Positions 1 through 64,000 are shown, counted from the first letter of the stretch. The stretch: 64,000 bases of DNA from Deltaproteobacteria bacterium (GCA_040218735.1 JAVJQW010000062.1:128001-192000), one strand, 5' to 3'. Numbers and translations: made by a program. Notes: generated from the sequence alone by a model not told the origin.

Positions 1-319
1 TCCCGCCGATCGCGTCGCCGTGCACGAAGACCTCGTAGTCCTCGGGCATCACCTTGAGCGCCTTCCAGTAGAAGGTGATCGTCACCCGCGTCCCCGGCGT
101 CGGGTTCGGCGGATCGAGCCGGTACCCGGCGAGCTCCGCCCAGTCCCCGAACACCGCCCCGATCGGCTGCGCTCCGTCGGGGAGCGCGTCGAACAGCAGC
201 TCGCCGCGCAGACCGTCGCGCGGGAACTCCTCCCGCCGCTCCTTCACGGACTGGGGGTTCGGCAGGCACGCGAGGAGCCCGGCGGCCAGCACACCAGCGA
301 CGACGCGGAGGCGCTTCAC
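1..319 (-). CDS. Lipoprotein with Ig-like domain (3' end runs off the window)
   Basis: Not in the ORF track. GTG at 319 reads MKRLRVVAGVLAAGLLAC (lipobox) LPNPQ...ELAGYRLDPPNPTPGTRVTITFYWKAL...DYEVFVH. It starts 3 nt after the stop of the OmpA/MotB gene. Confidence 0.75.
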   Translation of the reverse strand, partial: MKRLRVVAGVLAAGLLACLPNPQSVKERREEFPRDGLRGELLFDALPDGAQPIGAVFGDWAELAGYRLDPPNPTPGTRVTITFYWKALKVMPEDYEVFVHGDAIGG

Positions 320-322
320 GAC

Positions 323-1159
323 CTACAGCGCGACCTTTTCGATCTTCGGCAGCAGGATGATCTCGAGGCGACGGTTCTTCGCCCGCCCCTCCTCGGTCTC
401 GTTGCTCTCGATCGGATCGTGCTCCCCGAAGCCCGCCGCGGCGAGCTGGTCCGGGTTGACCCCGTTGTCGATCATCAGCTGCACGACCTCCACGGCGCGC
501 GCCGTGGACAGGCCCCAGTTGTTCTTGAAGCGGCTCTTGCGGCCGAGCGGCACGTTGTCGGTGTGCCCGGCGATCAGGAACTCGCGGTCCTTCACGTCCT
601 TGAGCACCGCGGCGACCGACTGCAGGGCCTCCTTACCGTCCTTCTTCAGGCGCTGGCTTCCGCTCGGGAAGAGGATGTTGTCCGGCAGCTTCAGGTTGAT
701 GCGGCCCTTGCGCATCACGACCTCGAGCTGCCCCGCGTCGACCATCGACTTGAGCTTCTGGGCGATCGCGCGGAACTGCGCCGCCTCCTTCTCCGCCTCG
801 GCGCGCAGCTTGCGCAGCTGCTCGACCTCCGCCGTCGTCGCGGCGAGGTCCGTCTTCGTCGCCGCGAGGTCCGCGACGCGATCCCCGAGGTCCGCGCGCA
901 CCCGCGCGAGGTCACCACCGAGCTTCTTCACCTCGCTCTCGAGGCCCTTGATCATCTGATCCTTCGAATCGATGACTTCCTTCTTCTTCGCAGCCTCGTC
1001 GTCCGACGCGGCCTGCATCTTCTTCATCTTGGCGTCGTACTCGGCCTTTTGAGCGTCGAGCGCCTGCTGGACCTTCTGGTCGTGCTCCTCCTGGGAGATG
1101 CCGCACGACACGACGAAGGCGAGCGAGAGAACCGTAAGGGGCAATCGAATGTGCTTCAC
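323..1159 (-). CDS. OmpA/MotB-family peptidoglycan-binding lipoprotein with coiled coil
   Basis: Lipobox FVVSC, long coiled coil, then LF.SGS, IAGHTDNVP, NWGLSTARA, GFGEHDP and NRRLEI OmpA-C motifs. Start reassigned to GTG 1159. Confidence 0.9.
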   Translation of the reverse strand: MKHIRLPLTVLSLAFVVSCGISQEEHDQKVQQALDAQKAEYDAKMKKMQAASDDEAAKKKEVIDSKDQMIKGLESEVKKLGGDLARVRADLGDRVADLAATKTDLAATTAEVEQLRKLRAEAEKEAAQFRAIAQKLKSMVDAGQLEVVMRKGRINLKLPDNILFPSGSQRLKKDGKEALQSVAAVLKDVKDREFLIAGHTDNVPLGRKSRFKNNWGLSTARAVEVVQLMIDNGVNPDQLAAAGFGEHDPIESNETEEGRAKNRRLEIILLPKIEKVAL

Positions 1160-1215
1160 GACGGCGAGCCTTCTCGCGCGAATTACGGTGCGAAAGCAAG
1201 CGAACGTTCGGGGCC

Positions 1216-1767
1216 TCAACGGGTCGAGACGTCCACCACGAGATCGCGCGCCGTCACGCGACCCGGCGCGATCTCCACCTCGCACGTGCCTTCGATCGTG
1301 ACGATTCCGCACACCGCGCAGACGTCGTCCGCGGTGACGAACACCGAATAGAAGCCCGCGTCCAACGTCGCCACCACTTCGCCGAGCGCCTCGGACGACG
1401 TGACCTCCAACGCCGCGCGTTCGGACAGCTCGGCGACAGCGTACCCACCGTCGCAGCCGTCGCCGACCGGGACGCTCTGGTTCACGTCCAACACGAACAC
1501 CCGCATCGGGCGCCGCTCCCGCGCGCACGCCGGCATCGTCACCACCTCACAGGACGCGGTGTCGACCCCGCCCTGCGACGCCGACGGTCGGCAGTCGCCG
1601 TAGACGTACGTCGTGCTGAGCGCGATGCCGGTCGAGACCGACGCGTCGATCTTGCGCGCCCGCGCCTCCGTCATGGGCACCGGCGTCGGCGGCGTCGGAC
1701 AGCCCGCTCCGCAGTCCCCGTGCAGGTTGGCGAGCGCGACCAGCACAAACGCCGCGCGCGATCTCAT
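1216..1767 (-). CDS. Hypothetical exported Cys-containing protein
   Basis: ATG at 1767 overlaps the M6 protease stop (ATGA). Hydrophobic N-terminus and paired cysteines. Confidence 0.65.
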   Translation of the reverse strand: MRSRAAFVLVALANLHGDCGAGCPTPPTPVPMTEARARKIDASVSTGIALSTTYVYGDCRPSASQGGVDTASCEVVTMPACARERRPMRVFVLDVNQSVPVGDGCDGGYAVAELSERAALEVTSSEALGEVVATLDAGFYSVFVTADDVCAVCGIVTIEGTCEVEIAPGRVTARDLVVDVSTR

Positions 1768-4271
1768 TCGACGTCCTTGGTGTCCTCGTTCAGAAACTGC
1801 AGCAGGTCCATGTCCACGCGACGTTCCTTCTTGCCCTGACCGCGCTCCTCGATCGCCTTCACCGGCGGCGCTTCGGGTTTCTTCCCGGACGCGAGGGCCT
1901 CGTCGATGCGCTGATTCCACCACGCTTGCGTCTCGGCGTCGAACGCCTTCGCCGCGCGCTCCTTGGCCGTGGCGAGGTTCGGCTTCGCGGCGTCACGCTG
2001 GTCGAGCGCGATCTGCGCGCGCGCCATCCAGTACAGGTTCTCGACGGTGCGGTCCCAGCGCTTCAGCCGTTCGTTGATCGCGAGCGAGCGCTTCGCCTCC
2101 GTCACCGTTCGTTCGTGCTGCTTCGCCGCGAACGCCGCCTCCGCGATGTTCTCGTAGACGTCCGCCGCGTTCTTCGCGTCGCTCGCCGCCTCGGCCCGTC
2201 GAAGCGCGCGCTCGAACGACTCGATCGCCTCCGGGTACCGACCGAGCCGGTACGCCGCCACACCCATCGCGTTCACCACGACCGGGATCCACGTCTCGTA
2301 GCGACGCGGCTCCTGCTCCATCTCCGAGAGCAGGCGCGCGTACGTCCCGAGCGCCTCTTCGAGCTTGCCGTCGTCCGCCGCCTTGTCCGCCGCGACCAAC
2401 AGCTGCACACGCACGTCGGAGTCCGACGCTCGCGGCTCGGGCAGCGCGACGTGGTCGAGGTACCCGAACCCGCTCACGCGCAGCACGAAGTCCGACGCTG
2501 GCGTCCGGCCCTGGTCGCGGAAGTTGAACTCCGACTCGAGCTTCTTCTTCACCGACCGCCGAAAACGCGCGCGCTTCGTCGTCGAGAACGGATTCATCGC
2601 CGCGTAGACCTTGCCGTCGCTGATCGCCGACACCCAGACCGTCTGGTGCGCGTCGAGCGCCAAGCCCTTGTCGCCCTTCCCCACGCGTCCGCGCGCCCAC
2701 GTGTATCCCGCGTCGGGGAGCGTCACGCGCACCCGGGTCTCGGCGAGCTGCTTGCCCGGCTTGCCGTTGGCGTCCGCGTACAGCCGCAGCCGCACCGTCC
2801 CGCGCTGGCGAGGTCGGCCCGCGATGAACGCTTCGAGCGCGTACGCGCGGTACCCGCCGGGCGTCGCCTCCAGCTGCATCAACACCTCGGAGCCCGCGCC
2901 GAGGGGCACGGTGGAGAACCGACCGTACTGATAGCCGTCCTTCATCAGCGTGTACGGCACGCCGCCCGGGTCGAAGATCGTCGGACGCACCACGTCGACG
3001 TGCATCACCGACTCCGGCGGTCCGATTACACTCAAACGAATCTGCGAAGGCTGCCCGTCGTTGCCGCGCGCGCTCGGGTTGGTGTCGTCGGAGAGCACCG
3101 CCGGCCCGCGCCCGGAGAAGACGTCCGGCAGGTACTTCGGCGCGGCGGTGCGGTCGAGGCGATCCAGATCCTGGTCGCGCGACGCTTCGACGACGTCGAC
3201 CATCTTGCGCCGCTCGTCGTCGTTGTCACCCTTGCTCTCGTCGATGTGCCAGACGAGGAGCCCCTCCGCGGGGAGCTCGGTGTCGAAGCCCACGCGGCGC
3301 CGGTTCTCCACGAGGAAGTACTCCGGCGAGTCGATCGATCCGATCGGGATCCGCAGCGCAAACGAACGCTCCGACGCCGACGGGATCGCGAAGTTCTGCA
3401 CCGGCCGTGAGATCACGGTGGGCTGGATCCAACCGAGGCGCGCCTTCGCCCACGCCGAGAAGTGCAGCGGTCGCTCGGCGTCGCCCGCCCAGCTCCCCGA
3501 CGCCATCGTGCACCACTGCCCCGCGCCGTGGCTGGAGTAGTCGCGGTCGTACAGGTCCGGCAGCCCGAGGTCGTGCCCGAACTCGTGGACGTACACGCCG
3601 AGCCGCGCGGCGTGGTTCATCACCGTGTAACTCGCGACGCGCAGCCCGCCGGGCAGGTCGACTTGAATCGATCCGCGGTGCGGCCAGATCGGCGAGAAGC
3701 CGTCGAAGCGCCCGGTCTTCTCCGCGTAGATCACCATGACGTGGTCGACGATGCCGTCCTTGCGCGGCCGACCGTGCACGTCGTGGGTGTCGTAGGCCTT
3801 CAGGTCCGTCTTGCGCGCGGCCTGTTTCATCGCCGCCTCGATCAGCTTGTGGACGCCGCGCGGGTCGCCGCCGGTCTGGCTGTACGCGTAGTCCGTCATC
3901 CGGCCCGGCACACGCAGCGGACCGACGACCTCACCCACCAGATCGAACGCGCCGTAGCTGTTCTCCTTGTAGTACTCGCGCATCGACGACGCCGACGTCC
4001 CGAACACCAGGCGCTCGTAGCGCGCGGGGGTGTAACGCTGAGGCCACGGCGAGTCGGCGGTCTCGGCGAGGACGACCAGCAGCCGATGTTTTCCGGACAG
4101 CGCGACGGCCGGCGGCGGCGCGGTCGTGGAGATCGGCTTCACTTCAGTGATCCGCCGGACCTTCACGTTGACGATCGAGTCCTTCGCCTTCCCCGCCTCG
4201 AACCGCGGCGGCATCGCGTGGGCTGCGCTCGCGGTGAGGAGGAAGATCAGGGCTGGCGCAGAACGGAGCAT
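1764..4271 (-). CDS. M6 family (immune inhibitor A-like) metalloprotease with C-terminal TPR region
   Basis: Signal peptide (ASAAHA), YYKENSYG, HEFGHDLGLPDLYD zinc motif, WCTMASGSW Met-turn, EYFLVENR, GLLVWHIDE. TPR-like helices follow. Confidence 0.9.
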   Translation of the reverse strand: MLRSAPALIFLLTASAAHAMPPRFEAGKAKDSIVNVKVRRITEVKPISTTAPPPAVALSGKHRLLVVLAETADSPWPQRYTPARYERLVFGTSASSMREYYKENSYGAFDLVGEVVGPLRVPGRMTDYAYSQTGGDPRGVHKLIEAAMKQAARKTDLKAYDTHDVHGRPRKDGIVDHVMVIYAEKTGRFDGFSPIWPHRGSIQVDLPGGLRVASYTVMNHAARLGVYVHEFGHDLGLPDLYDRDYSSHGAGQWCTMASGSWAGDAERPLHFSAWAKARLGWIQPTVISRPVQNFAIPSASERSFALRIPIGSIDSPEYFLVENRRRVGFDTELPAEGLLVWHIDESKGDNDDERRKMVDVVEASRDQDLDRLDRTAAPKYLPDVFSGRGPAVLSDDTNPSARGNDGQPSQIRLSVIGPPESVMHVDVVRPTIFDPGGVPYTLMKDGYQYGRFSTVPLGAGSEVLMQLEATPGGYRAYALEAFIAGRPRQRGTVRLRLYADANGKPGKQLAETRVRVTLPDAGYTWARGRVGKGDKGLALDAHQTVWVSAISDGKVYAAMNPFSTTKRARFRRSVKKKLESEFNFRDQGRTPASDFVLRVSGFGYLDHVALPEPRASDSDVRVQLLVAADKAADDGKLEEALGTYARLLSEMEQEPRRYETWIPVVVNAMGVAAYRLGRYPEAIESFERALRRAEAASDAKNAADVYENIAEAAFAAKQHERTVTEAKRSLAINERLKRWDRTVENLYWMARAQIALDQRDAAKPNLATAKERAAKAFDAETQAWWNQRIDEALASGKKPEAPPVKAIEERGQGKKERRVDMDLLQFLNEDTKDVE

Positions 4272-4340
4272 GGCCGGTCGAATGTAGCGGGACGTCGAGG
4301 GCGAGGCCACGGGGTGAGGGACCGCACGTCCCGCCGGTGT

Positions 4341-6353
4341 CTACTCCAGGATCTCGTCCACGCGATCGGTCGCCTTGCCGCCCGTCCCCAGCGAACCGTC
4401 GAGCGAGCGGATGTCCGCCTGCGTGATGTCGACATTCGGGACCAGCAGCTCCCGCTGCACCTCACGCGCGATGCGCCGCCCGATCGCGTCGGGTGTATCA
4501 CTCCGCCCCGCAGGGATCGGCACCATCGCGAGCGTGCTGCCGTCCGGCGCGACGAGGTCTACGCGGGTCTCGCCGACCCGCAACACAAAGCCCCACGGCG
4601 CCTCGTCGAACAGCGGCGAGTCTTCGAGCCGATCGATCGCGGCATCCACACCGGGGGTGTCCCCCGCGGGCTCGATCCGGACCGGCAGCGTCATCCCCAT
4701 CCGTCGAATGATCTGCGGGTCACTCGACAGCACGACGCGCAGGTAACCCAACGCATCCTCGAAGCGCTGCTCCTCGCGCGCCGCCGCCTGCGCCACCGCA
4801 GCGACCCGCGCGCGCAGCAACGCCTCCGACGGCGGCAGGACGTCCAACGCCTCCTTCGCCAGCGTGAGCGCCTCCTCCTCGTCACCCGCGAGGAAGGCCG
4901 CCTCGGTCTCGAGCGAGAGGAAGATCTGATCGGCGTACTTCGCGTCGAGCGTCTCTTCGGCGCGCGCCTCCTTCAGCGCAGCACGCGCGACCCCCGGGCC
5001 CACGATCTCGATCACCTCGGCGTCGAGCCACGCCGGCATCTCCAGGGAGCCGGGCACCTCCGGACGCAGCGAGGTCACCAGGCGTTCTCGGTCCGCGAGC
5101 ACCTCCGCCGCCGTGCGGGTCACGACCCACGCGCGGAACCGGAGCATCAGCGCGTCGACGCGGAGGCCGATCGCCTCCTTCCACTCCGAGGCCGCGGCCT
5201 CCTCCTCCAGGCGCCGCGCCGCGGTCAGCTTCGCGACCCGATCCGTGATGGCCGCGCCGCCCTCGTTCTGCTCGGTCGCCGCGCTCGACGTGCCCTGACG
5301 GTCCGGCCGATTGACGGTGCGCGCGGTGATGCGCTCGGCCTCGGTCGGCTTCCCCGCGATGAGCAACACCGACGCGCCGATCAGATCCGCCTCCGACTGA
5401 TCCTGCTGGTCGAGGTACGAGCCGGGACGCGACGCCCGGTACCGGCGCATCTCGCGCCACGACGAAACCGCCTCCGCGAAGCGCCCCTGGCGCAGGTACA
5501 GCCGCACCAGCCGGCCCCACGGGTTCACGGAGCCCTCCGGGGGTCGTCGCGCGGACTCCAGGAAGTACCGCTCCGCCTCGTCGAACCGGAACATCTCCTC
5601 CGACGCGGCCCCCGCGTTCGACAGCTCGATCGCACCGTCGCGACCGGAGCGCATCACGCGCTGCGCTGCGCCCGTGCATGCCTCGTACGCGGCGTCGCGT
5701 TTGCGCTGCTCACTCTCGACCGCACACAGCGCGGTCATCCCCACGGCGCGGTACCACGGCTCCTCGTGGTTGGTCGCGCGCTCGGCGATCTGTTTGGCCT
5801 CTTCGTAGCGCCCGAGCTTCAACAGCGGCCACGCCTTGAGCGGCTCGTAGTCGATCTCCAGCCGCCGGTTCAGCTTGTCGACGTACGCGATCTTCTGCTC
5901 GTGGTGATCCATCTCCCCGTGCACGTAGATGAGCTCGCTCATCGTGCGGTGGAAGACACGCCACAGGGTCCCCTCCATCGCGGGGCGCTCGCCGAAGCGA
6001 TCGATGAAGACCTGCTCGGCGTGGTTCAGGTGGAACAGCGCCTTCGGCAGGTTCCCCTCGCCGAGGTGTTGGGCGAGCCCCATCAGGTAGTTCCCGCGGA
6101 TCGAGTCGGCGTCGCGGTTCAGCACCTCGTTCGCGAGGGTGCGAGTGGTGACGTACTCCCGGCGCTGCGCCGCGCAGTACGCGCCGCGTTCGAGGTCCGT
6201 CCCGCCGAACATCTCGGAGCCGCGGCAGTCCGGCTCGTAGTCCGGAAGGTGTTTCTTCTTCGGTTTCGGCTCGGGGGTGTCGACGGGCGCGGCCGGCTCG
6301 GTCAGGGGCGACTGCGCGACGAAGAGCGCGAGGACGTACGGGAGCGCGCTCAT
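4341..6353 (-). CDS. Exported TPR-repeat protein
   Basis: 670-aa ORF with signal-like N-terminus, helical TPR-like repeats (LLKLGRYEEAKQIA, LYLRQGRFAEAV) and a purine-rich RBS (GGGAGAGG). Confidence 0.75.
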   Translation of the reverse strand: MSALPYVLALFVAQSPLTEPAAPVDTPEPKPKKKHLPDYEPDCRGSEMFGGTDLERGAYCAAQRREYVTTRTLANEVLNRDADSIRGNYLMGLAQHLGEGNLPKALFHLNHAEQVFIDRFGERPAMEGTLWRVFHRTMSELIYVHGEMDHHEQKIAYVDKLNRRLEIDYEPLKAWPLLKLGRYEEAKQIAERATNHEEPWYRAVGMTALCAVESEQRKRDAAYEACTGAAQRVMRSGRDGAIELSNAGAASEEMFRFDEAERYFLESARRPPEGSVNPWGRLVRLYLRQGRFAEAVSSWREMRRYRASRPGSYLDQQDQSEADLIGASVLLIAGKPTEAERITARTVNRPDRQGTSSAATEQNEGGAAITDRVAKLTAARRLEEEAAASEWKEAIGLRVDALMLRFRAWVVTRTAAEVLADRERLVTSLRPEVPGSLEMPAWLDAEVIEIVGPGVARAALKEARAEETLDAKYADQIFLSLETEAAFLAGDEEEALTLAKEALDVLPPSEALLRARVAAVAQAAAREEQRFEDALGYLRVVLSSDPQIIRRMGMTLPVRIEPAGDTPGVDAAIDRLEDSPLFDEAPWGFVLRVGETRVDLVAPDGSTLAMVPIPAGRSDTPDAIGRRIAREVQRELLVPNVDITQADIRSLDGSLGTGGKATDRVDEILE

Positions 6354-6525
6354 ACCTCTCCCTTCCCTGACAACCGTCCGGGCGCCGCGATTCCGAAGAG
6401 TTCCACCGCGCGTTCATTTCTACCGCGGACGCACCGTTCGACGAAAGATGCCTCCAGGGTCATCGCTCCGGCCACGGCCCGGACGCGCGCGCGCTCGACG
6501 CGCGAATCTCCCGGCGATCGCAGGC

Positions 6526-7569
6526 CTACTCGCCCTGGAGCGTGACGCGCGCGACGCGCTCGAGCGGTCCGGCCATCGCGGCGTGGACGACCTCGTCCAC
6601 GTCCGCGCCGCCGGCGCCCAGCTCCACGCGGTGCCCGAAGACGTGCGGCAACAGCGCCGCGAGATCCTCGGAGCTGACGTAGTCGCGCCCGTAGAGCATC
6701 GCGCGCGTCTGGAGCGCCGGCACCGCGAGCACGAGCGCGCGTGTCGAGACACCTTGGAGGACGCGCCGGTCCTCGCGAATCGCGGTGGCGATGTCTACGA
6801 GCGCCTCCTGGATCAGCGGGTGCACGCGCACGCGATCCTCGATCGTCTGGCGCGCGCGGATGATCTCGTCGCGGCTCACCGGCGGCATCGAGCGCGACGC
6901 GCCCGCCTTGCGCTCCGCGATGCTGCGCAACACGTCGAGCTCCGCGCCGCGATCGATGTGTGTCATGCGGATCTTGAAGAGGAAGCGATCGAGCTGCGCG
7001 ACCGGGAGCGGATACGTGCCGGCGAGGTCGAGCGGGTTCTGCGTCGCGATGACGAAGAACAGCTCGTCGAGGCGCCGCGTCCGATTGTCGACGGTGACCT
7101 GCTTCTCGGCCATCGCCTCCAACATCGCGGACTGCACCTTCGGCGAGGTCCGGTTGATCTCGTCCGCGAGCACCACGTGCGCGAACACGGGCCCCGGCCG
7201 GAACGTGAACGACCCGGAGTTCGGCTCGAAGATCGTCGTCCCCATGACGTCCGACGGCAGCAGGTCCGGCGTGAACTGGATGCGACGGAACGGCTCGATG
7301 ACGCCGCGCTCCTCGTCGGAGCGGGTGTCGACGATCGCCTCGCCGAGTGTCTTCGCGAGCGTCGTCTTGCCGGAGCCCGGGAAGTCTTCGAGCAGGATGT
7401 GCCCGTCCGCGAAGAGCGCGTTGAGCACCAGCTCGATGACGTCGTCGCGCCCGCGCACGGCGGAGCGCACGCGGTCGAACAATCGACGCGCCACTTCGTG
7501 ACAGGCGTCGAGCCCGAACGTCTGCGCCGCTGGGGGCGCCGATTGTAGAGGAGTCGTTTCGATTTCCAC
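6526..7569 (-). CDS. moxR: MoxR-family AAA+ ATPase
   Basis: GHILLEDFPGSGKT, RIQFTPDLLPSD, LADEINRTSPKVQSAMLEAM, ATQNP, GTYPLPVAQLDRF. Confidence 0.95.
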   Translation of the reverse strand: MEIETTPLQSAPPAAQTFGLDACHEVARRLFDRVRSAVRGRDDVIELVLNALFADGHILLEDFPGSGKTTLAKTLGEAIVDTRSDEERGVIEPFRRIQFTPDLLPSDVMGTTIFEPNSGSFTFRPGPVFAHVVLADEINRTSPKVQSAMLEAMAEKQVTVDNRTRRLDELFFVIATQNPLDLAGTYPLPVAQLDRFLFKIRMTHIDRGAELDVLRSIAERKAGASRSMPPVSRDEIIRARQTIEDRVRVHPLIQEALVDIATAIREDRRVLQGVSTRALVLAVPALQTRAMLYGRDYVSSEDLAALLPHVFGHRVELGAGGADVDEVVHAAMAGPLERVARVTLQGE

Positions 7570-7577
7570 GGTTCAGT

Positions 7578-9731
7578 TCACCTCGACCACCACCACGCGA
7601 TGGGGTTCAGCCCGCCGAGCAACCAACGCCACCACGGCGTCGACTGCCGGACCTCGCGCCCCACGTCGGACGACAGCGAACGGACGCTGCGCCCCTTCCC
7701 CGCGGCGAGCGGTGCACGCGAGCCCAGCGCGGTGCCGACGTGCACGCCGGTCAGCGCTTCCAGGCTCGGAGCGATCGTTTCGATGCGTCTTGCGAAGCGC
7801 TCGGGGGGCTCGCCGCGACGACGCGCGTGGCCGACCGCCGAGCATCGATCCAGCGCGGCGCGGTACGCCAGACGCGCCGCCTTCTTCTCGGACGCCAACA
7901 TCGGCACCACGAGCCGCCACAGCTTCACGCCGTACGCGAGCAGCACGAGCACCAGCACGAAGTACGGGACGGCCGCCCACACCTTCTCGAGGAGCTCGCC
8001 GAGCTTCGGCCCCGAGTAGGAGGCGCGCTCGGTGCGGCCCTCCTTGCGCGCCATCTCTCCGAGGAGCTGCTGAAGGTCCTTCTCCTGGAACGGCGACGGC
8101 TCCACGTCCGTCTTCTCGGGGGTCACCTCGATCGGGATCCAGCCGACCCCCTCCAGATAGATCTCTGCCCACGCGTGCGCGTCGCCGCTCTTGATCAGGA
8201 GCGCCGATCCCCCGGCGAGGTTTTCGGCGGGAACGCCGTACCCCGCCGACACCCGCGCGGGCACGCCGAGCGCGCGCACGAGGTACGCCTCGGCGTGCGC
8301 GAGGTGGACGCAGTAGCCGCGTTTGTCCTCGGAGAAGAGGAAGTCCGCGGTCGGGTCGTCGGAGCCCGCGTACTTGTTCTTGAACGAGTACGTCGCGTTC
8401 TTCTCCAGGTAGCGCTTCACGACGAACGCCAACGCGAGCGGGTCCGACTTCAGATCCGGTCGCAGCTGCGACTGCAGCTCACGCGCGAGCTCGTGGTAGC
8501 GCTCGTCGTGCGGCGCCTCGGTGTAGTGGGCCCAGATCTCGTCGCTCCAGTCCGGCGACCCCGGCGCCATGCCGATGAAGGCTTCGTAGTCCTCGGTGAG
8601 CACCTGCGAGACGACGCGATACGCGCGGCGGAAACGCGCCGGCTCCGGGTTCGGCATCGGCGCGACCTCCGTCGCGTCCGTCAGCGCGAACATCCGGCTG
8701 TGCGGCGTGAGGAGCGCGACGTCGGTCGCGACCTCGGTGCGTCCGTCACCGTCGTTGTGCACGCCCGGCACCGGCCGGGTCTCGAACGGGAAGTCGTGCC
8801 GTGCGTCTTCGCCGACGCCAGCGAGCGTCGATTCGATCAGCCGCGCCCCGTTGAACTGCGAGAACGCGCCGTGCCGGAAGTAGAAGATGCCGCTCGACGG
8901 GGTGACGTCGCGGTGGAAGACGACGATCGCGGACGGCTTGCTCTTCTCCTGCTGGCCGCCCTGCGGGAGGTCGTCCTCCTTCTTGTCGTTTTTGTTCTGG
9001 CCGGAGCCCTGCCCGCCCCCCTGACCGTTGCGTTTGTCGTCCTTGTTCTTCTCGAGGTTCTGCCCGACCGCGTTCTTGGCCGGCGTGACGGAGTCGGTGC
9101 CGTGGATCCGCGAAGCGAGGAAGAAGCCGAGGAGCAGGACCAACAGCAGCTGCACGAGCGTGCGTCGTTTGGAGCGACCGTACGCGAGCACCCCCGCGAG
9201 GAGCACGGCGCCGCCGAGGCCCACACCGAGGAACGCGATCACCGGGTCGATCCCCTGGCGCCAGAACCAGTCGGAGATCTCGAGCGGGCGCGCGATCATG
9301 CCGTCGCGGTGCGCTGCGATCGTGGTGACCACCGCGAGCACGACGATCGATCCTTCGAGCGCGAGCGCCGCCCTGAACCGCACCGCCGCTGCACGCAGCG
9401 CCGTCGCGAACCCCCACGTGAGCGTGCCCCACCGCAGCACCTCACCGAGGCGTAACGCGAGCGTCGGCGAGGCGGCGACCGCGATGGCCTCGGAGCCGAG
9501 GAACCACGACGTCACCAGCGCACCGAACCCGACGATGCCCAGGCCCACCGCGAGGATGACCCAGGTGCGGTAACGCAGGCGGAGGAGCCGCGCCGCGAGG
9601 AGCGTCCCGAACACGGCGCCCACGGCGCCCGCGATGAGGCCGGGCGTCAGCGCGATGCGGTGCGCGGCGACCGCGAACGCCGTCGCGAGGAGCAGCCCGT
9701 GGAACAGCTCGGTGGACTTCGACGTCTTCAT
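7578..9731 (-). CDS. Membrane-anchored transglutaminase-like protein (TgpA-like)
   Basis: Multiple N-terminal TM helices; GYCVHLA, LGVPARVSAGY and AHAWAEIYLEGVGWIPIEVTP give the Cys-His-acid triad; a further TM follows. Confidence 0.88.
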   Translation of the reverse strand: MKTSKSTELFHGLLLATAFAVAAHRIALTPGLIAGAVGAVFGTLLAARLLRLRYRTWVILAVGLGIVGFGALVTSWFLGSEAIAVAASPTLALRLGEVLRWGTLTWGFATALRAAAVRFRAALALEGSIVVLAVVTTIAAHRDGMIARPLEISDWFWRQGIDPVIAFLGVGLGGAVLLAGVLAYGRSKRRTLVQLLLVLLLGFFLASRIHGTDSVTPAKNAVGQNLEKNKDDKRNGQGGGQGSGQNKNDKKEDDLPQGGQQEKSKPSAIVVFHRDVTPSSGIFYFRHGAFSQFNGARLIESTLAGVGEDARHDFPFETRPVPGVHNDGDGRTEVATDVALLTPHSRMFALTDATEVAPMPNPEPARFRRAYRVVSQVLTEDYEAFIGMAPGSPDWSDEIWAHYTEAPHDERYHELARELQSQLRPDLKSDPLALAFVVKRYLEKNATYSFKNKYAGSDDPTADFLFSEDKRGYCVHLAHAEAYLVRALGVPARVSAGYGVPAENLAGGSALLIKSGDAHAWAEIYLEGVGWIPIEVTPEKTDVEPSPFQEKDLQQLLGEMARKEGRTERASYSGPKLGELLEKVWAAVPYFVLVLVLLAYGVKLWRLVVPMLASEKKAARLAYRAALDRCSAVGHARRRGEPPERFARRIETIAPSLEALTGVHVGTALGSRAPLAAGKGRSVRSLSSDVGREVRQSTPWWRWLLGGLNPIAWWWSR

Positions 9732-11083
9732 GCGACGTGACGCTCCATGGCCTGCCCCAACCCGAGCGGGATCGTCCGACCCGTCACGCGATTCACCGCG
9801 CCGACCTCCGCGCCGGCGCGCGCGAGGCGCTTGGCGATCGAGCTGATCTCCGCCGCGTTCGCGACGTTCTCTTCGGACGGATCCGGATCCTCGGGGACGC
9901 GCAGCACCCGCTCAGCGACGGGTGTCTTCGTGGGCTCATCGACGACGCCGTCCGCCACGAGCACGACGCTGGTGTGCGCGGGGTGGCGAGCGATCGCGGC
10001 GGCGACGGTGTCGACCCACGCGCCGCCCACCGCGGGCACGAAGAGCACCGCGCGCGCCGGCTCGTCCTCGGAGGCGGCGGCGAGGAAGTGAGTGAGGCCG
10101 CCGCCGTGCCCGAGCTCGGCGTCGTTCGAATAGCGGCGGGAGTCGACGATCTGCGCGAGCGCTTCTTCGCGTGTGCTCGCGAGGCGCTCGCCGCCGTCGG
10201 CGCCGAACACCCAACGCTCACCGAGCAAGCCCCCCTCCACCGCGACGCGGGCGGCGGCGGCCGGCGCTTCATCCCCGCGCGCGGCGACGAGGTACGCGGC
10301 GACGCGCACCGCGGGGGCGATCGCGCGCTCGGGCGTGCGGACCATCAGCACCCGCGTCCGCGCGTAGACCTTCCACAGCGCGAGGCGAAGCGGATCCCCG
10401 GGGACGTAGCGACGCATGTCGACGCGGTCCCCTTCGAGCGCGCCGCGCGGGTGCGGACGGTCGTCGCCGCTCGCGAGCGAGCGGAGCAGCGGTGAGCGGC
10501 TCAGCGCGCCGACCCACGGGACGACGGTGACTTCGCGCGCCTCTTCGCGACGAAGCACGATTCGCGCGAGCCCGAAGCCGTCCTCGATGACGAAGCGCCG
10601 ACGGATCTGTTTGGCGTGGGTGCGCGCGGGGCTCTCGACGTTCTCGAGGATCGATCCCTCGACCCGCGCACTCGTGACGGTCATGGCCTCGGGGGTCTCC
10701 CAGACCCACTCGACCTCCAGCAGGGGGAACCAGCGGCGCGCCGGCATGGTGAGCGCGGTGGCAAATCCGCTGACCGCTTCGAAGTACAGCGGCGGCGCCT
10801 CGATGGGCTCGCGCTTCAGGGCGAGGTGCGTCAGCAACGCGCCGACGACGACCACGAGGAACGCGCCCGCGACGAGCGCGATCGCGACGGCCGCGACGAT
10901 CTGCACGGCGTAGTCCGCGCGCGGCAGCCCGAAGAAGAAGTACGCGACGAGCCCGGCGGCGAGGATCACCACGCCGAGGTTCGTCAGCACCAGCCACTCA
11001 CGGAATCGGCGCAGGCCTCGAAGCACGGAGGACATCGACTTCGATTCCGACTGTACCCCAACCACCTCTGTTTTCGCCCCCAT
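9728..11083 (-). CDS. DUF58 domain protein (MoxR-associated)
   Basis: Two N-terminal TMs, EDGFGL and MRRYVPGDPLRLALWKVYART.LMVR DUF58 motif. The stop overlaps the transglutaminase ATG. Confidence 0.85.
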   Translation of the reverse strand: MGAKTEVVGVQSESKSMSSVLRGLRRFREWLVLTNLGVVILAAGLVAYFFFGLPRADYAVQIVAAVAIALVAGAFLVVVVGALLTHLALKREPIEAPPLYFEAVSGFATALTMPARRWFPLLEVEWVWETPEAMTVTSARVEGSILENVESPARTHAKQIRRRFVIEDGFGLARIVLRREEAREVTVVPWVGALSRSPLLRSLASGDDRPHPRGALEGDRVDMRRYVPGDPLRLALWKVYARTRVLMVRTPERAIAPAVRVAAYLVAARGDEAPAAAARVAVEGGLLGERWVFGADGGERLASTREEALAQIVDSRRYSNDAELGHGGGLTHFLAAASEDEPARAVLFVPAVGGAWVDTVAAAIARHPAHTSVVLVADGVVDEPTKTPVAERVLRVPEDPDPSEENVANAAEISSIAKRLARAGAEVGAVNRVTGRTIPLGLGQAMERHVA

Positions 11084-11131
11084 GCCCAAGCGCCGGGCAT
11101 CCCACCGTTATTCCCGCTATCCTCCGGCGCC

Positions 11132-12943
11132 ATGACGCAGTCCTCGTCCGCGCTCGCGGCCTGCACCCTCGCGCTGGTGTTCGCGTGCGCGAGCGCCAAG
11201 CCCCCCTCCGCGTTCGACGGGCCGCCCCTGACCTCCGAGGCCGACCGCCGGATGGCGATGCTCGCGGAGCGTTTCCTCGACCGGTCGCTGGAGCTGGACC
11301 CCGTCGCGGCGTCGTACGTCGGGTACCACAAGTGGGACGGCCGGCTGCCCGACTACTCGGCGCGGGGGATCCGTAGCGCGATCCACACCCTCCAGTCGTT
11401 TGCGACGGAGCTGCGGCGGATCGACCGCTCGAAGCTGAGCCTCGCCTGGGCGATCGACCACGAGCTGATCCAGGCGCGCATCGAGGACGACCTGTTCGTG
11501 CTGCGCGAGCTGCGCCCGTTCGAGTGGAACGTGAACCTCTACAACGAGGAGATCGGGGCGGCGTTCTACTACCTGTCGATCCCCCCGAAGGACGCGGCCG
11601 AGGTCCCGGCGCGGCTCGACGCGATCGTCGCGCGCGCGAAGGCGCTCCCGCGGTTCGTCGCGGTGGCGAAGTCGAAGCTGGTCCGGCCGCCGAAGATCTT
11701 CACGCAGTTCGTCATCCAGCAGAACCCCGGGAACCGGAAGATGCTCGCCGAGGTCCTCCCGCCGCTCTTCGCGAAACACCCCGAGCACCGCGCGCGCTTC
11801 GAGGCGGTCCTCCCCGCGGCGCTCACGGCGCTCGATGACTTTCAGGCGTTCCTCGAGGGGCCCCTCCTCGAGCGCTCGGACGGCGACTACCGCCTCGGGC
11901 GTTCGCTCTGGGAGAAACATCTGCTGCACACGTTGGGCGCGCAGATGTCGAGCGACGACCTCTACCTCGCGGCGGAGCGCGGGCTCGAGCTGACGCGGCT
12001 GCACATGTACGACCTCGCGCTGCCGCTGTTCAACGAACGGTACCCCGACGACAAACGCTACCTGTCGATGGTCGGCGACGAGCGGATCAACCACGTCGTC
12101 GGTCGGGTGCTCGAGGCGGGCGCGAAAGAGCACGGGACGCCCGAGACGTTCTTCGCCGACGTGAAGAAGACGGCCGATTCGATCCGAGGTTGGTTGGAGG
12201 CTTCGAAGTTCATGCCGCTGCCGCCGAAGGACGACAACTTCGTCATCGAGCCCACGCCCGCGTTCCTCGACGGGCTCGCGGTCGCGTTCTTCAACCCGGC
12301 GCCGGCGTTCGACCCCGACGCGAAGAAGGCGTTCTGGATCAGCACGGTCCCGAGCTCGGGCGACGACAGCGAGAGTTACCTGCGCGAGTACAACAAGTAC
12401 GCGATGGAGGCGCTCACGATCCACGAGGCGCTCCCCGGGCACTACGTGCAGCTGTACTGGTCGAGCCGGAGCAAGAACGCGTCGGTGACGAAGCGCGTGT
12501 TGGAGAGCTCGACGATGGCGGAGGGCTGGGCGGTGATGGTCGAACAGCTCGTACACGAAGCCGGCTACCGTCAGGACCAGCCGCTCTCGATGCTGTTCTC
12601 GCTGAAGATGCGGCTGAGGATCTTCATCAACGCGATGATCGACGCGAAGCTGCACACGTCCGACGACGAGGGCGCGGAGGCCTTCGCGATGATGCTGATG
12701 ACGCAGAAGGGGTTTCAGGAGGAGGCGGAGGCGACCCGAAAGCTGCGACGCGCGCAGCTCACGGCGACGCAGCTGTCGACCTACTTCGTCGGCTACCGCG
12801 AGATGTTGGACCTGTATCGGCGCGCGGCGGCGAAGGGCGGCGACACGTTCGATCGGTCGGCGTTCCTCGCGCAGATGATCGGCTACGGTACGATCTACCC
12901 GAGGATCATCGAGCGCCTTCTTCAGCGAGACGGCTGGCTCTGA
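11132..12943 (+). CDS. DUF885 family lipoprotein (metallopeptidase-like)
   Basis: Lipobox LVFAC, GYHKWDGRLPDYS, TIHEALPGHYVQ, EGWA, QLSTYFVG. Start reassigned to ATG 11132. Confidence 0.88.
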   Translation: MTQSSSALAACTLALVFACASAKPPSAFDGPPLTSEADRRMAMLAERFLDRSLELDPVAASYVGYHKWDGRLPDYSARGIRSAIHTLQSFATELRRIDRSKLSLAWAIDHELIQARIEDDLFVLRELRPFEWNVNLYNEEIGAAFYYLSIPPKDAAEVPARLDAIVARAKALPRFVAVAKSKLVRPPKIFTQFVIQQNPGNRKMLAEVLPPLFAKHPEHRARFEAVLPAALTALDDFQAFLEGPLLERSDGDYRLGRSLWEKHLLHTLGAQMSSDDLYLAAERGLELTRLHMYDLALPLFNERYPDDKRYLSMVGDERINHVVGRVLEAGAKEHGTPETFFADVKKTADSIRGWLEASKFMPLPPKDDNFVIEPTPAFLDGLAVAFFNPAPAFDPDAKKAFWISTVPSSGDDSESYLREYNKYAMEALTIHEALPGHYVQLYWSSRSKNASVTKRVLESSTMAEGWAVMVEQLVHEAGYRQDQPLSMLFSLKMRLRIFINAMIDAKLHTSDDEGAEAFAMMLMTQKGFQEEAEATRKLRRAQLTATQLSTYFVGYREMLDLYRRAAAKGGDTFDRSAFLAQMIGYGTIYPRIIERLLQRDGWL

Positions 12944-14588
12944 AAGCGGTGCGCCGCTGCATCCGCGCGAAGGCGCTGTGGAGCGCCTCGCGGGAGATCG
13001 GCTTACCGACCACCATCTCGCCGCGCCGCTCCACGAAGGCGCGCGCGCGTGCGCTGGGGAGGCCGCCGGTCATGAACACGACGCGCGAGCTCAGGTGCGG
13101 CAGCTCGCTCTGTAGCGCCTCGAAGAACGCCGGACCGTCCATGCCGGGCATGATGACGTCGCAGAGGATGATGTCGAACTCCGGGTCGAGGCGGAGCCGC
13201 TCCAGCGCGACCTCACCGCTCGCCTCGGTGACGACCTCGTGGCTCCCCTGCAGGAGCCGAACGAGGCTCGAGCGAATGTCGCGCTCGTCGTCGATGATCA
13301 ACACACGCAGTCGACCGATCGGCACCGGGGTGTAGGGGCCCTCGACCGCATCCTCGGTCTGCACGTCCGGAAGCCACAGGCGGAACGCGCTCCCCTTGGG
13401 GCCCGTACTCTCGAGGGCGAGTGTGCCGCCGTGTTCGTGCGCGATACGCGCCGAGATGGACAGCCCGAGCCCCGTGCCCCGCCCTGCCGACTTGGTCGTG
13501 AAGAGCGACTCGAAGATGCGCGCGCGGTGGGCGTCGGGGATGCCGTTCCCGGTGTCGGTGACGGTGCAGTAGACACCGCCGTCGGCGACGCCGGTCTTGA
13601 TCGTGATGCGGTTGTCGTTGACGTTGCCCTCTTCGATCGCTTGGGCCGCGTTCGAGATGAGGTTGACGATGATCTGACCGATCGCCCCCGCGCGCATCGT
13701 CACGCGTCGCAGCGGCCCCTCTTCGAGCTCGAGCGTCGCGCGCCCTCGCACTTCCGGAGCCGTCATGGTGATCGCGGCACGGACGACCTCGTTGATGTCG
13801 GACGGTGCCGGCGCGCTGTTGCCGTCGACCCGCGTGAAGCGCACGAGGTCACCGACGATCGCGGCCACGCGTTGGATCGCTTCGCGGATCTGGATGCAGC
13901 CCTCTGTGAGGTCGTCCAAGTGCTCGCGTGGGTTCGTCTCCTGGAGGATCTTGTCGAGCGCGTCGTTGGACGATGCGGTCTCCTCCAACAGATCACACAG
14001 GGTGGTGAGGGCCTCCAGCGAGTAATCGCTCGCTTCGGCGTTGGCGAGCACGACCATCGACGGGTTGTTGATCTCGTGTGCGACCCCGGCGGAGAGCCGG
14101 CCGATCGCCGCCAGGCGATCCGCCTGCTCGAGCTGCTTGCGCTGCTCGATGGCCTCCGTGACGTCGCGCGCGACCACCGCGACGAGGTCGCGATTGCCGG
14201 CGGCGAATCGCTTCAAACGAATGTCGCAGACGAACGGGTCGCCGCCCTTTCGGTACGCGCGCACCTGCGGCACCCACGCCTCCCCCGCCTCACTCAGCAC
14301 GTCGTCGAACGAGATGGCGGGCTGGCGTTCGTCACCTGGTGCGAGGTCGCGGTCGGTCATCTGGAGCAGCTCCTCCAGCGAGTACGCAAACAGTGCGATG
14401 GCGGCGGCGTTGGCCTGGACGATCTTGTGGGTCTCGAGCTCGAGGACCAAGACCGCGTCGGGCACGGCCTCGAACAGAGCCTCGTAACTCGCCTCTCGTT
14501 CGGCGAGGCGGGACTCGAACCGCGACGCCTCCGTCTGGAGGCGCGTCATTTCGGTTTCGGCGCGCCGCAGTCTCTCTTCGAGATCCAA
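12906..14588 (-). CDS. Hybrid PAS sensor histidine kinase with receiver domain
   Basis: PAS, H-box GVAHEINNP, N-box NLISNA, DTGNGI, FTTK, GTGLGL, then receiver (LIIDDE, ILCDVIMP, KP). Confidence 0.93.
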   Translation of the reverse strand: MDLEERLRRAETEMTRLQTEASRFESRLAEREASYEALFEAVPDAVLVLELETHKIVQANAAAIALFAYSLEELLQMTDRDLAPGDERQPAISFDDVLSEAGEAWVPQVRAYRKGGDPFVCDIRLKRFAAGNRDLVAVVARDVTEAIEQRKQLEQADRLAAIGRLSAGVAHEINNPSMVVLANAEASDYSLEALTTLCDLLEETASSNDALDKILQETNPREHLDDLTEGCIQIREAIQRVAAIVGDLVRFTRVDGNSAPAPSDINEVVRAAITMTAPEVRGRATLELEEGPLRRVTMRAGAIGQIIVNLISNAAQAIEEGNVNDNRITIKTGVADGGVYCTVTDTGNGIPDAHRARIFESLFTTKSAGRGTGLGLSISARIAHEHGGTLALESTGPKGSAFRLWLPDVQTEDAVEGPYTPVPIGRLRVLIIDDERDIRSSLVRLLQGSHEVVTEASGEVALERLRLDPEFDIILCDVIMPGMDGPAFFEALQSELPHLSSRVVFMTGGLPSARARAFVERRGEMVVGKPISREALHSAFARMQRRTAFRASRLAEEGAR

Positions 14589-14628
14589 GCGGGTCTACGA
14601 TAACAGGACTAGCCCGCAGGCAAAAATT

Positions 14629-16470
<1,842 letters not shown>

Positions 16471-16474
16471 CGCG

Positions 16475-16519
16475 AAAAGAAAAAAGGCGCCGTGACCACG
16501 TCCTGTAGGTCACGGCGCC
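16475..16519 (-). terminator. Intrinsic terminator downstream of the 383-aa orphan gene
   Basis: Perfect 12-bp stem GGCGCCGTGACC/GGTCACGGCGCC with a 10-nt loop, followed on the minus strand by TTTTTTCTTTT. Confidence 0.85.
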
Positions 16520-16652
16520 CAAGAGAAACACGAAGCGCGCGCGGGCAGCCACACACCACGAGTTTTGTTCGGACTTCCTGTCCGCGTCGCCCGGCGAGGC
16601 CTCCTGGCCCTGCGCGCGACGTCCCTCCTCCTGGAGGGGATTGAAGCGTTGA

Positions 16653-17804
16653 TTAACGGCCGATCGACTGGATGATGTTCTTGGCCGTCTCGTTGTACTT
16701 GTCGATGATCTGCCGGAGCATGTCGAACATCTGCGAGCGCTTGTCGATGAGGCGCTTGAGCTTCATCGTCTCGACGTCGATGGACGGGCTGGAGCCACCC
16801 CCACCCTTGCCGCCGCCCTTACCGCCGCCTTTGCCGCCGCCCTTTCCACCACCGCTCTGCTGCTGCTGCAGATCGTTGATGTAGTTGGCCATCGCCTCGA
16901 TCTCCTTATCCATCTTCTTCATGATGGCCATGATCAGGAGCGTGACCTTGTCCTCGACGGTAAGGCTCGAGTCGTTGAGGATCGCGGACGTGTCGAGCCC
17001 GTGATCGTTCATGCCGAACGCGCCCTGCGCGGGGTGCGGCGCGCCGTTGCTGTGCGGGCCGCCGGTGTTCCAGTTCCCACCACCGTTCTGCGCGTTGCCC
17101 TGGCCGGGCAGACCGCGGAACCAGTCGGACAGGAGCGACTCGCCACCGATGCCGGAGCCGTTGCCGCTCCCGCTCACATTCCCGCCGCCGAGCAGGTTCG
17201 CGAGCGCGCCCATCATCACCGCGGGGAACGCCATGAACGGCGGCAGGCCCATGCCGGCCGCGGCCTGCGCGAACTGGTCGAGGAACTGCAGCGCCTGGTT
17301 GGTCGCCTGCGAGTGCTGGCCGCCGGCCGGCGCGTAGCCGCGCGGGAACGGGAGGACCGTCATGCGGCCGTCGTTGCGGCCGTCGGGGATGATGTGCCCG
17401 CCGAGCATCATCTCGACCTGCTGACGCGCAAAGGGGTCGTTCGCGAGGAGGCGCTCGAACTGACGCCCCTGCTGGCGGTTCATGATGCCCTCGAAGAAGC
17501 CCTGGCCGGGACGCGCACCAAAGTCGAACGACTGCGGCGGCGCGTACATGCCGGCGGCGGGGCTGCCGGAGTAGGCGTTCGGCGGAATCATCGCGCCCTG
17601 GGCGGGGATGCCTCCGGTCTGGAGGAGGTTCGCGAGCGCGTTGGCACCGAACGAGCCGGCGGCCATCATGAAGCTATCGCGCAGCCCCTGCATGAAGGCC
17701 GGGTTGCCCTGGAACTGCTGCAGCTGATCGAAGAAGCCGTCGACGTTGAAGCCGAGCGCGCGCAGCAGGTGGGAGCCGCCGAGTAGATTCGTGTTCCAGA
17801 CCAT
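16653..17804 (-). CDS. Hypothetical Gly/Gln/Met-rich protein with T3SS needle/rod-like C-terminal helix
   Basis: Strong RBS (AAAGGAG), own promoter and terminator, (GGGK)4 repeat, C-terminus KLKRLIDKRSQMFDMLRQIIDKYNETAKNIIQSIGR. The gene call is solid; the product is inferred. Confidence 0.75.
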   Translation of the reverse strand: MVWNTNLLGGSHLLRALGFNVDGFFDQLQQFQGNPAFMQGLRDSFMMAAGSFGANALANLLQTGGIPAQGAMIPPNAYSGSPAAGMYAPPQSFDFGARPGQGFFEGIMNRQQGRQFERLLANDPFARQQVEMMLGGHIIPDGRNDGRMTVLPFPRGYAPAGGQHSQATNQALQFLDQFAQAAAGMGLPPFMAFPAVMMGALANLLGGGNVSGSGNGSGIGGESLLSDWFRGLPGQGNAQNGGGNWNTGGPHSNGAPHPAQGAFGMNDHGLDTSAILNDSSLTVEDKVTLLIMAIMKKMDKEIEAMANYINDLQQQQSGGGKGGGKGGGKGGGKGGGGSSPSIDVETMKLKRLIDKRSQMFDMLRQIIDKYNETAKNIIQSIGR

Positions 17805-17859
17805 GAGTGTCTCCTTTGCCCTTTCGTCGCCCCATCCTGTGAGCGACGCCCCTCTCTAG

Positions 17860-17875
17860 AGCAGGCGCCGTGCCA
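17860..17875 (-). promoter_or_regulatory. Sigma54 (-24/-12) promoter for the 383-aa gene
   Basis: Minus strand TGGCAC-GGCGC-CTGCT versus consensus TGGCAC-N5-TTGCW, with correct GG-N10-GC spacing, about 55 nt upstream of the ATG. Confidence 0.75.
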
Positions 17876-17972
17876 ACAGGCGGAGGGCCCATATCTCGGA
17901 TCGCGCGCCCTCCGTTCACTTGCAGTGCGCACCCGAACAGGTGCAACTCTGCCCACTGCACCCAACTCGTGT

Positions 17973-18800
17973 TCATCCGCGGTGGCGGGTGGAGCGGTCC
18001 TCGTAGTCGGCGCGCGCGGCGTGGTCGGCGTCCCGGAAGAGGCGGTCGACGCCCAGCTTGGCGGCGATGCCCTCCAGGACCCGGCGCGGGAGCAGCGAGG
18101 GCATGGCGGCGATCAAGCGCTGGCTCCTGGGGACGAAGACCTCGATGCGGCGGTTGCGCACCGCGTCGAGGATCGCCGCAGCGACCGCCTCGGGCTCGAC
18201 GGGCGGCGGCCACTGCAGGTCCTTCACCCCCGCGATCAGCTGGGTCCTCACCGGTATGGGGCAGACGTAGCCGAGGTGCACGCCCGTCGCGTCCAGCTCG
18301 AAGCGCACCGCCTCGGTGAGGGCGACGACCGCGTGTTTGGTCGCCGAGTAGACGGCGCCGTACGGGGTCGGGACCTTGCCGGCCATCGATGCCACGTTGA
18401 TCACCGCTCCGCGCCCGCGCCCCTTCATCCGGGGCAGCACGGCGCGCATCCCGTTGAGGACGCCGCGGACGTTCACATCGAGCATCCGTTCGTCGTGGTG
18501 CGCGGGCTGCTCCAAAAACGGGCCGATCGTCATGATCCCCGCGTTGTTGACGAGGACGTCGATCGGGCCGACGTGGGCCTCGACGTCCTCGACGCAGGCC
18601 TCGAACGCCGCCGCGTCGGTGACGTCCAGCCCGCGGACGGGGCTGCCCCCCAGCGCGGCGCCGGCCGCTTCGACCCGGTCACGGTCGCGGTCCGTGAGCA
18701 CGACCTTCGCCCCGGCGTCGACGAACGCGGCCGCCGTCGCCCGCCCAATCCCCTGCGCCGCCCCGGTCACGAGGACGACCTGTCCGCGCACATCCACCAC
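17973..18800 (-). CDS. Short-chain dehydrogenase/reductase
   Basis: TGAAQGIG, NNAG, YSATK. Confidence 0.93.
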   Translation of the reverse strand: MVDVRGQVVLVTGAAQGIGRATAAAFVDAGAKVVLTDRDRDRVEAAGAALGGSPVRGLDVTDAAAFEACVEDVEAHVGPIDVLVNNAGIMTIGPFLEQPAHHDERMLDVNVRGVLNGMRAVLPRMKGRGRGAVINVASMAGKVPTPYGAVYSATKHAVVALTEAVRFELDATGVHLGYVCPIPVRTQLIAGVKDLQWPPPVEPEAVAAAILDAVRNRRIEVFVPRSQRLIAAMPSLLPRRVLEGIAAKLGVDRLFRDADHAARADYEDRSTRHRG

Positions 18801-18928
18801 CCGTCAGGCCTACCACGACGTGATCGCGCAAACGATGTCTCGCCCGGCGCGCCGGCTCGGTCCGTAGAAGGAGAGGAGAAGCGCCCCAGTTTGACTGGGA
18901 TTCTCCGCTGCGGGAGGCTTGGGTGAGG

Positions 18929-20932
18929 ATGGCCGGGGAGCAAGGCACCGTACGCCAGATCGGGCGCTACGAGGTCATCCGCAAGATCGCGACCGGGGGC
19001 ATGGCCGAGCTGTTCCTGGCCCGGTTCGTCGGTCCGGGCGGGTTCGAGAAGCGGTGTGCGCTCAAGCGCATCCTGCCCCAGTTCGCCTCCGACCAGGTCT
19101 TCACGCGCATGTTCCTCAACGAGGCGCGCGTCACGGCGATGTTCGACCACCCCAACCTCGTCCAGATCTTCGAGCTGGGTCAGGACGAGCGAGGTCAGTT
19201 CTTCATCGCGATGGAGCTGGTGAACGGGATCAACCTTCGTCAGTTGCTGCACCTCACGCGCGAGCGACAGATCCCCATACCCCCGGAGCTCGCCGCCTTC
19301 ATGATGACGCAGGCGCTCGACGGGCTGGCGTATGCGCACGGTTTTCACGATCCGGACGGTCGTCCTCTGAACCTCGTCCACCGGGACATCAGCCCGCAGA
19401 ACATCCTCGTCTCCTACGAGGGTGCGGTGAAGCTGGTCGACTTCGGCATCGTGAAGGGCTCGTCGATCAGCGGCGAGACGCAAGCCGGCATGCTCAAGGG
19501 GAAGGTCACGTACATGTCGCCCGAGCAGGCCTCGGGGGAGCGCATGGACGGGCGCTCCGACCTGTTCTCCCTCGGCGTCTGTTTCTACGAGCTCATCGCG
19601 CAGGAGCGGCCCTTCGTGGCGGTCAACGAGCTGATGACGCTCAAGGCGATCCTCGAGAAGCCGCCGGTCGCCCTCACCCGCTACGTCCCCGACGTCCCCG
19701 AGGCGATCGAGCGCGCCATCTACCGCGCGCTCGAGAAGAACCCGGACGACCGGTACACCTCGGCCCGCGAGTTCCACCTGGAGCTCACCGCGATCCTGCG
19801 CGCCTGCCCCACGCCGATCGGGCGACACGTCGTCGCGGAGTTCCTGCAGAGCCTCACCGAAGCGAGCACCGTCCAGTTCGACGCGAGCCGCCTCCGCATC
19901 CCGCGGCGCGCGCGCACCGCGGGGTTCGGCCACTCGGCGACGGCGGCGGAGACGCCCATCCCTCCGGCGCCGCGGCCGATGCCCGTAGATCGCGCGCCGA
20001 CGATCCGCCCCGACCCCACGCCGACCCCCACCGGCGCGGGCGTCGCGCCGCTCACCTCGATCTCCACGGACCTGCGCGCGGCTGGCCTCGACCGACGCGT
20101 GACCCCGGCGATGTTGATCGTGTTCCTCGTCTCGGCCCTCACCGGCGCCGCGGTGGTGTGGGCCGCGATGCGGGAGCCGACGCCCGTGGTGGTGGAGGGC
20201 CTCCACGAGCCCTCGGACACCGTCCCGCCGATCGCCACGTCCGACCCGCCCGCGATCGCGGCGAACCTCGAGATAGCCGCGCCGCCGCCGGCCGAGGTCG
20301 CGACGGAGGCGGACGCGGGCGTCGCGCGCGACGCGGGCGTCGAGCCGGTCGAAGCCTCCCCGCCGCCGAAGTCGACGAAGCCGGAGAAAAAGAAACGCCG
20401 ACGCCGCAAGAAGCGGCGCACGCCGGTGGAGGAAGCGCCGCCTCCCCCGCCGCCGCCGGACCGCTCCCCGGGCGACGCGCCGCGCACGACGGTGACCCGC
20501 ATCGAGCCGCCCCCCGCGCCAAAAGCGCCGACGGGCTCCGTCCGCCTGACCTCGTCACCGTCCGGGCTGTTCGTCACGGAGGGCCGCAAGAAGCTCGGCA
20601 CGACGCCGCTCCGCCTGGACCTCGAGTCGGGTCGCCACCGCCTCGTCCTGTCGAGCCGAAGGCTCGGCATCCGGCGCGTCCTCAACCTCGACATCAACGC
20701 GAACACGACGACCACCGAGATCGTCACCATCCCCAAGGGATCGCTGAAGGTGATCTCCCGCCCCTGGGCCTGGGTTCACCACAACGGCACGAAGGTCGGC
20801 CGCACCCCCCTGACCTTCGAAGCCTACGAAGGCAAGCACGAGCTACGCCTGGTCGCGGAGACCGGCGAGGAGCAGTCCCGCGTCGTGCAGACGAAGGGCG
20901 ACGGCGAGCAGCTGGTGACGGTGAAGTTCTAG
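18929..20932 (+). CDS. Membrane Ser/Thr protein kinase with extracytoplasmic PEGA-like domains
   Basis: IATGGMAELF, ALKRI, HRDISPQN, DFG, YMSPEQ, a TM helix, a Pro-rich linker and two GxTPL PEGA-like repeats. Confidence 0.93.
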   Translation: MAGEQGTVRQIGRYEVIRKIATGGMAELFLARFVGPGGFEKRCALKRILPQFASDQVFTRMFLNEARVTAMFDHPNLVQIFELGQDERGQFFIAMELVNGINLRQLLHLTRERQIPIPPELAAFMMTQALDGLAYAHGFHDPDGRPLNLVHRDISPQNILVSYEGAVKLVDFGIVKGSSISGETQAGMLKGKVTYMSPEQASGERMDGRSDLFSLGVCFYELIAQERPFVAVNELMTLKAILEKPPVALTRYVPDVPEAIERAIYRALEKNPDDRYTSAREFHLELTAILRACPTPIGRHVVAEFLQSLTEASTVQFDASRLRIPRRARTAGFGHSATAAETPIPPAPRPMPVDRAPTIRPDPTPTPTGAGVAPLTSISTDLRAAGLDRRVTPAMLIVFLVSALTGAAVVWAAMREPTPVVVEGLHEPSDTVPPIATSDPPAIAANLEIAAPPPAEVATEADAGVARDAGVEPVEASPPPKSTKPEKKKRRRRKKRRTPVEEAPPPPPPPDRSPGDAPRTTVTRIEPPPAPKAPTGSVRLTSSPSGLFVTEGRKKLGTTPLRLDLESGRHRLVLSSRRLGIRRVLNLDINANTTTTEIVTIPKGSLKVISRPWAWVHHNGTKVGRTPLTFEAYEGKHELRLVAETGEEQSRVVQTKGDGEQLVTVKF

Positions 20933-21064
20933 CGAGGCTGCGCCTCGAACGGTCCAGGCTCGGTCGAAACGCAGTGCGGCGCATCCTCGCGCTGGCAGCC
21001 CACAGCGGGCAGCCAGCAGCTTTGGTGCCGCGATCGTTGGGCCGGGCTTAGGCCTCCCCAGAGA

Positions 21065-22585
21065 TCAATGAACGCCGTGCATCCACTTCTTCAGGAACGG
21101 CGAGAGCGCGGTGATGACCACGCCGCCGACGAGCGGGAGCAGCACGAGCAGCAGGAAGAAGCCCGGGAGGCCCGGGAACACAAACGTGTGCTCGGCGGGG
21201 GCGCCGCCCTCGCCGGGGAGGAAGGCGCGCGACAGGACGGCGACCTGCGCGCCGACGAAGTTCGCGCCGGCGAGGGAGAGGAACCAGATGCCCATCATCA
21301 GCGCCTGCAGGCGCTTCGGGGCCAGCTTCGTCACCATCGACAGACCGACCGGCGAGAGGCACAGCTCACCCCAGGTGACGACGACGAACGTGATGAAGAG
21401 CCAGTGCGGACCGGCCATGCCGCCGTCCTGCGCCTGCATCGAGCCGAAGATCATCGCGATGAACGACAGGCCGAGGAGCCACTGACCCCACGCGAACTTC
21501 ATCGGCGTCGACGGGTTCTTGTCCATGGCGTTGAGCTTCACCCACAGCCACGAGAACACCGGCGCGAACACCACGATCGCGAGCGGGTTCACCGCTTGGT
21601 ACCAGGTCGCCGGGAACGCCGTGCCGAAGATCGTGCGGTCCGTGTTCTCCGCGGCGAACACGTTCAGCGTCGTGCCGGCCTGCTCGAAGAACGCCCAGAA
21701 CATGATGTTGCCGAGGATGGCGAGCACGACGATGACGACGAGCCGCTGGAAGTCGACCGACGTGAGCGGGCGCGTGGCCTCGTGCGCGTCCACGCGGGCG
21801 GCCTCGATCTCCTCCGGCGTCGGGTCGCGACCCGCCTCCTTGGCGGCGTCGTGGCTCGGCGGCAGGCCGATGCCCGCGAGGTACTTCGGGCGGAGGAACT
21901 GGTAGCAGATCAGCCCCATGATCATGCCGACCGCCGCGGCGCCGAAGCCCCAGTGCCAGCCGACCTTCTCGCCGAGCGTACCGGCGACGAGCGGCGACAG
22001 GAGCGCGCCGAGGTTGATGCCCATGTAGAAGATCGTGAACCCGGAGTCGCGGCGCGGGTCACCCTCGCCGTACAGCTGACCGACCATCACGGACACACAC
22101 GGCTTGAAGAAGCCGGTACCGACGACGATCAGGACCAGACCGCCGACGAAGCAGATCAGCGAGCCCGCGCTCGCCTGCATGCTCACCACCGAGCCGGGCG
22201 TGATCCCGAACAGCTCGGTCCCCGCCAGCGTGATGTGGCCCGCGGCGATGATCCAACCGCCGATCAACATCGAGCGGTGTGTCCCGAGGAACTTGTCCGC
22301 GAGCCAGCCGCCGACCAACGGCGTGATGTACACCGCCGACGTGTAGTACCCGTACAGCTCGTACGCCGACGCCTCGTCCCAGCCGAAGCCGGGGTTCCAG
22401 TTCTTCCCCCCGTCGGGGAGCAGCTCGTCGGTGCTCGCGATCAGGTACAGCACCAAGAGCGCGCGCATCCCGTAGTAGGAGAACCGCTCCCACATCTCGG
22501 TGATGAAGAGGACCCAGAGTCCCTTGGGATGCCCGGACGGCGCCGGCTGCGCTTGGCCATGCATGATTTCGGGGGCGTAAGTCAC
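21065..22585 (-). CDS. POT/PTR family proton-dependent oligopeptide transporter
   Basis: EMWERFSYYG (ExxERF), GTGFFKP, FYMGINLG, FEQAG, GELCLSPVGLS. Confidence 0.95.
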   Translation of the reverse strand: MTYAPEIMHGQAQPAPSGHPKGLWVLFITEMWERFSYYGMRALLVLYLIASTDELLPDGGKNWNPGFGWDEASAYELYGYYTSAVYITPLVGGWLADKFLGTHRSMLIGGWIIAAGHITLAGTELFGITPGSVVSMQASAGSLICFVGGLVLIVVGTGFFKPCVSVMVGQLYGEGDPRRDSGFTIFYMGINLGALLSPLVAGTLGEKVGWHWGFGAAAVGMIMGLICYQFLRPKYLAGIGLPPSHDAAKEAGRDPTPEEIEAARVDAHEATRPLTSVDFQRLVVIVVLAILGNIMFWAFFEQAGTTLNVFAAENTDRTIFGTAFPATWYQAVNPLAIVVFAPVFSWLWVKLNAMDKNPSTPMKFAWGQWLLGLSFIAMIFGSMQAQDGGMAGPHWLFITFVVVTWGELCLSPVGLSMVTKLAPKRLQALMMGIWFLSLAGANFVGAQVAVLSRAFLPGEGGAPAEHTFVFPGLPGFFLLLVLLPLVGGVVITALSPFLKKWMHGVH

Positions 22586-22656
22586 AGCGTTGTGACGTAC
22601 ACGTCAACCGACAACGGCGCGTCCAGACCTCGGGGTCGTTCAGGGCCTCGGGGCGT

Positions 22657-23052
22657 TCACGGCGTGTGGCTGCCGAGGACGATCGTCTCTTCGGTCTGCT
22701 CGCCGTTCACGATCTCGACGCCCTCGAGGCACCCGAACGCGATCGGCACGCCGCCCGCGTCGAAGCCCCACACCGCCAACGCGTAGGTGCCCGCGCGGAG
22801 GTCGAAGAGCACGCCGGTCGCCGCGTCGTCCGCGGCGTTCACGCTCATCGTCTGATTGTGCAGACCGAGGGTCGCCGCCGACGACAGCTCGATCCCCAGG
22901 CAGCTCGCGTCCCCCGGGTACAGGGAGATGCGCGCCGTCGTCATGTTCGGGAACAGGCCGCGGCTGGTCGCGTCGATCGACAGCCCCAAACCGGGCTCGC
23001 CGCCGCCGCAGGCGACCAGCGCCAACAGCGCGAGCGCGCCGAGGCGCCTCAT
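22657..23052 (-). CDS. Small lipoprotein
   Basis: MRRLGALALLALVAC lipobox; the ATG overlaps the upstream stop (ATGA). Confidence 0.8.
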   Translation of the reverse strand: MRRLGALALLALVACGGGEPGLGLSIDATSRGLFPNMTTARISLYPGDASCLGIELSSAATLGLHNQTMSVNAADDAATGVLFDLRAGTYALAVWGFDAGGVPIAFGCLEGVEIVNGEQTEETIVLGSHTP

Positions 23053-23669
23053 TGGAAGTCCACGACGAGGCATCCGCCGTCCCCCCGATCACAAGCGGTG
23101 CTCGACCCACCGAGCGCCACGATGGCGACCACCGTCGCCACGGCCACGACCCCCGCGCCAATCCCCACGAACACCCACGGGCTCACGCCGTCGTCCTTGG
23201 GCGGCAGCTTCGTCACCGTCGTCTCCCCCGACGTCGGCGGCGGAGGCGGCGGTGGCACGAGCTCCACCTCGTCCGGCGGAGGGGGTGGAGGCGGCGGCGG
23301 TGGAGGCGGTGGCGAGGACGCCGTCGGCATCGAGCTCTTCACCCGCGCGATGGCGATCTTCGTCTTGGGTGAGGTCCCCTCGGGGACGACGACGTTCCGG
23401 TCGAGCTTCAGCGCCTGCACGAAGGCGGCGTCGGCGGCCTCGGTGTTGCCGAGCTCGAAGTCGAGCATCCCGAGGTAGAGGAACGCGCGGGCGCGATCGG
23501 CGTCGGGCAGATCCTTCGCGCGGCTCGCGGCGTTCAGCCGCGCGCGGGCGCGGTCGATGTCGAGGTTGTCGTAGAAGGCGATGCCGTCATCGAGGTCGCG
23601 TTTGCCGTCCGCGAGCGCGGCGCCCGGGAGCAGGCAGCACGCGAGCACCACTGATGCGGTCCACCGCAA
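23049..23669 (-). CDS. Exported TPR protein with Pro linker and C-terminal hydrophobic segment
   Basis: Probable TTG start at 23669, signal peptide (PGAALA), TPR (AFLYLGMLDFELGNTEAADAAFVQAL), poly-Pro, PWVFVGIGAGVVAV. Confidence 0.7.
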   Translation of the reverse strand: MRWTASVVLACCLLPGAALADGKRDLDDGIAFYDNLDIDRARARLNAASRAKDLPDADRARAFLYLGMLDFELGNTEAADAAFVQALKLDRNVVVPEGTSPKTKIAIARVKSSMPTASSPPPPPPPPPPPPPDEVELVPPPPPPPTSGETTVTKLPPKDDGVSPWVFVGIGAGVVAVATVVAIVALGGSSTACDRGDGGCLVVDFQ

Positions 23670-23692
23670 GTCTTTGGGTTCCGAGGCGCCGG

Positions 23693-23983
23693 TCAGGCCG
23701 TGCCGGCGAGCGCCGCCTTGAGGCGCTTCTGAATCGACTTCTCGAGGAGGTCCGGCTTCACGCCCGCCATCTTGGCCATCATGCCCAGCTTGACCACGAC
23801 GGTGACGTTCTTGTCCGTGACACGCACGTCGCCGGAGGCGCCCGTCCCCTTGAGGTCGGCGTTCGCCCCGCTCCACTCGAGCTTCATCCCATACTTCGAG
23901 AGGTCCCCCTCGAAGCTGGCGAGCGACTTCTTGGCGTCGTCGACGGAGAGCGCGTGCGATTCGGTGACCGTAATCGTGCTCAT
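23693..23983 (-). CDS. Polyhydroxyalkanoate-system (PHA_gran_rgn)-like small protein
   Basis: 96 aa with the I.V...H.L...A, KYGMKLEWSG and G.SG.V.V pattern typical of this family. Confidence 0.7.
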   Translation of the reverse strand: MSTITVTESHALSVDDAKKSLASFEGDLSKYGMKLEWSGANADLKGTGASGDVRVTDKNVTVVVKLGMMAKMAGVKPDLLEKSIQKRLKAALAGTA

Positions 23984-23993
23984 GAGCGCCGAC

Positions 23994-24161
23994 CTACTTC
24001 AGCTTCTTCTCGACGAAGAGGACGTGCTTGCGCGCCTTCGGGTCGTACTTCTTGAGCTCCAGCTTGTTGGTCATCGTCCGGCGGTTCTTGGTGGTGATGT
24101 AGAAGAACCCGGTGCCCGCCGATGACTCGAGCTTGATCTTTTCGCGGCCGGTCTTTGCCAT
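23994..24161 (-). CDS. rpmG: 50S ribosomal protein L33 (Cys-free form)
   Basis: Not in the ORF track. [55 protein letters not shown], 55 aa. Confidence 0.97.
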
Positions 24162-24217
24162 GGTCCGGCCTGGCTATCCGATGTCCGCCCAATCAGCAAG
24201 GGCTTTGTCGCCCTGCG

Positions 24218-25255
24218 CTACAGCGCGTGCTCCATCCGCACCGCCGGCGCCTTGCCCCGGCACGGGCGCACCTCGCCGATGATCCAGGCCGACAGCTCGG
24301 CGGCGAGCGCCTCGGCCCGCCGGGGGGAGACCGCCATCAGCAAGCCCCCGCTCGTCTGCGGGTCCGCCGCCAGCCGGGTCGCGGCCCGCGGGGCGGTCTT
24401 GGCGGGCGCGAACTGGCGCCCGTAGCCGTTCAGGTTGACCTGCGTCGGGCCGACCTCGACCCCCTGCCCCAGGTAATCCATGACGCCCGGCAGCGTGGGG
24501 AGCGCCGAGGCGTCGAGCATCACGTCCACGTTCGACGCCCGCGCGATGTTGAGCGCGTGGCCCGCCAGGCCGAACCCGGTCACGTCGGTTGCGCAGCGAA
24601 CCCGGGCCTCGATCATCGCGGCGCTCGCGACGTCGTTCAGGGTCGTCATCGACGCGACGAGCGCGCGCGTCTGCTTCGCCGTGCGCAGCCCGTTCTTCAT
24701 CGCCTGGTACAGGACCCCCGTCCCGAGGGGCTTCGTCAGGACCAGGACGTCCTTCGGTTTGGCACCGGCGACCGTCGTCATCTTCTTGCTGCGCACGATG
24801 CCCGTCACCGCGAAGCCGAGCTTGAGCTCGGAGTCCTTCACCGTGTGCCCACCGATCAACATCGCACCCGCCGAGAACAGCAGCTCCTCCGCGCCGCGGA
24901 GCATCGGCCCCAGCGCGCGCGGCGGCAGATCCTTGGGGACGGCGAGGAACGACACCGCGGACATCGGCTGCCCGCCCATCGCGAAGATGTCGCTCACCGC
25001 GTTGGCGGCGGCGACGCGCCCGAAGGTCTCGGGGTCATCGACGATCGGCGTGATGACGTCGATGGTGTGGAGCAGCCCGCGATCCGCGTCCAGGCGCACC
25101 GCTCCAGCGTCGTCGACCGTGTTCATGTCGACGAGGATTCGTTTATCGGCCCGCGGCGCGAGCGAACCGAGCATGGCCTTCAGGTCACCCGGACCCAACT
25201 TGGCCGCTCACCCACCCGACAGCGCGTATTGGGTGAGACGAATGCGCTTTCCCAT
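24218..25255 (-). CDS. selD: Selenide, water dikinase (selenophosphate synthetase); selenoprotein with Sec at codon 16
   Basis: ATG 25255 reads MGKRIRLTQYALSGG-UGA-AAKLGPGDL, matching the GG[C/U]xxK active site. Also DDAG, AANAVSDIFAMGG, GGHT, LTKPLGTG, TDVTGFGL and DPQTSGGLL. Confidence 0.95.
25175..25207 (-). promoter_or_regulatory. Bacterial SECIS-like hairpin immediately 3' of the selD UGA
   Basis: After the UGA the mRNA reads GCGGCCAAG-UUGGGUC-CGGGU-GACCUGA-AGGCC: a 7-bp upper stem with a G-containing apical loop and GGCC/GGCC lower pairing. Confidence 0.75.
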
Positions 25256-25265
25256 CGACGTCGGC

Positions 25266-25937
25266 TTAGTCGTCCGTCGTCTGCGAAGCAAGCGTCGCCT
25301 CGATCGCGCGGCGGGTGTGCACACGTTCGAGGCGCCTCGCGTCGGCGAGCGCGCGCTCGAGGTCCTCGGCGCGATCGACGTCGTAGCCGACCTCGAGCTT
25401 CGCGATCTTCAGCGCAGCGGCGCCCGCCGCACGTTCCGTCGCGGCCATGACCTCGGGGGTCGACCACGGGATGTCTTGGAGCAGCGCAGGCTGCGGACCC
25501 GCGAACCCGACGAGATCGTAGCCGCCGTCTTCGGTCGGCCCAAAGACCGCGTCGTGCTCCGCGAGCGCGGCGAACGCGGCGCGGATGCGACCGGGCGCCA
25601 TCGTCGGGGCGTCGCTCCCGAGCACCAGCACGTGATCGGCGGCGCCGCGCACGCGTGCGTCTTCGATGCGCGCGCCCAACCCTTCGCCGGACTGCGCCGC
25701 GACGTCCCACCCCGCGGGCGCGAGCGCGCGGGCTTCGTCGATCGTGTCGCCCTCCGTGAGCGCGCAGGAGAAGACGCGGCGTTCGTTCGTCTCGCGATCG
25801 ACGTACGCGAACACGTCGGCGAGGAACGCACCGTACAGGTGCGCGGCGTTCTCGGGCGTGAGCGGCGGGCACATCCGCGTCTTCACGCGCCCCGGGCGGG
25901 GCAACTTGCCCATGACGACGACGGCGCGCGTCGTCAT
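25266..25937 (-). CDS. DUF2064/TIGR04282-like GT-A fold transferase (CofC-like)
   Basis: MGKLPRPGRVKTRM, QSGEGLGARI, VLGSDAP, VFGPTEDGGYDLVG, IPWST, YDVD..EDL. The ATG overlaps the upstream stop. Confidence 0.88.
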   Translation of the reverse strand: MTTRAVVVMGKLPRPGRVKTRMCPPLTPENAAHLYGAFLADVFAYVDRETNERRVFSCALTEGDTIDEARALAPAGWDVAAQSGEGLGARIEDARVRGAADHVLVLGSDAPTMAPGRIRAAFAALAEHDAVFGPTEDGGYDLVGFAGPQPALLQDIPWSTPEVMAATERAAGAAALKIAKLEVGYDVDRAEDLERALADARRLERVHTRRAIEATLASQTTDD

Positions 25938-26836
25938 CGCATCACGCACTGGAACCCTTGCGCGGTCATGATGCAGGCGGTGCCGGGCGGGCAGCTGTTG
26001 GGATCGTTCGGGTCGCAGGAACCGGGCGCCCCGCTTCCGCCGTCGCGCCCCTGGCCGCTCCCACACACCGTCGTGATCCCGCGGCCCGGCGTCTGCTGCG
26101 GGAGGCACATCAGCGGCGCGACACACGCGCCCGCGACGTTTGGATCACACGCTTCCCCCGCCTCCGCCGGTTCGCCGCAGGTGCATCGCGCCTGGCCGAA
26201 GACGATCGGACACGTGCAGCCGAGCGAGGTCTGACAGGAGCCGTCACCCGGTTCACAGGCGCGCCCTTCGGCGCCGTCGCTACAGAAGAAGAACGCGCCG
26301 CCGCCCGAGCCGATCGCTCGGACACACACGCCGTTCGGGCACGTCTCCGGGACGAAGCGATCACACAGCTCGTTGTTCGGATCGTGGGCGTCGCGGCAGC
26401 GGCAGTCCGTCGTGCTCGAAGCGTCCGTGTAACAGACACACCCGAGCTGCGTGGTGCAGATATCCGCGGTCTTGGAGCACGCGATCCCCAGGCGACCGTC
26501 GCTGCAGATGTCGATATCGAAGCCTTCGGAGCGCGCGCGCACGCATTGGAACGGGCTCTCGCAGGTCTCGGGGTGTTGGACGTCGCACGGTTCGTTGAAC
26601 GCCTTGGGTGTATGGCACCCGCAGTCGCCGAGGATGCAGCCGCACACCTGCCCGCCGCTGCACGTCACCGGGCACTGGTACGGCCCCGCGTCATTGAGGC
26701 CGGAGTCGTAGAAGCCGGCGTCGATGAAGCCGGCGTCGGGGATCGTGAACGCACCACCGTCGATGCCACGCTGCCCGGAGGTGTCCTTGCAGGTCACCAG
26801 CAGCAGGAGAGCGAAGACGGAAGCGAGGCGACGCAC
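25934..26836 (-). CDS. Cys-rich lipoprotein
   Basis: Lipobox-like LLVTC, DAG low-complexity linker, repeated C-x-C modules (e.g. CTTQLGCVC / CQTSLGCTC). Confidence 0.8.
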   Translation of the reverse strand: MRRLASVFALLLLVTCKDTSGQRGIDGGAFTIPDAGFIDAGFYDSGLNDAGPYQCPVTCSGGQVCGCILGDCGCHTPKAFNEPCDVQHPETCESPFQCVRARSEGFDIDICSDGRLGIACSKTADICTTQLGCVCYTDASSTTDCRCRDAHDPNNELCDRFVPETCPNGVCVRAIGSGGGAFFFCSDGAEGRACEPGDGSCQTSLGCTCPIVFGQARCTCGEPAEAGEACDPNVAGACVAPLMCLPQQTPGRGITTVCGSGQGRDGGSGAPGSCDPNDPNSCPPGTACIMTAQGFQCVMR

Positions 26837-26870
26837 GATTTGGCATCATCGCCGCGCGACACACGCGAGG

Positions 26871-27890
26871 TCAAAACAGGCCGAGCGCGAGCAGGTCCTG
26901 GACGTCGAGCAGCCCCACCGGGCGGTGCTTCGTATCCACGACCGCGACCTGGTCGACGTGATGCGCCCGCATCACCGCCGCCGCCTCCGCGACACGCTGA
27001 TCCGGCGTGATGGTCTTGGGCAAAGTCGACATCACCGAAGAGATCGGCGCCGCGAGATCACAGGTGCCCGACTCCATCAGGCGGCGCAGGTCGCCGTCCG
27101 TGAACATGCCGACGAGCTTCTTGTAGGGACCGATCACCGTCGCCGCGCCGGGGCGACCGGGCGTCGACGTCATCACGCTGATCACCTCGGCGATCGTCGC
27201 CTTCGGCTTCACACACGGCAGCATCTCGCCGCCCCGCATGACGTCCTCGACGAGCATCAGCCGCCGACCGAGCGAGCCGGCGGGGTGGAACTGCTTGAAC
27301 TCGTCCTCGGTGAAGCCGCGCAGCTCGAGCACGACCATCGCGAGCGCGTCGCCGAGCGCGAGCATCACGGTGGTCGACGTGGTCGGCGCGAGGCCGGTCC
27401 CCGCTTCGTCCCAGCGGCCCATCTCGATCGTCAGGTCCGCGCCGCGCGCGAGTGAGGAGCGCTTCGACGCGGTCATCGCGATCACCGTCGCGCCGACCTG
27501 CTTCACCGCGGGGATGAGCCGCAGCATCTCCTCGGTCTCCCCCGAGTGCGACAGCGCGAGCACCACGTCCGCCGGCGTGAGCCGACCGAGGTCGCCGTGC
27601 AGCGCGTCGGCCGGGTGGAGGAACAACGACGGGGTGCCGGTGGAGGCAAACGTCGCGGAGATCTTCTGCGAGACGAAGTTCGCCTTGCCCATCCCCGTGA
27701 CGACGAGGCGCCCCTCACACGCGGCGATGAGGTGCGTCGCCTTCGTGAAGGCGCCGTTCAGGCGCTCCCCGGCCTCGGCGACCGCGCGTGCTTCGTCGGC
27801 GAGGACACGCCGCCCGATCGCGAGCGGCCGCACCGTCGACTTTCGCTTCAATGGATTGCGGCGCCGGGCCACGGCGCGGACCGTAGCCAC
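26871..27890 (-). CDS. kdsD: KpsF/GutQ family arabinose-5-phosphate isomerase (SIS + CBS pair)
   Basis: VTGMGKA, STGTPSLFLHPADALHGDLG, SHSGET, APTTSTT, FHPAGSLG, then CBS domains. Exact start uncertain. Confidence 0.92.
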   Translation of the reverse strand: MATVRAVARRRNPLKRKSTVRPLAIGRRVLADEARAVAEAGERLNGAFTKATHLIAACEGRLVVTGMGKANFVSQKISATFASTGTPSLFLHPADALHGDLGRLTPADVVLALSHSGETEEMLRLIPAVKQVGATVIAMTASKRSSLARGADLTIEMGRWDEAGTGLAPTTSTTVMLALGDALAMVVLELRGFTEDEFKQFHPAGSLGRRLMLVEDVMRGGEMLPCVKPKATIAEVISVMTSTPGRPGAATVIGPYKKLVGMFTDGDLRRLMESGTCDLAAPISSVMSTLPKTITPDQRVAEAAAVMRAHHVDQVAVVDTKHRPVGLLDVQDLLALGLF

Positions 27891-27910
27891 CCGCCGCGGG
27901 AGCTGTAAAG

Positions 27911-29260
27911 TCAGATCGCCAGCAGGACGCTGGTACCGATCTTGAGATCCCCGCTGAAGACCGTCGCGCCCTCCAGCGGCGGGTCGTCCACGAACGGCGT
28001 GCGGTCCCCCATCCCGGTGAGCCCGACACGCTGGAACGTGTAGCTCACGCCGAGCTGCAGCCCGAACGCGGACGAGACCCAGAAGCGCCCGCCGCCGCCG
28101 ACGCGGAAGTTGATGCCGAACCCGTCACGCCCCGTGGTCGTGGGGCCTTCGTTGTAGACGGGGACGATCCCGAAGCGGCCCTCGGCGTCGAGCACGAGCT
28201 GCTCGTTCACCTGAACGGTGGCGCGCCCACCCGCTTCGAGCCCGATCGCGGACCAGCTCACGACGACGGTGTTCTCACCCTGCCCTTCCACGGTCATGGA
28301 GTCGTAGAAGAACCCGGCCAGCGGCGTGAGCACGAACCGCCCGGCCTCGTCGTCGCCGAATCGCGCGAGCTCGAGGTTGTAGTGCGCCGCGACGCCGACG
28401 TTGAAGAAGCGCCCGGTCGGCTCCGCGGGCGACACCGCGGGCTCGACGTCGATCGAGTACTTCACCGGCACGAACGACAGCCGCGCGTCGAAACCAAAGC
28501 CCACGCCGGGGATCGTCACACGCGCCCCCGCGTCGATCAGCATGAGCGGCGACAACGTGTACGCCAGCCCGGTGACGACGCCGCCGACCGCGACGGTGTA
28601 CGCGGACAGGGCCTGCGTCCCCGCGCCGAGGCGGAGCTGCAACATGCTCTGCTCGCCGCTCCCCGAGCCCTCCGATCCACCGACGCTCGTCTGCGCCCCC
28701 GTCGGCGACTCGTCCTTGGGTTTCGGCCGCGCGGCGGGGGGTGGCGGCGGCGGATCCGGATCGGGGGTCACCGCGGCGATCGGCGCGGGCGGCGGCGGCG
28801 GTGGTGCCGACACGCGGGACTTGATCGAGGCGGCCATCCCGCTCCCGATCGCGCGGCCGATCTTGGTCGCGCTCTTCCCGCGCCGGTAGGACTTCTTGAT
28901 CTTCTCGATCTCTTCGCCGGTGCGCACGTCGATCAGACGCGCCGTCGCGAAGTACTTCTTGCGGCTCCGGGTGATCTTCACGAGCAGCTGATACTGCGCG
29001 TCTGCGGCTTGCGCGGCCTCCAACGAGGTGGCCTTGGCGCCCGCGGACTTCGCGGCGCCGCGCAGCTCCTTGCCGTACACGACGAGCAGCCCCTGGCCGG
29101 CGAGGCCGGCGACGATGCCGCGCGTGAGGTTTTGCGCCTTCGCGCGGCGGGGGCCGCGAATCTTGGGGAGGGCGACGGACGCTTCCTGCGCCTCGGCGAG
29201 GTCGGGGGCGACCGCCGCCAGGAAGGCAGCCGTCGCGAGCGCTATCGATCTGATCGACAC
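27911..29260 (-). CDS. Exported protein with probable C-terminal outer-membrane beta-barrel
   Basis: Signal peptide (LAEAQ), N-terminal alpha/beta domain, Pro linker, alternating amphipathic beta-strands. Probable GTG start at 29260. Confidence 0.65.
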   Translation of the reverse strand: MSIRSIALATAAFLAAVAPDLAEAQEASVALPKIRGPRRAKAQNLTRGIVAGLAGQGLLVVYGKELRGAAKSAGAKATSLEAAQAADAQYQLLVKITRSRKKYFATARLIDVRTGEEIEKIKKSYRRGKSATKIGRAIGSGMAASIKSRVSAPPPPPPAPIAAVTPDPDPPPPPPAARPKPKDESPTGAQTSVGGSEGSGSGEQSMLQLRLGAGTQALSAYTVAVGGVVTGLAYTLSPLMLIDAGARVTIPGVGFGFDARLSFVPVKYSIDVEPAVSPAEPTGRFFNVGVAAHYNLELARFGDDEAGRFVLTPLAGFFYDSMTVEGQGENTVVVSWSAIGLEAGGRATVQVNEQLVLDAEGRFGIVPVYNEGPTTTGRDGFGINFRVGGGGRFWVSSAFGLQLGVSYTFQRVGLTGMGDRTPFVDDPPLEGATVFSGDLKIGTSVLLAI

Positions 29261-29289
29261 GCTCGCATCATACAACATCCGACACCGAC

Positions 29290-31353
29290 TCAGCGGGAGC
29301 CAAAGATCCGATCGAGGAGACTCTTACGCTGCGCCGCAGGGTCGGCTTCCACGTCCGAGGCTTTCACCTCGTTCTCCCCCTTCGGTACGGTCCCGGTGAA
29401 ACGCGAGCCGCTGTCCTTCGGCGCCTCCTTCGGCGCTTTCGGGCTGCTCTGCGCCTCGGCGGACACGGTCGCGGGTTTCGACGACGCGTCGCCGTTCGAA
29501 CCCTTGCCGGCCTTCTGCTCTTCCTCGCGTCGCTTCCGCCTGGCCTGGCGTTCGGCTTTGAGTCTTTCGAGCATCTCGGCGGACGGGCGACCGGTGAACG
29601 TGGTGTCGCCCTTCGCTTCGATCGCGGGCGCGCTCTTGTCGCTCTTCTCGCTCCGCTCGCCCTTGGCGGCGCCGCGCTCCGACGACTTCGCTTCGCCGTC
29701 CTCGCCGCCGCGACGACGTTTGCGCTTGGACTTCTTCTTCGGGAGCTCCGAGACGGAGACCTCGTTGCTGTCGGCCTGCGCCTCGCGGCGCTTCTTCGTG
29801 CGGCGACGTTTGCGCTGCGAGCGATCCCGACGCCGGTCCTCGCGCGGCGGGAGCTTGTCGGTGATCTCGGCGAGCACCTCGCCCTTCGAGAGGAACGTGA
29901 CCTCGTCCTGGTTGCGCTCCATCTCCGGGCGCGCCTTCACGACGATGCGGCAGTCGTACTCCTTCTCGAGCGCCATCAGCTGCGCGCGGCGCTGGTTGAG
30001 CATGTACTCCGCCGTCTCGCGGTGCGTCGTCACCCTCGCCTCGCCGACGCCGCCCTGCGCGAGCCGCGCCTCGAGGCGACGCACCAGCGACAGCGAGTGC
30101 GACTCGGCGCTCCGACGCCAGCCGGTGCCGCCGCAGGTCTCGCAGCGGTGCTGGAACGCGCGCCGCATCCCCTGACGGATGCGCTGGCGGGTCAGGACAC
30201 ACAGGCCCTTGGAGTTGATGCGCGAGATCTTGTAGCGCGCCTTGTCGTCCTTGGCCGCCTCCGCGAGGACCTTCTCGACCTCGCGTTTGTGCTTCGTCAT
30301 CTCCATGTCGATGAAGTCGATGACGACGATGCCGCCGAGGTCGCGCAACTTGAGTTGACGCGCGATCTCCTCGGCCGCCTCACTGTTCACGGCGAAGACG
30401 GTGTCCTCGTGGCCCCCCTCGCGGGTGTTCTTGCCCGAGTTCACGTCGATGGCGACGAGCGCCTCGGTCTGGTCCACGACGATCGAGCCGCCGCTCGGGA
30501 GCGCCACGCGACGCTCGAACGTGGACTCGATCTGCGCCTCCACGTGGTAGTACGCGAAGATCGGGATCGGGTTCGAGTAGAAGTGCAGCCGGTCCTTGAA
30601 GTCCGGCATCACCTCGTCGAAGTACTCGACCGCGGCGTCGTACTCCTCCTGGGTGTCGATCCAGACCTCGTCGATGTCCTCGTTGAAGAAGTCGCGCAGC
30701 GTGCGCGCGACGAGGTCCGGCTCGGCGTAGAGGATCGACGGAGCCCGCGCGATCTCGGCGGCCTTCGTGACCTTCTCGTACTGCGCCGAGACGGCGTCGA
30801 GGTCCTTCTGGATCCCGACCCGCGTCTGGTTGAGCCCGGCGGTCCGGACGATGAAGCCGCAACCCTCGGGTTTGTTCAGCTTCGACGCCATGGTGCGGAT
30901 CCGCTTACGCACCTTGTCGTCCTCGATCTTGCGCGAGATGCCACCGGCGTCGCTGCCGGGCATCAGCACGGTGTACCGACCGGCCAGCGACAGGTACGTC
31001 GTGAGCGTCACGCCCTTGTCGCCGATGGCGTCCTTGGCGACCTGGACGACGATGTCCTGGCCGCGCCGCACCACGTCCGTGATGCGCGGCGACTCCTTGG
31101 CGGACCAGCGGCGATAGTATTGGTCGGGCTTGATCTCCGAGAACGGGAGGAAGCCCTGCTTGTGGGAGCCGATGTCGACGAAAGCGGCCTCGAGGCTGCC
31201 TTCGACGTTGTGGACGACACCTTTGTAGATGTTGCCCTTCAGTGTGCTCGTTTCGGACGCTTCGATGTCGAGCTCGGCGAGCTCACCATCCTCCACCACG
31301 GCGATGCGCAGCTCGTTTTGAGCTGTCGCGTTGATCAACATTTTGATGGTCAT
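29290..31353 (-). CDS. rne: Ribonuclease E/G family
   Basis: KMLINA, GNIYKG, AAFVDIG, TEALVAIDVNSG, LRDLGGIVVIDFIDM, CETCGGTG Zn-link, Arg/Lys-rich disordered tail. Confidence 0.95.
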   Translation of the reverse strand: MTIKMLINATAQNELRIAVVEDGELAELDIEASETSTLKGNIYKGVVHNVEGSLEAAFVDIGSHKQGFLPFSEIKPDQYYRRWSAKESPRITDVVRRGQDIVVQVAKDAIGDKGVTLTTYLSLAGRYTVLMPGSDAGGISRKIEDDKVRKRIRTMASKLNKPEGCGFIVRTAGLNQTRVGIQKDLDAVSAQYEKVTKAAEIARAPSILYAEPDLVARTLRDFFNEDIDEVWIDTQEEYDAAVEYFDEVMPDFKDRLHFYSNPIPIFAYYHVEAQIESTFERRVALPSGGSIVVDQTEALVAIDVNSGKNTREGGHEDTVFAVNSEAAEEIARQLKLRDLGGIVVIDFIDMEMTKHKREVEKVLAEAAKDDKARYKISRINSKGLCVLTRQRIRQGMRRAFQHRCETCGGTGWRRSAESHSLSLVRRLEARLAQGGVGEARVTTHRETAEYMLNQRRAQLMALEKEYDCRIVVKARPEMERNQDEVTFLSKGEVLAEITDKLPPREDRRRDRSQRKRRRTKKRREAQADSNEVSVSELPKKKSKRKRRRGGEDGEAKSSERGAAKGERSEKSDKSAPAIEAKGDTTFTGRPSAEMLERLKAERQARRKRREEEQKAGKGSNGDASSKPATVSAEAQSSPKAPKEAPKDSGSRFTGTVPKGENEVKASDVEADPAAQRKSLLDRIFGSR

Positions 31354-31642
31354 TGAAAGGTCGTCTCCGGGAGCCGTTCGCACTTTCGGTGCGGGTGCCG
31401 CGGATCGTGTCGCGTTGGCTTCGATCTCGCGCCGGTCGACCTAGGTGGGGTCGAGATGGGATCGTACGGATCAGCACGCGGGCTCCAGCTTCGTCGCGCT
31501 CGTTCTTCGGGCCGTTCGTCGGCGCGCGGCGCGCGGGTTGAATGGAAGGCAGCATACACGGCCACGCCGGGTTGTCCTAGGTAAACGCATCCGCGATCTA
31601 GGGTAGGAGGGAGCGGGACGTTGGGTGTATGGATCGGCCGCC

Positions 31643-33097
31643 ATGGACAACCTCGACCTCCCCACCGGCCTGGCTTTCGACGACGTCCTCCTGGAGCCCG
31701 GGTATTCGGAAACCCTACCCCGTGAGACCCAGGTCCGGACCCAGCTGACCGCGCGCATCCGGCTCGAGCTGCCGCTGCTCTCCGCCGCGATGGACACGGT
31801 GACGGAGTCGCGGCTCGCGATCGCCCTCGCCCAGCTCGGCGGGATCGGCGTCATCCACAAGAACATGACCCCGGCGCAGCACGCGGCGGAGGTCCGGCGG
31901 GTGAAGCGGTTCGAGTCGGCGATGATCCACAACCCGATCACCGTGCGCCCCGACCAACCGGTGCGGGACGCCATCGGGCTGACGATCGAGCACGGCTTCT
32001 CGTCCTTCCCGGTGGAGCGTGAAGGCAAGCTCGTCGGGATGCTGACCGGCCGCGACATCCGCGCGGCCGCCTCGAACGACGTCCGCATCGAGGCCCTGAT
32101 GACGAAGGAGCCCGTGACGATCCCCGTCGGCACCACGCCCGACGAAGCGCGCCGCGTGATGCACGAGAACCGCAAGGAGACGCTCCCGATCCTCGGCGAG
32201 GACGGCAAGCTCGTCGGGCTCGTCACGCTGAAGGACGTCGAAAAACACGCCCGCCACCCGAACGCGTCGCTCGATCCGTCGGGCCGCCTGCGCGTCGCCG
32301 CGGCGCTCGGCGTCGGGCCGGACCGGGAGGAGCGCGCCGCCGCGCTCGCGGAGGCCGAGGTCGACCTCATCGTCATCGACACCGCGCACGGTCACAGCAA
32401 GGGCGTCATCGACGCCGTCAGCGAGACCAAGAAGAAGTATCCGAGCGTCGACGTCGCCGCGGGCAACGTCGCCACCGCCGACGGCGCCAAGGCGCTGATC
32501 GACGCCGGCGCGGACGCGGTGAAGGTCGGCATCGGGCCGGGCTCGATCTGCACCACGCGCATCGTCGCGGGCGTCGGTGTGCCGCAGATCTCGGCGGTCA
32601 TGGCCTGCGCGAGGGCCGGCGCCGACGCCGGCGTCCCCGTCATCGCGGACGGCGGCATCAAGTACTCCGGCGACATCGTGAAGGCGCTCGCCGCCGGCGC
32701 GCACGCGGTGATGATCGGCTCGCTGTTGGCCGGCGTCGCGGAGTCCCCCGGCGAGATGGTCTTGCTCGAGGGCCGCGCCTTCAAGGCGTACCGCGGGATG
32801 GGCTCGCTCGGCGCGATGCAGCAGGGCTCGGCGGAGCGCTACGCGCAGGCCGGGATCGAAGCGAGGAAGCTCGTGCCCGAGGGCATCGAAGGGCGCGTCC
32901 CGTTCAAGGGCCCGCTCGAAGAGACGATCACGCAGCTCATCGGCGGCCTGCGCGCCGGCATGGGTTACGTCGGCGCCCAGGACCTCGTCACGCTCCACGA
33001 GCGCGCGAAGTTCGTCCGCATCAGCGCCGCGGGCCTACGCGAGTCCCACGTGCACGACGTCGTGGTGACCAAGGAAGCGCCCAACTACTCGCGCTGA
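31643..33097 (+). CDS. guaB: IMP dehydrogenase
   Basis: [12 protein letters not shown] pair, [30 protein letters not shown]. Confidence 0.98.
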
Positions 33098-33109
33098 GCG
33101 AGACGGGAG

Positions 33110-34504
33110 CTAAGCCCCCGTCCCCTTGAAGTCCTCCGCCGCGATCTTGTGGCGCTTCATCAGCTGCCACAGGTTCTTGCGATCCAACCCCGCGCGCTTC
33201 GCGGCGTTGGTGATGTGGCCCTCCGCCTCTTCGAGCACGGCGGTCACGTAGTCGCGCTCGAAGCGTCGGAGGATGGCGTCCTTTTCGTCCTTGAACGTCC
33301 CGAAGCCCGCCTGGATCCGCGGCGCGGCGGCGCCGGCGGCGGGCGCGGCGCCGAGGTCGATGTCGTCCGCGCGTACCTCGCTCTCGCGCGCCATCACGAC
33401 GATCTGCTCGACCTTGTTCTCGAGCTCACGGATGTTGCCCGGCCACGCGTAGCTCTCCAGCCGACGGTAGACCTCCGGTGAAAACGCGATCTGCTTCTTG
33501 AACTGCGCGTTGAACCGCTCCAGGAAGCTCGAAGCGAGCAGCGCGATGTCGCCGGTCCGCTCCGACAGCGGAGGTAGCTGCACCGGCACCACGTTGAGGC
33601 GATAGAACAGGTCTTCGCGGAACGTCTTGTCCTCGACGGCCTGCTTCAGGTCGCGGTTCGTCGCCGCGATGATCCGTACGTCGGCGATGCGGCTCTTCGG
33701 CGAGCCGACCGGCTTGTACTCCTTCAGCTCGAGGAACCGCAGCAGCTTCACCTGCACCGACAGCGAGATCTCGCCGATCTCGTCGAGGAACAGCGTACCG
33801 GTGTCGGCCGCGTCGACGAGGCCGGGGTTGTCGGCGTGGGCGTCCGTGAACGCGCCGCGCCGGTAGCCGAACAGCTCCGACTCGAGGAGCTGCTCCGGGA
33901 GCGCGCCGCAGTTCACGGTCACGAACGGCTTGTCGGCGCGCCGAGACAGCTCGTGCACACACCGTGCGACGACCTCCTTGCCTGTCCCCGACTCGCCGTA
34001 GATGACGACCGACGCCTCCGTCTGCGCGAGCGTGGGGAGCTGGTTCTTCAGCTCGATCATCTTCGGGCTCCGCCCGATCAGCCGCTCGGAGGGCCCGGCC
34101 GCGATGGAGCTCTTGAGGCGCTGCACCTCCTTGGTGAGGGAGACCTGCTCCATCACGCGCTCGAGGCGGTGGATGAACACCTCCTTGGTGAGAGGCTTGG
34201 TCAGGTAGTCGTCCGCGCCCCGCTGCAGGTAGTCGACGGCGCCCTCGATCGAGCCGTACCCCGTCATGATGATGACCGGGATGTGCGCAAATTCGCGCTT
34301 CACCGTGGTGAGGAGCTCGTCGCCCGAGAGGACCGGCATCCTCAGGTCCGTGATGAGGATGTCGACCTCGCCGGCCTGGACCCGGTCCAGCGCCTCCTGT
34401 CCGTTGCTGGCGAAGTCGAGGCGGATGTCCTGCCGGTCGCGGCAGAAGATCTTGAGCAAATAGAGGTTCGTCTTGTCGTCGTCGGCGATGAGGACGTTGA
34501 TCAT
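33110..34504 (-). CDS. Sigma54-dependent response regulator (NtrC-type enhancer-binding protein)
   Basis: Receiver (ADDD, TDLRMP), GESGTGKE, ESELFG..RGAFTDA, LFLDEIGE, FREDLFYRLNV, WPGNIREL, Fis-type HTH. Confidence 0.96.
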   Translation of the reverse strand: MINVLIADDDKTNLYLLKIFCRDRQDIRLDFASNGQEALDRVQAGEVDILITDLRMPVLSGDELLTTVKREFAHIPVIIMTGYGSIEGAVDYLQRGADDYLTKPLTKEVFIHRLERVMEQVSLTKEVQRLKSSIAAGPSERLIGRSPKMIELKNQLPTLAQTEASVVIYGESGTGKEVVARCVHELSRRADKPFVTVNCGALPEQLLESELFGYRRGAFTDAHADNPGLVDAADTGTLFLDEIGEISLSVQVKLLRFLELKEYKPVGSPKSRIADVRIIAATNRDLKQAVEDKTFREDLFYRLNVVPVQLPPLSERTGDIALLASSFLERFNAQFKKQIAFSPEVYRRLESYAWPGNIRELENKVEQIVVMARESEVRADDIDLGAAPAAGAAAPRIQAGFGTFKDEKDAILRRFERDYVTAVLEEAEGHITNAAKRAGLDRKNLWQLMKRHKIAAEDFKGTGA

Positions 34505-34689
34505 GGGGAGCCCCAAGAGGGAGTCTGACCTGGACGGGGTAAAAAGACCACGCGCTATCTTCGCGATCTCCCCACAATTTACGGGGAGCGACCCTTATTG
34601 GGGCGAAATTACCGCGGCAAAACGAGGCTCAATCACCACGTTTTGACGCCCTGCATGAGAAAAACCCAGTCTTTCAGACAGCCCAATGT

Positions 34690-34705
34690 TGGCACCGCCA
34701 TTGCT
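34690..34705 (+). promoter_or_regulatory. Consensus sigma54 promoter
   Basis: TGGCAC-CGCCA-TTGCT is an exact TGGCAC-N5-TTGCW match in an AT-enriched intergenic region. Confidence 0.85.
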
Positions 34706-34715
34706 ATGTTGGTGA

Positions 34716-34856
34716 TTGCCGACGGAAACGTCTCGGGTGTGTTCCCCCCACTGCTCGAGAGGTGTCCTGAGGCGCGGAAACCGGGTGTGGGCAAGCATCT
34801 GGGCTGACGGGAATCCCCCCTTCCTCGAGGCACGGTGCTTGTCCAGCCTTCTTTTT
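34716..34856 (+). ncRNA. Candidate sigma54-dependent small RNA (about 140 nt)
   Basis: Starts at the expected +1 of the sigma54 promoter. GACG-GAAA-CGTC hairpin, 12-bp closing stem 34788-34799/34834-34845, U-rich tail CTTCTTTTT, and no credible plus-strand CDS before the convergent HAD gene. Confidence 0.6.
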
Positions 34857-34874
34857 GCTCCCAACAGCAAGTTT

Positions 34875-35549
34875 TCATTTGTCGATGGTCTCCTCGGGTG
34901 CGCTGCGCCCGAGGAGACGGTCGAGTAGCTCGGCCGGCGTCCGGCTGAGCGTCGAGACCTGCGCCCGCAGGCCCTCCGGGTCGAAGCCCCACCGCACGCC
35001 GAAGAACGGTCCGCCGAACCGCGCCGCGGTCGCCGCGTCGATCGGCATGTCGCCGACGTACGCGACCTCTTGCGGATCGATCCCGGCGCAGCCCGCGCGC
35101 TCGAGCGCGAGGTGCACCACGGCCGGGTCCGGCTTCTTGTTCGGGACCTCGTCGGCGCTCGCCGCCGCGAGTCCCAGCGCGAGCCCCTCCACCACGGGCA
35201 CCGTGAACGCCGCCGGTTTGTTCGTCGCGATCGCGCACGTGACGTTCGCGGCGCGCAGCCCGTCGAGCATCGCCCGGACACCATCGTAAGGGCGCGTGGT
35301 CTCGAGGAGCCGCCGCCGGTACGCGTCGTAGAACCGCGCGTGGGTCGCTTCGAAGAGCTCGTCCACACGTTCGCCGAGCGCACGTTGGATCAGGACCTTG
35401 GCGCCGCCGCCGATCATCGTCCGGATCACGTCGGGTCCGAGCGGCGCGGCGCCGACTTCAACGAGCACCTCGTCGAGCGCCGATGCGATGTCGCGGTAGC
35501 TGTCGATCAGCGTGCCGTCCAGGTCGAAGACGGCGACCGAGATCACCAC
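34875..35549 (-). CDS. HAD-family phosphatase (phosphoglycolate phosphatase-like)
   Basis: FDLDGTLIDS, ATNK, KKPDP, YVGD..ID. Confidence 0.92.
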   Translation of the reverse strand: MVISVAVFDLDGTLIDSYRDIASALDEVLVEVGAAPLGPDVIRTMIGGGAKVLIQRALGERVDELFEATHARFYDAYRRRLLETTRPYDGVRAMLDGLRAANVTCAIATNKPAAFTVPVVEGLALGLAAASADEVPNKKPDPAVVHLALERAGCAGIDPQEVAYVGDMPIDAATAARFGGPFFGVRWGFDPEGLRAQVSTLSRTPAELLDRLLGRSAPEETIDK

Positions 35550-35550
35550 C

Positions 35551-36351
35551 TCAGCCGTCCACGCCCACGACGATCGCGACCCCGGATCCGACCAGGAACG
35601 CCGACCCGATGAACGTGTTCGGCAGGAGGTCCGTTCCGCGCTCCACGGCGAAGACGATGACGCCGTAGATGCCGTCCTGCGCGAACGTCGCGGCCGGCAC
35701 CTCTAGCGACCGATTACCGTCGCCGACGATCAGCTCGAGCACCTCCGCGGCGGTCTGCGGGCGACTGTCGTAGACCACCATCGGGTCGTCCGGCGCGTTC
35801 GGATCGGCCCGGAGCACCACGACGTAGCCGTACTTGCCGTACTGCGCGGGGAACGTGAGCGTGAGCGCCGTGTTGGCCGGGTGCAACAGCGCCTCCGGGA
35901 CCGACGGGTGCGCCGCGGTCGGCTGCGGCGACAGGCTGATCGCCGCGGGCGTGAGCTGCTCGGGCGCCGCCGGCACCGTGCCGCCGCGCCGCGCGCCGTT
36001 GACCTCGGCCGTGAACGTGTACGCGCTCCCGGCGCGGTAGACGAGCTCACCGTTTTCGAGCGACGTGAGTGTATAGCGACCGTCGCTCGCGAACGGCAGG
36101 TCGAGCGATTGGTCGTCGATGATCAGCGCCGCGATCGCGCCGTCGACCGGGGTGAGGTTCGACGACACCGCGTTGTCGCGTTCACTCACCCACGCCGACG
36201 CCACGACCTCGGACGGGACGTCGAGCTGCCCCTGGATCGAGACGGCCGGGGTGGCGACGGCCAGGCCGCCGATCACCGTCGTGGCCTGGGCGGAGTCGAC
36301 GACCTCGCAGGCCGTCGTGAGGAACAACACCGTAGCGAAAACGAGACGCAC
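35551..36351 (-). CDS. Hypothetical lipoprotein
   Basis: GTG 36351 reads MRLVFATVLFLTTAC (lipobox); beta-rich body. Confidence 0.75.
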   Translation of the reverse strand: MRLVFATVLFLTTACEVVDSAQATTVIGGLAVATPAVSIQGQLDVPSEVVASAWVSERDNAVSSNLTPVDGAIAALIIDDQSLDLPFASDGRYTLTSLENGELVYRAGSAYTFTAEVNGARRGGTVPAAPEQLTPAAISLSPQPTAAHPSVPEALLHPANTALTLTFPAQYGKYGYVVVLRADPNAPDDPMVVYDSRPQTAAEVLELIVGDGNRSLEVPAATFAQDGIYGVIVFAVERGTDLLPNTFIGSAFLVGSGVAIVVGVDG

Positions 36352-36405
36352 GCTGGCAGCGTACCAAACAAGAGACTTTGACTCGTACGTGTCCGTCGCC
36401 TTCAG

Positions 36406-37224
36406 ATGAGGTCGATGCGGGTTGCGTTCGCCAAGTACCAAGGGCTCGGCAACGACTTCGTGGTGGTGCGCGCCGAAGACGCGCGGATCACCGCCGCGGC
36501 CGCGCGGCGCCTGTGCGACCGGCGCCGCGGGATCGGTGCCGACGGCGTCCTCACCGTCTCGGCGCCGCGGGTGTCTCAGGCCGACGTCCGGATGCACGTC
36601 TTCAACGCCGACGGCTCCGTCGCGCAGATGTGCGGCAACGGCCTGCGCTGCGTCGTCCGCTTCGTCCTGGGGGGCGACGGCCGCGTCGCCGTCGACACCG
36701 ACGCCGGGGTCCTCCAAGGCCACGTCGACGGGGGAACCGTCAGCGTCACGATGGGGCACGCGAGGCTCACCCACGCGAACGTCGACGCCGCGCCGTTCGC
36801 CGGCGTGGGCGTCTCGATGGGCAACCCCCACCTGGTGCTCGACCCCCTCGCCGCCTCCGACGATCTGATGGCGCTCGCCCGCGAACACGGACCGCGCCTC
36901 GAGCGCCACCCGCAGTTCCCGGAGCGCACCAACGTCGAGCTGTGCCGCGTCCGCGACGACGGTGACGTCGACCTCGTGGTGTTCGAGCGCGGCTCCGGCA
37001 TCACCGACGCGTGCGGGACCGGCGCCTCGGCGACCGTCGCGGCGCTCGCGAAGAAGGGACGTGTGCCCTACGGCGAGGTCGTCACCGTCCACCTCCCGGG
37101 CGGGCCGCTCGGCGTGAAGATCGAAGCCGACGACGCGACGCTCGGCGCCGTGACGATCGCGGGCGACGCCGTGCACGTCTTCGACGGCGCGATCGAGCTC
37201 GCCCCCGAGGAGCTCGCCGGGTGA
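36406..37224 (+). CDS. dapF: Diaminopimelate epimerase
   Basis: KYQGLGNDF, GIGADG, NADGS.AQMCGNG, SMGNPH, ERGSGITDACGTG. Confidence 0.97.
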   Translation: MRSMRVAFAKYQGLGNDFVVVRAEDARITAAAARRLCDRRRGIGADGVLTVSAPRVSQADVRMHVFNADGSVAQMCGNGLRCVVRFVLGGDGRVAVDTDAGVLQGHVDGGTVSVTMGHARLTHANVDAAPFAGVGVSMGNPHLVLDPLAASDDLMALAREHGPRLERHPQFPERTNVELCRVRDDGDVDLVVFERGSGITDACGTGASATVAALAKKGRVPYGEVVTVHLPGGPLGVKIEADDATLGAVTIAGDAVHVFDGAIELAPEELAG

Positions 37225-37795
37225 GCGTCCCCGCGACGCGGACGCGCGCGCTGGTCTACGCCGGCGTCGCGGTCGTGCTGTTCTCCGTGACGCTCCTCGT
37301 GTCGCGCCTCGCCGACTTCGGCGTCGTACCGGCCGAAGAGTTCGGCGCGGGCGATTGGAAGCGCGGCGACGTGAAGCTGCAGATCGACGTCGTCAGCGCG
37401 GACGGCATCCGCCACCCGCTCCCCAGCACACCGGAGCTCCGCCCCGGCGATCGGCTCCACCTCGCCTACGGCAAGACGCGCTACACGTCGCTGTGGGTGG
37501 TGCGCATCGGCGCCGACCGCAAGGTGCGCCCGCTCGTGCCTGCGCCGGGGACGCCCGAAGCGCTCGGCAAGTACGGACGCCGGACGGAGAACGCGGGGGA
37601 GGCGTTGGACCTGACGATCGAGGTCCCTGACGAAGAGGCGTGTTGCTCGGAATGTTCTCGGCGGTGCCGCGGCGCCTCGACGAGATCCAGGCGGCGGCGG
37701 ACGCGGTGGCGAGCGATGATCCGGAGACCATCGCTCGCACGCTCTACATCCCGAGTCGGCGCTTCGTGCACGTCATCGAGATTCGACGCCCCTGA
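37221..37795 (+). pseudogene. Membrane-anchored DUF4384-like gene with an apparent 1-nt frameshift near 37637 (pseudogene or sequencing error)
   Basis: The GTG overlaps the dapF stop. The protein-like frame runs to ...EVPDEE, then continues in another frame as GVLLGMFSAVPRRLDEIQ...IEIRRP-stop, which abuts the convergent stop at 37796. Confidence 0.6.
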
Positions 37796-40700
37796 TCAGG
37801 GCGCCGGCGTCTGCAGCTGGAGCGTCAGGAAGTACGCTCGAATCCCGGCGTCCGCGAAGCCCTGCACACGGACGTAGTACGTCGCGCCCGTGGCGCCACC
37901 CGAGACGTTCGCGCCCACGGCCGAGCACCAGATGTCGTTCGCGAGATCGGCGTCGTCGTTGTACGCGACCTCCAACGTCCCCGGCTGCGAAGCCTCCAGG
38001 CCCGCCTGCTCGATGAACACCCGCGTGTCGGCCACGGAGTTCTGCGCCCCACACTGCGTCGGCGTCGTGCGGACGTCGTGCGTCCGAGCGATCAGGACCA
38101 GGTCCTGGTTCGCGGGCACCGTCACCGCCCACACGTCGTCGTCGCCGGAGGGGTTCAACCGCCCCTGCAACGTCACGGTCCCCACGCCGCTCAGCCCCGA
38201 GACCTGCGCCGACGCCTGCGCGTCGTTCGGCTCGGTGTCGAAGATCGGCGCGGTGCCGGCGATCGCCACGCTCTCGAAGCGCACCTCGTACCCGGCGATC
38301 GTCTGGCCGCTGAACTCGAAGACCTGCGCGTAGTACGTACCCGGCGCGAGGCGCAAGCCAGCTTGCAGCTCGTCCATGCGCGAGCAGGAGCCGGTGCCAC
38401 CCTCGTCGTCGAACCCGAGGACGTTCTGGTTCGCGTCGCGGAGCACGAGGAACGTGTCCTCGTTGCAACCCGCGGCCACGGTCGGCGCAAACGTCTCGAC
38501 GCGAACGAACGTCTCGGTCGTCACGGTGATCTGGAACGTGTCGAGCTCGCCGAGCGTACCGAGCGCCGACGACACCACGATTGGCGAGGCCGACGGGAGC
38601 GTCACGGTCTGGACGACCTCGAGCTGGCAAGTCGCGTTGCAGCCATCGTTGGCGTTGGTGTTGCCGTCGTCGCACTGCTCACCGGCGTTGGTCTCGAAGA
38701 CGCTATTGCCGCAGATCGCGTTGGAGATGGACACCGTCAGCTGGACGTTGCCCGTACCCGACTCCGCGAACACGACGAGGTAGTACGTCCCGGCCTCGAG
38801 GTTCACGTTGAACTGATCCGTCGGCACGATCAGCGAGGCGCAGGCCCCCGCGGTGCCGACCGGACCGCCGTCGGCCTTGCCGCCGATCCCGAGGAGCTGG
38901 TCGTTCGCGAGGTTGATCGCCGTGTCGACCGTGTTGCACGTCGTGCCGCCGACGTCGGCGGCGACCGCCGCGATCGACTGACCGGCGGCGACGTTCACCT
39001 GCACGACCTGGAAGTCGGTCCCGGCCGGGAAGTTGAGCGACACCGTGCCACCCGTGCCGCTGAGGACCGTCGGGTGGATTTCGATCTGGCAAGCTGCGTT
39101 GCAGCCGTCGCCGGCCGTCGTGTTGCCGCCGTCGCACTGCTCGTTGGCGTTCGACTCGATGATGTCGTTACCGCAGGCGGCCGCGCCCACGGTGACGTCG
39201 AGCTCGTAGTTGCCCGTCCCCGTCGCCGTGCTGTGGCGGACCACGACGAAGTACGTCCCCGCGAGGAGGTCACTCGCGCCGGCGTCGTTCGTCGGCGAGA
39301 TCAGCGAGCAGTTGCCGGTGCCGTCGTTGTCGTCGGAGGCGATCACGGTCCCGCCGGGGCCCGCGAGGAACAGCACGGTGTCGGTGGCGCAGCCGCCCAT
39401 CCCGTCGCTGGTCTGCGCGGTGACGTTGCCGCCCATCGGCACGTCGATCGTGAAGAAGTCCAGGTCGTCCGCCGTCAGCGTACCCGCGATGCCGCCCACC
39501 ATCGGGAACATGTTCGCGGTGCCGAAGTCGTCGTTCGGCTCCGTCTCCGTGTTCGGCATCTGCACGTTCACGGTGACGGTCTGCGTCGGGCTCAGCGTAC
39601 CCGCCGCCGACATCGCGTTCAGCTGGAACGTCGAGGTCTGCGCGACCTGCACCTGAATCGAACCGTTCGAGGTCTGCGTCCCGGCGGTGGAGGTCACCGT
39701 CGGGAAGTTGCCGACCGCCGCGCCGTCGAGCGTGAGGCCGAGGCTGCTGACGTTCGCGACGTCCCAGGTCACCGTCACCAGGCCCGCGGCCGCGAGCGTC
39801 GTCGGCGTGACCGTGAACGTGTTCACCACCGGCGCCGCGTGCACGAAGATGTCGACGGTCGCCGTCGCCGGGTTGTTGCCCATCAGCGTGGCTTCGATCG
39901 TGTAGGTCGTGTCCGCGGTCGGCGTGACGGTCGTGGAGCCGCTCGCTACATTCGTCGTCTCGGTCGCGACCACCGTCGCGCCGTCGAGGATGCGCACCTG
40001 ATCCGCGTTCACCGTCGTCCAGCTGAGCGTCGTCGTGCCGCCGGCCGCAACGACGACCGGGTTGGCGGTGAACGTCGAGACCACCGGCTGACCGGGGGCG
40101 ACCACGGTGACCATGACCGACGCCATGTCGTCGCCGTTGGCGGCGTTCTTCGCGACGAGCTGGTAGGTCGTCGTCGCGGCGGGCGTGACCATGAAGGTGC
40201 CCATCGCCATGTTCGACGAGGTGACGACGTTGCCGGACTCGATGATGTCGATCCCCTCCGGTGCGTTGTTCACGTTCCACGCGAGGGTCGTCGTGCCGCC
40301 CTGGTTCACCATCTGAGGCGTCGCCGTGAAGCTCACGACCTGCGCGCCCATCGCGGCGTTCACGGTGACCGTGGTCATCGCGGTCGCCATCGCGCCGTTC
40401 GCGTCCGACGCGGTGAGTGTGTACGTCTCGGTCTGCGCGGGCGTGACGGACACCGTGCCCATCAGGTTCGCGACCGTCGTGACGACGGTGCCGCTGCTGT
40501 CGGCGATCGTCACCGAGGTCGCGTCACGCACGGTCCACCCGAGCGTCGAGCTCCCGCCCGTGGGGATCGTCGCGGGGGTCGCGGCGAAGCTGTCGATCGT
40601 GGGCTGCGTCGCACCGCCGACCGTGACGGTCACCGTCTGCATCGCGGTGCGCGCCATCGCGTCGCCGACGAGCAACGTGTACGTCGTCGTCGCGTCGACC

Positions 40701-41221
40701 TGGAGGCTCACGCTCCCGGAGTCGACGGCCGTCGCGTCCGCGTTGTGGACCGACGTGTTGTTCGCGAGGATCTGCAGCGTGTTGCCGCCCGTGGTCTGCC
40801 ACGACAGCGTCGCCATCCCCGCCGCGTTCAGCGTCATCGGGTTCGCCGTGAACGACGTGATGGTCGGTCCGTTGCCGCCGCCCCCGACGGTGACGGTCGC
40901 CATCATCGTAGAGAGGCCGCCTTCGTTCGCGGCGGACAGCACGAATACGGTGGTGGCCGCGAGCGTCGGGCTCACTACGGAGCCGGACTGGTTCGCGGTC
41001 GCGGGGAGGACGTTGGTGCCGTCCTCGGTGTCGATCTGCACAGAGCGTGCGCCGGTGACCTCCCAACGGAGCATCGTGGTCCCACCCGCTGCGACGTCGA
41101 TCGGCGTCGCGGTGAAGGCCACGATCACCGGCCGCTCGATGGTCTGACGTTCTCCACCGGAGCAGGCCAGCGCCAATGTGCAGCCGAGGAGGAGGGATGC
41201 GTTACGTGTCGTCGTGTTCAT
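37796..41221 (-). CDS. Large surface lipoprotein: six Ig-like repeats, PPC-like domains and Myxococcus cysteine-rich repeats
   Basis: Lipobox LALAC; six P.I..F.A.P....GG...L.W repeats; (E/D)TEPND motifs; two CGN...EQCD.GN....DGC...C repeats. Confidence 0.85.
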   Translation of the reverse strand: MNTTTRNASLLLGCTLALACSGGERQTIERPVIVAFTATPIDVAAGGTTMLRWEVTGARSVQIDTEDGTNVLPATANQSGSVVSPTLAATTVFVLSAANEGGLSTMMATVTVGGGGNGPTITSFTANPMTLNAAGMATLSWQTTGGNTLQILANNTSVHNADATAVDSGSVSLQVDATTTYTLLVGDAMARTAMQTVTVTVGGATQPTIDSFAATPATIPTGGSSTLGWTVRDATSVTIADSSGTVVTTVANLMGTVSVTPAQTETYTLTASDANGAMATAMTTVTVNAAMGAQVVSFTATPQMVNQGGTTTLAWNVNNAPEGIDIIESGNVVTSSNMAMGTFMVTPAATTTYQLVAKNAANGDDMASVMVTVVAPGQPVVSTFTANPVVVAAGGTTTLSWTTVNADQVRILDGATVVATETTNVASGSTTVTPTADTTYTIEATLMGNNPATATVDIFVHAAPVVNTFTVTPTTLAAAGLVTVTWDVANVSSLGLTLDGAAVGNFPTVTSTAGTQTSNGSIQVQVAQTSTFQLNAMSAAGTLSPTQTVTVNVQMPNTETEPNDDFGTANMFPMVGGIAGTLTADDLDFFTIDVPMGGNVTAQTSDGMGGCATDTVLFLAGPGGTVIASDDNDGTGNCSLISPTNDAGASDLLAGTYFVVVRHSTATGTGNYELDVTVGAAACGNDIIESNANEQCDGGNTTAGDGCNAACQIEIHPTVLSGTGGTVSLNFPAGTDFQVVQVNVAAGQSIAAVAADVGGTTCNTVDTAINLANDQLLGIGGKADGGPVGTAGACASLIVPTDQFNVNLEAGTYYLVVFAESGTGNVQLTVSISNAICGNSVFETNAGEQCDDGNTNANDGCNATCQLEVVQTVTLPSASPIVVSSALGTLGELDTFQITVTTETFVRVETFAPTVAAGCNEDTFLVLRDANQNVLGFDDEGGTGSCSRMDELQAGLRLAPGTYYAQVFEFSGQTIAGYEVRFESVAIAGTAPIFDTEPNDAQASAQVSGLSGVGTVTLQGRLNPSGDDDVWAVTVPANQDLVLIARTHDVRTTPTQCGAQNSVADTRVFIEQAGLEASQPGTLEVAYNDDADLANDIWCSAVGANVSGGATGATYYVRVQGFADAGIRAYFLTLQLQTPAP

Positions 41222-41359
41222 TCTCGGTACAACCCCTTCGAAGCGGTCGCGATACGCCACGTATCAAGCGTCGACAACCGACCTTGTACGGACCGGCGAT
41301 GTGCGGGTGTGGCGACCGTCATGGTTTCGTGCTCAACTCGACGTCCCGAGTCGCGCACG

Positions 41360-41680
41360 ATGGAACCCGACGAAATCATCGTGGTTTTGGTCACGGCGCC
41401 GCCCGACGAGGCGAGTCGGATCGCCCGTGATCTGGTCACCGAACGCGCCTGCGCGTGTGTGAACGTGATCGCCGACATTCGCTCGATCTACCGATGGGAG
41501 GGCGAAGTTCAGGAGGATTCAGAGTCCCTCCTGGTCCTGAAGACGACCCGCGGGGGGTTCGACACCCTGCGCAGCGCGGTCGAGCGACTCCACCCGTACG
41601 ACGTTCCGGAGATCCTCGCGCTGCCCACGGCCACCGCGAACGACGCCTACGCGAAGTGGGTGCGGGAGATGATCGCGTGA
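41360..41680 (+). CDS. cutA: Divalent-cation tolerance protein CutA
   Basis: LVTERACACVN, SIYRWEG, LKTT, HPYDVPEI, YAKW. Confidence 0.95.
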   Translation: MEPDEIIVVLVTAPPDEASRIARDLVTERACACVNVIADIRSIYRWEGEVQEDSESLLVLKTTRGGFDTLRSAVERLHPYDVPEILALPTATANDAYAKWVREMIA

Positions 41681-42978
41681 GGCGTCTCTTGATCGTCGCG
41701 GGCGACCGCGAGCTCACACGCTTCATCGCCGAGGCGATGCTCGGACGATCCGCGTCGGAGCCACCGCGCCCCGACGACACCTGGGACGTCGCGCGCGCGC
41801 ACACCGGGCTCGAAGGTCTGACGCTCGTCGAGTACGGCGGCCGGCCGTTCGACTGCGTGCTGCTCGGGACCGGCCTCCCCGACCAGGAGGTCCTCGACGT
41901 CGTCGCGAAGATGCGCGCGCTCGACGTCACGAAGGACGTCCCGATGTTCCTGATCGTCGAGCGCGGGCGCGACATGCACTCGCGTCGCATCGCGACCGAG
42001 CGTCACCAGGTGGCGGGTTTCTTGGAGAAGCCGGTGACGGCGGACGCGCTGCGCCAGACCTTCGAGGGGCTCGAGCGCAAGCGCCGCATCCTCCTCGTGG
42101 AGAGTCGCGAGGACACCTCCGAGCGCTACACCGAGTCGCTGAAGAACGCCGGCTACGCGGTCGAAGCGGTAGCGACGGGGCGCGCGGCGCTCGACCGCGT
42201 TCCGCGCCTGGCGCCCGACCTCGTCGTCGCGGCGCTGACCCTCGATGACGCCCGCGGCGTCGATGTCTGCGTGGACCTCAAGAAGGCCGCGACGAAGGCG
42301 CCGGTGCGCGTGGTCCTCTACGGCCAGGTCTCGGCGCTCGCGAACACGGAGATCTCGGAGAACGCGCACCGCGCCGACGACTTCGTGCAGGCGCCGTTCG
42401 ACGACGAGCTCCTCGTCGAGCGCGTGGGCATGCTGATAGGGCGCGGCGGCAAGGAGAAGCCGCGGACGCGTCGGCGCAGCGTTCGGGGCATCGACATCGA
42501 CCTCGACCGCACGGAGGACAAGACGGAGCAAGGGATGTACGCGGTGGAGGGCACCTCGCCCGGCGACCGCGAGTCCCCGAGTGAGCCGAAGTCCCCGGGT
42601 GCGCCGCCGCCTTCGGCCTCGCCCGCGCCGAGCGGACCGGCCCGGCGTTCGACGCGGCGGGTGCCGTGCAACATCTCGATGCGCGTCGTGGGCGGCGGGC
42701 GCACGCACACGTCGAAGACGCTCGACATCTCCCACGGCGGGATCTTCCTCGCGACGGAGGAGACGCTGGAGATCGGCACGCGCCTGGAGATGACGTTTCA
42801 GATCCCCGGCTCCGAGCACGTGGTGGAAGCGGTCGGCAAGGTCGCGTGGAAGAGCGGTGGGGACAACGACGGGCGCGCGGGCGTCGGTGTGAAGTTCTCG
42901 CGGATCGATCCCAAGGACCTGAAGCTGATCGTCGACTACGTGAACCGCGTCTCGCGCGTGGTCTACTCGGCGACGTGA
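41677..42978 (+). CDS. Tandem (pseudo)receiver domains plus PilZ domain protein
   Basis: Two REC-like folds and a C-terminal PilZ with RRSTRR and DISHGG. The GTG overlaps the cutA stop. Confidence 0.85.
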   Translation: MRRLLIVAGDRELTRFIAEAMLGRSASEPPRPDDTWDVARAHTGLEGLTLVEYGGRPFDCVLLGTGLPDQEVLDVVAKMRALDVTKDVPMFLIVERGRDMHSRRIATERHQVAGFLEKPVTADALRQTFEGLERKRRILLVESREDTSERYTESLKNAGYAVEAVATGRAALDRVPRLAPDLVVAALTLDDARGVDVCVDLKKAATKAPVRVVLYGQVSALANTEISENAHRADDFVQAPFDDELLVERVGMLIGRGGKEKPRTRRRSVRGIDIDLDRTEDKTEQGMYAVEGTSPGDRESPSEPKSPGAPPPSASPAPSGPARRSTRRVPCNISMRVVGGGRTHTSKTLDISHGGIFLATEETLEIGTRLEMTFQIPGSEHVVEAVGKVAWKSGGDNDGRAGVGVKFSRIDPKDLKLIVDYVNRVSRVVYSAT

Positions 42979-43739
42979 TGATGCGCGTGCTCTGGGCGCC
43001 GCTCGTACTGGCGCTGCTCACCGGATGCCCGAAGTCGACGTCGTCGACCGACGCGACCGAAGGCTGGGTGCGCGTGAAGGACGGCGTGTTCCGCAACGGC
43101 GACGCGTACGTCTACGTGTTCGCGGGGGCGCGCGACTTGGAGAAGAGCCTCCCGGGCGTCGCGTTCGGCGACGCGAGCGGTCCGGCCTTCGGGCTCCTCG
43201 GCGGCTACTACGCGCCGTGGATCCTCGCGCCCGATTCGGCGGTGACCTACGCGCCCGAGGTGAAGACCGGCGAGGTCCTCGAGGTGCGCCTCGCGGGTCC
43301 CGAGCACGGGCTCGCGGTCGACGTTGCGTTGACGCCGCGGCGGATCCTCGAAGCGCGCATCATCGGCAGCGCGGTGCTCGCGCCGCGCGCCGATCGCACC
43401 GAGATCCAGGGCTTCCTCGACGACCGCCCGTCGTTCCTCACGGAGGTGAGCGCGGGCGACGAGGTGGAGCTGCTCGAGCCGCGCGCGGACGTCATCGAGA
43501 TCGTCCCACGCGGTGAGGAGCGGTGGCGCGTCGCGACTGCTTGCACGCGGGCGCGGGTGTGGCGACCGCGTCCGACGGGGTCGACGAGTGTGTTCCTCGT
43601 GGCGGTGGGGCCCGACCCGCTGTTGTTCGACGCGGTGTACACAGCCGAAGGGGCGACGAAGCGGCACCCGGACTTCGACGCATGCGGTCGAAGCGCGACG
43701 AGCACGGTTACGTTTGCGCGGGCGTCCGGGGGGCGATAA
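42978..43739 (+). CDS. Hypothetical lipoprotein
   Basis: MMRVLWAPLVLALLTGC lipobox; coupled to the upstream stop. Confidence 0.7.
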   Translation: MMRVLWAPLVLALLTGCPKSTSSTDATEGWVRVKDGVFRNGDAYVYVFAGARDLEKSLPGVAFGDASGPAFGLLGGYYAPWILAPDSAVTYAPEVKTGEVLEVRLAGPEHGLAVDVALTPRRILEARIIGSAVLAPRADRTEIQGFLDDRPSFLTEVSAGDEVELLEPRADVIEIVPRGEERWRVATACTRARVWRPRPTGSTSVFLVAVGPDPLLFDAVYTAEGATKRHPDFDACGRSATSTVTFARASGGR

Positions 43740-43748
43740 GCCAGTCGC

Positions 43749-44918
43749 ATGTTCGAAGGCGCGAAGCAGATCTTCACGGACCAACTGAAAGAGATCGAAG
43801 ACGCGGGGCTCACGAAGAACGAGCGCGTCATCGGGTCGCCGCAGGGCGCGGGCATCGAGGCCGAGCCGGGCGGGAACGTCCTCAACTTCTGCGCGAACAA
43901 CTACCTCGGCCTGGCGAACCACGAGGTGCTCGTCGCGGCGGCGAAGCAGGCGCTCGACGACTACGGGTACGGCCTGTCCTCGGTGCGATTCATCTGCGGG
44001 ACGCAGAAGCTCCACAAGGCGCTCGAAGCGAAGGTCGCGACGTTCCTCGGCACGGACGACACCATCCTCTACTCGAGCTGCTTCGACGCCAACGGCGGCC
44101 TCTTCGAGACGCTCCTCACCGCCGAGGACGCGATCATCTCGGACGCGCTCAACCACGCGTCGATCATCGACGGCATCCGCCTCTGCAAGGCCGAGCGCCA
44201 CCGCTACGCCAACGGCGACATGGCCGAGCTCGAGGAGAAGCTGAAGGCGACGCAGGACAAACGCATCCGCCTCATCGCCACCGACGGCGTCTTCTCGATG
44301 GACGGCACGTACGCGAAGCTCGATCGCATCTGCGACCTCGCGGATCAGTACAACGCGATGGTCATGGTCGACGACAGCCACGCGACCGGCTTCGTCGGCA
44401 AGACGGGCCGCGGCACCCCGGAGCTGTTCGGCGTGCAAGGCCGCGTCGACGTCATCACGTCGACGCTCGGCAAGGCCCTCGGCGGCGCGTCGGGCGGGTT
44501 CACGACGGGGCGCAAGGAGATCATCGCCCTCCTCCGCCAGCGCTCACGCCCGTACCTGTTCTCGAACACGCTGGCGCCGCCGATCGCCGGCGCGTCGATC
44601 GCCTGCCTCGACATGCTGAGCGAAACGACCGAGCGACGCGATCGCCTGGAGTCGAACACCGCCTACTTCCGCGAGAAGATGGGATCGCTCGGGTTCGACA
44701 TCCCTGAGGGCACGCACCCGATCGTCCCGGTGATGATCGGCGACGCCCGCAAGGCCGCCGAGATGGCGGACAAGCTGCTGGCCGAGGGCATCTACGTGAT
44801 CGGGTTCTCGTACCCCGTGGTCCCGAAGGGGACCGCGCGGATCCGCGTGCAGATCTCCGCGGCGCACTCGACGGGGGATCTGGATACCGCGATCGCGGCG
44901 TTCGAGAAGGTGAGGTGA
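43749..44918 (+). CDS. kbl: Glycine C-acetyltransferase (2-amino-3-ketobutyrate CoA ligase)
   Basis: [54 protein letters not shown]. Confidence 0.97.
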
Positions 44919-44935
44919 AGAGCAGGCGGCCGCCG

Positions 44936-45127
44936 CCTCAGAACCCTTGAACTTGAACTTGCCCTTTCCCTTGCCCTCTCGCAGGGAAAGGGACGGGCAA
45001 CTCAAGTGTGCCCGTGGGCTACGTGCGAATCCCTGAATCCTTGCCCAGGCTCTTCACGCGGCGCCAGGAATCGCGGCCGTGCTCGAGGGCAAGGGCAAGT
45101 TCAAGTTCAAGTTCAAGGGTTCTGAGG
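44936..45127. repeat. Structured inverted-repeat element, copy 1 (MITE/REP-like or ncRNA)
   Basis: Arms CCTCAGAACCCTTGAACTTGAACTTG / CAAGTTCAAGTTCAAGGGTTCTGAGG, internal hairpins, and homology to 54673-54879. Confidence 0.85.
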
Positions 45128-45148
45128 GCGATCGTGCCCCCCCCCACG

Positions 45149-45181
45149 AGAAAGGGCCCGCGTCGTCGCCGACGCGAGCCC
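45149..45181 (-). terminator. Intrinsic terminator of the 45210-46232 gene
   Basis: Minus strand GGGCTCGCGTCG-GCGA-CGACGCGGGCCC followed by TTTCT. Confidence 0.7.
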
Positions 45182-45209
45182 TCGGTAGCTCGTTCGCTTG
45201 GTTGCGGGA

Positions 45210-46232
45210 CTAGCCGCCGTAGACCTCGCCCGAGAGCGCGATCTCCTCCTCCGCCGTCCAGCTCAGATCGCCGCTGCCCGTACACGACACCATCGTAGGC
45301 GTGTACGAGCAGGACAGCTCGCCGTCGCGGCCGCGGATGCTCAGCATGCCGCTGCCGCCGCCGACGCCGTCCCAGTCCGCGGAGATCTCGTAGACGAAGC
45401 TGTACTCTTCGCCGTCCGGGGTGATCGCGTAGACGAGGTACTCGACGCTGCCGGAGCCCGCGTTGCCCATCGCCGCCGCTTCGACCTTCACGCCGCCCTT
45501 GAGGCTCGCGGAGCGCTGCGCGCCGTTCTCCTGCCAGGTGCCGTCGACCTCCCACGCCACGAGGACGCGCGCCGAGGCGTCGTTTTCGCCGTTGGCGTTG
45601 AGCTCGGCCTCCATCAGGAGCGTGCCGTCGAGGCAGGCCATCTCACCCTCGGTCTCGCAGACGTTCTGCAGCTCCTCGGTGATCTTGTAGTAGAGGCGGT
45701 TCTCGGAGAGCTCGACCTCCATCTCGACCTTCACGGTGCCGGTGACGCCGGCGCCGCAGTTGTCGAGGTTCATCTCGAACGATGCGCTCGCGCTCGCCGA
45801 GCCGCCGCCGAGCAGGACGTCCACGCCCAGCTCCTGCGCGATCTCTTCACCCGCCGCCTGCGCCTCCGCGCCGCCGCACTCCTCGAACTCCGCCGTGCGC
45901 AGCGGCGCCGACTCGTTCTTGAAGAAGCGGTAGTAGTTCTGCTGCATCATCGGCATGTAGCGGTTCATCATGTTGACTTCGCCGAAGCCGCGAACCTTGC
46001 CGATCGCCGTGAGCCCCTGACCGGGCACACCACTCGCGCCGAGCGACCGCACCGAACCCGAAGCGCTCGCCTGGCTGCTCGCCGACATCACCGCGGTCTT
46101 GTCCGTCGTCGAACCCGACGGGTTCTCGAAGTCCTCGCGCACTTGATCGATGTCGGGGCCACCGCCGCAGGCGATCATGCCCACCGTCAGCGCCGCGCTC
46201 AGGCCCATCCAAGAAACCTTCTTCACAAACAT
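45210..46232 (-). CDS. Acidic hypothetical lipoprotein
   Basis: MFVKKVSWMGLSAALTVGMIAC lipobox, RBS GGAGGG, beta-rich acidic body. Confidence 0.8.
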   Translation of the reverse strand: MFVKKVSWMGLSAALTVGMIACGGGPDIDQVREDFENPSGSTTDKTAVMSASSQASASGSVRSLGASGVPGQGLTAIGKVRGFGEVNMMNRYMPMMQQNYYRFFKNESAPLRTAEFEECGGAEAQAAGEEIAQELGVDVLLGGGSASASASFEMNLDNCGAGVTGTVKVEMEVELSENRLYYKITEELQNVCETEGEMACLDGTLLMEAELNANGENDASARVLVAWEVDGTWQENGAQRSASLKGGVKVEAAAMGNAGSGSVEYLVYAITPDGEEYSFVYEISADWDGVGGGSGMLSIRGRDGELSCSYTPTMVSCTGSGDLSWTAEEEIALSGEVYGG

Positions 46233-46413
46233 TGCTCTCATTCCCTCCGAAGCCGCGTCTCGTGTCGTCGCGAGGCGTGGGCTCGATTCATTGCCGGGTG
46301 CCATCGGCAAGAGATTCGACCTCCTGCATAGCTCGAATCGGACATGTTTTGCACCGGCGTGACGGCGCGCATCGCACCCGACCTTCGCCGGGGTTGTGCT
46401 CCGCGCGCCTACC

Positions 46414-48216
46414 TCAAGGATCCGTATCCGCGGTGACCCGAAAGACCTCCTCGTAGGTCGTGATGCCCTGCGCGAGCTTCCGGATGGCGCCCTGCCGCAG
46501 CGGCGTCATCCCGTCCAACGTCGCGACCTTCGCGATCTCCTTGGCGTCCTTCTCCTCCGCGATCATGCGACGGATCTTCGGCGACACGTCGAGCATCTCG
46601 AAGATCCCGGTGCGCCCGTACAGTCCGGTGTTCCGACATCGCACACACCCCTCGCCGCGCTTCACCGGGAGCTTGCGCCCCTCGCCCGGCTCGATCGGGA
46701 TCCCCAGCGCCACGATCTGATCGTCGCTGAGGAACGACTCGACCGCGCACTCCTGACAGATCTTGCGCACCAACCGCTGCGCGAGGATCCCCGCCAACGT
46801 CGACCCCAACAAAAACGGCTCCACGCCGAGATCGATCAGACGCGACACACTCGTCGCCGTGTCGTTCGTGTGCAGCGTCGAGAACACCAAGTGCCCCGTC
46901 AACGACGCTTGCACTGTCATGTTCGCCGTCTCGTGGTCGCGGATCTCTCCCACCATCACGACGTCCGGGTCCTGGCGCAGGATCGTCCGCAGCGCACGCG
47001 CGAAGGTGACGTCGATCTTCGCCTGCACCGAGACCTGGTTGAGCGGCTCGTACACCATCTCGATCGGGTCCTCGACCGTCACGATGTTCACGTCCGGGCG
47101 CGCGAGGTGCTTCAGCGTCGAGTACAGCGTCGTCGTCTTGCCGCTGCCCGTCGGCCCCGTCACCAGCACCAACCCGTGCGGCCGCGTAATCCACGTCTCG
47201 TAGACCTCGCGCTCCTTCGTCGAGAAGCCGAGATCTACCACCTCCGCGAGGAGCACCTGCGGATCGAAGATACGCACGACGATCTTCTCGCCGAACGCCA
47301 CCGGCAACGACGACACACGCAGCTCGATCTCCCGCTCCCCGCGCTGCGTCTTGATGCGCCCGTCCTGCGGGCGCCGCTTCTCGGCGATGTCCATCCGCGC
47401 CAGGATCTTGATGCGCGCGATGAACGCCGGGTGCACCGCCGCCGGCACCTGACCGACGTCGTGGAGGATGCCGTCGATGCGCAGCCGCAGGTTGGAGTGC
47501 TCGCGCTTCGGCTCGATGTGGATGTCACTCGCGCGGTTGTCGAACGCGGAGTTCAGCAGGTACTCGACCGCCGCGACGATCTTCTGATCGCCCGGATCGA
47601 TCTCGTCCGAGCTGCGCACGCGCACGAGCTGCTCGAGGTTCTGCAGCTTCGCGCCCGTCGCGTCCTGCGCCGCGCCGGAGACCGCCTGCCTGAACCCGTA
47701 GACCTGCGTGATGATGTTGACGATGTCGCGCTTCGACGAGACGACCGCCGCGACTTCCCGTCGCTCCGCCCGCGCGAACTCTTCGAGCGCCTGCGTGTCG
47801 TAAGGATCGGCGAGCGCGACGGTGAGGCGCCCGTTCTTCTCCTCGAGCGGCAGCATCACGTGCCGCCGCGCGAACCCCTTCGGGAGGCTCTTGGTGACGA
47901 GCCCCATGTCGATCTCCAGGGGATCGATCTTCTTGTAGGGCATGCCGGTCGCCTGGGCGAGGAGCTGCGCGAGGATGTCTTCGTCGATGTTCCGCCCGGG
48001 CGCGTCCGGGTGCGGGAGCTTCGCCGTGTCGATCAGCTCCGTCGGCGCGACGTTGTAGTTCTTCTTGTTCTTGAGCCCCTGCGACCCGAACTTCGCGCGC
48101 AGGAACTTGGCGCGGAGCGTGTCCTCCTTCGCCAGCAGATCCCGCCGCTGCACGTCGTCGATCGCACCCGCCTCGACCAACATGCCGAGCAGCCGATCGT
48201 ACGTCAGGCGCCCCAT
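46414..48216 (-). CDS. GspE/PilB-family secretion/pilus assembly ATPase
   Basis: ASDIHIEP, DIAEKRRPQDG, GPTGSGKTT, EDPIE, LRQDPDVVMVGEIRD, GHLVFSTLHTN, CxxC...CxxC zinc site. Confidence 0.95.
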   Translation of the reverse strand: MGRLTYDRLLGMLVEAGAIDDVQRRDLLAKEDTLRAKFLRAKFGSQGLKNKKNYNVAPTELIDTAKLPHPDAPGRNIDEDILAQLLAQATGMPYKKIDPLEIDMGLVTKSLPKGFARRHVMLPLEEKNGRLTVALADPYDTQALEEFARAERREVAAVVSSKRDIVNIITQVYGFRQAVSGAAQDATGAKLQNLEQLVRVRSSDEIDPGDQKIVAAVEYLLNSAFDNRASDIHIEPKREHSNLRLRIDGILHDVGQVPAAVHPAFIARIKILARMDIAEKRRPQDGRIKTQRGEREIELRVSSLPVAFGEKIVVRIFDPQVLLAEVVDLGFSTKEREVYETWITRPHGLVLVTGPTGSGKTTTLYSTLKHLARPDVNIVTVEDPIEMVYEPLNQVSVQAKIDVTFARALRTILRQDPDVVMVGEIRDHETANMTVQASLTGHLVFSTLHTNDTATSVSRLIDLGVEPFLLGSTLAGILAQRLVRKICQECAVESFLSDDQIVALGIPIEPGEGRKLPVKRGEGCVRCRNTGLYGRTGIFEMLDVSPKIRRMIAEEKDAKEIAKVATLDGMTPLRQGAIRKLAQGITTYEEVFRVTADTDP

Positions 48217-48274
48217 GGGACGCCGCCCCGGAGGACTCGGTCGCATCGACCGCGGATGTTCCCAGGAAGCCGCG

Positions 48275-49246
48275 TCAGTCGCAAACAAAGACGCTGTCGA
48301 CGACCGGCGGCAGGTTCCCGCGGTTGCGTTCGACCTCGCGCGCCGCGCACCGCGAAGTCGGACAGAGCAGCGGCGTCCTCGGGTTGCACGGCAGCGCGCA
48401 GCGACCGTTCACACACAGCCCGGTCTTGCAGTTGCTCCCCATGAGGCACCCGATGCCGACCTCGACCAGGCCCGACGAAAAGCCATCGCAGCGTCCGACG
48501 ATCGCGGCGTTGTCCCACGCCTCACCCGCCGGGACGTCGGGGTGATCCGCGACGGTCTCGACCGAGTACACGCAGCCCTGGTTCGTCCCCGCCGGGCACT
48601 CCGACGAAGCCTGGCACGCGTCCGGCTGCGGCTGCATCTCGAGCGCGACCGAAGACGTGACGATCTCCTCCGGGAAACAAACCCCGACGGTGAACCGGCC
48701 GCGTTCGTCGCTCGCACGCGCGGCCGCGTCGTCCACCGCCGCCAGCCGACACGTGTGGTTCGCCGGACAGTTCGCCTCGGACGAACACGCCCGAAGGCAC
48801 ATCCGCCAGTCCTCCACCTCCGCGTCGACGCTCTCGAGCGCTCCCCCCTCGGGCAGCAGGTACAGCGGGTACGAAGTCGACGCGCCCTCGGCAGCGAACG
48901 CGACGCAGTGCAGCCCGTCCGCGCAGCCACACGCCGAAGACGAAGCACGCGCGCTCGTCGACGTGTGGATGCCGCTCTCGCAGCGCACCGCCGACGAGTA
49001 CGGCGTCACCACCGGCTCGCAGCGTGTGCTCGCGAACGTGCACCCCGGACGCCCCGTCTGTTCGGTGTCGCAAGAGAACCGCGGGAGGCAGTCACCGTCG
49101 ACGCACCAGTGCGATTCGGGACACGGCAACAACCCGTCCGGCGCCGGCGCCTCCTCGATGCACGCGAAGCGCTCCGGGGGGACGTTCGGCAGGTCGAACG
49201 AACACGCCGTCGACAGCGCCACGAACAACAGCAGCGCGCGCCTCAC
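48275..49246 (-). CDS. Cys-rich lipoprotein
   Basis: GTG overlapping the upstream stop reads MRRALLLFVALSTAC; many Cys in CP..H.C / C.....C modules. Confidence 0.8.
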   Translation of the reverse strand: MRRALLLFVALSTACSFDLPNVPPERFACIEEAPAPDGLLPCPESHWCVDGDCLPRFSCDTEQTGRPGCTFASTRCEPVVTPYSSAVRCESGIHTSTSARASSSACGCADGLHCVAFAAEGASTSYPLYLLPEGGALESVDAEVEDWRMCLRACSSEANCPANHTCRLAAVDDAAARASDERGRFTVGVCFPEEIVTSSVALEMQPQPDACQASSECPAGTNQGCVYSVETVADHPDVPAGEAWDNAAIVGRCDGFSSGLVEVGIGCLMGSNCKTGLCVNGRCALPCNPRTPLLCPTSRCAAREVERNRGNLPPVVDSVFVCD

Positions 49247-50235
49247 CACGTCCACCCCACGACCGCGCCCGAGCCGTCGACGACGAGGTCCTCGCCGGGG
49301 TCGAGCACGTACCAGACGACCGCGCCGATCACCGCCGCCGCGCCCGCGACGAGGAGACCGTTCGTCACCAGCGTCCCGCGTCCGACCGCCGACTCGTCGC
49401 GCGCGTAGCGCTCGCGCGTGAATCCTTCGTCGCAGGGTCCGCCACCACACGCAGCGTCCCAGCCGTCGACCGTGTTCTTCGTCGTCACACCGACGATCAC
49501 CCCGGTGGCCACCGCCGCGAGCCCGATGCCGCCGAGGATCAAGGGCCGCACGCTTCGGTTCTTCTCCAGCTCGACGGCGACCGCGGTCCGCTGCCCGAGC
49601 AGCACCTCCGCCGTCGCGCTGGCCGGCGAATGCCCGCGCGCCTCCACGACGATCTGTCGCTCCCCGGGCTTCACCCGCACCACGGTCATGAACCCGGACT
49701 CGTTCGCGGCGGTCGTCCCGGCGAGCTGGCCGTCCACGAACACGTTCGCCCCGGCGAGGTTCGCCGAGACCGCGAGGAGCCCCTTCGCCCGCGCGAAGCG
49801 CTCCGGGAACAGGTCCGCCACCACGGCCGACACCGCCTGCGCGATCCCACGACCGCCGGGCGGGATCTCGCGCGACACCCGAACGCGCGAGCCGGTCGCC
49901 GATGTCGCCGTGTCGATCAGCCGCACGCGCAAGACGAGTTGCTCTTCGAGGTCGAGCGTCCCGACCACGAGGCGATCCGTCTTCACGTTCGCCGTCGCGC
50001 TGCGGAGGCACGCGTCGTCGGTGCACGCCTCCAGCCGGCGCGCGGCGTCCTCGCCGAGGAGCTCGCCGAGGTTCGACAGGGAGACCACCTCCAGATCCGG
50101 GAGGTCCCCGAGCGCCTCCTCCAGCGCGATGGTCGCGGCGCGTCGCGACGTGCCCGCGGCGTCCCCGCGGATCGGTACGACGCCGACACCGACCGTCGGC
50201 GCGGCGGCGAGCGTGAGGAGGAGGAGCGGCGTCAT
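49243..50235 (-). CDS. PEGA domain protein with C-terminal hydrophobic hairpin
   Basis: Signal peptide, N-terminal alpha/beta domain (CTDDAC), PEGA (GANVFVDGQLAGTT), two hydrophobic segments, C-terminus VVGWTW. Confidence 0.8.
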   Translation of the reverse strand: MTPLLLLTLAAAPTVGVGVVPIRGDAAGTSRRAATIALEEALGDLPDLEVVSLSNLGELLGEDAARRLEACTDDACLRSATANVKTDRLVVGTLDLEEQLVLRVRLIDTATSATGSRVRVSREIPPGGRGIAQAVSAVVADLFPERFARAKGLLAVSANLAGANVFVDGQLAGTTAANESGFMTVVRVKPGERQIVVEARGHSPASATAEVLLGQRTAVAVELEKNRSVRPLILGGIGLAAVATGVIVGVTTKNTVDGWDAACGGGPCDEGFTRERYARDESAVGRGTLVTNGLLVAGAAAVIGAVVWYVLDPGEDLVVDGSGAVVGWTW

Positions 50236-51293
50236 CGAAGTTCCACGGGCCCGCGCGTGCGCGACAGGAGGCGATCCGCGCCCTGCTCCACGCCGCTCGC
50301 GATCGCCTCGGCGCTCACCTGCGTCAGCAAGTCCAACAGCCCGGGACGTTCGCGCTTCGGGTACACGAGGGTCGGCTCCTCCATGTCCTGGTACGCCGTA
50401 CTGGACGTGACTGTTTCACCGGCGGCTTTTTCTTCGCGCTGCTTGGCGAGGATGACCGCCTTTCTCGCGGCGTCGTGCAGGCCGCCGAGCGCGTCGATGA
50501 GGTCGGCGTCGAGCGCGGCGCGCCCGGTCATCACGCGTCCGTCGGCGAGCGCCTTCACCTTCTCGATCGGCAGACCGCGCCGCTCGGCGATCGCGGTGAC
50601 GAACTGGTCGTAGATGTCCGCGATGAGCCCTTGGAACAGCGCCTCGTCGGCGGGGGTCATCTCGCGGAACGGGTTCCCCGCGTCCTTGAGGGGCCCGCTC
50701 TTGAACGTGTGCATCCGGAAGCGGAGCAGCTGCGCGATCTCCGTCAGGTCCGGGGTCTGCGTGATGACACCGATCGATCCGGTCACCGAGCCGGGTGAAG
50801 CGAACACCCAGTCCGCGCCGAGCGACGCCCAGAACCCACCCGACGCCGCGACGTTCCCCATCGACGCGACCACCGGCTTCTTCTTCGACACCGCGCGCAT
50901 CGCTTCGAAGATCTCCTGCGAAGGCGCGACCGCGCCGCCGGGGGAGTCGATGCGCACCACGACCGCGACGAGATCGTCGCGCCGCCCGAACGCCCGGATG
51001 TCCCGGACGAAGTCGGTGGCGTCCATGATCGCGCCCTCCAGCTCGACCACACCGACGCGCTCGCCGCTCCCGCCGAACACCTGCGCGTTTGCGCCGGTGT
51101 TACCGACGGTCGCGCACGTCACGCAGGTGCCGCCGAGGCTCGCGCCCAGCAGCAGGAGAATGATCGTGTTGAGCGGGTTCGTCCGGCGCGGCGCCGCAGG
51201 CGGCCGAGGTGTACGGCGCGGCGGAGGGGGTGGCTGGCTCGGAAACGAAGCCGGCCCCGGAGGTCGACTGCCGGGCGGGGATCCTTCGTGCAC
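50232..51293 (-). CDS. sppA: Signal peptide peptidase SppA (S49, short form)
   Basis: RIDSPGG, SMGNVAASGG, TGSIGV, KSGPLKD, ADGRVMTG. Confidence 0.93.
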   Translation of the reverse strand: MHEGSPPGSRPPGPASFPSQPPPPPRRTPRPPAAPRRTNPLNTIILLLLGASLGGTCVTCATVGNTGANAQVFGGSGERVGVVELEGAIMDATDFVRDIRAFGRRDDLVAVVVRIDSPGGAVAPSQEIFEAMRAVSKKKPVVASMGNVAASGGFWASLGADWVFASPGSVTGSIGVITQTPDLTEIAQLLRFRMHTFKSGPLKDAGNPFREMTPADEALFQGLIADIYDQFVTAIAERRGLPIEKVKALADGRVMTGRAALDADLIDALGGLHDAARKAVILAKQREEKAAGETVTSSTAYQDMEEPTLVYPKRERPGLLDLLTQVSAEAIASGVEQGADRLLSRTRGPVELR

Positions 51294-51381
51294 GGCCGCG
51301 CAAATCGCCGATCCTGAGGAGGTTGGTCAAGCGCCGGGCCTTGACGAAAGCGCCGAGCGGCCCGAACGTCCCGCGACGACC

Positions 51382-52410
51382 ATGAGCGCCGCCGCCCGTG
51401 CCGAGACCCTCTCTGCCCTCCTCGCCTCCACCGTCGTCGGTGTCGTCCGCAGTGAACGCCGCGAGCGCGCCGCGGCGATCGCCCGCGCCCTGGTCGAGGG
51501 CGGGATGCGCGCCGTCGAGGTCACCGCGACCACGCCGGGCGCGTTCGACATCATCGCCGAGCTCGCCCAGGCGTTCCCGCCGCCCGCGACGGTGCTCGGC
51601 GTGGGCACCGTGCGGACGACGCGCGAGGTCGACCGCGCCGAACAGGCCGGCGCGCGGTTCATCGTGTCGCCGCACACCGACCGCGCGCTCATCCAGCACA
51701 CGGTGCAGAAGAACCTGGTGAGCATTCCGGGCGCGATGACCCCCACGGAGATCCTCACCGCCCGGGCCGCCGGCGCCGACATCGTGAAGGTGTTCCCGAT
51801 CGACGCGGTCGGGAAGGCCAACTTCGTGCGCCGCCTACGGGGGCCCCTCCCCGACGTGCCGCTGTGGGTCTCGGGCGACGTCGCGGTCGCGGAGATCGAC
51901 GGCTACCTGGAGGCGGGTGTCTCGCTGATCGGCCTGACCAGCGCGCTGACGGCGGATCTCGTGGAGCCGCTCGAAGACGCCGTGAAGCTGCGTGCGAAGG
52001 CCGCGATGGAGGCCGTCACCCGCGCACGCGCCGGGGCGCCACTCTTGTCGTTCGTGGTGAACGGCAAGCGCGGCTCGGTCGGCCTCAAGGAGCTGCGTCG
52101 GCTCCCCGGCTCCGAGCACACCCCGCTCGAGTCCGCGGTGCAGGGGCGTCGCGGGCACGCGGTGCGGATGCGGGTCTTGCTCGAATCCGCGCTGGTGGAC
52201 CGCTCGGCGACGGTCGAGGTGGTCTCCGCCGACGGCTTTGCGCGCGAGGTCGACGCGCAGACCCTCTACGACGGGGGCTACCTGCACTACGCGACGGACG
52301 GGCACGCCCTGTCGGTCGAGGAGGGGGGCCCGCTGCGCCTGTACATCGTGGGCGGCGACTCCCAGTGTGACAACGTGAAGGGGCTCGCCGAGATTCGCGT
52401 GGTCGAATAG
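51382..52410 (+). CDS. KDPG/KHG aldolase (Eda family) fused to a molybdopterin-oxidoreductase-like C-terminal domain
   Basis: EGGMRAVEVT, GVGTV, FIVSP, PGAMTPTE and VKVFP (Schiff-base Lys), then SADGF...YATDG..L..EEGGPLRL...NVKGL..I.V. Confidence 0.8.
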   Translation: MSAAARAETLSALLASTVVGVVRSERRERAAAIARALVEGGMRAVEVTATTPGAFDIIAELAQAFPPPATVLGVGTVRTTREVDRAEQAGARFIVSPHTDRALIQHTVQKNLVSIPGAMTPTEILTARAAGADIVKVFPIDAVGKANFVRRLRGPLPDVPLWVSGDVAVAEIDGYLEAGVSLIGLTSALTADLVEPLEDAVKLRAKAAMEAVTRARAGAPLLSFVVNGKRGSVGLKELRRLPGSEHTPLESAVQGRRGHAVRMRVLLESALVDRSATVEVVSADGFAREVDAQTLYDGGYLHYATDGHALSVEEGGPLRLYIVGGDSQCDNVKGLAEIRVVE

Positions 52411-52422
52411 ACTCCGGCCCCG

Positions 52423-53484
52423 ATGCGGCTCCTCACGCTCGCGCTCGCACTGACGCTCGTCTCCTCCGAAGCCTTCGCGGCGAAGCCCGAGGCGGTCGCC
52501 GCCCTGCAGGAGGGGCGTCGTCTCCTCGAAGCCAAGAAGACCCCGGCGGCGATTCAGGCCTACCTCCGCGCGACCGAGCTCGACCCGAGCTACGGCGAGG
52601 CGTGGACCGAGCTCGGCAACGCGTACTTGATGTCGGGCAACTCGGCCGAGGCGGCGACCGCGTTCACCGGCGCGCTGAAGGTCGACGCCAGTAACTCCAC
52701 CGCGCGCTACAACCTGGCCTACTCGCTCCGCAAGACGAAGCAGTTCGCGGAAGCCGCGCGCCAGTACCGCACCTACCTCGAGACGAACCCGAACGACGCC
52801 GACGCCCACTACGGCCTCGCGGAGAGCTTGCGTGCGTCGGGCGACCCGCTCGGCGCTGCCGACGCCTACGACGCGTACGCGCGCGTGGAGAAGCGCCCCA
52901 AGCAGCAGAAGTGGGTGCAGAAGGCGACGCAGCGCGCCGCCGAGCTCCGCGCCGAAGCGGCGGCGAAGGCGCCGGCCCCCGCGCCCGCGAAGCCCGCGCC
53001 CAAGGCGGCGGTCGCGGACAAACCGGCGAAGCTCGAGATGTCGGTGACGGGCGCGGCGGCGAAGCCGGACGTCATGCCGAGCAAGGAGGCCGCAGTCGCG
53101 GAGGCGCCGGCGCGAGGCGGTCAGCGCACCGACGCGTTCACCGCCGGGCTCGACCACCTGCAGCGCGGCGACTACGTCGCGGCGAAGGAGCGGCTCGCGG
53201 TGGCGCTGCGGGAGCAGCCGGAAGATCCGATCGTGTTGGCCGCGCAGGGCAGCACGTTCCTCGGTCTGCTCGACGGCGTCGGCGCGGAGTCCGCGTACAA
53301 GAAGGCGTTGGTGATGGCGCCGGACGCCGCGGTGCCCGGGATCTACCTCGGCCTCGGTGAGGCGCAGCGCATCCAGGGCAAGCTCGCGGAGGCGGCGGCG
53401 TCCTACCGGCGCGCGTCGGAGCACCAGCGGGCGTCCAACTCGGTGAAGCGCTTCAGCGAGGAGCGGCTCGCTGCGGTCCAGTAG
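52423..53484 (+). CDS. Exported TPR protein
   Basis: Signal peptide (EAFA) and two TPR clusters separated by an Ala/Pro/Lys linker. Confidence 0.88.
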   Translation: MRLLTLALALTLVSSEAFAAKPEAVAALQEGRRLLEAKKTPAAIQAYLRATELDPSYGEAWTELGNAYLMSGNSAEAATAFTGALKVDASNSTARYNLAYSLRKTKQFAEAARQYRTYLETNPNDADAHYGLAESLRASGDPLGAADAYDAYARVEKRPKQQKWVQKATQRAAELRAEAAAKAPAPAPAKPAPKAAVADKPAKLEMSVTGAAAKPDVMPSKEAAVAEAPARGGQRTDAFTAGLDHLQRGDYVAAKERLAVALREQPEDPIVLAAQGSTFLGLLDGVGAESAYKKALVMAPDAAVPGIYLGLGEAQRIQGKLAEAAASYRRASEHQRASNSVKRFSEERLAAVQ

Positions 53485-54670
53485 CCGCGTCGGTCTCGTC
53501 GTCCTCCTCGCGGGGTGCGACGTCGGGCCGCTGACGGAGATCTACGACGGCGGCGTCGTCGACGTCGTCCGCGACGCGGGGCCGCGCGTCGATCGTGACG
53601 GCGGGCCTCGTCGCGACGGCGGTTCGCTCCGCGACGCGGGGCCGGTGCGTGACGGTGGCGTGCGCGACGCGGGGCGCAACCCGCTCGAGCTGCCGTACAC
53701 GTCCAACTTCGATCCGAACCTCATCCCGCCTTCGTTCGGGAACTTCGACGCCGCGAACGGGCTGATCTGCCGGCTCATCACGGACCCGTCGACACCGCGG
53801 TTCGAGGGGCTGGGCTGTGAGAGCGACGGTGCGCCGAGTGTGTACCGGACGCCGTCGGGTCGTGACGTGGTGTTGGTGCACGTCGACATCCTCGACGTCG
53901 AGGGCACGCTGGAGATCGAGGGCCCCCTCCCAGCGTTGTTCGTGGTGGAGCGGTTCGCGGACCTCGACGGCTTCATCGTCGCCAACGCCTCCGGCGCGAC
54001 GCCGGGGCCCGGCGCCGAGGTCGACGACTGCGGGCCCGCGCGCGACGGCCCGACGACGAGCGGCGGCGGAGGCGGCGGCTTCGGCGGCGCCGGCGCGGCC
54101 GGGGGTCGCTTCGGCTCGGGCGAACCGTTCGGCGCGCCGGGCGAGATCAACGGCGCGGCGAACCTCATCCCACTGCGCGGCGGCTGCGCGGGGGGCAGCG
54201 GTGGCGCGGCCGTCCCGGTCGTGGGTGGCGGCGGCGGCGGCGCGGTGCAGATCAGCGCGTTCGAGCGCATCGTCTTGGACGGGCAGATCTACGTGAACGG
54301 CGGCGGCGGCCTCGGCAACGGCGACGGCGGCGGCAGCGGCGGCGGCAGCGGAGGCGCCGTCCTGCTCGAAGCGTTGCTCGTCGACATCGGTGACACCGGA
54401 CGCATCCTCGCGAGCGGCGGCGGAGGCGGCGCGGGCGGCGTGCCCGACGACGGCGCCGACGGCAACGCGATCGCCACCCCCGCCGCGGGCGGCGGCGGCC
54501 CCACCCCCGGCGGCCGCGGCGGCCTCGGACCGACCCCACCGACCCCGGGCGCCGACGGCGCGGGCGAAGGCGGCGGCGGTGGAGGTGGCGTGGGCCGCGT
54601 GCGGATCAACGCGGATGTGTGCCGGGTCGACGAGGACGCGCGGGTGTTGCCGGCGCCGTCGGGCTGCTGA
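53471..54670 (+). CDS. Gly-rich lipoprotein, probable CTG start
   Basis: The frame extends upstream of the ORF-track start to give (M)RSSSRVGLVVLLAGC; RDAG/RDGG repeats; GGGGGG..GG motifs and L.GGC.GG.GG. Confidence 0.75.
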   Translation: MRSSSRVGLVVLLAGCDVGPLTEIYDGGVVDVVRDAGPRVDRDGGPRRDGGSLRDAGPVRDGGVRDAGRNPLELPYTSNFDPNLIPPSFGNFDAANGLICRLITDPSTPRFEGLGCESDGAPSVYRTPSGRDVVLVHVDILDVEGTLEIEGPLPALFVVERFADLDGFIVANASGATPGPGAEVDDCGPARDGPTTSGGGGGGFGGAGAAGGRFGSGEPFGAPGEINGAANLIPLRGGCAGGSGGAAVPVVGGGGGGAVQISAFERIVLDGQIYVNGGGGLGNGDGGGSGGGSGGAVLLEALLVDIGDTGRILASGGGGGAGGVPDDGADGNAIATPAAGGGGPTPGGRGGLGPTPPTPGADGAGEGGGGGGGVGRVRINADVCRVDEDARVLPAPSGC

Positions 54671-54672
54671 GC

Positions 54673-54879
54673 CGCTGACGAAGTCAGCCGGCCCCTTGAA
54701 CTTGAACTTGCCCTTGACCTTGCCCTCTCGGGGAAAGGGGCGCGGTGATCCTGTTCGCACCTGGGCACTTTGCGTTCCTTGCCCTGGTTCGCTGGGGGTC
54801 GCCAGGAGTGCGAGCCGTGCTCGAGGGCAAGGGAAAGGGCAAGTTCAAGTTCAAGGGGCCGGGGCTGACTGCGTCAGCG
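54673..54879. repeat. Structured inverted-repeat element, copy 2
   Basis: Arms CGCTGACGAAGTCAGCCGGCCCCTTGAACTTGAACTTGCCCTT / AAGGGCAAGTTCAAGTTCAAGGGGCCGGGGCTGACTGCGTCAGCG, with the same core motifs as copy 1. Confidence 0.85.
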
Positions 54880-54885
54880 TCCCGG

Positions 54886-57804
54886 CTAGTGCAGCGAAGT
54901 ATAAAACGCCACCGCGCGCCGCATCACCTCCGCGAGCTGCGCCTTCGTGATCGGCTTCTGCACGTAGAACGTCGCGCGGTTCGCGTAGGCGCGTGCGACG
55001 TCGGTTTCCTCGGCGGAGGCCGAGACGATCGCGACGGGGATCGTGGCGAGGTTGGCGTCCTGGCGCATCTCGCCGAGGAGCTCGTGGCCGTCGCGGTCCG
55101 GGAGGTTGAGATCCAGCAGGATGAGGTCGGGGGCCTTCTTCCCTTCGCGGAGGATCTTCAGCGCCTCCTCGCCCGTCGTCGCGACCGTCAGCGTCGACTT
55201 CATGTCGACCTTGCCCAGCGCGATCTCCGCGAGCTTCGCGTCGGCCGCGCTGTCTTCGACGAGCAGAATGTCGAGCGCCGCGCTCTCGCCGGTGAGCTCC
55301 CGGAGTCGCTCGTGGGCGTCGGCGAGGCGGTTCTGCAGCTCGTCGATCGCGGTCTCCTTGCTGCGGATCGCCGTCGTGTCGACGAACGTGATCACGGACC
55401 CCGCCGTCTCGCCGCGGTGGTTGTAGAACGGAAGGACGCGCAACAGGATGTAGCGACCATCGGCCGCCTGGACCTCCTTAAGCGTGGTGGTCCCGTCGGC
55501 GATCACGCGGCGCGCGGGCTCGATGATGTCCTCGCCCTGAATCGTGTGCGTCAGGTGATCGAGCGGGCGTCCGAGGTCGTGCTCGACGATGTTCACGAGC
55601 CCCTTCGCCGCCGGCGTGAACCGGCGGATCTTCAGCTCGCGATCCGTGAACACCACGCCGACCTCCAGGCTCCGGAGCAGGTTGTCGAAGTCACTCGACA
55701 GCCCGATCAGCTCCGCGATCTTCGACTGGTGCTCCGCGTTGACCGTGTACAGCTCCTCGTTGACGGACTGCAGCTCCTCGTTCGTCGCCTGCAGCTCCTC
55801 GTTGGAAGCCATCAGCTCCTCGTTCGTGGCGACGAGCTCCTCGTTGGCAGACTCGCGCTCCTCGATCGTCGTCTGCAGGTGCTCGCGCGCCTCCTGCAGC
55901 GCCTCCTCGAGATCACGGACGCGCCGGTTCGCGTTTCCGTCCATCGGCTTCGACGCCGGGACGGCGTCGGGGTCGAGCTTCACCGACTCGAACCGAATGA
56001 ACGTCAGCGCCTCTTCGGTGTCGTCCGACGGCGGAATCGAGTGGATGCTCATCCGGACCGCTTCGTTCCGTCCTTCCAGCGCGACCGGATCGTACTCGAC
56101 GGCCTCGCCGGTGCGCGTCGCGCGGTGAATGCCCGCCGCGAGCGCGACCTCGAGCTCCGGCAGCACCAGGCGCTGCGCGTCGAGCGTCGCCGCGCCGGAG
56201 GGGATGCGGAGGTACCGCGATCCCTCTCCGATCGTGTGGAGGATCGCGCGGTCCTGATCCAACAGTAACGCCGCGTGGATCAGCTGCTCGGCCGCGAACC
56301 GGTACCCCCGACGAACCGTCGTGACCTCCCGCGGCTCCGGCGCCGTCTTGGTCTTGCGCGGCGCCGACAGCACGCCCTCGACCGAGCGTCGCAGATAACT
56401 CCGCACGCCCGGAGCGCGCCGGTAGATCGAGTGTTTCTCGGAGTAACGAATGAAGGCCGCGTCGAGCGAGGTCACCGTCTCGGCCGGCCCTAGTACGAGG
56501 AACCCATCACTCCGCATCGCGTAGTGCAACGACGCGAGCGCGTGGGTCTGCACCGAGGGCCGCAGGTAGATCAGGCAGTTTCGACAGCTCACCAGATCCA
56601 TCCGCGTGAACGGCGGGTCGCGCACGAGGTTGTGCCGCGCGAAGATCACCATCTCGCGCAGGTTACGGCGAACGATCACCGCGCCGTCGCGCTCTTCGAA
56701 GAGCCGCGACCGCCGCCCCTCGGGGACGCGCTCGGCGGACTCCTGCGAGTAGATGCCGGCGCTCGCGATCTCCAGCGCGCGCGGGTTGATGTCCGTCGCG
56801 AAGATCTTCACGTCGGGCTGCGACTGGAGCCGCTCCATCCGCTCGCTCAACAGACAGGCGTACGTGTACGCCTCCTCGCCGGTCGAGCACGCCGGCACCC
56901 AGAGGCGAACCGGCCGACCGCGCTCGGCGTCTGCGATCACCTTCGGAACGATCTCGTTCTCGATGAGCTTCCAGACCTCTTCGTCGCGGAAGAAGTCGGT
57001 GACGCCGATCAGCAGGTCGGAGACGAGCGTGCGTCGCTCGGCCTTCGACGCCTCGAGCGTCTTCATGTACTCGGCGAACACGCCCTCCCCCGACGCCGCG
57101 ATACGTCGTTCGAGGCGGCGCATCAGCGTCGACACCTTGTAGTGCGAGAAGTCGACGCCCTCCTTCGTGGCGAGGAGGCGAATCACGTCGTTGGCGCGGA
57201 TGCGATGCCCATCGTCGCGCTCCAGCTCGAGGGCCTCCAGGATGAACGCCGGCATCTCCTCCGGACGGAGGGTGCTGTCCACCGAGCCCGTCGCCAGCGC
57301 GCTGCGCGGCATCCCGCCGAACTCCGCGGTGGCCTCGTCCTGAACGACGACGAGGCCGCCGTTCCGCTTGATCGCGTCGATGCCCACGGTGCCGTCGTTT
57401 CCGGTGCCCGAGAGGATCACGACGGCCGCCTCGGTCCCCTGCGCTTCGGCGAGCGACTCGAAGAACACGTCGATCGGCCGCAGCGCCTCTCGCGCGGGGA
57501 CCTCTTCGAGTCGGAACACGCCGTTCTCGATGCGTACGTTGGTCCGCGGCGGGTTCAGATAGACGTGGTCCGGCCGCAGCGGGACCCCGTCGCTGATCGT
57601 CTGGATCGGCATCGACGTCCGCCGGGCCAGCAGGTCGCCCATCATGCTCTTGAAGTCCGGCGACAGGTGCTGAATCAGGACGAACGCCGCGCCGGTGGAC
57701 GCCGGGACGTTCGCGAAGAACCGCTCGATCGGCGTGAGGCCACCGGCAGACGCACCGACCGCGACGACGGGAAAGGGGAGTGAGGGGACCGTGGTGGGCG
57801 TCAT
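54886..57804 (-). CDS. CheB-CheR fusion with coiled coil, PAS and C-terminal receiver
   Basis: GASAGG, QHLSPD and LSGTGNDG (intact CheB triad); [24 protein letters not shown]; NEEL repeats; receiver [15 protein letters not shown]. Confidence 0.93.
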
Positions 57805-59777
57805 GAGTGCGCGCTGCGCCGCGACGCGATCCACGCATCGACGACCGACCTACGGATCGGCTTCGACAGCGAGGGTGCGTTCGTCTGGGCCAAGCGGGTC
57901 GCAACGTCGGGGAGAAGGACACCCGCCGTCAAGAACGTGAGCCGCTCCAGGTCGGACGGGCGCGCGGTTTCGAGGTGGGTGTGGAGCGCCAGTCCGGCGC
58001 CGCCGTCCCCCTCGAGGTCACTCAGTATCAAGTCGAACTGCGGCGCCGTCTCGACCAGCTCGATCGCAGACGCGAGATCACCGACACCCGTGAAGTCGTG
58101 GCCTTCGAGCACACTCGCGAGGCAGCGCAGCGAACCGGCGTCCCCGGAGAAGGCGAGGATGCGGGCCGGGCCCGGGGCGACGTCGTCGCGCGCCGCGGGC
58201 AACGAGAGCGTAAAACATGCGCCGCCGAGGTCACCGGTTTCACAGGTCACGGTGCCGTCGTGGTCGACGACGATGGCGCGGGCCACGGCGAGCCCCAGTC
58301 CGGTGCCCTCCCCCACCGCGCGCGTCGTGAAGAACGGGTCGAAGATCCGCGACCGCAGCTCCGGCGGAACCCCGGGACCACTGTCCTCGACACGCAGCTC
58401 GACGAAGCCGTCCAGCGGACCCGCGTGCACACGAATGACGCCCGCCCCCGTGGTCTGGCCGACGGCCTGCATCGCATTGGCCAGGAGGTTCACGAGCACC
58501 TGCTGCAGCTTGCCCTCGTTCCCGCGGATCTGCGGCGTGTCCTCGTCGATGGAGACTTCGACGCGGACGGAGCGCCCCGCACTTCGGGCGAGGCCCAACG
58601 CGCCCTCCACGAGCCTCGGGACGTCCACCTGAGACCACGCGTCGAGCGGCTGGGCCATCGCGTTGACGGTGCCGAGGATCTTCCGCACGCGAAGGGCCCC
58701 GTCGCTCGCGTCCTGGAGCATCGCTTCGAGATCCGACGCAACCTCGGGGGGCATCGACGACGCCTCGTGCTCCACGAGCTCGCGCATCAGCTCGAGGTTC
58801 GCCACCAGGTACGCGAGTGGGTTGTTGAGCTCGTGGGCGATCGAAGCGGCCATCGTTCCGAGGCTCGCGAGGCGATCGGCCTCGATCAGGCTCGCCTGGC
58901 GGGCCAGGCGCTCGGTGACGTCGCGGAGCATGGTGATCGTCCGGACCCGGCCGTCGAACTGCGCAGCGACGTCGATGATCTCCATGCGCGAGTGCCCCCG
59001 CTCCGGGACCGCCAACTCCAGCACGATCGGTGCCTGGACCTGACGTGTGCGCCGCACGTCCTCCCAGCGCGCGCGCGCGAGCGCGGCGGACGCGGGCGTG
59101 AACCACGCGCCGAGCGCGACCGATGCCCCCTGCGCACCGAACAGCTCCGCTGCCTTGGGGTTGACGTAGACGATCGCGCCGTCGTCGTGCACGACGACCG
59201 CGTCCGGCGAACGCTCGATGATCGCGCGGAAGCTCGCCGCGGACTGAGCGAGATCGTCGACGCGGTTGGCGTCGTCGGTGACGTCGATGAAGACGGCCAC
59301 GCACTGCGGCCCCACCTCGGGATCGAATGCGACACGCCGTACGAAGGTCCGCAGGCGCCGCTCGGTGCCCCGCGCCGGCGTGAAATCGAGGATTCCGTCC
59401 ACGGTCTCGCCGAGCGCAAACGCGTGCTGAAGCAGCGTCACGAAGCGTCGGCGACCGTCCGGATCGAGGTGCGGTAGCAGCGGCAGGCCCTCGACATGCG
59501 CCCGAGATGCCCCGAGGAGCTCGAGGAACAGATCGTTGGCCGACTGAACACGCCCCACACCGTCGAGCACCGCGATCCCGACCGGCGCGTGCCCGAGGAT
59601 CCGTTGTTCGGCGTCGGTGTCGTCACGGCTCGCGAGCTCGTCGTGCCACGCCTGGAGCGCCGCCATCACGCGGTGCTCCGGCTCGGCCAGGAGCTGGATG
59701 AGCCGTCGCCGCGTCCTCTCACTCTCCGATTCGGCGGTCCCGACGAAGTCTCGCGAAGGCCCAGGCGCCTCGGTCAC
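57801..59777 (-). CDS. PAS-PAS histidine kinase with degenerate receiver
   Basis: AHELNNP, NLLANA, DSGPG, FFTT, GTGLGL. Start and stop both overlap the neighbouring genes. Confidence 0.9.
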   Translation of the reverse strand: MTEAPGPSRDFVGTAESESERTRRRLIQLLAEPEHRVMAALQAWHDELASRDDTDAEQRILGHAPVGIAVLDGVGRVQSANDLFLELLGASRAHVEGLPLLPHLDPDGRRRFVTLLQHAFALGETVDGILDFTPARGTERRLRTFVRRVAFDPEVGPQCVAVFIDVTDDANRVDDLAQSAASFRAIIERSPDAVVVHDDGAIVYVNPKAAELFGAQGASVALGAWFTPASAALARARWEDVRRTRQVQAPIVLELAVPERGHSRMEIIDVAAQFDGRVRTITMLRDVTERLARQASLIEADRLASLGTMAASIAHELNNPLAYLVANLELMRELVEHEASSMPPEVASDLEAMLQDASDGALRVRKILGTVNAMAQPLDAWSQVDVPRLVEGALGLARSAGRSVRVEVSIDEDTPQIRGNEGKLQQVLVNLLANAMQAVGQTTGAGVIRVHAGPLDGFVELRVEDSGPGVPPELRSRIFDPFFTTRAVGEGTGLGLAVARAIVVDHDGTVTCETGDLGGACFTLSLPAARDDVAPGPARILAFSGDAGSLRCLASVLEGHDFTGVGDLASAIELVETAPQFDLILSDLEGDGGAGLALHTHLETARPSDLERLTFLTAGVLLPDVATRLAQTNAPSLSKPIRRSVVDAWIASRRSAHS

Positions 59778-62224
59778 GCGTCGCGCTCCTCGATCGGCGA
59801 CGTCGCCACGATGACCCCGGACGGACGCTCGTCGTGGAAGGTGCAGCTGACCTCGACGGCGTACGACTGCCCTGGGGTGTCGAGCTGGCGGCGAACGCGC
59901 TGATGACTCTTCAGCACGGTTCGAACGTCGTCCGCGAGACAACGCATCGCCGGGTGCCACGCGAGGTCGTCGATCGGGACGCCGAGATCACTGTCGACGA
60001 GGTGAGCGACCAGCGAAGTGCCGGGGTGGTAGCGGCGGAGCCGCAGCTCGACGTCGAACACCACGAAGCCGAACCCCGCCGCCAAAGTGATCGCCCGAAG
60101 GTCGGACTCGAGCGCCGCCATCTCGACCACACGCTCTTGGTAGTCCGCGTTGACCGAAAACAGCTCTTCGCTCAGCGCACCTGTGCGTTCGACCTGTGCG
60201 CGCGTCGCGTCGTCGGAGCGCGTCAGCTGCTGCTGCGTCACGACGAGCTCCTGAGCGAGCGTCTCCGCCTCCTCTTGCGCGGCGCGTGTCTGCTCGCGCT
60301 GGGCCGCGAGCTCGGTTTCGAGCTGGAGGATCCGGTCCGCCTCGGAGATCTCCACGAGCATCGGCTCGCGCGTGCTCACCGTGTCGGTTGTGAACGTGAT
60401 GAGGAAGCCCGGGTGTTCGGCGCCGACGTCGAGCAGATCGATCTGCATCGCGTGCGTCGCGTCTTCGATGCGCGCGGGCTCACCGGTGCGTTCGACGACG
60501 GCGGCGGCATTCGCAAGCCGGGCGGACACTGACGCCGGGAGCATCTCGAGCAGGTTGGCATGCAGCGCGCCCTGTGGATGCGTGAGCCGATCGCCCGCGT
60601 CCCCGAAGATGTGCAAGAGCCCGAGGTCCGCGTCGACCGCGATGCACGGCGGCGCGTACCGCTCGAGGACGGCGCGCTCCACCCCCCGCACCCGCTCCTG
60701 CGCCGTGCGCTCCGCGGCGGCCTGATACGACTCCCGCATCAGCGGCGCGATCTTCAGCGGGGCCTTCGTGGAGGGCTTGCGCGCTCGGCCCTCTCGCCCT
60801 CGGTAGAGGCGCCAGCGCGCATCGAGCGCGGAGAACTGCGGCGCGGAGGCGCCGAGCGACTCCCCCGGCCCGAGGAACAAGTACCCCTGCTCGTGCAGCC
60901 CGAACTCGAACCGGTGGCGCACCTCGTCCTGCACCTTGTCATCGAGATAGATGAGGAGGTTGCGGCAGACGATCAGATCCATCCGCGCGAACGGCGGGTC
61001 CGTCACCACGTTGTGGCGCGCGAAGGTGATCCGCTCGCGCAGCCCACGCCGAACGCTCCAACCCGGACCGCGAGCTTCGAAGTAGCGCTTCTGGATGTCG
61101 TCGGGGACGACGCCGACGACGTCCGCGTCCGCGTACCGCGCGTGACTGGCGACGGTCAGGGCGGTCGCGTCGAGGTCGGTCGCGAACATCTGGAAGTCGA
61201 CCGTCGGGCGATCGCGGAGGAGATGGTCCAACAACATCGCCGTCGAGTAGGCGTCCTCGCCCGTTCCGCAGGCCGCCACCCAGACCCGGATCTTCGAGTG
61301 ATCGAGCGCCGTGTCGACCAGCGGCCGAAGTGCCTTCTCCTCCAGCGCCGTCCAAGCGTCGAAGTCGCGAAAGAACCGCGTGACCCGAACCAGGAGGTGC
61401 TTCGAAAGCGCCTCGAGCTCCGACGGGAACCGTTCGACGTAGTCGAGGTACGCGTCGATGTCCTCGCAGCCGAGGAGCGCCAGGCGTCGACGCACGCGGC
61501 TGTGGAGCGCGCTGCTCGCGTACCACCGGAAGTCGAGCCCCGTCTTGGCCTCGACGGCGTCGTGCAGCCGCGTCAGCCCGTCCGTGCCGAGGTGAGGCTC
61601 GTTGACGAGGTGCGCGAGAGGGGCATCGTCCGCCACGGCACGCAGCAGCGCGGTGACCAGCTCGTTCGGATCGTGGACCGAGTCGGCGAGCTCCGCACGC
61701 ACCGTCGCCGCGGGCAGGTTCGAGTAGTCCGACGACGCCGGTGACTGCACGCAGACCCGCCCCCCGGCCGCGCGCACGCTCTGCAACCCAGCTTGCGCGC
61801 GCGCCTTCGCCCCGGACAGCACAAACGTGATCGTGCGGCGGCCCGCAGCCTCCGCCGTGGAGTGCAGCAACACGTCCATCGGGTCCGCCGAGGCGGCTGA
61901 CGTCGGCTCGAGCCTCAGCTGGCGCCCTTCCACGCGCGCGGTCATGTCCGACGGGATGACGTGGACGCGATCCGGCTCGATCGACGTGCCGTCCTCCACA
62001 TCGACGATCGGCAGCGTCAGGTGCTGAGCGAGGAGCCCGCTGAGACGACTCGCGCGGCCCTCGGCGACGTGACGATAGACGATGAACGCCGCGCCGACAC
62101 CGACCGGAACGTGGCCGAGGAACGTACGCAGCGGGTCGAGGCCGCCTTCGGCCGCGAGGACGGGGACGGTCCAGAACGGAAGCTCGGGCTCGGCGGTGGC
62201 ATCGGCACGAATGTCCCCCGTCAC
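59774..62224 (-). CDS. Second CheB-CheR fusion with degenerate CheB domain
   Basis: CheR motifs VTRFFRD, ACGTGEDAY, FATD and VCRNLLIY are intact; the CheB positions read AAEGG and LSGAKARA. Start uncertain (62224 or 62260). Confidence 0.85.
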   Translation of the reverse strand: MTGDIRADATAEPELPFWTVPVLAAEGGLDPLRTFLGHVPVGVGAAFIVYRHVAEGRASRLSGLLAQHLTLPIVDVEDGTSIEPDRVHVIPSDMTARVEGRQLRLEPTSAASADPMDVLLHSTAEAAGRRTITFVLSGAKARAQAGLQSVRAAGGRVCVQSPASSDYSNLPAATVRAELADSVHDPNELVTALLRAVADDAPLAHLVNEPHLGTDGLTRLHDAVEAKTGLDFRWYASSALHSRVRRRLALLGCEDIDAYLDYVERFPSELEALSKHLLVRVTRFFRDFDAWTALEEKALRPLVDTALDHSKIRVWVAACGTGEDAYSTAMLLDHLLRDRPTVDFQMFATDLDATALTVASHARYADADVVGVVPDDIQKRYFEARGPGWSVRRGLRERITFARHNVVTDPPFARMDLIVCRNLLIYLDDKVQDEVRHRFEFGLHEQGYLFLGPGESLGASAPQFSALDARWRLYRGREGRARKPSTKAPLKIAPLMRESYQAAAERTAQERVRGVERAVLERYAPPCIAVDADLGLLHIFGDAGDRLTHPQGALHANLLEMLPASVSARLANAAAVVERTGEPARIEDATHAMQIDLLDVGAEHPGFLITFTTDTVSTREPMLVEISEADRILQLETELAAQREQTRAAQEEAETLAQELVVTQQQLTRSDDATRAQVERTGALSEELFSVNADYQERVVEMAALESDLRAITLAAGFGFVVFDVELRLRRYHPGTSLVAHLVDSDLGVPIDDLAWHPAMRCLADDVRTVLKSHQRVRRQLDTPGQSYAVEVSCTFHDERPSGVIVATSPIEERDA

Positions 62225-62358
62225 CGCGCATTTATCGCACGGTGGAACCACCGCCAGCAATGTGAGTCCCTGGCACTTGTGCAGACCGTGCGCGCAGGAT
62301 TGCGTACCCGACGCCCCGCCCGTTCCGTTCCGACCCGCGATCCGGTAAGGAGTCGTCC

Positions 62359-63135
62359 GTGGTCTACCCCAACTCGCCGTTCGACACGCCCAACGCCGAC
62401 CTCGACACGCCGCGTACGGCGAGCGCTCCGAACACCAACGGACGCGAAGCGATGGCCTACATGGACGCCTTCTCGTCGTTCTTCAAGCTCGAGGGCTGGG
62501 GCAAGAGCCTCGCGTTCCTCGCGCTGTGCTCGCTGATCCCGATTGTCGGCGTCATCGTGATGATCGGCTTCTTCTCCACCCAGTTCGTGCGCCAGCACTA
62601 CAACGGGGACGAAGACCTCATGGAGTTCTCCTTCGACAAGTTCGGAGACTTCCTCGGCCGCGGCGTCTGGCCGTTCCTGATGGGCTTCATCATCACGTTC
62701 GCGATGATCCCGATCTACGCCGTGTACTTCGGGGCCATCGCCATCTCCGCGAACATCTCGGAGACCATGGCCGCGATCGTCGCCGCCGGCGGCGGCCTGC
62801 TCTTCATCGTCGTGCTCTTCGGCCTCGGGTTCCTCTCCCAGCCGATGTTCCTCAAGGCGATGCTGACCCAGCAGATCGGCGGCGCCTTCGACTTCAGCCT
62901 CGCCAAGGACTTCGTCGCGAAGATGTGGCTCGAGATGCTGCTCGGCGGCCTGTTCATCATGGGCATCTCCATCCCGCTGGTCCTCCTCGGCTACCTGGCC
63001 TGCGGCATCGGCCTGTACGCCGCGATTCCCCTCCAGTACTGGACGGTCTTCCAGATCCAGCGGCAGCTCTACGAGGTCTACCTGTTCCGCGGGGGCACGC
63101 CGATCGAGATCTCCGAGCAGTTGGTCCCCGAATAG
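62359..63135 (+). CDS. DUF4013-like membrane protein
   Basis: RBS TAAGGAG, LIPIVGVIVMIG motif, several TM helices. Confidence 0.7.
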   Translation: MVYPNSPFDTPNADLDTPRTASAPNTNGREAMAYMDAFSSFFKLEGWGKSLAFLALCSLIPIVGVIVMIGFFSTQFVRQHYNGDEDLMEFSFDKFGDFLGRGVWPFLMGFIITFAMIPIYAVYFGAIAISANISETMAAIVAAGGGLLFIVVLFGLGFLSQPMFLKAMLTQQIGGAFDFSLAKDFVAKMWLEMLLGGLFIMGISIPLVLLGYLACGIGLYAAIPLQYWTVFQIQRQLYEVYLFRGGTPIEISEQLVPE

Positions 63136-63176
63136 GGAATTTGCGCTTCGGCCCGAGGCCGATTAACAAAAACGGC

Positions 63177-63950
63177 GTGATTCTGTCGTTCGTGAACGTG
63201 AAAGGTGGCGTCGGCAAGACGACCACCGCCGTGAACCTCTCCGCGGTCTTCGGGCAAGCGCGCCTCAAGACGCTGCTCGTGGATCTCGATCCGCAGGCGT
63301 CGGCCACGTACGCGCTCGGCTTCCCGGCGGACAGCAAGGGCACCAAGATCAAGGATGTCCTGCTCGACGACGCGCCGGCGAGCGAGGCGATCGTCGAGAC
63401 GTCGGTCAAGAACGTCGACCTCATGCGCGGCGATCTCGGCATGGCCGCGGCGGACCTGGCGCTCGCACGCAAGAAGGACCCGGCGACCCGGCTCCTCAAG
63501 ATCCTCGAGCCGCTCGAGGAGACGTACCACGCCATCTTGGTCGACAGCCCCGCGGGCCTGTCGCTCCTGTCGCTGATGGCGCTGCACGCCTGCTCCGCGT
63601 ACGTCGTGCCCACGACACCGCATCACCTCGCGCTCGACGCGCTCGAGCGCTTCTTCGACGGCGTCAAAGCGCTCAAGAGCGACATCATGAAGACCCCGCG
63701 TCTGCTCGGCGTCGCGCTCACGATGGTCGATCGCCGCACGAACCTCGCGGAGGAGCTGATTTCGGAGCTGCGCGCCGAGTACAAACAGGACGTCTTCCGC
63801 ACCGAGATCCCCGTGAACGTCCGCCTCGCCGAAGCCTCCGGGTACGGCACGACGATCTTCGACTACGAGCCCGGCTCGTCCGGCGCCGCCGCGTACCGGC
63901 GCCTCGGCGCGGAGGTCCTCCGCCGCCTCCGCGAAAAGAAGCTCGTCTGA
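63177..63950 (+). CDS. ParA/Soj family ATPase
   Basis: NVKGGVGKTTTAVNL, VDLDPQASAT, VDSPA, NVRLAEA..G. Start reassigned to GTG 63177. Confidence 0.92.
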   Translation: MILSFVNVKGGVGKTTTAVNLSAVFGQARLKTLLVDLDPQASATYALGFPADSKGTKIKDVLLDDAPASEAIVETSVKNVDLMRGDLGMAAADLALARKKDPATRLLKILEPLEETYHAILVDSPAGLSLLSLMALHACSAYVVPTTPHHLALDALERFFDGVKALKSDIMKTPRLLGVALTMVDRRTNLAEELISELRAEYKQDVFRTEIPVNVRLAEASGYGTTIFDYEPGSSGAAAYRRLGAEVLRRLREKKLV

Positions 63951-64000
63951 GACGCGTGTCCCGCTGCCGCGGTGTCGTGGCATCTGAGGGCGTTGACTAC

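Follow-up and report, generated by a model that had tools for sequence, protein, structure and literature searches.

A predicted sigma-54-dependent small RNA encoded divergently from an enhancer-binding-protein gene in an uncultured lineage of Myxococcota

The window analysed in this study is the whole stretch of 64,000 nucleotides (64 kb) of DNA taken from the 11.6-Mb genome of a bacterium that belongs to an uncultured, class-level lineage of Myxococcota. Two minus-strand genes of this window are separated by a spacer of approximately 370 bp, whose G+C content (55–58% vs 64–75% in the flanks) agrees with the statement of an earlier note, made from the sequence, that the spacer is richer in AT than its surroundings. 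The gene on one side encodes an NtrC-type response regulator, an enhancer-binding protein (EBP) of 464 aa (counted from the ATG at 34504); it is monocistronic and no kinase gene was found beside it. The gene on the other side encodes a HAD-family hydrolase and is convergent, which leaves the promoter described below with no mRNA to drive, as had been claimed. The genomes of this lineage are very large and carry at least 80 EBP-like genes. The features of the locus are:

33110..34504, minus strand: gene of the NtrC-type response-regulator EBP (Pfam Response_reg, Sigma54_activat, AAA_lid_14 and HTH_8)
34505-34874: spacer of ~370 bp between two minus-strand genes
34535..34552: predicted upstream activator site 1 (distal), an 18-bp palindrome, CGGGGT-AAAAAG-ACCACG
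34599..34616: predicted upstream activator site 2, TGGGGC-GAAATT-ACCGCG, centred at about -108 from the predicted start
34623..34640: predicted upstream activator site 3, CGAGGC-TCAATC-ACCACG, centred at about -84, 24 bp from site 2
34690..34705, plus strand: sigma-54 (-24/-12) promoter, TGGCAC-CGCCA-TTGCT
34716..34856, plus strand: predicted sRNA of ~141 nt (start placed from promoter geometry, end from the U run)
34731..34760, plus strand: predicted stem-loop SL1, an 11-bp stem with a 7-nt loop, UUCCCCC (34742-34748), in the conserved loop context GUGUUCCCCCCAC
34772..34786, plus strand: predicted short hairpin SL2, GC-CGG-AAA-CCG-GU, the weakest element
34788..34845, plus strand: predicted terminator hairpin SL3, with a 12-bp lower stem UGGGCAAGCAUC/GGUGCUUGUCCA and an apical stem that closes the second C-rich loop
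34850..34856, plus strand: U-rich tail UCUUUUU of the predicted intrinsic terminator
34875..35549, minus strand: HAD-family hydrolase gene (Pfam HAD_2 and Hydrolase matches), convergent

The metatranscriptome run X20 yielded a single 151-nt contig, approximately 94% alike, which spans positions 34487-34637, and none on the RNA gene. The locus is also contained in three DNA runs.

The perfect plus-strand -24/-12 promoter that had been proposed at 34690-34705 was found there by direct reading. It is the sole perfect match to TGGCAC-N5-TTGCW within the 64-kb window, and when one mismatch was allowed, 2 sites were obtained vs 0.73 expected. Genome-wide (11.6 Mb), there are 8 perfect sites, and in 6 of the 7 others an ATG follows within approximately 75 nt, whereas none does so after the promoter in the spacer. 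Among the 14 related loci described below, a GG-N10-GC promoter occupies the aligned position in 13 (this includes L222, in which GT replaces GC at -12); the promoter of L010 has a spacing that is short by one base.

Upstream of the promoter, two GGGG-N8-CC[AG]C sites had been recognized earlier. Both are present, but they constitute the cores of longer, 18-bp palindromes (sites 1 and 2), and a third palindrome (site 3, 34623-34640) had been missed. An inverted repeat CTCCCC/GGGGAG, pointed out together with these sites, does exist (34568-34573 and 34583-34588), but it is kept partly and in the same-genus relative only. The palindromes are shared across the family, with the consensus TGCGGT-N6-ACCGCA and a regular arrangement, in which the centres of sites 2 and 3 lie 23–24 bp apart and site 1 is placed approximately 64–88 bp farther upstream. 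In site 3, the GG/CC columns are invariant in the alignment, while an equivalent of site 1 was found with a regular expression in 13 of the 14 loci (all except L007). A cluster of three such sites occurs only once in the host genome, at the spacer locus, and for this reason the EBP looks dedicated to the sRNA promoter. The GG-N10-GC core, the presence of rpoN in the host genome (Sigma54_DBD, 223.9 bits), the AAA+ EBP and the predicted sites 80–200 bp upstream together point to a promoter of the sigma-54/EBP type.

The predicted sRNA has a fold energy of -66.2 kcal/mol, lower than that of 200/200 dinucleotide-preserving shuffles (z = -3.17). Its two C-rich tracts are located where they had been reported, i.e. 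TTCCCCCCA at 34742-34750, in SL1, and ATCCCCCCTTCCTC from 34813, enclosed by the 12-bp stem of SL3, which pairs 34788-34799 with 34834-34845 and holds the C run of its loop at 34815-34820. The U-rich tail was also confirmed and ends at 34856, so a G+C-rich hairpin is followed directly by UCUUUUU, as expected of an intrinsic terminator. A simple terminator scan gave no match at the locus, because it permits loops of 3–8 nt only and the SL3 loop exceeds this size. The GAAA-tetraloop hairpin listed by the earlier note (GACG-GAAA-CGTC, 34721-34732) is present in the sequence, but it is not kept in relatives and falls outside the minimum-energy fold.

The distribution of the locus was analyzed in the lineage of the host, whose family, order and class all comprise the same 20 species-representative genomes. 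Orthologues of the EBP (60–78% identity) were identified in 11 of these 20, and the same-genus genome G001 has a 12th copy, truncated where its contig ends. A search with R1, a covariance model built from seven spacers and containing no Pxr sequence, found the RNA in 8/20 genomes of the class, in a single copy in each. In three further EBP-bearing genomes that lack a model match (G008, G010 and G009), a diverged module was recognised by eye: their spacers contain three palindromes, a TGGCAC-N5-(G/A)TGC promoter, one or two hairpins with a C7–C8 loop and different stem sequences, and a U-rich tail. The spacer of the remaining EBP-bearing genome, G007, retains two palindromes, and a gene fills the rest of it, with no promoter or RNA. 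Thus, the module is found in 11 of the 12 EBP-bearing genomes and in none of the 8 genomes without an EBP orthologue. The RNA is also present on 3/3 metagenome contigs carrying an EBP with 74–79% identity, and in all 14 distinct examples of the module are available. In the window itself, R1 and the second model, R2 (a structured model from 11 family sequences), matched positions 34714-34860 and 34718-34860, respectively.

Several other candidates were rejected. A genome-wide search for paralogues, i.e. a sigma-54-like promoter combined with a C6 run, returned 4 sites, and the three besides the one studied here look like mRNA leaders. A scan of genome contigs with a loose stem pattern covered at least 120 stretches, and among the matches listed almost all are from unrelated phyla; the Myxococcota matches (L079, L105 and L152) were considered chance ones, as they have neither promoter nor C run. 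The phylum was searched with R1 in 151 genomes under strict filters. Beyond the 8 strong genomes, 14 others (13 outside the class, and G019 within it) gave matches at E 0.006–1, which have no sigma-54 promoter and are mostly coding-like, and the candidate L285 has only the terminator stem in common with the family. Sampling of 131 other genomes from the phylum yielded no convincing intermediate RNA.

When the members were compared, hardly any change was seen in the loops GUGUUCCCCCCAC and GGA-N-CCCCCC(C)UUCC, in contrast to the stems on either side of them, which vary. In a hairpin test, in which the C run was held unpaired and the result compared with shuffled flanks, the first C run was placed in a hairpin loop in 14/14 members, beating the shuffled flanks at p <= 0.05 in 11/14 (not in L004, L005 and L010), and the second C run was placed in the loop of a stable hairpin in 12/13 (not in L010). 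Covariation across relatives, which had been suggested as a check, was then evaluated with pair counts that rest on a MAFFT alignment of the 11 closer sequences, fitted to no structure. In the four-helix structure, 78.5% of cells were paired vs 37.5–46.3% when the 3' partners were slid by 1–3 columns; the covariation score was 0.281 vs 0.087–0.150, and the number of cells changed on both sides was 27 vs 13–17. None of 500 column shuffles reached the observed value for the percentage paired, the double-change cells or the covariation score. Double changes were counted in 13 pairs, a figure that does not clearly stand out, since 58/500 shuffles reached it and the slid structures gave 9–13. Helix 1 (SL1) has 6 pairs changed on both sides, helix 3 (SL3) is 89% paired, and SL2 (helix 2) has 74.5% of cells paired and 3 pairs changed on both sides. 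The helices thus covary across relatives, and in L223, L303 and L304 the stem sequences of SL1 and SL3 are wholly replaced and still complementary, with the loops kept. A T-rich tail follows SL3 in 8/11 close members. In the other three (L004, L223 and L225), SL3 lacks a U run and is followed by an extra hairpin with a C6–C8 loop and then by the U run.

The Rfam scan of the window gave no family at gathering score, and at E <= 10 only four chance-level matches (miRNA, lncRNA and snoRNA models) were obtained in the region 34400-35000, with none to RsaE/RoxS or 6C RNA; the Qrr covariance model was not matched in the window. The RNA family therefore appears to be undescribed, as judged from Rfam and from literature searches that were not aimed at the lineage by name.

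Taken together, these results indicate that the spacer is very probably a single-copy gene for a trans-acting sRNA of approximately 141 nt (34716-34856, plus strand), activated by the EBP via sigma-54. The central proposal of the earlier note, an unannotated sigma-54-driven sRNA that a divergent EBP would control and that would pair through its C-rich tracts, is thus supported by conservation at 14 loci, by covariation and by the loss of the open reading frame in a sister species. According to this model, the divergently encoded NtrC-type response regulator would be phosphorylated by an unlinked kinase, bind the three 18-bp palindromes, centred at about -84, -108 and -172, and remodel sigma-54 RNA polymerase at TGGCAC-N5-TTGCT. 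Transcription would end at the SL3 hairpin and its U run, and the resulting RNA would expose a C-rich loop in SL1 (GUGUUCCCCCCAC) and another in SL3 (GGA-N-CCCCCC(C)UUCC), both of them invariant. The most likely role of these loops would be to base-pair with target mRNAs at G-rich stretches that resemble Shine-Dalgarno sequences and to block translation independently of Hfq, which was not found in the host genome (96.5% complete). The EBP probably controls its own gene as well, through site 1, since this site lies 31–48 bp upstream of the EBP start codon. Genome-wide, 9-mers complementary to loop 1 gave 151 matches (16 of them beside a plausible start codon) and those complementary to loop 2 gave 216 (52 beside one); as the scan used neither annotation nor a background control, no target is nominated.

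Pxr is an sRNA that blocks fruiting-body development in Myxococcus, and its longer form, Pxr-L, is processed to Pxr-S; tests of Pxr homologues by expression in an M. xanthus pxr deletion strain are described in PMC5568312. The earlier note had seen no basis to call the RNA of the window Pxr. With respect to membership this judgement stands, given that the regulator, the gene order and the SL3 stem differ, but it overlooked a near-identical SL1 loop and, as described below, the match of R2 to all 18 pxr loci. For the comparison, pxr loci were retrieved by a primer printed in PMC5684412 and the M. xanthus locus was read directly. It has a sigma-54 promoter (TGGCAC-GGCGA-CTGCT), followed by SL1 (CUGAAGG-CGGUUCCCCCCCACC-CCUUCAG), SL2 and the terminator SL3. 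The SL1 loop is GGUUCCCCCCCACC in M. xanthus Pxr vs GUGUUCCCCCCAC in the family, i.e. they are one extra C apart, so that both share GUUCCCCCC(C)AC in this loop at a similar distance from a sigma-54 promoter that lies directly upstream; the C run is located 46 nt (pxr) vs 40 nt (window) downstream of the -12 GC. Both RNAs are approximately 110–140 nt long, have three stem-loops, the last of which is a terminator, and adjoin a gene for an NtrC-type EBP. Hfq, described as absent from M. xanthus in PMC5684412, is a further point in common, as it was not found in the host of the window either.

The similarity was also detected by the covariance models, although their E-values come from a shortened calibration and are rough. 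R1 matched full-length exactly on pxr in 12/18 loci (E 0.028–0.35 in 96 kb) and R2 did so on pxr in 18/18 Cystobacterineae loci, in 14 at E <= 0.0015 and in four at E 0.18–0.27 (160 kb). The R2 scores of Pxr were 17–21.5 bits for fourteen loci and approximately 10 bits for the other four; the diverged syntenic family members L303, L304 and L307 scored 14.5–20.8 bits, alike to the fourteen Pxr loci, while control loci not selected by any model remained at <=6 bits in approximately 130 kb. In the alignment of R2 with Pxr, SL1, the spacing and the terminator were aligned and the apical part of SL3 was deleted in Pxr. Since the 18 Pxr sequences are close kin, they amount to few independent observations. 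The reverse search was less productive: a Pxr model (effective number 0.82, from 18 sequences with a mean column identity of 91%) detected 2/14 family RNAs, at E 0.087 and 0.25, and also matched the extra hairpin of L004. R2 applied to five whole genomes (four of Polyangia type and M. xanthus) gave one match, at E 0.18, and did not recover pxr from the whole M. xanthus genome at E <= 0.5; because 150 of 5636 candidates over the five genomes were scored, this search is a weak negative.

Other features separate the two RNAs. The EBP of the window and PxrR share 42% identity (vs 48% for the best paralogue), and each ranks approximately 15th in the reciprocal search, so they are not orthologues. 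According to PMC5568312, pxr follows pxrR (nla19) in the same orientation and precedes Mxan_1079/1080, whereas the RNA of the window is divergent from the 5' end of the EBP gene. The upstream palindromes have GTGAAAAAG-type arms in M. xanthus, unlike TGCGGT-N6-ACCGCA in the family. In PMC5684412, an invariant 8-bp segment of the SL3 stem is given as characteristic of Pxr, and this stem is GCGGCCCG/CGGGCCGC in Pxr vs the unrelated CAAGCAUC/GGUGCUUG in the family. The second (sometimes third) C-rich loop of the family is also missing from Pxr. Moreover, the origin of pxr is placed in the Cystobacterineae (PMC11928866, PMC5568312), and the host of the window represents a class-level lineage outside the group in which, by these accounts, the gene arose. 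The best PxrR-like EBP gene of the host genome G000 (C20:243517-244902) was also considered as the neighbour of a pxr-like RNA; this was rejected, the region downstream of that gene being coding.

For these reasons (an EBP that is not the PxrR orthologue, a different gene order and a weak reverse model test) the RNA is called Pxr-like and not Pxr. It would work like Pxr and has its seed-like loop, and common descent is possible. In the strongest form of this idea, the RNA would be a true Pxr homologue. Both would go back to a single sigma-54-dependent sRNA with a GUUCCCCCCAC seed loop, present in the Myxococcota before their classes diverged, and the EBP, its sites and the gene order would have been exchanged later. 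The loop and its position, the common architecture and the model scores equal to those of diverged family members speak for such a history, but the differences listed above, the poor return of the reverse and genome-wide searches and the lack of an intermediate in 131 genomes weigh against it, and selection for the same G-rich targets could have produced a short C-rich loop on two occasions. We therefore regard homology as a tentative option, rather doubtful on present evidence, which would refine the preferred reading of an EBP-activated, trans-acting sRNA and does not exclude it. If it is true, Pxr did not originate recently in the Cystobacterineae; the seed and the G-rich sequences that it targets would be old, and the part swapped between lineages would be the sensing side (EBP, sites and gene order). 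The near-identity of the SL1 loops matters because PMC11928866 describes the direct targets of Pxr as unknown and places the origin of pxr in the Cystobacterineae. With the same seed in two distant RNAs, G-rich complementary sites kept in both lineages would be the prime target candidates, and the pair makes it possible to test whether an sRNA seed persists after its regulator has been replaced or evolves anew.

The same C-rich loops could, in principle, bind a protein instead of mRNAs. The RNA would then be a sponge, whose C-loop hairpins sequester an RNA-binding protein, as CsrB/RsmZ do. The number of these hairpins is modular among the members, being 1 in L307, 2 in most and 3 in L004, L223 and L225, 10/11 close members have a GGA triplet ahead of the second C run, and a CsrA gene is present in the host genome, which keeps the model alive at low probability. 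However, the prediction places the GGA in the paired apical stem and not in a loop, and the locus has no linked poly-C-binding protein. Inactivation of Pxr by the change of one loop base, reported in PMC5684412, fits pairing and protein binding equally. In our opinion, this function is improbable, and mRNA pairing by the C-rich loops is preferred.

Even less probable, and very much so, is cis-antisense control of the HAD hydrolase, in which read-through past SL3 would collide or pair with the HAD mRNA and SL3 would serve as a bidirectional terminator. The stop codon of the HAD gene is located 18 nt from the U run, the gene is syntenic in several relatives and a further strong hairpin (34882-34924) lies within its 3' end. 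Against this, the conserved parts of the transcript are its own loops and helices and not sequence antisense to HAD, a terminator comes directly after them, and L004, L223 and L225 gain a C-loop hairpin instead of entering the neighbouring gene. That the transcript is the mRNA of a small protein, or the leader of one, is hardly credible, as the 70-codon frame (34716-34928), while open in the window, begins with TTG, has no conserved ribosome-binding site, no Pfam match and a stop in the same-genus relative, and overlaps the HAD gene on the opposite strand, whereas among the members the frame differs, none being open in all, and the C runs are spaced by 62, 63, 70, 71, 72, 74 or 75 nt, i.e. by indels that are not multiples of three.

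Besides Pxr, the preferred reading, i.e. an EBP-activated sRNA acting in trans, may be compared with several known systems. In Vibrionaceae, the qrr1 and luxO genes are divergent. The qrr1 gene is described as lying immediately upstream of vanO/luxO, the gene of its own response-regulator EBP (PMC3352281); its promoter is described as dependent on sigma-54 and preceded by palindromic sites (PMC10162802), and the Vibrio regulator is reported to repress its own promoter by binding the shared region (PMC2632942). The locus of the window resembles this system in the position of the sRNA gene upstream of its own EBP gene, in the sigma-54 promoter and in the palindromic sites, and the location of site 1 suggests that the same self-repression of the EBP may operate here. 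The differences are in the palindrome, which is TTGCAWWWTGCAA for Qrr1/LuxO vs TGCGGT-N6-ACCGCA in the family, in the seed, which in the family is a C-rich loop, and in the requirement of Qrr RNAs for Hfq, none being found in the host of the window; there is also no sequence or Rfam match between them.

Another response regulator, DVU0679 of Desulfovibrio vulgaris, has as its mapped target the adjoining Dv_sRNA2 gene, and this pairing is described as conserved in related species (PMC3333781). In that case, however, the sRNA gene is placed downstream of the regulator, and Rfam scans gave no sequence relation with the RNA studied here.

C-rich loops, in turn, are known from RsaE/RoxS (Firmicutes) and 6C RNA (Actinobacteria), which carry several C-run hairpins and are thought to pair with G-rich ribosome-binding sites without Hfq; these RNAs come from unrelated phyla and are not known to use sigma-54. 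Small RNAs controlled by sigma-54 and an EBP stand at the head of major lifestyle switches, namely quorum sensing (Qrr) and myxobacterial development (Pxr), and the predicted family described here would extend this known type of module (Qrr/LuxO, Pxr/PxrR) into a deep, uncultured lineage of Myxococcota.

The number of hairpins with C-rich loops was found to differ among members of the predicted sigma-54-dependent sRNA family. Downstream of the terminator hairpin SL3, three of them (L004, L223 and L225) have an additional hairpin, which has a C6-C8 loop and is followed by a strong U run, and therefore the number of C-loop modules per family member ranges from 1 to 3. The positions of these extra hairpins are:

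L004:2556-2607, minus strand: extra C-loop hairpin of L004
L223 and L225, just downstream of the respective SL3: extra C-loop hairpin of each locus

A terminator stem (GGACAAGCACC/GGTGCTTGTCC) almost identical to the lower stem of SL3 was also identified in locus L285 (G075:C588:13542-13591), which originates from an unrelated genome within the phylum. This locus carries neither a C-rich loop nor a sigma-54 promoter, and the similarity is probably due to chance. In locus L302 (genome G007), the orthologue of the divergently encoded sigma-54 activator (EBP; 72% identity) and two of the upstream palindromes are retained, and a minus-strand gene replaces the promoter and the RNA. The RNA is present in G015, the other species of the same genus, and its absence from L302, together with that of the promoter, could mean that both were lost recently or that sequences were joined there during assembly.

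Two further features are associated with the convergent HAD hydrolase gene:

34882-34924: perfect 14-bp inverted repeat (GGTCTCCTCGGG...CCCGAGGAGACC) within the 3' end of the hydrolase coding region
35551-37176, minus strand: 541-aa ORF directly downstream of the hydrolase gene (higher coordinates)

The inverted repeat, also kept in the same-genus relative, gave Rfam matches to miRNA models at chance level; it might halt transcription that continues past the sRNA gene from its promoter, or act as the terminator of a neighbouring transcript. The 541-aa ORF had no Pfam match at E <= 0.001.

The sigma-54-contacting loop of the EBP (33110-34504, minus strand; residues about 217-222) reads GAFTDA in place of GAFTGA. 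This variant seems to be fixed across the orthologue group, since the peptide FTDAHADN was among the search patterns with which the orthologues were recovered. The EBP repertoire of the source genome is very large even by Myxococcota standards: when the whole genome was compared with a sigma-54 EBP, 80 or more matches reached E <= 1e-40. Despite this, only 8 perfect consensus sigma-54 promoters are present. The window also holds a second, imperfect site:

17860-17875, minus strand: sigma-54-like site TGGCACGGCGCCTGCT, one mismatch versus the consensus

In M. xanthus, the sigma-54 promoter of pxr is preceded, at a distance of about 100-150 bp, by a large inverted repeat (TCATAGGTGAAAAAG ... CTTTTTCACTTATGA; L203:2745-2800, minus strand). 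This repeat, a candidate binding site of the activator PxrR, is unlike the palindromes found upstream of the Pxr-like sRNA described here.
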